In this document: piece by piece, positions 1 to 29,367 of the stretch
Layout of the letters: each line of letters begins with the position of its first letter
Numbering within the stretch: position 1 is the first letter of the stretch
Source of the DNA: a virus
Lineage: Duplodnaviria > Caudoviricetes
IMG/VR virus record: IMGVR_UViG_3300011335_000408
Span: 1-29,367 of that record
Length of the DNA stretch: 29,367 nt
Reading direction: 5' to 3' (one strand)
Translations under genes and position numbers: made by a program
Notes under the pieces: generated by a model
The model's input: only the letters and a program-made list of their open reading frames with translations
Databases searched by the model: none
Told to the model about the DNA's origin: nothing

Positions 1-183
1 ATAAAAATGAGTAATAAAATTGAATACTTTGGAGATTTTATCAGCAGTATAATAATCTCAGAAGACAGGTTTAAATACCTTGAAAATGCTGGAGTAGAAA
101 TATTATCGTGTGTAGAATATAAAGACGGTAAACCAATAGCACAAGGTGAAAAGAAATTTGATATTACCTTTAAAGTAAATAAC
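1..183. repeat. Terminal direct repeat (circular overlap), copy 1
   Basis: 1-183 equals 29185-29367 except position 14 (a vs c at 29198) and 57 (c vs a at 29241). Implies a circular or permuted genome of about 29,184 bp. Confidence 0.95.
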
Positions 184-249
184 ATTACTTTTCTAAATTT
201 CATGCATGCTGGTATCAAATATTCGTTGGACAAATATTGGAAACCTTAA
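7..249 (+). CDS. Hypothetical early protein (80 aa)
   Basis: ATG ORF with A-rich upstream. Its start is repeated at 29191. No recognisable motif. Confidence 0.75.
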   Translation: MSNKIEYFGDFISSIIISEDRFKYLENAGVEILSCVEYKDGKPIAQGEKKFDITFKVNNITFLNFMHAGIKYSLDKYWKP

Positions 250-259
250 ATTATAACTT

Positions 260-361
260 ATGTGGCTAGTATTTGCAATTGAATTTGGAGTGGTTATAAT
301 TGTTTCTTTATTATATGTACATTTGATAAGCAATGAGGATAATAATTACGAAGATGAGTAA
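260..361 (+). CDS. Small predicted membrane protein (33 aa, MWLVFAIEFGVVIIVSLLYVHLISNEDNNYEDE)
   Basis: Hand-translated ORF below the track cutoff. One hydrophobic helix plus acidic tail. Fills the gap after the previous gene. Confidence 0.6.
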   Translation: MWLVFAIEFGVVIIVSLLYVHLISNEDNNYEDE

Positions 362-367
362 CCATGT

Positions 368-409
368 ACCACATTGCATACCGTAAGATCTGCTTTGTGG
401 TCTTTTTTT
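368..409 (+). terminator. Possible intrinsic terminator/attenuator just before the sigma gene
   Basis: ACCACA..GCA / TGC..TGTGGT interrupted stem followed by C and T7. Confidence 0.45.
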
Positions 410-413
410 ACTT

Positions 414-905
414 ATGGACATAAATCTAATTATAAAAAAATATGGCAAGTTTATAAAGTCCAACATTTCATCTTACACATTAGATGATAATATCATCAAC
501 GAAATTTATCAAAATGTCCTTATTAAATTGTGGCAAAAATCACCCAAATCAGTAAATCTTAAATACTTATCAAAACTTGTAAAATTTGCATTTATTGATA
601 ATTACAGACGCAATAAAAAGCATCTCAACTACATACCAGTTGACAAAATTTACTCAATAGCTGATTATTTTGATTTGGTTATCACAAAAGAAAATAATAT
701 TTTAACAGAATTACGTGTAAAAAGTTTGTTTTCAAAAATTGACAATTTAAAAGAAAGCCAAAGAGATGTAGTTATTTTAAAGCTTGCAGGTTACAATTTT
801 ATTCAGATTGCCAAAATACTAAACACAACACAATCTTACTCAATAAGCCAATTTTATTACGCAAAGAAAAATTTATCCCATGCAATTACGAGATTACCAG
901 GTTGA
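414..905 (+). CDS. ECF-type sigma-70 family RNA polymerase sigma factor
   Basis: Region-2-like EIYQNVLIKLWQK...KFAFIDNYRR and region-4 HTH IDNLKESQRDVVILKLAGYNFIQIAKILN...YAKKNL. Size of 163 aa is typical of ECF sigmas. Confidence 0.85.
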   Translation: MDINLIIKKYGKFIKSNISSYTLDDNIINEIYQNVLIKLWQKSPKSVNLKYLSKLVKFAFIDNYRRNKKHLNYIPVDKIYSIADYFDLVITKENNILTELRVKSLFSKIDNLKESQRDVVILKLAGYNFIQIAKILNTTQSYSISQFYYAKKNLSHAITRLPG

Positions 906-2388
906 CATATCAACAAAAGCTTGTGAACTTTTGAAACAATATAAAATAGCCTATCTATCTATGCAAGTTAGAACAGGCAAAACACTAACAGCCCTTAATA
1001 CATGTCAACTTTATGGTGCAAAAAACATACTTTTTGTAACAAAAAAGAAAGCTACATTAAGTGTAGTGGCTGATTATGAGCATTACAAAAATGACTTTAA
1101 ATGCTTTGTTATAAACTTTGAGCAACTGCACAACATAACTGATCAGTATTTTGATTTGGTTATCATTGATGAGGCTCATAGCACTGGTGCCTTTGCCATC
1201 CCATCCAAACGCACTAAGGAATTAAAAAGGTTATGTCATAATCTTCCAATCATCTATCTTAGTGGTACACCATCACCCGAAAGCTACAGTCAACTTTATC
1301 ATCAATTTTGGATTAGCTCATTTAACCCATTTACGCAAAAAAACTTTTATACCTGGGCTAGACAAGGCTTTGTTACCATTCAATCTAAGTATGTTTACAA
1401 CAGACAAATACACGATTATACCAATGCTAACAAAGAAGCTATTGACAAAGTAGTTAATCATCTTTTTTTATCTTATACTCAGGAGGAGGCAGGCTTTACA
1501 CAATTAGTTGATGAGCATATCCACCAGGTTGCAATGTCTGACCGTACGTATCAAGTATGCAATAGACTACGTATTGACAAAGTTGTCATAGGCAAAAATG
1601 GTGATATTATTGAAGCTGATACTGAAGTAAAACTATTATCCAAACTCCATCAGCTTTATTCAGGTACCGTTATTTTTGATGTCGCAATGTGCGACGAGCA
1701 AGAGTCAGCCATTACTGATGATAGCAAAGTAAATTATATCTTTGAGACTTTCAAAGGCTTAAAATTTGCAGTATTTTATAAGTTTAAAGCTGAACGTACT
1801 GCTCTAATGTTAGGAGCGCAAAAAATAGGATTAAAATGTACGGAATCACCGGAGGAATTTCAAGCCAATAATGATATGATTTTCTTATCCCAATTTGTAA
1901 GTGGTAGAGAAGGTGTAAATTTATCAACTGCCGACTGCCTGGTGTGTTATAACATTGATTTTTCTGCAGTTACTTATTTTCAAGTAAGAGCTAGGCTACA
2001 ATCTAAAGATAGAGTTGATTCTGCTAAAGTACATTGGATCTTTGCCATCAATGGTATTGAGGAGCGTATTTATAAGGCTGTATGCAATAAGAAAAACTAC
2101 ACCACATCTTACTTTGTTGAAGATTTGAAAACTATGCCAATGCAAACAATACAAGCCATAAAATCTAGTACTATCGTTGCACGTAATGAAGTGCAGATAT
2201 TAGCATACAAAAAAATGGCTTTGCAAAGTTTGAAAAAATATCCGACATTTGATGCCCGACAAATTGAAAACTACTTATACTGCTGGTGCAATGATATGAA
2301 AGACCAAATCATTAAAGCTGGCATTGACTCTCAATCATTTTTAAAACAACTAACAGATGCGTACATTTTGGACAGAAAAGGAAATTAA
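880..2388 (+). CDS. SF2 (SNF2/DEAD-like) phage helicase
   Basis: Q motif LRDYQ, Walker A VRTGKT, Walker B IIDEAH, motif III LSGTP, motif V GREGVNL, motif VI-like QVRARLQ. Confidence 0.9.
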   Translation: MQLRDYQVDISTKACELLKQYKIAYLSMQVRTGKTLTALNTCQLYGAKNILFVTKKKATLSVVADYEHYKNDFKCFVINFEQLHNITDQYFDLVIIDEAHSTGAFAIPSKRTKELKRLCHNLPIIYLSGTPSPESYSQLYHQFWISSFNPFTQKNFYTWARQGFVTIQSKYVYNRQIHDYTNANKEAIDKVVNHLFLSYTQEEAGFTQLVDEHIHQVAMSDRTYQVCNRLRIDKVVIGKNGDIIEADTEVKLLSKLHQLYSGTVIFDVAMCDEQESAITDDSKVNYIFETFKGLKFAVFYKFKAERTALMLGAQKIGLKCTESPEEFQANNDMIFLSQFVSGREGVNLSTADCLVCYNIDFSAVTYFQVRARLQSKDRVDSAKVHWIFAINGIEERIYKAVCNKKNYTTSYFVEDLKTMPMQTIQAIKSSTIVARNEVQILAYKKMALQSLKKYPTFDARQIENYLYCWCNDMKDQIIKAGIDSQSFLKQLTDAYILDRKGN

Positions 2389-2977
2389 ATTTATCACTGA
2401 AAACTACAGCGACATGAATTCAGCTGATATTGCCAAAATACTAAATAGACCAATGGGAGGAGTATATGGTAAAGCTTATTCTATGGGCTTAAAAAAGTCA
2501 AAAGAGTATCTAGCAAAGATGCTGGAACGTGAGGCAAAAAAACTAGCCGAATTTGGCAAAAATTACCAATTTAAAAAAGGCAATGTACCTTACAATTATG
2601 GACAAAAAATGTCCAAAATACTTTATGAGAAATGCCAAAAAACCATGTTTAAAAAAGGTGCAAAACCTCATAATACAAGGAAGGAAGGCGAAGAGAGCAA
2701 ATCTACTGACGGTTATACTTATGTAAAGATTGCTGACAATGACTGGAGGTTAAAGCATAGGGTAATTTGGAAGCAAGTTAATGGTGCTATCCCAGCTGAT
2801 CATATAGTAGTATTTAAAGACAACAATCAACAAAACTTTGACATCAACAACTTGGAGCTTATTACTAAAGTTGAAAATATGCAAAGAAACACCCTTCACC
2901 AGTACCCGGAACCAATAAAAGAAATCATCAAATTAAATAACAAACTAAAAAGAAAAATCAATGCAAAACAAAATTGA
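2357..2977 (+). CDS. HNH endonuclease with N-terminal helix-turn-helix-like region
   Basis: C-terminal KHRVIWKQVNG...HIVVFKDNNQQNFDINNLELIT..EN resembles phage HNH_3 domains. N-terminal WTEKEIKF...ADIAKILNR is HTH-like. Confidence 0.8.
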   Translation: MRTFWTEKEIKFITENYSDMNSADIAKILNRPMGGVYGKAYSMGLKKSKEYLAKMLEREAKKLAEFGKNYQFKKGNVPYNYGQKMSKILYEKCQKTMFKKGAKPHNTRKEGEESKSTDGYTYVKIADNDWRLKHRVIWKQVNGAIPADHIVVFKDNNQQNFDINNLELITKVENMQRNTLHQYPEPIKEIIKLNNKLKRKINAKQN

Positions 2978-3215
2978 AGATTTACGCAACCATTTATTTG
3001 CCTGTTTAGAATCCTTAGCTGATCCTGAAAAGCCAATGGATTTAGACCGAGCTAAAGCTATTGCCGATGTAGCACAAGTAATTATTAATTCTGCAAAAGT
3101 AGAAGTAGATTTTATTAACAAAGTTGGGGGAGTAGGTACTAACTTTATACCTCAAGAAACCCGACCAAAGTATGAGAGAATCACAAATACAACATCAGAT
3201 AATAAAGTGGCTTGA
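2961..3215 (+). CDS. Conserved phage hypothetical protein
   Basis: IEDLRNHLF..LE.L.D...RAKAIADVAQVIINSAKVEVD pattern, recalled as a frequent downstream partner of this HNH type. Confidence 0.75.
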   Translation: MQNKIEDLRNHLFACLESLADPEKPMDLDRAKAIADVAQVIINSAKVEVDFINKVGGVGTNFIPQETRPKYERITNTTSDNKVA

Positions 3216-3483
3216 ATCACAAGGCTGGCTAGTAGTTAAGATTATTCAAACTAATAAGAATGGTTGGCCCGACCTGCAGTTACATGCATTAGGTACAACC
3301 ATTTTTATTGAGGTTAAATCTGAAAATGGCAAACTATCTGAGCTTCAAAAATATAGACACAAACAACTACAAGACAAAGGATTTTTCGTAATTACATCAT
3401 CATCATTAAATCATCTACAAAATGAATTTATTAAAATCAGCGAGGGACTACGTCTCAATAGGATTATCGGTAATCTCAACTGA
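3172..3483 (+). CDS. VRR-NUC domain nuclease
   Basis: MRESQIQ..I..WL...GWPDL...FIEVKSENGKLSELQ: PD-(D/E)XK VRR-NUC signature. Confidence 0.9.
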   Translation: MRESQIQHQIIKWLESQGWLVVKIIQTNKNGWPDLQLHALGTTIFIEVKSENGKLSELQKYRHKQLQDKGFFVITSSSLNHLQNEFIKISEGLRLNRIIGNLN

Positions 3484-5779
3484 TAACACCAAACGCTCCA
3501 TAGGATCATGGAAGCAATACCAATACAACATACCAACCGACCAGCAACTTGTCTCAATGTTTGCACATTCAAAAGTGCAAGGACTTGCTATCATCTGTGG
3601 GGCCGTATCAAACAACTTGGAAGTAATTGATGTGGACTGCAAATATGGGGTAAATTTTGATTATTATTGCGACAAGATAATAAATGCTGATCCTGTGCTT
3701 TATAGCAAATTATTTATCGTTAAAACTAAATCTGATGGCTATCATATTTATTTTAGATGTGAGTTTATTGAAGGCAATCAAAAGCTTGCAGAAAGGCCGC
3801 CAAATGATGAGGAGTTAAAAGCCAATCCAATGGCTAAATCTTATGTACTAATTGAGACACGTGGCGAAGGTGGTTATGTTTGTGCGCCTCCTACACCCGG
3901 TTATCAACCAGTACAAGGAAACAATGAAATACAAGTTATAACCATTGATGAGCGTGATACACTAATGAGCTGTGCTAGGGAGTTTAATCAAATTATTGAA
4001 ACTATTGAGCAGCCGAAAATAGCACATAATAACGATAAGCTCACAGTTTGGGAAGATTACAATAAAAGAGGTGATGTACTTGCATTATTACAAAAGCATG
4101 GCTGGTCTGTATTAAACAACGATGGTAAAAAAACTTACCTTCTTAGACCAGGCTCAACAACATCTGCAACATCAGCTGTATTATTTAATGATACACGTAT
4201 TTTTTATCCTCATACAACCTCTACAAACTTTCAAAATAAAGGCTATAATCCATTTGGGGTATATTGTATGCTTGAGACAAATAATGACGCTAAAAAAGCT
4301 TGTAAAGAGCTTAGTGATATTTATGGTGAAGTTAATACTGGTGGTTGGTTCTGGTATTATACTAAAAATGGTAATGTAGTTATTGAGCGTTATGCTCTAC
4401 AAAAGTGGTTACATGATAATAACTATCAACTATATTTTCAAAACGCAAAAAATAAAGTGTATAGGCTTATACATGAAGAAAATAGGCAAGTAAGAGAGGT
4501 TCATTCAGAATCAATAAAAAAGTTTATAAAAAAGAAGCTTATTGATGCTGGGCATATTGACGTTATGGAGCAAATCATAAAGAATACCAATAGCATATTT
4601 ACTGATGCTTTTTTTGAATATATTGATAAGTCCGAGATTGAGATTTTAAGAGATGAAGCTAATAAATGTTACTTCCCATTCAAAAATGGTATCGTAACAA
4701 TAGACAAAGCTAATATTAGCAGGATAGATTACGGCACCATTAATCAGTCTATTTGGGATAGCCAAATTAATGACTTTGACATTTACATAAACAAAGATGC
4801 AGACATTACCGAATGCCAGTATTATAAGTTTATAAAGAAAATTAGTAACGATGAGCCTGAACGCATTAATTATGCCATGTCTATCATTGGATACATATTA
4901 CATAGCTATAAAGATTCTAGCCGACCATTTGCTGTGATCTTGGCTGAGGAGACAGATGATGAAGCCAAAGGTGGTGGTACCGGTAAAGGTATTTTCTTTA
5001 AAGCCATTAGCAAACTTATTCCAACAGTTACAATGGATGGAAAAAACTTTAAGCCTGATAAGACATTTGCTTTTAGCCGGGTAGAATTAGGCACTAAGCT
5101 TGTAATTATTGAGGATTGCCCAAAAAATGTAGAATTTGAGCGTTATTATCCAACTATAACCGAAGGTATGACCATTGAAAAAAAGAATAAGGATGAGATA
5201 TTTTTATCGTTTGATGATAGTCCTAAACTTGCATTTACTACCAATTATAGCATTGCTTCAAATGCTGAGCATGCTAAAAGAAGACAAAGAGTATTGGAGT
5301 TTGCTCCATTTTTCTCATCATCAATGACACCAGAACAATATTTTGGTAATAAGCTATTTAATGATTGGGATAACGATGAATGGCAACGATTTTACAACTT
5401 TCTTTTTATCTGTGTTCAATTCTATTTTGTAAATGGAATACAACCAATAATGAATAGTGAAAAGCTAAATAGAAAGCAAATTAAATTACAATTTGGAGAA
5501 GACTTTTTGGACTATTTAGACACCATAATTGAAGATCATTTAGGGCAACAATTACCATTAAATGAGGAGTGGAAAAATTACTTAAATCGGTATGAATTAC
5601 AGGCAAGAGATTATAGTCTTAAAAGATTCGCAAAAGGATTACAAATAGGTTCCCAAATACTTGGGATTGATTACATTGGTTACAAAAATAGACAAGATAA
5701 CAACAAAAAGTACTTTAAAATAGGTAAAATATCTAATACGTTCAATGAAATTGTAACCAATGTAACCGATTTATTCTAG
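3422..5779 (+). CDS. Bifunctional DNA primase-polymerase fused to a P-loop helicase
   Basis: Prim-pol motifs VIDVD, TKSDGYHIYFR, IETRGEGGYVCAPPT. C-terminal Walker A GGTGKG, Walker B VIIED and AFTTN..RR motif. Confidence 0.9.
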   Translation: MNLLKSARDYVSIGLSVISTDNTKRSIGSWKQYQYNIPTDQQLVSMFAHSKVQGLAIICGAVSNNLEVIDVDCKYGVNFDYYCDKIINADPVLYSKLFIVKTKSDGYHIYFRCEFIEGNQKLAERPPNDEELKANPMAKSYVLIETRGEGGYVCAPPTPGYQPVQGNNEIQVITIDERDTLMSCAREFNQIIETIEQPKIAHNNDKLTVWEDYNKRGDVLALLQKHGWSVLNNDGKKTYLLRPGSTTSATSAVLFNDTRIFYPHTTSTNFQNKGYNPFGVYCMLETNNDAKKACKELSDIYGEVNTGGWFWYYTKNGNVVIERYALQKWLHDNNYQLYFQNAKNKVYRLIHEENRQVREVHSESIKKFIKKKLIDAGHIDVMEQIIKNTNSIFTDAFFEYIDKSEIEILRDEANKCYFPFKNGIVTIDKANISRIDYGTINQSIWDSQINDFDIYINKDADITECQYYKFIKKISNDEPERINYAMSIIGYILHSYKDSSRPFAVILAEETDDEAKGGGTGKGIFFKAISKLIPTVTMDGKNFKPDKTFAFSRVELGTKLVIIEDCPKNVEFERYYPTITEGMTIEKKNKDEIFLSFDDSPKLAFTTNYSIASNAEHAKRRQRVLEFAPFFSSSMTPEQYFGNKLFNDWDNDEWQRFYNFLFICVQFYFVNGIQPIMNSEKLNRKQIKLQFGEDFLDYLDTIIEDHLGQQLPLNEEWKNYLNRYELQARDYSLKRFAKGLQIGSQILGIDYIGYKNRQDNNKKYFKIGKISNTFNEIVTNVTDLF

Positions 5780-5951
5780 TGTGTAACCCATTTTTTTACG
5801 GATTGGTTACATATTAACTTATTGATAATCATTTAATTATAAACACTTGTAACCAATGTAACCCATTTTTATATAAATTTTACTAAAGTATATAAATATA
5901 TATATAATAGAGAGAATAGAAAAAATGCGTAAATGCGTTACATTGATTACA
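5752..5951. repeat. Putative replication origin: TGTAACC iterons, IHF-like site and AT-rich tract
   Basis: TGTAACC at 5752, 5761, 5782, 5848, 5857. Inverted GGTTACA at 5805, degenerate inverted copies at 5936 and 5945. TAACTTATTGATA (5815-5827) fits YAANNNNTTGATW. AT/TA-rich 5865-5910. Lies directly after the primase-helicase. Confidence 0.65.
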
Positions 5952-5967
5952 AACAAATAAAAAAGCT

Positions 5968-6297
5968 ATGGAAAAAACTACTATTTTTAGGGTGTTTAAT
6001 CATAACAAAATACTGGCTTATAAAGTGGCAACTTTAACCAGGTCAGATGATGAAATATTAGCTGCAATTTTACCCATGTTTGAAGGCTCAAAAAACATTT
6101 ATAGGATTTATAAAAATGATGAACTTGTTATGGTGTTAAATTCTAAACAAAAAAGGTTCACAGGCCGTAAATCTATTTTAGAGGTTAGTAGTGGCACGAT
6201 ATTTAAAGACATATATGAAATGAGGAATGTACTATTATTAGACCGTAAAAAAGCATTAGATTTAGTTAAGAGGTCATTTAATTATCGTTATGTGTAA
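5968..6297 (+). CDS. Hypothetical protein (109 aa), possibly DNA-binding
   Basis: ATG ORF with A-rich leader. Basic C-terminal half. Confidence 0.7.
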   Translation: MEKTTIFRVFNHNKILAYKVATLTRSDDEILAAILPMFEGSKNIYRIYKNDELVMVLNSKQKRFTGRKSILEVSSGTIFKDIYEMRNVLLLDRKKALDLVKRSFNYRYV

Positions 6298-6304
6298 AAT
6301 TTTA

Positions 6305-6317
6305 AGTAATTTTATAC
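6305..6317 (+). promoter_or_regulatory. Candidate late promoter AGTAATTTTATAC
   Basis: Near-identical to AGTAACTTTATAC at 10591. Both are intergenic, upstream of structural operons, and variants of the Bacteroidota TAnnTTTG element. Confidence 0.5.
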
Positions 6318-6337
6318 TGATTAAATTATAGTTTATT

Positions 6338-6631
6338 TTGGGAAGGAAATCAAAAGAGTATGAGATTAATGTTCAGAATATAGCATTAAAAGCTATAGAG
6401 GAATACTACGGTAGTATTCAGGCTGGCTTTATCCATTTGCTAGGAAGTGATGAGCCTGCACTGGTTAAGTTCTGTTGGGAGCATGGAGTAGGTAAGCCTA
6501 CTGATAGATTAGAGATGAATGTGGAGCAGGACATCAAAACATTCCAGGTTATACAACTTCCTGATAATGGTAGGGATAACTTCATTGAACCAATAGAACC
6601 AATAGACGAATCAACTGAGCCAATTGCATAA
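6338..6631 (+). CDS. Probable terminase small subunit
   Basis: TTG start. MGRKSK N-terminus, GKP motif and acidic tail with LPDNGRD. Immediately upstream of and overlapping the large subunit. Confidence 0.65.
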   Translation: MGRKSKEYEINVQNIALKAIEEYYGSIQAGFIHLLGSDEPALVKFCWEHGVGKPTDRLEMNVEQDIKTFQVIQLPDNGRDNFIEPIEPIDESTEPIA

Positions 6632-8132
6632 CATCGAATACATAAGGCCACAACCAGGCTACCAAACTATAGCACTATCAAGTAAGGCAGACATTGTCAT
6701 TGGTGGTGCAGCTGCGTTTGTAGGTAAGACATTTGCACTTTTATTAGATCCAATTAGACACATAGACATCAAAGGCTTTGGTGGTGTGATATTTCGTAGG
6801 ACAAGCGTACAGATTCGTAATGAGGGTGGCTTATGGGACACTTCAACAAAGCTATATCCAATAGTCAAAGGTGATGCTAGGGAGTCATCATTGGATTGGA
6901 AATTCCCATCAGGAGTAAAGATTTCATTTCGGCATTTAGAGTACGAGAAAAATAAATATGATTGGCAAGGTTCACAGATTCCTTTTTTGGGATTTGATGA
7001 GCTAACTCATTTTACTGAATCAATGTTTTTTTATCTGCTATCACGTAACCGTAGCTCATGCCAGGTGAAGCCTTATGTTAGGGCTACATGCAACCCTGAC
7101 CCGGAAAGCTGGGTATTTAAACTTATCAGCTGGTGGATAGATGGTGAGACCGGGTTCCCAATACTAGAGCGTAGAGGTAAGCTAAGATACTTTATCAAGT
7201 ATGGACATGATTACATTTGGGGTGATAGTTATGAGGAAGTATATGATAAAGCTGAGCATATCATAGAGCCAATGATGAAAGCATCAGGATTAAAAGCTCA
7301 GGACTTTATCAAGTCTATTACGTTTGTGAGTGGTAGCATATACGATAACAAGGAAGGGTTAAAGAATGATCCATCTTATCCTGGTAACTTGCTTAGTCAG
7401 GATGAGGACACCAGGCGGCAGTTGTTGGAAGGTAGATGGAAGGTGAGCAACAGTCCTAATGATGTGTATGAGTATGATAGCTTTGCAGGTCTGTTTGAGA
7501 ATGTAAAAGGAGTTAATAAGACAGGCAAGTACATTACTGCAGATATTGCCATGAAGGGAAGCAATAAGCTTGTGGTGGGATATTGGGAAGGTATGGAGTT
7601 AGTGGACATGGAGATAATGGATAAGAGTGATGGTAAGCAAGTGATAGATTTAATTAATAGGATGGCTCAAAAGTATTCCGTAGAAAATCGTTATATTTGT
7701 TATGACGCTGATGGTGTAGGTAGTTATGTGGATGGATTCATAAAGGGTGCAGTACCGTTCAATGGTGGAGCATCAGCAATGAGTGTAAAGGATGATGCAA
7801 GTGGAAGGTTGATAAAAGAGAATTACTTTAACCTAAAGACACAATGCTATTACAGATCAGGTGGAAGGGTTGGAGATGGACAGATGAAGATTAGTAAGCA
7901 TGTAGCATCAAAGATGTACGATAGTACAATGACGGTGAGACAAAGATTTATGTATGAGCGTAAGGCAATACAACGTGCTAAGAGTGATTATGATGGTAAG
8001 CTAAGGATAGTGGGTAAGGATGAGATGAAAGTTAAGTTAAACGGGGATAGCCCCGATTTGTTGGATATGTTTATGATGCGTGAAATGTTTGAGTTAAAAC
8101 CAAAATTAATGTTTGCTTATGAGAATGATTGA
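6624..8132 (+). CDS. terL: Terminase large subunit
   Basis: PQPGYQ adenine-binding motif, Walker A AAAFVGKT, Walker B GFDEL, coupling motif ATCNP. Nuclease acidic residues ITAD, YDADGVG and SPDLLD. Confidence 0.95.
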   Translation: MHNIEYIRPQPGYQTIALSSKADIVIGGAAAFVGKTFALLLDPIRHIDIKGFGGVIFRRTSVQIRNEGGLWDTSTKLYPIVKGDARESSLDWKFPSGVKISFRHLEYEKNKYDWQGSQIPFLGFDELTHFTESMFFYLLSRNRSSCQVKPYVRATCNPDPESWVFKLISWWIDGETGFPILERRGKLRYFIKYGHDYIWGDSYEEVYDKAEHIIEPMMKASGLKAQDFIKSITFVSGSIYDNKEGLKNDPSYPGNLLSQDEDTRRQLLEGRWKVSNSPNDVYEYDSFAGLFENVKGVNKTGKYITADIAMKGSNKLVVGYWEGMELVDMEIMDKSDGKQVIDLINRMAQKYSVENRYICYDADGVGSYVDGFIKGAVPFNGGASAMSVKDDASGRLIKENYFNLKTQCYYRSGGRVGDGQMKISKHVASKMYDSTMTVRQRFMYERKAIQRAKSDYDGKLRIVGKDEMKVKLNGDSPDLLDMFMMREMFELKPKLMFAYEND

Positions 8133-9456
8133 CAGGCTGTTTGGAGTTCCTAAAATAGTAAAGGACTTACAGCAACAAGTAAAAGCTTTACAAAGTACAT
8201 CAATGGGAATGACTATCAATGCAAGTAATGCAATCTTCCCAAGTTGGCAGACTATTGAGGCAATCAACCAGTACTGCACAATTGATGATATTTATTCAGT
8301 GATAAGCTATCTAGCTGAGACTGCTGCAAGGATTCCATTCTATGGTTATGAGGTTTTGGATGATAATGCAATGAAGTCATACAAAAAGTATGACATGAAA
8401 GCATTACAAAAGAAGTACTATAAGACCAAAGCTTTACAAGATTTACAGCCTGATGATATCTTTATGAAGATGTTGGATGGCATTACTTATGAGGACAAGA
8501 TAAAGTATTACACAATCCTATACATAACTGGTGAGCTATTTCTATATAAAGAAGTGTTGGAGCTTGGACCTAATGCTGGTATGGTTACATTGCATGCATT
8601 AAATAATCAGAATGTAACAGTGTTGGTTAGTGATACGTTCCCACAGGCAGTAGTAGGGTATAGATACTTTGATACTGGCTTTGATGGTAAGTTTACAACT
8701 GATGAGATTATTCATGTGAAGTATTACAATCCTACTATCACCAATGGTCAGCAGTTCAGGGGGTTGAGTCCATTGCAAGTATTGACTAAACGTGTTACCA
8801 GGTTAGATGCTGGAATGAATGCATCAGTAGCACAAATGCAGAACGGTGGGGTGCCAGGAATTGTGTATGAGAAGTCAGACTTTGCTATTGAATCATTGGG
8901 GCAACGTAAGAATGACTTTAGCAAGTATTTAAGGAATAGCAGTAACAAGGGTGCGCCATACTTTGCAGCTGGTGAGATGGGTTATTTAGAGTTGGGATTG
9001 AGATTAGCAGATATGGAGGTGGCTGAATTACAAAAAATAGACTTCACAAAGATTTGTAATGCATACAAGTTCCCTGAAGTGTTGTTGAATAATACTGATA
9101 GCAGTACATACAACAACATGAATACGGCTTTAAAAATGCTTTATACCAACTCAATCCTTCCTAACATACATTTGTTTAGGGATGCATTGATAAGGGGCAT
9201 ATTACCAATGTATCAGGATGGAGTGAGCAGAACAATAGAGATAGACATTAGCGACATCCCGGCTATGCAGGATGATATGAAAACGCAAGCTGAGGCATTA
9301 TCTGCTATGTGGTGGATAACACCAAATGAAAAAAGAGAGATACAAGATTTTGAGATTATAGATGATCCAATAATGAATCAGATAATTATTGATTCAGGTA
9401 AGCAAGTGATAACTGATTTAGGTGTAACAGTTGAAGATGTAACAGTGTTTGATTAA
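8113..9456 (+). CDS. HK97-family portal protein
   Basis: EIIHVKYYNP, RGLSPLQ, QNGGVPGIV, ICNAYKFP and TPNEKRE motifs. Follows terL. Confidence 0.93.
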   Translation: MLMRMIDRLFGVPKIVKDLQQQVKALQSTSMGMTINASNAIFPSWQTIEAINQYCTIDDIYSVISYLAETAARIPFYGYEVLDDNAMKSYKKYDMKALQKKYYKTKALQDLQPDDIFMKMLDGITYEDKIKYYTILYITGELFLYKEVLELGPNAGMVTLHALNNQNVTVLVSDTFPQAVVGYRYFDTGFDGKFTTDEIIHVKYYNPTITNGQQFRGLSPLQVLTKRVTRLDAGMNASVAQMQNGGVPGIVYEKSDFAIESLGQRKNDFSKYLRNSSNKGAPYFAAGEMGYLELGLRLADMEVAELQKIDFTKICNAYKFPEVLLNNTDSSTYNNMNTALKMLYTNSILPNIHLFRDALIRGILPMYQDGVSRTIEIDISDIPAMQDDMKTQAEALSAMWWITPNEKREIQDFEIIDDPIMNQIIIDSGKQVITDLGVTVEDVTVFD

Positions 9457-9644
9457 TGGAAAAAAGTATAGAGCAAATTACACAGATGATACATAGTAAA
9501 ATCTCATTGATGCTTATCAGTGAGTTACCTGTGCCATCATGTCCATTAAAAAAACAACAAAGGGAGTGGAAGGTAGAGCAAGTAAAAAAAGCATTAGCAA
9601 ATAAATTAAGTCCACAAGGGTTAAGCATAACAGTTAGTTTATGA
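9456..9644 (+). CDS. Hypothetical protein (62 aa)
   Basis: Translationally coupled on both sides (TAATG, ATGA). Confidence 0.65.
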   Translation: MEKSIEQITQMIHSKISLMLISELPVPSCPLKKQQREWKVEQVKKALANKLSPQGLSITVSL

Positions 9645-10432
9645 CACAACAAGAGCAACAGGCATATTGGAATAAGTGGAACAAGTTTCAACAAAGATAT
9701 GAGAAGTTGTATGAGCCTAAGTTTCATAAAGCTTTAAAGATTCAGTTGGATGCATTTATAAAGACACAGGATCCTATGACATTGCCAGTGTTCCCAATCT
9801 ATGAGGTGTTAGTATCTTTGTATAAGACGGTGGGGCCAGCGTGGGCTAGAGTAACTAGAACAGAATCAATAAAGGCTGATGATGCATTTGTTAGTGGTCA
9901 AATGGGGTTTAATGAAAGGATAGTAGAGTTAATGAATCAGTACTATGGTATTGATTTGTTGAATGATGCAAACCTAATGACAAGTTATAGCACATCATTC
10001 ATACAACAGGTGTTAAGTGATGCGGCTGTAACAGGTGCCTCATTTGATGATATAGTAAGGCAGTTGTTGGTTAGTCCGGCATTCAATGCAATGAGGGCAA
10101 GGAGGATAGCAAGGACTGAGACTGTTACCAGTGCAAATGGTGCTGCTATGATTTATGCTAATGAATCAGGCAATGTAATGGAGAAAGTATGGATAGCAGT
10201 AAAGGATAGTAGAACGAGGCATGATCATAAAATGGTAGACGGTACTAGGTTACCAATTGAGACACCATTTACTTTGACAAATGCAAAACTTGGTGATATT
10301 GGAATGATGCAACCTGGTGTGAGAACACAACCAAATGGGTTGGCAGTTCCAGCTAGTGAGGTAGTTAATTGCAGATGTACGGTGGCATTTCAAGCTAAGA
10401 GGGACAGGAATGGTAGAATAATTAGAAGATAG
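9641..10432 (+). CDS. Minor head protein (Mu gpF / SPP1 gp7-like)
   Basis: RARRIARTETV, KVWIAVKDSRTRHDH..VDG and VNCRC signatures. Confidence 0.9.
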   Translation: MTQQEQQAYWNKWNKFQQRYEKLYEPKFHKALKIQLDAFIKTQDPMTLPVFPIYEVLVSLYKTVGPAWARVTRTESIKADDAFVSGQMGFNERIVELMNQYYGIDLLNDANLMTSYSTSFIQQVLSDAAVTGASFDDIVRQLLVSPAFNAMRARRIARTETVTSANGAAMIYANESGNVMEKVWIAVKDSRTRHDHKMVDGTRLPIETPFTLTNAKLGDIGMMQPGVRTQPNGLAVPASEVVNCRCTVAFQAKRDRNGRIIRR

Positions 10433-10462
10433 TTAAGAGATGTTTAAGAGACATTTAAGAGA
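10433..10462 (+). repeat. Three TTAAGAGA direct repeats with 11-bp period
   Basis: Copies at 10433, 10444 and 10455. Confidence 0.8.
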
Positions 10463-10468
10463 TAAGAT

Positions 10469-10557
10469 ACTTGGTTGGCGTAATTGGGAATGAATACCAA
10501 CATTAGGAAACGCCCTTACATAGTAGGAAGATAAGGGTGCAAATCCCTTACCAGGTA
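10469..10557 (+). ncRNA. tRNA-like RNA 1 (expanded D-loop, collapsed anticodon loop)
   Basis: Acceptor ACTTGGT/ACCAGGT, D stem GCGT/ACGC, stem CTTAC-ATA-GTAGG, T arm AAGGG-TGCAAAT-CCCTT. No encoded CCA. Confidence 0.7.
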
Positions 10558-10590
10558 CTAAAAAAAAGTAATTACATTTTAAAATAAAAT

Positions 10591-10603
10591 AGTAACTTTA
10601 TAC
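10591..10603 (+). promoter_or_regulatory. Candidate late promoter AGTAACTTTATAC
   Basis: Matches the 6305 motif at 12 of 13 positions. Ends 2 nt before the protease ATG. Confidence 0.5.
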
Positions 10604-10605
10604 CA

Positions 10606-11349
10606 ATGAACAGTATTTACACAATAAAGGACATTTCAATAGCATCTGAGATAATGGATATGAATCCAATACAGGGCATTGTAACTGGTTACTTTAGCAA
10701 GTTCAATAATGTTGATGCAGATGGAGACATCATGAAGCCTGGAGCATTTACTAAGACAATTAGTGAGCAAGGCCCGGCATCAGCACAACCGAGAATAAAG
10801 CATTTGCTTAACCATGATCCTGCACAACCTTTGGGCAAATTACTAAGTTTAAAGGAAGATGCTTATGGCTTGTATTATGAGAGCCAAGTGGGAACGCATG
10901 AGGGCGGTGAGGACTTTATAAAAATGGTTGAGAGTGGATTAATAACTGAGCATTCAATTGGGTTTAAAATAATTAAGCGTAACCAAGTCCAATCCTATGA
11001 AAACTATTTACGCAATCCATCATTAGGCCAGTTTGAGATTACTGAGGTAAAGTTATATGAGGGTAGTTCATTGACGGCATGGGGTGCTAACGCACTTACA
11101 CCAATCACATCACTTAAGGGTGATAAGAATTTAGATGTAGACATGATAGTAGCTAAGACGGCTGCTATTGATAAGTTCTGCAGAAACACAACGGCAACAG
11201 ATGATACAATACAGATGTTGTTGTTACATAGCAAACAATTAGCTCAGTTAATTCTAGATATGAAATCTAACACTACTCAACCGGATAACACCATTGAGCC
11301 AGTAGATGAAACATTGGATATTATAAGAGCGTTTAGAAATAAAATTTAA
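10606..11349 (+). CDS. HK97-family prohead protease
   Basis: GYFSKFNNVDADGD, LLNHD, HSIGF and LYEGSSLTAWGAN motifs. Confidence 0.93.
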   Translation: MNSIYTIKDISIASEIMDMNPIQGIVTGYFSKFNNVDADGDIMKPGAFTKTISEQGPASAQPRIKHLLNHDPAQPLGKLLSLKEDAYGLYYESQVGTHEGGEDFIKMVESGLITEHSIGFKIIKRNQVQSYENYLRNPSLGQFEITEVKLYEGSSLTAWGANALTPITSLKGDKNLDVDMIVAKTAAIDKFCRNTTATDDTIQMLLLHSKQLAQLILDMKSNTTQPDNTIEPVDETLDIIRAFRNKI

Positions 11350-11372
11350 TCAAATTACAAAAACCATAAGAC

Positions 11373-12575
11373 ATGGAAAAGAAAGAATTAATGCAAGAAT
11401 TGGAAGCGTTAAAATCAACACTTGAAGCTTCAATATCTGAGAAAACTAAGTCTGAGATTGCTGATCAATTGAAATCAGTAGTTACAGCAGTTGATGAGAA
11501 AATCAACGCATTTGGCAACGGTAGTGATTCAGCTGAGGCTGTAAAAGCTATGACAGATGAATTCAACAAATTGAAAGCTGAGCAAGCTGCAATTTTGAAA
11601 GGATTTGATTTGTTGCAAACAAGAGTAAAATCTTCATCTACATCTAGCATGGAGAAAAAATCTTTTGGACAATTATTTACTGAAGGAATGGAAGAGAATT
11701 TTGACCATATCCAAAACGTAAAGAAGGGTAAGCCATTCCGTATGGAAATCAAAGCTGTTGGAAACATGACTTTGTCTAACAACTTAACTGGTGATGGTGT
11801 TGCATCTTATGCAGCTACACAAGCTTTATTGCCAAGTCAAAAAATCAACTTTAGAGATTTGATGCCAACTGCAATCAGTCCAACTGGTTTGTACGTACAA
11901 TATCGTGAGACTGGTGGTGAGGGTGCTATTGCGGTACAAACTGAGGGAGCTAGCAAAGGTCAAGTAGATTACGATTTATCAGAAATCAAAATCGTTGAAG
12001 ATTATATTGCAGGCTTTGCACGTTTTTCAAAGCAAATGGCTAAGCAATTACCATTTATGCAAACAACTCTTCCAAGATTGTTACTTAGAGATTTCTACAA
12101 GGCTGAGAATGCTGCATTTTTCACTGCTGTAAGTGGTGCTGCAACAGGATCAACTGCATCAGCTGAGACTGATGCTATCAAATTCATCGTTGATGCAATT
12201 GCTGCTCAAATGACTGCTAACTACAATGCATCTTATGCGTTAGTATCACACACACAATTGGCACGTTTAAACAAGCTTTTGTATGTTAATGGGTACTATC
12301 AGGGATCAGGTGGTATCTTGTCAAGTGTTAACGGAAACGTAGCAATCAGTGGTACACCAATCTTACCAGCATCTTGGGTAACTGATGATAAAATCTTAAT
12401 CATTGATAGAGATTATCTTGAGAGAGTTGAAACTGAAGCTATCACTGTTGAATTCTCAATGGAAGATTCAGACAACTTCACTAAAAACTTAATCACTGCA
12501 CGTATTGAGTGTTTAGAAGATGTTAACTTAATGATGCCTGCATCTGCATTATATGCTGATTTCGGTAACGTATAG
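11373..12575 (+). CDS. HK97-fold major capsid protein
   Basis: N-terminal coiled-coil delta domain, EGASKGQ, IAGFARFSKQM and DNFTKNLITARIECL. Follows the protease. Confidence 0.95.
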   Translation: MEKKELMQELEALKSTLEASISEKTKSEIADQLKSVVTAVDEKINAFGNGSDSAEAVKAMTDEFNKLKAEQAAILKGFDLLQTRVKSSSTSSMEKKSFGQLFTEGMEENFDHIQNVKKGKPFRMEIKAVGNMTLSNNLTGDGVASYAATQALLPSQKINFRDLMPTAISPTGLYVQYRETGGEGAIAVQTEGASKGQVDYDLSEIKIVEDYIAGFARFSKQMAKQLPFMQTTLPRLLLRDFYKAENAAFFTAVSGAATGSTASAETDAIKFIVDAIAAQMTANYNASYALVSHTQLARLNKLLYVNGYYQGSGGILSSVNGNVAISGTPILPASWVTDDKILIIDRDYLERVETEAITVEFSMEDSDNFTKNLITARIECLEDVNLMMPASALYADFGNV

Positions 12576-12603
12576 TAAATAGTTCGTTTGTTTGATGATG
12601 ATA

Positions 12604-12633
12604 AAGGCCTCACCTCTAGGGGTGGGGCTTTTT
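12604..12633 (+). terminator. Rho-independent terminator after the capsid gene
   Basis: GCCTCACC / GGTGGGGC stem followed by T5. Confidence 0.85.
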
Positions 12634-12647
12634 AAAATAAATAAATC

Positions 12648-13166
12648 ATGGTAGATTATAACAGTATCTTAGATGTTCAATTTCAGGATGGGGAAATTAC
12701 GGAGCCAGTTACATTAACTGAGGCAAAGAATTTTTGTAAGATAGACATCAGTACTGATGATGATTTGATTAATTTATTGATAACTGCTGCAAGGCAAATG
12801 TGTGAAGCTTACACTGGTGTTGGATTTGTAGAGCATGATGTAGTAGCAGTGCTTAACAATATGAATGGAGACATTTACATTCCTTATGGCCCAATGATAG
12901 CCATTAATAGTGTGGAGAATGAGCAAGGAACGGTGTTGATATTAGATACCAATTACACAATTGGTGGCAATGAGTTTAAGCGTTTGAAAACACCTTTGCA
13001 AAATAACATTACCATTGATTATACAACAGGTTACACAACATTACCGGAGGCATTAAAGACGGCATTACTTAACCAGGTATATTACTTGTATGACAACAGA
13101 TCAGTAGGAGTGGATGATATCAGTCCAATAGCTAAGATAATTTTAAACCTTTACAAGCGTGTATAA
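12648..13166 (+). CDS. Head-tail connector (HK97 gp6-like)
   Basis: EPVTLTEAKNFCKID...DDDLI..LITAARQMCEAYTG and LPEALKTALL...YLYDNR. Confidence 0.9.
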   Translation: MVDYNSILDVQFQDGEITEPVTLTEAKNFCKIDISTDDDLINLLITAARQMCEAYTGVGFVEHDVVAVLNNMNGDIYIPYGPMIAINSVENEQGTVLILDTNYTIGGNEFKRLKTPLQNNITIDYTTGYTTLPEALKTALLNQVYYLYDNRSVGVDDISPIAKIILNLYKRV

Positions 13167-13740
13167 ATTAAATCGTAGAGTTACTATCAATAGATACACA
13201 ACAAGCTTGAATGAGTTTGGAGGATTGGTTAGTGTACTTACTGGTAGTTGGTCTAAGTGGGCTGATGTAGAGAATAGAGACGGCTCTACTGCTAAAAGCT
13301 ATGACCAAAATCAGTGGACTTATGACCAAAATTTTGTGTTAAGGTATGAGCGTGAAAGACCTACAAGGAGTAATGATGTGATAGAGTATGAATCACAATT
13401 TTACAAGATTAATTCAATACAAATAAGAACGGAGGGAGCAAAGTCATTCGAATATATTAAGGCAACAAAATTAGATGAAAATATTAACTCAGATGCACCA
13501 ATGGACACAGGCAATATCAAAGTTTACAACTACATAGCTGAGGGTGGCGAGTATCAATTTACTTACAATGGGTTAGTTGGTAAAAATGTTTTTGGTGCCT
13601 TTAAAGACGGCATACAATACCTGGTAATTACATCGGGCAGTCCAGTGGGTAAAGAGGTGTTATACAATAGTGCTACAGGTGAGTTTACTTGGAGTGCATA
13701 TTTTGAAGCTAATGAAGTTGCAACAATATTATACTACTAA
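13159..13740 (+). CDS. Head-closure protein (SPP1 gp16-like) with an extra C-terminal domain
   Basis: LNRRVTI...NEFGG...WADV...YKINSI core of about 105 aa, plus about 85 extra residues. Confidence 0.8.
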   Translation: MYKLNRRVTINRYTTSLNEFGGLVSVLTGSWSKWADVENRDGSTAKSYDQNQWTYDQNFVLRYERERPTRSNDVIEYESQFYKINSIQIRTEGAKSFEYIKATKLDENINSDAPMDTGNIKVYNYIAEGGEYQFTYNGLVGKNVFGAFKDGIQYLVITSGSPVGKEVLYNSATGEFTWSAYFEANEVATILYY

Positions 13741-14333
13741 TGCAGATAGAAGTAAAAGGATTAGACACGCTGATTAAAAAGTTTGACACCTTATCTAAAA
13801 AAGTACAAGGTGAAGTACAATCTGCGTTAAATTCTTGGGCAGATGATACTGCAGCAAATGCTAAATCTTTAGTTGCAGCAAATAGTAGTGATGAAGGAGC
13901 GTTATTGAGAAGTATAAGCCCTATTTATGGCAATGGTTCTGCAAGAGTAGTGGCTACGGCTAAATATGCAGCATATATAGAATTTGGCACTAGAAAATAT
14001 GCAGCAGCTTATGTATCAACATTGCCAGCAGATTGGCAAGCTTATGCTGCAACATTTAAGGGTAAAGCAGGAGGTGATTATTATGATTTCTTAAATGCTA
14101 TTTTAGATTGGGTAAAGAGAAAAGGAATAACAGCAAGATACTCAGTTAAAACAAAAAAGAGGTTAAGAAATTCGAAGGCAGATGATGAAAGATTGGTAGA
14201 AGCGGCTCAAGCAATAGCTTTATCTATTTTGAGAAATGGAATACAAGCAAAACCTTTTTTATATCCATCGGTAAATAAAACTTTACCTAAATTAAAAAAG
14301 GATTTGAGAAGTATTTTAAAAAATATCAGTTAA
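13740..14333 (+). CDS. HK97 gp10-like neck/tail completion protein
   Basis: VKGLDTL, G.LLRSI, YAAYIEFGT and AKPFLYP motifs. Confidence 0.9.
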   Translation: MQIEVKGLDTLIKKFDTLSKKVQGEVQSALNSWADDTAANAKSLVAANSSDEGALLRSISPIYGNGSARVVATAKYAAYIEFGTRKYAAAYVSTLPADWQAYAATFKGKAGGDYYDFLNAILDWVKRKGITARYSVKTKKRLRNSKADDERLVEAAQAIALSILRNGIQAKPFLYPSVNKTLPKLKKDLRSILKNIS

Positions 14334-14335
14334 TT

Positions 14336-14761
14336 ATGAGAGACGTAAACAGTGCAATATTACAAGCTTACTATGAGATAGTAAATGGGTTAGATATTCC
14401 TGTTTATGAGGGTGAGGAACCTGATGATGTGAAGCATAAGATTTATTGCGTTATCAATGATGCAACATCAACTGAAACAAGCACAAACAATTCATCAGAT
14501 GTAAATTTAACAATTCAGTTGAGCGTTCATAGTTGGGAATACAAGTACAACAACAGTAAAACATTAAATACAGCGTGTGGGGCAATTATAGACGCAATAA
14601 AGCCACAAGGGGTGTCAAACATAGATTTATCAGCCTTTGGATTACAAATGTGTAATTTGACCTTACAAACAGATAGGACAGAAAGATTTGGCAATTTGGG
14701 TGGAAAAGTATTTATTTCAAGGATATTGATTTTTAAACAAGATATTTTCGTAATTTCATAA
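14336..14761 (+). CDS. Tail terminator/completion protein
   Basis: Position between gp10-like and tail tube genes, size, and PVYE...IQLSVHSW pattern. Confidence 0.75.
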   Translation: MRDVNSAILQAYYEIVNGLDIPVYEGEEPDDVKHKIYCVINDATSTETSTNNSSDVNLTIQLSVHSWEYKYNNSKTLNTACGAIIDAIKPQGVSNIDLSAFGLQMCNLTLQTDRTERFGNLGGKVFISRILIFKQDIFVIS

Positions 14762-14781
14762 CAAATTAAAACTTAAATAAA

Positions 14782-15213
14782 ATGGCAGAACACAAAGTAG
14801 CCGGTGGTACGATGTTATTATTCATTGATCCAGCGGGTGGAACAGATTACGATACAGTAGTTTGTTTAACTTCAGTAAGCAAAGCAGATTCAGTAACAGT
14901 TGTTGATGCAGCGTCAGCATGTGGCCCGGATAAAAGTCCTGGTACATTAGAGTTGTCTTATGCATTTGAAGGACAACATTTACAAGATCCTACAACTGGT
15001 AAAATCAGTGGAACATCACTTCGTCAATTATTGCGTAGCAAAACTACAATAGGATGGAAGATAGCACCTGAAACACCAGTAACTGGAGATGAGATTGAAA
15101 GTGGCACAGGATTCTTATCTGAATTAAGCTCAACCTATGCATTTGATTCTATCGGAACATTCACAGGATCTATACAGCCTCAAGGAGAGCCAACTTTATC
15201 TATCCAAGCTTAA
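14782..15213 (+). CDS. Major tail tube protein
   Basis: VAGGTMLLFID, CLTSVS, GTGFLSELS and TFTGSIQPQG patterns typical of siphovirus tube proteins. Syntenic position. Confidence 0.85.
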   Translation: MAEHKVAGGTMLLFIDPAGGTDYDTVVCLTSVSKADSVTVVDAASACGPDKSPGTLELSYAFEGQHLQDPTTGKISGTSLRQLLRSKTTIGWKIAPETPVTGDEIESGTGFLSELSSTYAFDSIGTFTGSIQPQGEPTLSIQA

Positions 15214-15225
15214 TTAATAATATAG

Positions 15226-15265
15226 GTTAATTTGATTGGCTTGTAAATAAGTCAATCAAATTAAC
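15226..15265. promoter_or_regulatory. 18-bp hairpin between tail tube and chaperone genes
   Basis: GTTAATTTGATTGGCTTG-TAAA-TAAGTCAATCAAATTAAC (two G-U pairs). No poly-T tail. Confidence 0.75.
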
Positions 15266-15286
15266 TATTATCTAAAACAAACAAAA

Positions 15287-15634
15287 ATGAAAATCAAATT
15301 AAACGGACGTGAGTACGGTATTAAATTCAATCAATTAGCCATTGAGAAGCTTCATGAGTTTAACGATGGTGAGACTACATCAGGCTTTATGTATGCTATG
15401 GTGTACGGTGGTATGTTGGGTTACAGCAGATTAAAGCGTGAAGATGTAGATTATACTTGGGAAAATGTATGTGATTGGGTAGATGATATGGAGGATAAGA
15501 ATGAGCAGATACAAGCTGTAACTATATTGCTTAATGAGACTAAAGTATGGAATGACCTTATAAAGCAAGGTCAAGAGATTAAGGATAATGAGGAGAAAAA
15601 AAAAGCCATAGAGAGCAGTGCTACGACAACTTAA
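15287..15634 (+). CDS. Tail assembly chaperone (gpG-like)
   Basis: Lies between tube and tape measure genes. Ends EEKKK over an A9 run. Confidence 0.85.
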   Translation: MKIKLNGREYGIKFNQLAIEKLHEFNDGETTSGFMYAMVYGGMLGYSRLKREDVDYTWENVCDWVDDMEDKNEQIQAVTILLNETKVWNDLIKQGQEIKDNEEKKKAIESSATTT

Positions 15635-15921
15635 AGTTTGCTTTAGGCAAGTTAGGTTGGAGTGTTGATGAATATTATTGCTCAATGCCTCATGAGTTTT
15701 ATGCAGCGTGTGAGGGATATTTAGAGAGGCAAAAGGAATCGGCTATGGTCATTCGTTTTGCCTCTTTTCGTGTAGCTGAGGCTATGGCTGGGAGTAAAGC
15801 AATAGGTAAAATTAATAAGTTTTGGCCGATGGAGGATGATAGTGATAAAAAAGAGGTAGAGCCAATGACGGCTGATAGATATAAAGCTATTTTAGAGCGA
15901 CACAATTTAAAGATTAAATAA
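15595..15921 (+). CDS. Tail assembly chaperone extension (gpT-like), via -1 frameshift at G AAA AAA AAA G
   Basis: The -1 frame is open from the A9 run (15596-15604): KSHREQCYDNLKFALGKLGWSVDEYYCSMPHEF... to the stop at 15921. Confidence 0.85.
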   Translation, partial: EKKSHREQCYDNLKFALGKLGWSVDEYYCSMPHEFYAACEGYLERQKESAMVIRFASFRVAEAMAGSKAIGKINKFWPMEDDSDKKEVEPMTADRYKAILERHNLKIK

Positions 15922-17741
15922 TGGCAGAAGAGATAGAGATAATAGTAACGGCAACAGGATTTGATAAGGTTAGTTCAGGGCTTAAAAATACATCTGAGGC
16001 ACTTAAGTCAACAGCTACTGAGGCAAAGAAAACTGGAGACGCATTAAAAACCAATTTAAACGCTGGTTCTGCACAGGCTGGACAATCATTACAGAATCTA
16101 TCTAGGTTAGCACAGGATGCCCCATTTGGCTTTATAGGTATTCAGAATAACATAACTCCATTAGTAGAATCATTTGGTAGATTAAGAGCTGAGACTGGTA
16201 GCACTGGTGGAGCGTTAAAAGCGTTGGTTGGTGGGTTAAGTGGGCCTGCTGGTCTTGGGTTAGCATTTGGGGTAGCTACTGCTGCTATAACATTTGCGCA
16301 GATTGGATTACAAGCTTGGAGTAGAGGAAGTAAAGAAGCAAAAGAAGCAGCATTCCTGTTTCAAGACCAATTAAGCAATTTAGAAATAGGATTTAAAACA
16401 TTAAAACTTTCAATACAAAGTACAAATGAGCAGTTAGCATTTCAAGAAAAAGTATCTAATATTAGATTTAATATAGGCAATACAGATGACTTTGCAAGGT
16501 CATTAAATGCATTAACTACACAATTTGATACATTAGGTACTGCATTTGATAATACAACTAAACAAAGAGATGAATATTTAGCTAAAATAGCTGAAGCTGA
16601 AGGGATTGTATATCGTTTACAATCAGCAGAAGGTGAACACACAAAAGAATTAGAAAGAGCAAATAAAGTATTAGATGAAGCTAATGCTGGTTATGATACT
16701 GCAGTAAAAAAACTTGGAGATATAGGTTTACAACGTGTTATAGTTACTGAGCAATTAAAATTAGAAAAAGTAAATCAAGAGAAATTAAATGCTGCTAAAT
16801 TAAAGGAGGTTGAAACTATTGATAAAGTTTTAGCTAAATTAAGAGAAGCAATAAGAGACCAAATAGATATAGGAATAACATTTAACGTATCAACATTAAA
16901 AGAACAAGCTAATTTAGTAAAAGGTACAATAACTAAATTAATTACTGATTTTAATTTAGATCCTAATAGCAGTATAATATTAAAATTAAAGGCTGATTTA
17001 AAGGGTTTAGAAATGGCTATTAAAAGGGAAAATGTAATTATCCCTGTATCATTAGAATTAAAAAATGATAAAACAAAGCCATTATTTGATAGTGTAAAAA
17101 TAAAATCGTTAGAATTACCTTCTTTAGATGATGTAAGAACAAGTGCAAAATTAGCTGAATTATTTAGTGGATTACCTCCTGAATTTTTTAAGCCATTTAA
17201 TGAAAAAACTTTACAAGGAATAAGCAATCAATTTAACAGCACATTTGAAACAATAGCTGAAGATGTAGCCATTTTATTTGGTCAAACATTAGGTGATGCA
17301 TTGACAGGACAAGGTAGTATAGATAATTTTTTTCAAGGTATTTATAAATCATTAGGAGCTAATTTAGAAGAGTTAGGTAAATACTTAGTAAAGACAGCCA
17401 TTGAGATTGAATTAATACAAAAAACATTATTTACCAATCCATTTTTGGCTATTGCTGGAGGTATAGCTTTAATAGCTATTGGTAGAGCCATAACAAATTC
17501 AATGAATAGAAATGCATTTGCAGTTGGTACACGTAACGCACCAGGTGGAATGGCATTAGTGGGAGAGCGTGGGCCTGAATTAATTAATTTACCAAGAGGC
17601 AGTCAAGTAATCCCAGCAGCGCAAACATCTAACATGCTTGGTGGTGTTGGTGGAGGGATAGAGATTTACGGAATATTACGAGGTCAAGATATTTATTTTA
17701 GTAACAAAAAATATAGTGCTACTTATGCACGTACAACATAA
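15921..17741 (+). CDS. Tape measure protein
   Basis: Ala/Gly-rich helical protein with QDAPFGFIGIQNNI and C-terminal FAVGT...LVGERGPEL. Follows the chaperones. Confidence 0.92.
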   Translation: MAEEIEIIVTATGFDKVSSGLKNTSEALKSTATEAKKTGDALKTNLNAGSAQAGQSLQNLSRLAQDAPFGFIGIQNNITPLVESFGRLRAETGSTGGALKALVGGLSGPAGLGLAFGVATAAITFAQIGLQAWSRGSKEAKEAAFLFQDQLSNLEIGFKTLKLSIQSTNEQLAFQEKVSNIRFNIGNTDDFARSLNALTTQFDTLGTAFDNTTKQRDEYLAKIAEAEGIVYRLQSAEGEHTKELERANKVLDEANAGYDTAVKKLGDIGLQRVIVTEQLKLEKVNQEKLNAAKLKEVETIDKVLAKLREAIRDQIDIGITFNVSTLKEQANLVKGTITKLITDFNLDPNSSIILKLKADLKGLEMAIKRENVIIPVSLELKNDKTKPLFDSVKIKSLELPSLDDVRTSAKLAELFSGLPPEFFKPFNEKTLQGISNQFNSTFETIAEDVAILFGQTLGDALTGQGSIDNFFQGIYKSLGANLEELGKYLVKTAIEIELIQKTLFTNPFLAIAGGIALIAIGRAITNSMNRNAFAVGTRNAPGGMALVGERGPELINLPRGSQVIPAAQTSNMLGGVGGGIEIYGILRGQDIYFSNKKYSATYARTT

Positions 17742-20023
17742 TGGGATTAAAATACACAGGCTCATTTGATTCAATAAGAAGTAGCAGCAGATACTTAGTA
17801 AATATCTATCAGGATAGTTATACAAGTGATCCTATTACTGTTATATTGGGTGCAACACCGGTAGTACATGAGTGGCAGGAAGATGATCCATTGGCACCAA
17901 TCAAAGGGAGTACACTTACAATAAATCTTACTACATCAGGTGGCTTATCGTTATTAGATTTTTATTCAGAAAATGACAATGAGTATAGAGTAAGATTAAT
18001 TGGGCCTGATGTTATTGGGAGCAGTGATACTGTTTTATTTGATGGTTTTATTTTACAATCTGATTGTAGTGAGGTGCAATTAGATTTTATCCATACAATC
18101 ACATTAACAGCAAGTGATAATTTAGGAACAATAAAAGATATCAATTTAGATAGAGCGGCTTTCTTATTTGGTGATGAAACAACATTAACAGATGTAGGAT
18201 GTGTATTTGTTCCAGCAGGGCCATACATTGTAATAAATGTAGTAACGTGGAATGTGCAACCTGGTCAAACATTTACAATAGATGGAACACCATTTACAAT
18301 GGTTGCTAATTTAGGTGAGATAGATTTGGTGTATACTGGTTGGTGTATTCAAATAGTTGAAGCAATACCAGCATTGGTTATAGGTACATTTGACATAACG
18401 TATAGACAAGTAGTATCATTAGACGGTTACATTCCATTGATAACATTTATTAAGTTGTGCTTGCGTGCTACTTACGTTGATAATTTAAAGCTTAATTTAA
18501 TTAATCATATTGCTCCAGCTGATGGAGTTATTTTCTTAGATACTGGTGAGACTAGAATACTTGAAGATGTTACTTTATTAGGAAATACATTTTTGAAAGG
18601 TAATGAGTACTTAAGTTGCTATGATGTATTAGAGATAATTATGAAGAGGTTTAACATGTCATGTTTTCAGTCTCTTAATGCATGGTGGATTGTGCGTTAT
18701 CCTGATTTATTTTTGGATTATGAGGAAGGCGAAACATTGGTGGATTATTATACTTATAGTGCTTTTACATTTGATTATTATGACAAGTTTACTATCAATA
18801 AATCATTTGTAATTGATTCAAATAATAAAGTAGAAACAGGATTGCTTAAATCTATCATTAGACCATATAGGAGGACATTAGAGACCTTTAATTATGTTCA
18901 GCCGGAGAATTTATTATGCAATAGTCAATTTACTGATTTAGGGCCTTTAATACAAGTTAGAACACTTGGGAGTTATACTTTTAAAGAGTATCAATTGCCA
19001 TGTTGGTATGATTATGATGCTCATCCGACTCCAACACCTCAAAGATTTATAAGAATTACTTACGATTCATTTAATAATGAGGTTGATAGATATGTTGTAG
19101 TAACTGGTATTACTTGGGATGCGCCAAGATCAGTACAATCTGCAAATATTGAGTTAAATGAAAATGATATTTTTGATTATTCATTTCAATTTAGCACTGA
19201 TGTAAGTCAACCTGGACCAAATAGTATACAATTTGCAATTAGATTAACAGATGGAATAACTACTAAATTTTTACAAGATGATGGTACTTGGGATTCATCC
19301 CCTGGTTATACATTTTATATACCATCAGGACAAAATACTAATCAATGGCAAAATGTTGATATAAAAAATGCTAAAATACCTTTTGGTGGTATTTTAAATA
19401 TTTTTTTAGCTGAGGCAACATCTTCATCATCAGATGAAACAAGATATAAAAATTTAGTATTTACTTTAAAATTTGTTATAGCTGGGCAAGGTCAAGTAAG
19501 TGGTCATAGCCATACAGTAAGCCAATCTAAAAAGCTTAATAACATTAATGATGTTGAAATATTTATAGATAATAGTGAGCGTTCATCAATATCAGGTACA
19601 TTATTTTTAACATCACAAACAGGCATACTACAAAATAAATGTACTACATGGCAGTTTGGATATGGCTATAATACAGGTATACCTACTGCAACCTATCAAA
19701 ATCTTGGGCAGTTGGTAACACAGACTTACATGTTCCAGCGTTACATTCCTAGAACGAAGTTTAACGGCAATTTATTGAATATAAGAAATGCAAATGGAGT
19801 ACTAAGCAATCTAGCAATATTTAGCAATGAGTTTGCTGGAGCATCATTACATAATAAAATGTTATTTGGTAGTGTAGCAATAGACTATAAAAATGATTCA
19901 GCTGAGTTTACAATGTGGGAAGTTTTTAATAAAACCGTAGTTGATGCTGATAACTTTGCTGATTTTGAAGCTTATTTATTCAATATTTTGTATGAATTTA
20001 ATTATCTTTATGAAAACAACTAA
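17741..20023 (+). CDS. Tail tip/baseplate hub-like structural protein
   Basis: 760 aa, beta-rich, acidic, coupled to the tape measure gene. ITLTASDNLGTIK and WWIVR patterns recalled from Bacteroidota siphovirus tail proteins. Confidence 0.7.
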   Translation: MGLKYTGSFDSIRSSSRYLVNIYQDSYTSDPITVILGATPVVHEWQEDDPLAPIKGSTLTINLTTSGGLSLLDFYSENDNEYRVRLIGPDVIGSSDTVLFDGFILQSDCSEVQLDFIHTITLTASDNLGTIKDINLDRAAFLFGDETTLTDVGCVFVPAGPYIVINVVTWNVQPGQTFTIDGTPFTMVANLGEIDLVYTGWCIQIVEAIPALVIGTFDITYRQVVSLDGYIPLITFIKLCLRATYVDNLKLNLINHIAPADGVIFLDTGETRILEDVTLLGNTFLKGNEYLSCYDVLEIIMKRFNMSCFQSLNAWWIVRYPDLFLDYEEGETLVDYYTYSAFTFDYYDKFTINKSFVIDSNNKVETGLLKSIIRPYRRTLETFNYVQPENLLCNSQFTDLGPLIQVRTLGSYTFKEYQLPCWYDYDAHPTPTPQRFIRITYDSFNNEVDRYVVVTGITWDAPRSVQSANIELNENDIFDYSFQFSTDVSQPGPNSIQFAIRLTDGITTKFLQDDGTWDSSPGYTFYIPSGQNTNQWQNVDIKNAKIPFGGILNIFLAEATSSSSDETRYKNLVFTLKFVIAGQGQVSGHSHTVSQSKKLNNINDVEIFIDNSERSSISGTLFLTSQTGILQNKCTTWQFGYGYNTGIPTATYQNLGQLVTQTYMFQRYIPRTKFNGNLLNIRNANGVLSNLAIFSNEFAGASLHNKMLFGSVAIDYKNDSAEFTMWEVFNKTVVDADNFADFEAYLFNILYEFNYLYENN

Positions 20024-20026
20024 GCA

Positions 20027-20845
20027 ATGGGACTAGTAAGAGGTGAAGATGTGATACTTAGCGTTCTACAAAACCAAGATTATGTAGGTGATGTCTATGT
20101 GCCTATTGGTTGTGCTAGATCAGTAACCTTTGACATGTCCACTGATTTTATTGAAACATCAGTTACTGAATCAGGAGTGTTTAAAACATTCTTACCATCA
20201 GGCAAGCAATTTAGTGGAAGTATTGAGGGATTAGTATTTTTGGATAAGCCTGAAACTGGTGAAACAAGAGCAACAACAACTTTAGATTTAACTGATATAG
20301 CTGATAGTGGAGAATTTCCTACTGATGGTAATTTATTTTGTTTAATAAGAGCTTTTGAGATTACTAGTTGGGTAAATTTATTTGTTACTTCAACTGGTAC
20401 ATTTGCAAATTTTGCAGCTTTTTTAACTTATATGAATGATGGTATAAATGCTGGTGGTAGTGGTTATCAATCTGTAATAAGTGGTAATAGTTTAATTATA
20501 ACTGCGAGACCAGGATTAGGTGCATCAATTAATGGATGGAATTCTCAATGTTCATACGAATTTAGTCCTGCACCTGGAGTAAATATTGATTCAACATTTT
20601 CAGGTGGTGTTAATGGTTACTTTCCATCAAAAATCAGTATGGGATTTATGTATTATAAATTAATGCTTGGAGAGTTGATTCAAATAAGATATTACGAGGT
20701 TGATGATGATAATCATTATTTAAAAAAGGATTGTAGCGTGTATATTGAATCAATAAATGAGACTGCATCATTTGACAACATAGTAACATTTTCAGCAACA
20801 TTTAAAGGCACTGGAGTACCAGGAATAACTTATGGCGAAATATAA
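20027..20845 (+). CDS. Second tail-tube-like protein with an inserted domain
   Basis: VRGEDVIL...GCARSVTF....FIETS...FSGSIEGLV at the N-end and YIESINETASFDNIVTFSATFKGTG at the C-end flank about 125 extra residues. Confidence 0.7.
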   Translation: MGLVRGEDVILSVLQNQDYVGDVYVPIGCARSVTFDMSTDFIETSVTESGVFKTFLPSGKQFSGSIEGLVFLDKPETGETRATTTLDLTDIADSGEFPTDGNLFCLIRAFEITSWVNLFVTSTGTFANFAAFLTYMNDGINAGGSGYQSVISGNSLIITARPGLGASINGWNSQCSYEFSPAPGVNIDSTFSGGVNGYFPSKISMGFMYYKLMLGELIQIRYYEVDDDNHYLKKDCSVYIESINETASFDNIVTFSATFKGTGVPGITYGEI

Positions 20846-23213
20846 ATACATACTAACGGTAATCTTTATACTATGTACACTTATTACCTATGCTCAACCA
20901 GCACAGTATACACCTATGACTGCTTCCGGATATCAAATGAAGCGTTTGAAAGTGGATTCAACATTACACTTACCGAGTTTTTGTGGTGTTCCAACTCTAC
21001 GTGGTAGTACGGTTAAAGATGGAGCATTGGCAATAGATACGTGTGGAGGTTATCTTTATATGTGGACTAATCAACTTGGTTGGGACACGATTAATGTAAC
21101 CACAACTGGTGGAGGTGGTAATCAGGATTTGCAAAGTGTTTTGAATAATGGCAATACATCTTACAATAGAGACATTAATTTACTTGGTAGAACATCAGGC
21201 AATCAAATTTATATATCACCATTAGACAACAATTGGATGCCTTTTATGGCTCTTGGTGATTCCATTGGTGGTGGACTTTATCAGTATACTTATCCACAGG
21301 CTACCATTGAGTTTATAAATAAAAACATGCCTCAAAAGTTAAAAGGTCAAGATAGCACTAGAGCCATTATTTATTTACCTACACAAACAATAGACGCAAC
21401 AGATACATTGGCTAAGCTTAGTGATGTAAGGGATGTTAATGGTGATTTTTGGAAAACAACTGGGACAACAACAACAACAGGAAATGTTACTATAATCAAT
21501 TCAAATGGTATTATATCTTTTGCTGGTGGAGAAGAAGATATAGCAACATTTTCAGTTACATCAAATGATATTAATCTTGGACCAGTGAGTGGTAATTTAA
21601 CATTTAGTAATATACAATCATTAACAGACACATCAACTTATAAACCTTTGATGATTAGTAGTGGTGGTATAGTAAAACAATCAACATCTTGGGTAAGTGG
21701 TGGTTCAACAATAGACACAACAAACCAATTTGTAAAACGATTAACACGAACACCAGGCAAAGATTCAATCATTTATTTTATTGGTGGTACAAGATATGCT
21801 ATTAAAGATAGTGTGGGGGGAAGTGGTACTGTTACTTCTGTAGGATTAACTATGCCATCAGCATTTACGGTTTCAAATAGTCCTGTTACGGGAAGTGGAA
21901 CAATAGGTGTTACAGGGTCTGGTACAGTATCTCAATATGTAAGAGGTAATGGTACATTGGCTGATTTCCCAACATCAACAGGTGGGGGAGCTTCGGTTTC
22001 TTACTATTTAAATGGTAGTGTGTCTCAAGGAACAATAGGAGGAAATGCTTATAAACAAATTAATGCTGTACCTGTTATTGGTGCAGGTACAGATTTTACA
22101 ATAAATGCAAATGGATATATTGCGCAATTTATTACAGATGTAGCAGATCCAAATAAATTATCAATACCTGCTGGAAATTGGAATTTTGAAACTTATTTTA
22201 GTGCATCATCAGGAGGTGGCAGTCCATCATTTTACATTGAGTTATATAAATACGATGGTACAACATTTACATTAATTGCATCTAATTCGGCAACTCCTGA
22301 AAATATTACAGGTGGAACAAATATTGATTTATATTTCACAGCATTAGCAGTTCCCTCTACAACATTACTTGCAACAGATAGACTAGCAGTAAGATTTTTT
22401 GTTACTCATAGTGGTAGAACAATAACAATGCACACAGAAGATAATCATCTGTCGCAAATTATTACTACTTTTTCTACAGGATTAACAGCGTTAAATGGCT
22501 TAACAGCACAAGTGCAAAACTTTTCTACAGGCACAAGTGGTACTGATTTTGCAATATCATCAGCAAGTTCTACACATACATTTAATCTACCTACTGCATC
22601 AGCTACAAATAGAGGGGCATTATCTACCTCAGATTGGAGTACTTTTAATGGTAAATTAGGAGCATCTGATACAGTTTCTTTGTCCAACAGAATCAACCTT
22701 AAGCTAAATATAGTAGACACATCAGCATTACAGCGCAAATCTATTCCAGCTTATACTATTTTAGCTAATAAAACACCTGCAACGGCAAACGCAACGGCTC
22801 AAACATTTAGAGATACATCAGGAGTGTATGACGGCTCAATAACTTGGACTGCTACAACAGCACCATCAGGGGCAACCAATCATTCTTATAGATTAACACA
22901 AATAGGAAAATTTGTTACTTTAAATATTTCTTTAGTTTACGCAACAAATGGTAATTCAACATCTGCAATACTATTAACATTACCAAGTAATGCACCAACA
23001 CCAGCACAACCAACAGGATTAACAGGCGCAAATCAATACATTTATGTATTAAATTGTCAATTGGCTACCAGTGCTAATTTAATGGCTTCAACTGCTCAAA
23101 CAAGAGGAATGATGAGGAATAATTCAGCAAATAATGGAGTTGAATTGTTTGCAAGTTGGGTTGGATCAAGTATAGCACAAGTAAATCTTACTATTCAATA
23201 TTGGACTAATTAA
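20832..23213 (+). CDS. Tail fibre/receptor-binding-like protein with N-terminal signal peptide
   Basis: Gly/Ser/Thr-rich with QDLQSVLNNGN, GSGTVTSVGL and NLPTASATNRGALSTSDWSTFN fibre motifs. N-terminus MAKYKYILTVIFILCTLITYA|Q. Confidence 0.7.
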   Translation: MAKYKYILTVIFILCTLITYAQPAQYTPMTASGYQMKRLKVDSTLHLPSFCGVPTLRGSTVKDGALAIDTCGGYLYMWTNQLGWDTINVTTTGGGGNQDLQSVLNNGNTSYNRDINLLGRTSGNQIYISPLDNNWMPFMALGDSIGGGLYQYTYPQATIEFINKNMPQKLKGQDSTRAIIYLPTQTIDATDTLAKLSDVRDVNGDFWKTTGTTTTTGNVTIINSNGIISFAGGEEDIATFSVTSNDINLGPVSGNLTFSNIQSLTDTSTYKPLMISSGGIVKQSTSWVSGGSTIDTTNQFVKRLTRTPGKDSIIYFIGGTRYAIKDSVGGSGTVTSVGLTMPSAFTVSNSPVTGSGTIGVTGSGTVSQYVRGNGTLADFPTSTGGGASVSYYLNGSVSQGTIGGNAYKQINAVPVIGAGTDFTINANGYIAQFITDVADPNKLSIPAGNWNFETYFSASSGGGSPSFYIELYKYDGTTFTLIASNSATPENITGGTNIDLYFTALAVPSTTLLATDRLAVRFFVTHSGRTITMHTEDNHLSQIITTFSTGLTALNGLTAQVQNFSTGTSGTDFAISSASSTHTFNLPTASATNRGALSTSDWSTFNGKLGASDTVSLSNRINLKLNIVDTSALQRKSIPAYTILANKTPATANATAQTFRDTSGVYDGSITWTATTAPSGATNHSYRLTQIGKFVTLNISLVYATNGNSTSAILLTLPSNAPTPAQPTGLTGANQYIYVLNCQLATSANLMASTAQTRGMMRNNSANNGVELFASWVGSSIAQVNLTIQYWTN

Positions 23214-23215
23214 CT

Positions 23216-23410
23216 ATGAAACACATAAGACAAAAATTAATTTTATCGGGGAGGGGAATAGAGTTGGCTTATACCGTTGTAAATACAACAGGGTGGACAT
23301 TGCCTTTAGAGCAACACCCATCCATTGTAGAACACCCTGAATCATTTGAAATAAGTTATGATGATATTCCTGAGGATGCACAATATTTAAACTATACAAG
23401 CAATGGATAA
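23216..23410 (+). CDS. Small hypothetical protein after the fibre (possible fibre chaperone)
   Basis: ATG 2 nt after the fibre stop. Acidic C-terminus. Function inferred from position only. Confidence 0.6.
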   Translation: MKHIRQKLILSGRGIELAYTVVNTTGWTLPLEQHPSIVEHPESFEISYDDIPEDAQYLNYTSNG

Positions 23411-23615
23411 CGCACAATTGACAAATATATTAATGATGGCTATTTTTAGCTTAGTAGCTTTTGTAAGCAATATTTTCATAAAGAAAATGGATAGATTTGA
23501 AAAGAAAATTGAGCAGATATTACTATCTGATGTAGCCATTAACAAAGATATTGATGTTATGAAAACAGACATTGAAAATCACGAAACTAGAATTACAAAT
23601 TTAGAAACCAAATAA
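23403..23615 (+). CDS. Single-TM plus coiled-coil lysis-region protein (holin/antiholin-like)
   Basis: Hydrophobic residues about 8-27 followed by heptad pattern ending HETRITNLE. Confidence 0.65.
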   Translation: MDNAQLTNILMMAIFSLVAFVSNIFIKKMDRFEKKIEQILLSDVAINKDIDVMKTDIENHETRITNLETK

Positions 23616-23623
23616 ATATAATT

Positions 23624-23851
23624 ATGCAAAGTACATTTTTAACACTTAATAATAATGACTTTTTAAAAGGTCTTATTATGGCTGTATTGTCAACCGTTAT
23701 TACTATTGTTTATCAAACCGTTGAAGCTGGGAGCTTAATGTTTGACTGGAAGGCTATTGGCACAATGGCTCTTACATCAGCATTGGCTTACATAATGAAA
23801 AATTTGTTTACCAATTCAACCGGTAAATTGTTTGCAAAAGAGCAAAAGTGA
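23624..23851 (+). CDS. Holin
   Basis: 75 aa, two hydrophobic helices separated by FDWK, basic C-terminus. Confidence 0.75.
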   Translation: MQSTFLTLNNNDFLKGLIMAVLSTVITIVYQTVEAGSLMFDWKAIGTMALTSALAYIMKNLFTNSTGKLFAKEQK

Positions 23852-24833
23852 TATTTGCCGGGAGTACAGGAGTAAATTCCCTGATATGCCAACAAAAAAG
23901 TTGGCTAGGATTATCTATGCAGATAATAATTTGACTTTTATAAATCTTGAAAGTCCTTACTCTTTGCTAAGATATATTGAAGGTAAAAGTGGTGCTAAAC
24001 AAAGAAAAAAAGTACAAAATACTAAATTCTATATGGCAGAAAGTCGAAGTTACAACCCTTACAAATTACCTGAATCTTATGAAGAAAAAAGAGATCCTTT
24101 TATACTTCCTACTAGCTGTAATAATATTCTGCTTATTTCAGATTTACACATCCCTTACCATAATATTGAGGCAGTTACTATTGCCTTAGATTATGGCAAA
24201 AAAGAAAAGGTAAATACTATCTTCATAAATGGTGATTTAATTGACAATCATCAAATAAGTAAGTTTGAATCAGATCCTAAGAAAAGAAGTGTTAAACAGG
24301 AATTTGATGCTACAAGAGAGTTTTTAGTTCAATTAAGAAAAGCATTTCCAAAGGCATTAATTTATTGGCTTAAAGGTAACCATTGCATCCGGTGGGAAAA
24401 ATTTTTATATTCAAAAGTGCGCGAGATATGGAATGATGACTATTTTTTCTTAGAGGAGCGTTTACAACTAAATAGCGTCAAAGTAAAAATCTTAGATGAT
24501 AAAGTTTTGGTAAAAGCTGGCAAATTATCTATTACTCATGGCCATCACATCTTCAAAGGAGCATTCACACCAGTTAATCCTTCTCGTGGGGCATTTTTAA
24601 GGGCTAAGCAGTCATTAATTGTTGGACACCTACATAGACCAAGCCATCATCCTGAAACTGATTTGGACGGCAAAATAATAAGTTGCTGGAGTACAGGGTG
24701 CCTATGTGAGCTTAGAGCAGATTACTCACCATTGGTTGGTAATACGATGCATGGGTTTGCTCACATACAAATAGCTAAAGATGGAGATTACACCGTAAAA
24801 AATTATTCAATCATAAAAGGTAAGTTATGCTAG
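23832..24833 (+). CDS. Calcineurin-like metallophosphoesterase
   Basis: SDLH, NGDLID, GNH, HGH and GHLH motifs. TTG start is uncertain. Confidence 0.9.
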   Translation: MQKSKSDICREYRSKFPDMPTKKLARIIYADNNLTFINLESPYSLLRYIEGKSGAKQRKKVQNTKFYMAESRSYNPYKLPESYEEKRDPFILPTSCNNILLISDLHIPYHNIEAVTIALDYGKKEKVNTIFINGDLIDNHQISKFESDPKKRSVKQEFDATREFLVQLRKAFPKALIYWLKGNHCIRWEKFLYSKVREIWNDDYFFLEERLQLNSVKVKILDDKVLVKAGKLSITHGHHIFKGAFTPVNPSRGAFLRAKQSLIVGHLHRPSHHPETDLDGKIISCWSTGCLCELRADYSPLVGNTMHGFAHIQIAKDGDYTVKNYSIIKGKLC

Positions 24834-25075
24834 ATGAAAAAGTAATTTTGGAAGATGAATTAAGCTATGAAATTGAGGATAAAAACAGCGAGTATATTGC
24901 AGCTGCATACAACTCATTAGGGGCCATAGATTTATTAGATACTGGCTTAATGAACGCAGCAGATAAAGAGATAATAAAAAACATACAATACCAAGCCATA
25001 AATATAATTAGTGAATCTTTAAATAATATTTTCAATGAGATATTTGATACCAGTATTGATGATGCTGATATGTAG
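24827..25075 (+). CDS. Acidic hypothetical protein (82 aa)
   Basis: Overlaps both neighbours. Very D/E-rich. Confidence 0.65.
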   Translation: MLDEKVILEDELSYEIEDKNSEYIAAAYNSLGAIDLLDTGLMNAADKEIIKNIQYQAINIISESLNNIFNEIFDTSIDDADM

Positions 25076-25544
25076 TTGTAATCCTACACAAAGGGCTATA
25101 AATAAGGTTAATGCAGTAAATAAAAGACATCCGGAAGTATTGGCTAACTTTTGTAAAGATACGTTCCCATGTGTTACATTCAAAATTGATACAGTTACAA
25201 ATGTAGAGTATGATTTTGTAGAAGTACAATGTCCTGGATATGATTATGACAATGCATTGGTTGATACAGTATGGCTTACATTTAGCAAAACACAATTAAT
25301 TGAGGGGCCAACAGTTATAGCTAGGCAGTATAAAACCAATACAATAACTAAGGTTGTAAGAGATAGCGCATCTATCAGATCATATGAGCTTGAGATTATA
25401 TCTTGTAACAATAAATGCAACGATTTAATACAACAAAATAATAAGCTTCAAAATAAAGTAACTGCAAAAAATCGTTGGATAATGTGGCTTATAATAGCAC
25501 TTTTACTAAGCATAATGTGTAACATAATACAACTAAAAAAATGA
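25035..25544 (+). CDS. Probable unimolecular spanin (lipoprotein with C-terminal TM)
   Basis: Lipoprotein signal MRYLIPVLMMLICS-C15, coiled coil and C-terminal TM WIMWLIIALLLSIMCNII. Abuts the endolysin. Confidence 0.7.
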   Translation: MRYLIPVLMMLICSCNPTQRAINKVNAVNKRHPEVLANFCKDTFPCVTFKIDTVTNVEYDFVEVQCPGYDYDNALVDTVWLTFSKTQLIEGPTVIARQYKTNTITKVVRDSASIRSYELEIISCNNKCNDLIQQNNKLQNKVTAKNRWIMWLIIALLLSIMCNIIQLKK

Positions 25545-25989
25545 TAGCATCAAAAAATTGCATAAACTTAATTAAGTTATTTGAGGGGTATAAGCTAAGG
25601 CTTACTTATGCCCGGCATCAGTAGTAACCATAGGATGGGGCAGTACCATGTACACTGATGGTAGAAAAATAAAAATGGGTGATACCATTAATGAGCAACA
25701 AGCTGAGCAGATGCTTATGTGGGAATTGAAAAATAAATCTGTTGCTTTGCATGGCCTTAATCTTAATCAAAATCAATTTGATTCATTATTATCTTTTGTT
25801 TACAATCTTGGTATTGGAGCATTTGCTAAATCAACACTAAGAAAAAAGATTTTAACCAATCCTAATGATCCTACAATAAAAGATGAGTTCATGCGTTGGA
25901 ACAAAGCAAGAGTAGGTGGGGAATTGATGGAGCTTAAAGGTCTCACTAGGCGCAGAACATGTGAGGCTGAATTATACTTTAAATTATGA
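25541..25989 (+). CDS. GH24 (T4-like) lysozyme endolysin split by a 1-nt frameshift near 25594-25600
   Basis: Frame from 25541 gives MIASKNCINLIKLFEGYK. The -1 frame gives AKAYLCPASVVTIGWGST and continues to LNQNQFDSLLSFVYNLG...GLTRRRTCE. Joining restores the E-x8-C-x5-T triad. Confidence 0.9.
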
Positions 25990-26066
25990 TTTCGTTTTGT
26001 TAGTAAATAACGGCTTAACGTATCTACGTTTTGAGCCATCTTCTAGGGTAGATTTGTTTTTCATTC

Positions 26067-26099
26067 CCTCCGATGTTTCTACATTGGAGGTTTTTTTTT
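26067..26099 (+). terminator. Rho-independent terminator ending the late operon
   Basis: CCTCCGATG-TTTCTA-CATTGGAGG followed by T9. Confidence 0.9.
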
Positions 26100-26170
26100 A
26101 TATCTATTCTGTCAGTTTTACGCTGACAATTAAGATACAATAATAAAAATAATAAAAAATATTATTTTTA

Positions 26171-26203
26171 TTTGGTTAATTAAAATAAGTTTCTTTATAT
26201 TTG
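26171..26203 (+). promoter_or_regulatory. Bacteroidota sigma-70 type early promoter
   Basis: TTTG (26171-26174), 21-nt spacer, TATATTTG (26196-26203). AT-rich upstream. Confidence 0.75.
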
Positions 26204-26228
26204 AATCTCAAATCAAAAATCTAACAAA

Positions 26229-26315
26229 ATGAAGCAATCAACTAAAGACACAATTACCGTAACAATTATTATCATCCTCGCATTACTTGGGGATTCAATT
26301 TTTAACCAACTTTAA
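26229..26315 (+). CDS. Small membrane peptide (28 aa, MKQSTKDTITVTIIIILALLGDSIFNQL)
   Basis: Hand-translated. First ORF after the promoter, A-rich leader, single hydrophobic helix. Confidence 0.6.
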   Translation: MKQSTKDTITVTIIIILALLGDSIFNQL

Positions 26316-26320
26316 AAAAA

Positions 26321-26509
26321 ATGACAGAAACAAAAAAACGAGGGAGAAAGCCAATCGCTGAAAGCAAAAAAAAGAAGCCAGTTATTGTCTATTTATCAGA
26401 TGAGCAAATTGACAAACTTGGTGGATCATTGGCAACTAGAAATATTTTACAAGATTATTCATTATTTAAAATCAAACAGTATGAAAAAAAGATTGTTCAA
26501 CATCCATGA
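26321..26509 (+). CDS. Small DNA-binding protein (AT-hook-like plus ribbon-helix-like)
   Basis: KKRGRKP...KKKPVIVYLSDEQIDKLGG. Confidence 0.65.
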   Translation: MTETKKRGRKPIAESKKKKPVIVYLSDEQIDKLGGSLATRNILQDYSLFKIKQYEKKIVQHP

Positions 26510-26828
26510 CTTTGTACTTAGACACGATACTATTATCGTGCAAATCAGTGAAAATAATTACACTCCTAATAGCATAGTAATTCCTATACATGCTTTTATC
26601 CAGTATCTACTTAGGCATGACCGTCTATATTTTGAAACTCAAGACATCAGCACTGGTCAACTTGTAACAAAAACTTACCACTTGACATTTGATAACTACT
26701 GGGATGAAATGGAGCGTGATTACAAAGAACAAGACATTTATGACTTCATCATTTGTACTTGCGTTGATTTCACTAAGGCCATTGATAGAATAGAAATGAA
26801 TTTAAAAAAAGAACATTATATATGGTAA
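26481..26828 (+). CDS. Hypothetical protein (115 aa from ATG 26481)
   Basis: MKKRLFNIH start is preferred over TTG 26385, which would overlap the previous gene heavily. Confidence 0.7.
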   Translation: MKKRLFNIHDFVLRHDTIIVQISENNYTPNSIVIPIHAFIQYLLRHDRLYFETQDISTGQLVTKTYHLTFDNYWDEMERDYKEQDIYDFIICTCVDFTKAIDRIEMNLKKEHYIW

Positions 26829-26965
26829 AAATCTTAAAGAAAATTTATGACAAACTATTCAAATCGGCAGAAGATATTGAACACGAAAAAAAAGTTCAGT
26901 ACTTTAATAGACATAATACTAAAACAACAAAAACAAGACAGAATCTTAAAACTAAATCATCCTAA
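26822..26965 (+). CDS. Small basic hypothetical protein (47 aa)
   Basis: Hand-translated MVKILKKIYDKLFKSAEDIEHEKK.... Overlaps the previous stop and fills the gap. Confidence 0.55.
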   Translation: MVKILKKIYDKLFKSAEDIEHEKKVQYFNRHNTKTTKTRQNLKTKSS

Positions 26966-26976
26966 AATAAAACAAC

Positions 26977-27729
26977 ATGAGCAATTACTTTATAGATACT
27001 AATCAAAAGCAAATTACATTTACAGACAATAGATTTTACACTGCAGAATCAGGTAAATTTATTCCAAGCGTTACAACCATTCTTAACGCCTTCCCAAAGG
27101 ACGCACATTTTTTCCAATGGCTTAAACAAGTAGGCAGTGAAGCTGATACCATTCGTGATGAAGCTGGCAGACGTGGCTCAATAGTACATACACTTACTGA
27201 GCGTTATGATGCTGGTGAGGAAGTTAACTTATTAGATAACGGAGGTAACATTGGTTACAAGATGTCTGAGTGGACTATGTTTGAGCGTTATGTAGAGTAC
27301 AGAAAGCAAGTAGAACAGGAAATAATGTATAGTGAAATCAACTTTATCAGTGAGCATTTAGGCTATGCTGGAACAATTGCCCGAGTAACGCAGATTAACG
27401 GCAAAAATTATCTTATTGACATCAAAACATCTAATACTATCTATGACCATTACTGGTGCCAATTAGCTGCATACAATCAGCTTATGATTGATGCTTACAA
27501 GTCTATGAACATCATTGATCATGTGGCAATCCTATGGCTTAATGCTAAGACCAGGACAGCAGGTAAAAATGGTGCTATTCAAGGTGCAGGCTGGCAGTTA
27601 ATCATTCGTGAAGATGCTGAGCGTGATAATGACTTAAAGTTATTCAATGCTACAAAGCTTTTATGGGATGCGCAAAATAGCGACATGAAGCCTAATAACA
27701 AATCTTATTCATTAACACATAAATTGTAA
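26977..27729 (+). CDS. PD-(D/E)XK (Cas4/RecB-like) exonuclease
   Basis: PSVTTIL, RGSIVH, YAGTIAR, LIDIKTS and QLAAY motifs. Confidence 0.85.
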   Translation: MSNYFIDTNQKQITFTDNRFYTAESGKFIPSVTTILNAFPKDAHFFQWLKQVGSEADTIRDEAGRRGSIVHTLTERYDAGEEVNLLDNGGNIGYKMSEWTMFERYVEYRKQVEQEIMYSEINFISEHLGYAGTIARVTQINGKNYLIDIKTSNTIYDHYWCQLAAYNQLMIDAYKSMNIIDHVAILWLNAKTRTAGKNGAIQGAGWQLIIREDAERDNDLKLFNATKLLWDAQNSDMKPNNKSYSLTHKL

Positions 27730-27732
27730 AAA

Positions 27733-27981
27733 ATGGGAAAAACAATTAAATTTAAAAGTGATATGCGTGATTTAAACGCTAATACTTTAGAAATGATGTT
27801 AGATGTCTATGAACCATATTTAGATGGTGAAAAATTTGTTGAATTAACACTTTCAAGTAAACCAAAATATGGACCAAACCCAGAAGATTATGATCCTGGT
27901 GTTGGTTTATGGATGATGTTTAACAAAACTACTGTTCAAGATTTAATAAATGAATTAGTAATGTTAAAAACTAAAATGTAA
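27733..27981 (+). CDS. Hypothetical protein (cassette X)
   Basis: ATG 3 nt after the nuclease stop. Confidence 0.7.
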   Translation: MGKTIKFKSDMRDLNANTLEMMLDVYEPYLDGEKFVELTLSSKPKYGPNPEDYDPGVGLWMMFNKTTVQDLINELVMLKTKM

Positions 27982-28028
27982 AATAAAATTACTTAAACGG
28001 TGGCACCGACACAGCCATATTTAAAACA

Positions 28029-28080
28029 ATGGGATCAATAATCAAAAATTCTGCCATTTACCTTACCATCAGTGATGGCA
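28029..28080 (+). repeat. Diverged copy of the 5' end of the SSB-like gene (28459-28510)
   Basis: 52 nt with 4 mismatches. Encodes MGSIIKNSAIYLTISDG versus MGQIIKNSAIYLTISDG. Confidence 0.95.
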
Positions 28081-28213
28081 ATTAATCATTCGTGAAGATA
28101 ATGAGCGTGAGAATGACTTAAAGTTATTCAATGCAACTAAACTTTTATGGGATGCGCAAAACAGCGACATGAAGCCTAATAACAAATCTTATTCATTAAC
28201 ACATAAATTGTAG
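28076..28213 (+). pseudogene. Diverged copy of the 3' end of the nuclease gene (27592-27729)
   Basis: 138 nt with 9 mismatches, no indels. Encodes WQLIIREDNERENDLK...THKL* with no start of its own. Confidence 0.95.
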
Positions 28214-28215
28214 TT

Positions 28216-28455
28216 ATGACACCAAAGGAGAAAGCAAAAGAGTTAATTGATAAATATTTAAAAGAAGATTTTAGATTAATACAAGAGTATATTCCAATCC
28301 CAATAATATTTGCTAAAGATTGTGCGTTAATTGTAGTTGATGAAATTATAAATGAATTAAATGAAAATAATGATTCAACTTATTCAATAAAAAGAATTAT
28401 TTTTTGGGGCGAAGTAAAACAACAAATAAAAGCTGATATCTTACTATCATTTTAA
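28216..28455 (+). CDS. Hypothetical protein (cassette Y)
   Basis: MTPKEKAKEL...AKDCALIVVDEII...FWGEVKQQI, recalled as a small family in Bacteroidota phages. Confidence 0.75.
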   Translation: MTPKEKAKELIDKYLKEDFRLIQEYIPIPIIFAKDCALIVVDEIINELNENNDSTYSIKRIIFWGEVKQQIKADILLSF

Positions 28456-28458
28456 CCA

Positions 28459-29019
28459 ATGGGACAAATAATAAAAAATTCTGCCATTTACCTTACCATC
28501 AGTGATGGTAGAATCTGCAGACGTGTGCAATCTCCCACAGCGACATCTAAGGAGAGAACAACAAAAGACGGTAAAGTAGTACACGAAGAGCAGTATCATG
28601 GCTGGAGTGGTAAAATTACCGACATCCAAACAAGGCAAACTGATTATGGTAAAGAGTGGAACGTAACCATTGAAGATGGGGACACCAAAGCATCTTTACA
28701 AATGAAGTACAGCAGTGGCTATGCTTCTGCATTCCTTAAAACTTTGCCAAATGTTGACTTGTCAAAAGATGTAGAATTGATGCCGAAATCTGAGACAACA
28801 GACGGCAAGACCAAGACCACAATGTTCATCAAACAGGATGGCAAAGCTATCAAATGGGCTTACACAAAAGACAACCCTAATGGCTTACCATCAATGAAAA
28901 AAATTAAGGTCAAAGGTGTTGACGTTTGGGATGATTCCGACATGATGGAGCATCTTGAAAACATGGTAAAATTTAAATTTGCAAACAGCAAACTGGATGA
29001 TTCAGACGTGCCGTTCTAA
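28459..29019 (+). CDS. Probable single-stranded DNA-binding/annealing protein
   Basis: Acidic C-terminal tip DDSDVPF, beta-rich core, adjacent to the exonuclease. Confidence 0.65.
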   Translation: MGQIIKNSAIYLTISDGRICRRVQSPTATSKERTTKDGKVVHEEQYHGWSGKITDIQTRQTDYGKEWNVTIEDGDTKASLQMKYSSGYASAFLKTLPNVDLSKDVELMPKSETTDGKTKTTMFIKQDGKAIKWAYTKDNPNGLPSMKKIKVKGVDVWDDSDMMEHLENMVKFKFANSKLDDSDVPF

Positions 29020-29031
29020 CCTAACAACTTT

Positions 29032-29127
29032 AATCAGGTGGCGGAATATGGCGCTAAAATAAGGAGGAGAGGTTACCGAGTCGCAAGCCATGCGAGAGCT
29101 TCACAGGTTCAAATCCTGTTCTGATTA
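29032..29127 (+). ncRNA. tRNA-like RNA 2 (non-canonical anticodon region)
   Basis: Acceptor AATCAGG/TCTGATT, TG, D arm GCG-GAATATGG-CGC, T arm ACAGG-TTCAAAT-CCTGT. About 48 nt between D and T arms without a standard anticodon arm. Confidence 0.75.
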
Positions 29128-29184
29128 AAATGGGGGTGCGACCATTCAACGCACATTTTAAATTATTTATCATCATCAAAACAA

Positions 29185-29367
29185 ATAAAAATGAGTACTA
29201 AAATTGAATACTTTGGAGATTTTATCAGCAGTATAATAATATCAGAAGACAGGTTTAAATACCTTGAAAATGCTGGAGTAGAAATATTATCGTGTGTAGA
29301 ATATAAAGACGGTAAACCAATAGCACAAGGTGAAAAGAAATTTGATATTACCTTTAAAGTAAATAAC
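29185..29367. repeat. Terminal direct repeat, copy 2
   Basis: Matches 1-183 with 2 mismatches. Confidence 0.95.

Follow-up and report, generated by a model that had tools for sequence, protein, structure and literature searches.

What is a tRNA-shaped sequence without an anticodon doing between two head genes of a phage? The stretch of DNA that we analysed (29,367 nucleotides, hereafter the window) is a near-complete phage genome of 29.4 kb with overlapping ends (IMGVR_UViG_3300011335_000408, positions 1 to 29,367), and its genes run in the order terminase, portal, MuF-like head protein, prohead protease, and HK97-type capsid. An initial annotation, made from the sequence alone, described a cloverleaf between the MuF-like and protease genes and proposed that it was a non-decoding tRNA mimic, which would act either as an mRNA-processing signal or as a decoy against tRNA-targeting defence. 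Here, we ask whether the element is real, which of its parts are under selection, and which functions fit.

The host of the phage is likely to belong to the Bacteroidota, because of a terminase match (a terminase 55% identical to the window's in 1 of 401 Bacteroidota genomes), because of the phages that its SSB-like protein and its terminase match (the best cultured match of the SSB-like protein is Cellulophaga phage phi46:1, at 30%, and Bacteroides phages are among the best cultured full-length matches of the terminase, at 32%), and because of a TAnnTTTG-like box. These are weak signs, short of a host assignment. The box, which stands just before the protease gene (Table 1), presumably is a promoter or initiation signal of the Bacteroidota type. 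A scan for sigma-70 promoters and terminators near the element gave nothing exceeding chance. Elsewhere in the window, we noticed that the SSB-like gene (28459) has its 5' end partly duplicated at about 28030-28080, within the gap at 27982-28215. The 5' end of a lysozyme ORF (25545-25989, 113 aa) looks short, and a broken or frameshifted start may lie upstream.

Anatomy of the element

All of the parts of the cloverleaf that had been described were located at their positions in the window: an acceptor stem (10469-10475/10550-10556), a D stem of 4 bp (10478-10481/10510-10513), a 5-bp stem with a 3-nt loop in the place of the anticodon (10515-10527), and, after a 4-nt linker, a T arm (10533-10549). 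Two parts of the description need revision. First, the seven acceptor pairs are present, but the supposed discriminator, A10557, is itself paired, with T10468 (U-A in the window), so the acceptor stem has eight pairs. Second, the extra nucleotides of the D loop are present, but they are not unstructured filler: they form a 17-nt hairpin (4 bp and a 9-nt loop) placed directly after A14-A15. The loop of this hairpin is the most conserved part of the element (see below) and had been overlooked.

Table 1. Features of the element and of the genes on either side, in window coordinates
Feature	Position	Strand	Basis or remark
MuF-like head morphogenesis protein, gene upstream of the element	9641..10432	+	PF04233, phrog_2468
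Three TTAAGAGA units, from the MuF stop to the element	10433..10463	+	allele-specific spacer, outside the tRNA-shaped family
Complete element of tRNA shape (90 nt), the predicted mature form prior to CCA addition	10468..10557	+	segment parse
Acceptor 5' strand, 8 nt including position -1; partner 10550-10557	10468..10475	+	covariation
U8, G9, D stem 5' strand (10478-10481), A14 A15	10476..10483	+	U8/A14/A15 invariant in alignment A2 (see text)
D-loop insert, a hairpin with a 4-bp stem and the 9-nt loop GAAUGAAUA (10488-10496)	10484..10500	+	stem covaries, loop kept
Rest of D loop, A18 G19 (10505-10506), D stem 3' strand (10510-10513)	10501..10513	+	
Anticodon-position hairpin, 3-nt loop, no anticodon	10514..10528	+	both partners changed in 6/6 pairs
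Short variable loop with U48 last, then T arm with loop UGCAAAU	10529..10549	+	in A2, the T stem is 100% paired
3' strand of the acceptor (up to 10557), then CUA instead of CCA	10550..10560	+	
TAnnTTT(G/A)-like box directly before the protease start	10593..10600	+	in alleles with and without the element
Prohead protease, gene downstream of the element	10606..11349	+	PF04586, phrog_80

Taken alone, the window element did not fold better than shuffles (z of -1.1 and -1.3), Rfam had no match over it, and ARAGORN called no tRNA there. Because lone folding, ARAGORN, and Rfam give nothing, the proof that the element exceeds chance rests on comparison.

A family with covarying helices

Scans of viral and metagenome contigs with a core motif gave 195 matches (repeats between scans included), which parse into 78 distinct full elements, the window element among them. 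The parser dropped 23 core matches, of which four are members (L223/L529, L288, L317, L347) and the other 19 are chance-like, with no tRNA frame. These 19 include all eight matches of the exact core pattern in 185,579 prokaryote genomes, none of which has an acceptor or T arm. The window element scores 97.8 bits with the family model (R1), but it was among the training rows.

We aligned 44 of the 78 sequences, leaving out long inserts and near-copies (alignment A2). Within its five-helix structure, 97.0% of the cells are paired and 21 of the 27 pairs, including all eight of the acceptor, have changed on both sides; the score, with 301 cells changed on both sides, was reached by 0 of 500 shuffles, and slid controls were 36-45% paired. 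Eleven further matches that were aligned to the model were 95.2% paired, a figure that leans to the structure as it comes from fitting; in these matches, three of the four pairs of the insert stem changed on both sides. As the 78 sequences are akin, the pair counts overstate the independent events and these figures are not probabilities. Still, many positions of the acceptor and T stems show four or five pair types, which cannot stem from one inherited change. The initial annotation had named covariation in homologous regions as a test of its reading, and we find it in all five helices. Thus, the element is real and is one of a family, and comparison of the sequences establishes that selection acts on a cloverleaf frame whose acceptor stem has 8 pairs. 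(In some members, the D loop or the anticodon-position loop is enlarged by inserts of 15-55 nt: L147/L270, L319, L346, L123, L108, and L233. Three of the anticodon-loop inserts share a similar small hairpin.)

Features kept by selection

Position -1 is paired with position 73 in 71/78 elements, as compared to 12/78 for -2:74. The pair is A-U in 23, G-C in 16, C-G in 14, U-A in 11, and U-G in 7, and the remaining 7 are unpaired. After collapsing to 35 acceptor types, -1:73 is paired in 30, versus 14 expected (0 of 5000 shuffles). In the ordinary tRNAs of the carrier phages, U-1:A73 or U-1:G73 is found in 37/61 and other -1 pairs in 3/61; non-U pairs at -1 are found in 53/78 elements. A C comes next after the stem in 64/78 elements, mostly as CAA or CUA, and in 61/61 ordinary tRNA genes of carrier phages. 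By this measure, the 3' flank of the element resembles that of the CCA-less tRNA genes of its carriers.

The tertiary core of tRNA is also kept. U48 is found in 78/78 elements, and U8, A14, and A15 are invariant in A2, of which A14 and A15 belonged to the search patterns and U8 was required by the parser. In canonical tRNA, the contacts that link the D loop with the T loop are given as G18-psi55 and G19-C56 (PMC7609411). Elements with G55 have AG at D-loop positions 18-19 (19/19), and elements with U55 mostly have GG there (46/55); within the window's own clade, both U55 members (L003 and L018) have GG. The association between 18 and 55 overstates the number of independent events, since G55 is restricted to about two lineages, and it is only suggestive of a kept elbow contact. 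Among 166 ordinary tRNAs in the loci studied, one has G55, the tRNA-Ile(GAU) of L443, and in its D loop AG replaces GG. Our literature search found no paper on A18-G55.

In the inserted hairpin, the loop AAURAAUA is fixed while the stem changes. As the first search patterns contained the loop, we retested its conservation in two other ways. First, a scan that did not specify the loop (at least 119 loci) gave at least 38 distinct matches with GAAURAAUA, as sorted by eye; the other matches listed comprised at least four with AUAUAAAU, which form a sister subfamily, the odd element L392, and sequences that were either ordinary tRNAs or chance matches. Second, six loci (five distinct sequences) that the model found beside the SSB-like gene all kept AAURAAUA, and their insert stems were altered (GUGG/CCAC and UCGA/UCGR). 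Overall, the inserted loop is more conserved than any stem.

Features that vary

The loop in the anticodon position is 3 nt long in 29 of the 78 elements, 4 nt in 14, 5 nt in 13, 6 nt in 9, and 7 nt in 1, and a few have longer inserts. So, the 3-nt loop that was first noticed in the window is present, and across the family this loop has no fixed length or sequence. Among the 24 arms of near-canonical length, Y32-U33-R37 is found in one, whose stem continues into the loop. At the level of sequence, the anticodon arm is demonstrably a mere stem, free in length and composition. The acceptor is similarly varied, with 33 different strands among the 78 elements; U7-A66 is kept in 75/78 and G3:U70 is found in 0/78. 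Compared to a decoding tRNA, the element has the cloverleaf and the tertiary core but not the 7-nt anticodon loop, U33, R37, an unpaired discriminator, or conserved identity elements for a synthetase. Strong covariation, a free anticodon loop, and (as described next) the absence of an intact tRNA from the locus in relatives all bear out the original reading of a non-decoding tRNA mimic under selection.

Distribution and neighbours

Using the two flanking proteins as queries, we obtained 105 loci, in which the gap between the MuF-like and protease genes takes two forms, about 140 nt with the element and about 40 nt without it. Once duplicates and truncated loci are left out, the element is at the junction in 17 of 25 close relatives (window included) and absent from 8, and trees of the flanks require 3-4 changes between presence and absence. 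In all rows with 64-79% protease identity, the element is absent from the junction; the gaps are 25-42 nt, except for one of 209 nt in L104, which has no model match. None of the relatives has an intact tRNA at this junction. So, the short gap is the ancestral form, and the junction can do without the element. In most of the filled alleles, the element begins 1-3 nt past the MuF stop. The TTAAGAGA spacer that precedes it in the window has shorter versions in L010 and L020.

At other places, the element has many kinds of neighbours. A same-strand ORF ends within 170 nt upstream of 70/78 elements, and these ORFs form 19 clusters (some single ORFs are perhaps spurious); for 51 of the 70, the stop is within 12 nt. 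Among the neighbouring genes are those for MuF, SSB-like, amidase, exonuclease, HNH, helicase, and ParB-like proteins. The farther relatives G008, G009, and G010 lack the element in the head operon and have it near the SSB-like gene. A tRNA lies within 200 nt of five elements, and the elements of G041, G042, and L367 are inside tRNA arrays. In G041 (180 kb), the element is 6 and 5 nt from tRNA-Gly and tRNA-Arg in an array of about 25 tRNAs, so the maturation of these two tRNAs would free it. Every carrier searched has one copy per genome, and two near-complete relatives (G013 and G029) have no match.

None of the 41 window proteins was found in the carriers G041, G044, and G047 (98-100% complete) or in the fragments G042 (80 of 83 kb compared) and G043, so there is no phage-coded partner in common with this genome. 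Again judging from the sequences, the position and the neighbours of the element are clearly free. This disagrees with the proposal of an mRNA-processing signal between the minor-head and protease genes: 8 of the 25 close relatives and all of the farther ones run this junction without the element, and the same family is found at many other junctions and inside tRNA arrays. An element that is optional at the junction and follows 19 clusters of genes does not have the fixed position of an mRNA punctuation mark.

We also looked beyond the carrier phages. A search with R1 of 150 genomes from the order of G269 found nothing at E of 1e-10, a weak result given 28 scored candidates per genome and no positive control; G269 itself has just two 35-bit matches. 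In RNA run X1, contigs from a relative are about 88% alike over protease and capsid, and none spans the element or the copy in G008.

Sister elements

R1 also finds, at 36-47 bits, elements that share the 8-pair frame, lack an anticodon, and have in the D loop a hairpin whose loop is CAAUGA (L206, L207, L535, L537, L538, and L541) or CUUUGA (L534, 1839-1927). L541 has several hairpins, and L533 was grouped with the sister subfamilies. Two anticodon-less sisters, L198:3961-4037 and L433:1725-1798, keep all of the stems and have no inserted hairpin, which makes them natural deletion controls; the acceptor of the latter is that of a hairpin-bearing copy about 150 nt away. The same phage group has many other anticodon-less scaffolds. 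In L201, L204, and L205, a structured insert with a long closing stem and common motifs directly follows the SSB-like gene and has no R1 match.

The window has a second tRNA-shaped, anticodon-less element at 29031-29127 (+), behind the SSB-like gene, with 8-10 acceptor pairs and a T arm. It scores 30.6 bits with R1, having the same frame and no AAURA hairpin, and it is missing from its spot in 12 loci of close relatives. Its ends resemble those of the scaffolds L108:1068-1196, L534:1501-1577, and L538:1332-1442. An exact 17-mer from it had 9 matches, all unrelated, and no homolog was found.

We considered other readings of the inserted hairpin. As a second T loop (register N54-A-U-R-A-A-U60), it would fit two subfamilies, but in the CAAUGA loops, which have 6 nt, the last two positions are missing. 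The URA at the center of the loop recalls stop codons or Ser/Leu anticodons, but there is no U33 and this is a one-position coincidence. Finally, the D arm plus insert could be taken for a long anticodon arm, but U8, A14, A15:U48, and the 18/55 association fit an ordinary D arm.

Comparison with known RNAs

YrlA-type bacterial Y RNAs and the tRNA-like domain of tmRNA show that a tRNA-like elbow without a decoding anticodon can have a protein partner. However, Rfam gives no match to either over the element, except for one 17-nt scrap of a tmRNA T arm (14 bits), and the window has no Ro60/TROVE or SmpB gene. More broadly, no family of Rfam 15 fits except for tRNA, which 3 of 8 loci match marginally. 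Two members compared by BLAST with 50,697 GenBank phages gave scraps of T arms only, with no cultured carrier.

Canonical class I tRNA of bacteria and phages (RF00005) shares with the element the acceptor, D, and T arms, U8, A14, R15:Y48, the 18-19/55-56 positions, a short variable loop, and C after 73; the element differs by its lack of a 7-nt anticodon loop, its 17-nt D-loop hairpin, its paired discriminator, and its lack of fixed acceptor identity pairs. An extra -1:73 pair and hence an 8-bp acceptor is also found in tRNA-His and tRNA-Sec. In contrast to tRNA-His, the pair is G-C in only 16/78 elements (and U-A in the window) and there is no GUG anticodon, and in contrast to tRNA-Sec as described in PMC7609411, there is no UCA anticodon, long variable arm, or 6-bp D stem. 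The allo-tRNAs and irregular 'E-loop' tRNAs (Mukai et al., PMC5389517) are, like the element, irregular cloverleaves in bacteria and phages, and that paper reports that some are not used in translation and lie near toxin-antitoxin genes. In the description given there, however, the branches of these tRNAs are 8/4 or 9/3, and the tRNAs have anticodons and long variable arms, whereas the element combines 8 plus 5 pairs with a short variable loop and lacks an anticodon.

Among characterised RNAs, the nearest is RNAC (species 1) of phage T4 (NC_000866), which, with RNAD (species 2), is a small RNA within a tRNA array; in some carriers, the element too is located in such an array. RNAC has a T arm, an acceptor-like strand, CAA in the place of CCA, and no anticodon arm. 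It differs in being 139 nt long, with long unrelated hairpins, no D arm, and no AAURA loop. When R1 was run on the T4 locus L502, RNAC scored 19.2 bits (E of 0.087), below the ordinary tRNAs, and RNAD had no match; beyond the T arm and acceptor, no homology was found and the folds differ. The function of RNAC and RNAD is stated as unknown in PMC3014915 and PMC9697503.

In kind, the element would be a tRNA-framed small RNA comparable to T4 RNAC, but it is outside every family tested, and a literature search did not find a description of its family. A catalogue of 8,495 candidate RNAs from IMG/VR, five of them tRNA-like (PMC10690425), could be compared only in part: the core motif and the six contig ids that we tried are absent from its text supplements, and its tables give no sequences, so it could include the family as an unnamed entry.

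Possible functions

We propose that the element acts in trans, as a tRNA-shaped scaffold that presents the conserved D-loop hairpin to a host protein, an explanation that we believe slightly more than we doubt. The protein would most plausibly belong to anti-phage defence or to translation control. That it is a defence protein is a bet, carrying about half of the weight that we give to the scaffold, and we make it because the distribution is patchy, as for an accessory gene; patchy presence among near-identical phages resembles that of counter-defence genes. The RNA would arise by read-through transcription from the upstream gene. Host RNase P would then cut at -1 (or +1), the 3' trailer would be removed past 73, and CCA would be added. 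(In E. coli, a G-1:C73 pair shifts the cut to -1 according to PMC5499578, a rule that covers G-1:C73 only, and its use for the other pairs would be an extrapolation.) The paired, variable discriminator and the variable acceptor would keep the RNA uncharged, and the missing anticodon would bar it from decoding and shield it from anticodon nucleases. Lastly, the AAURA loop, on the elbow side, would bind and titrate the host factor. This last step seems likely because the loop is the sole conserved surface that tRNA maturation does not explain.

The covariation, the kept core, the -1:73 pair, the tRNA-like 3' flank, the array in G041, the conserved loop, the 19 clusters of upstream genes, and the lack of common proteins are all points in favour of such a scaffold. 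In particular, its optional presence, varied neighbours, and sites in tRNA arrays, with no proteins in common, argue against a signal of the head operon and for a trans-acting RNA. On the other side, the sisters in L198 and L433 show that the frame can persist without the loop, G013 and G029 are near-complete relatives that lack a match, and the differences in the loop among subfamilies (AUAUAAAU, CAAUGA, and CUUUGA) weaken the idea of one fixed partner. A broader and more tentative proposal, for which we would not argue strongly, is a superfamily of anticodon-less RNAs with 8-bp acceptors and swappable D-loop hairpins (AAURAAUA, AUAUAAAU, CAAUGA, and CUUUGA) that inhibit a host protein of defence or translation surveillance.

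A second possibility, which seems unlikely, is a decoy by shape alone: an uncharged tRNA body ending in CCA would soak up attackers of the 3' end or elbow (toxSAS or MenT-type) or would damp tRNA sensing, with the hairpin as a structural part. Selection on the full acceptor-T stack and the elbow, the sisters without an insert, and the many other anticodon-less scaffolds of the phage group all fit, but a loop that is conserved above any stem does not. The decoy of the initial annotation also needs changing as to its targets. What PrrC and other anticodon nucleases recognise is the anticodon stem-loop (PMC3014915), and the toxSAS FaRel2 is reported to select by acceptor-stem pairs 1, 2, 4, and 5 (10.1101/2024.07.05.602228). 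As far as these sources describe recognition, neither would be a natural target as such, PrrC because the stem-loop that it recognises is missing from the element and FaRel2 because the acceptor pairs that it reads vary freely in the family.

Third, and less probably still, the element could be a cis-acting mark, at which cuts by RNase P and RNase Z punctuate or destabilise the phage mRNA. Where an upstream gene is found, the element is always on its strand and usually close behind its stop, and excision necessarily splits the mRNA. However, the MuF-protease junction does without it in some close relatives and in all outgroups, members are found in tRNA arrays and before terminator-like hairpins (four, by script), filled and empty alleles alike have the promoter-like box before the protease gene, and the conserved loop is not needed for cutting.

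Fourth, it is improbable that the element is a selfish or hitch-hiking unit derived from a tRNA, spread by recombination or retro-insertion and harmless because it is excised. Insertion just behind stop codons at many places and the repeated changes in presence on the flank trees could be explained this way, but the copy is single in every carrier searched, filled and empty alleles show no target-site duplication, the carriers have no mobility gene in common, and compensatory changes accumulate in place within the window's clade.

Fifth, the loop might seed the pairing of a small RNA with phage or host mRNAs, and a stable scaffold with a fixed, single-stranded loop is indeed typical of seeds. 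This is very improbable for phage mRNAs, as the coding strand has 0-1 copies of the 9- and 10-nt complements, whether in carriers or in non-carriers; 8-nt complements slightly exceed expectation in the window and in G005 but not in G009 and G045, which is inconsistent, and an A/U-rich 8-mer pairs weakly.

Finally, although ARAGORN calls about 33/78 members tRNA-Lys, -Leu, -Ser, or undetermined (counted by eye) and 3 of 8 loci reach the Rfam tRNA threshold, we can hardly credit a disguised decoding tRNA (by intron or permutation) or a decaying pseudogene: Y32-U33-R37 occurs in a single arm, whose stem enters the loop, most of the loops have fewer than 7 nt, which leaves no intron whose removal could yield an anticodon, and the covariation excludes decay.

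Implications

Phage tRNA look-alikes of the RNAC and RNAD type have had no function assigned to them for decades, and most anticodon-less elements of phages are singletons that are indistinguishable from broken tRNAs. A family of at least 78 members separates what is kept (the frame, the elbow, the closed discriminator, and one loop) from what is freed (the anticodon, the acceptor identity, and the position). A defined wild type and mutants are thereby available for pull-downs and for tests of counter-defence. Also, ARAGORN's miscalls of members as tRNA-Lys, -Leu, or -Ser inflate the tRNA counts of phages. If the superfamily proposed above is true, then these phages would have an RNA-based class of counter-defence that is built on tRNA, and the tRNA frame would be a natural display scaffold.
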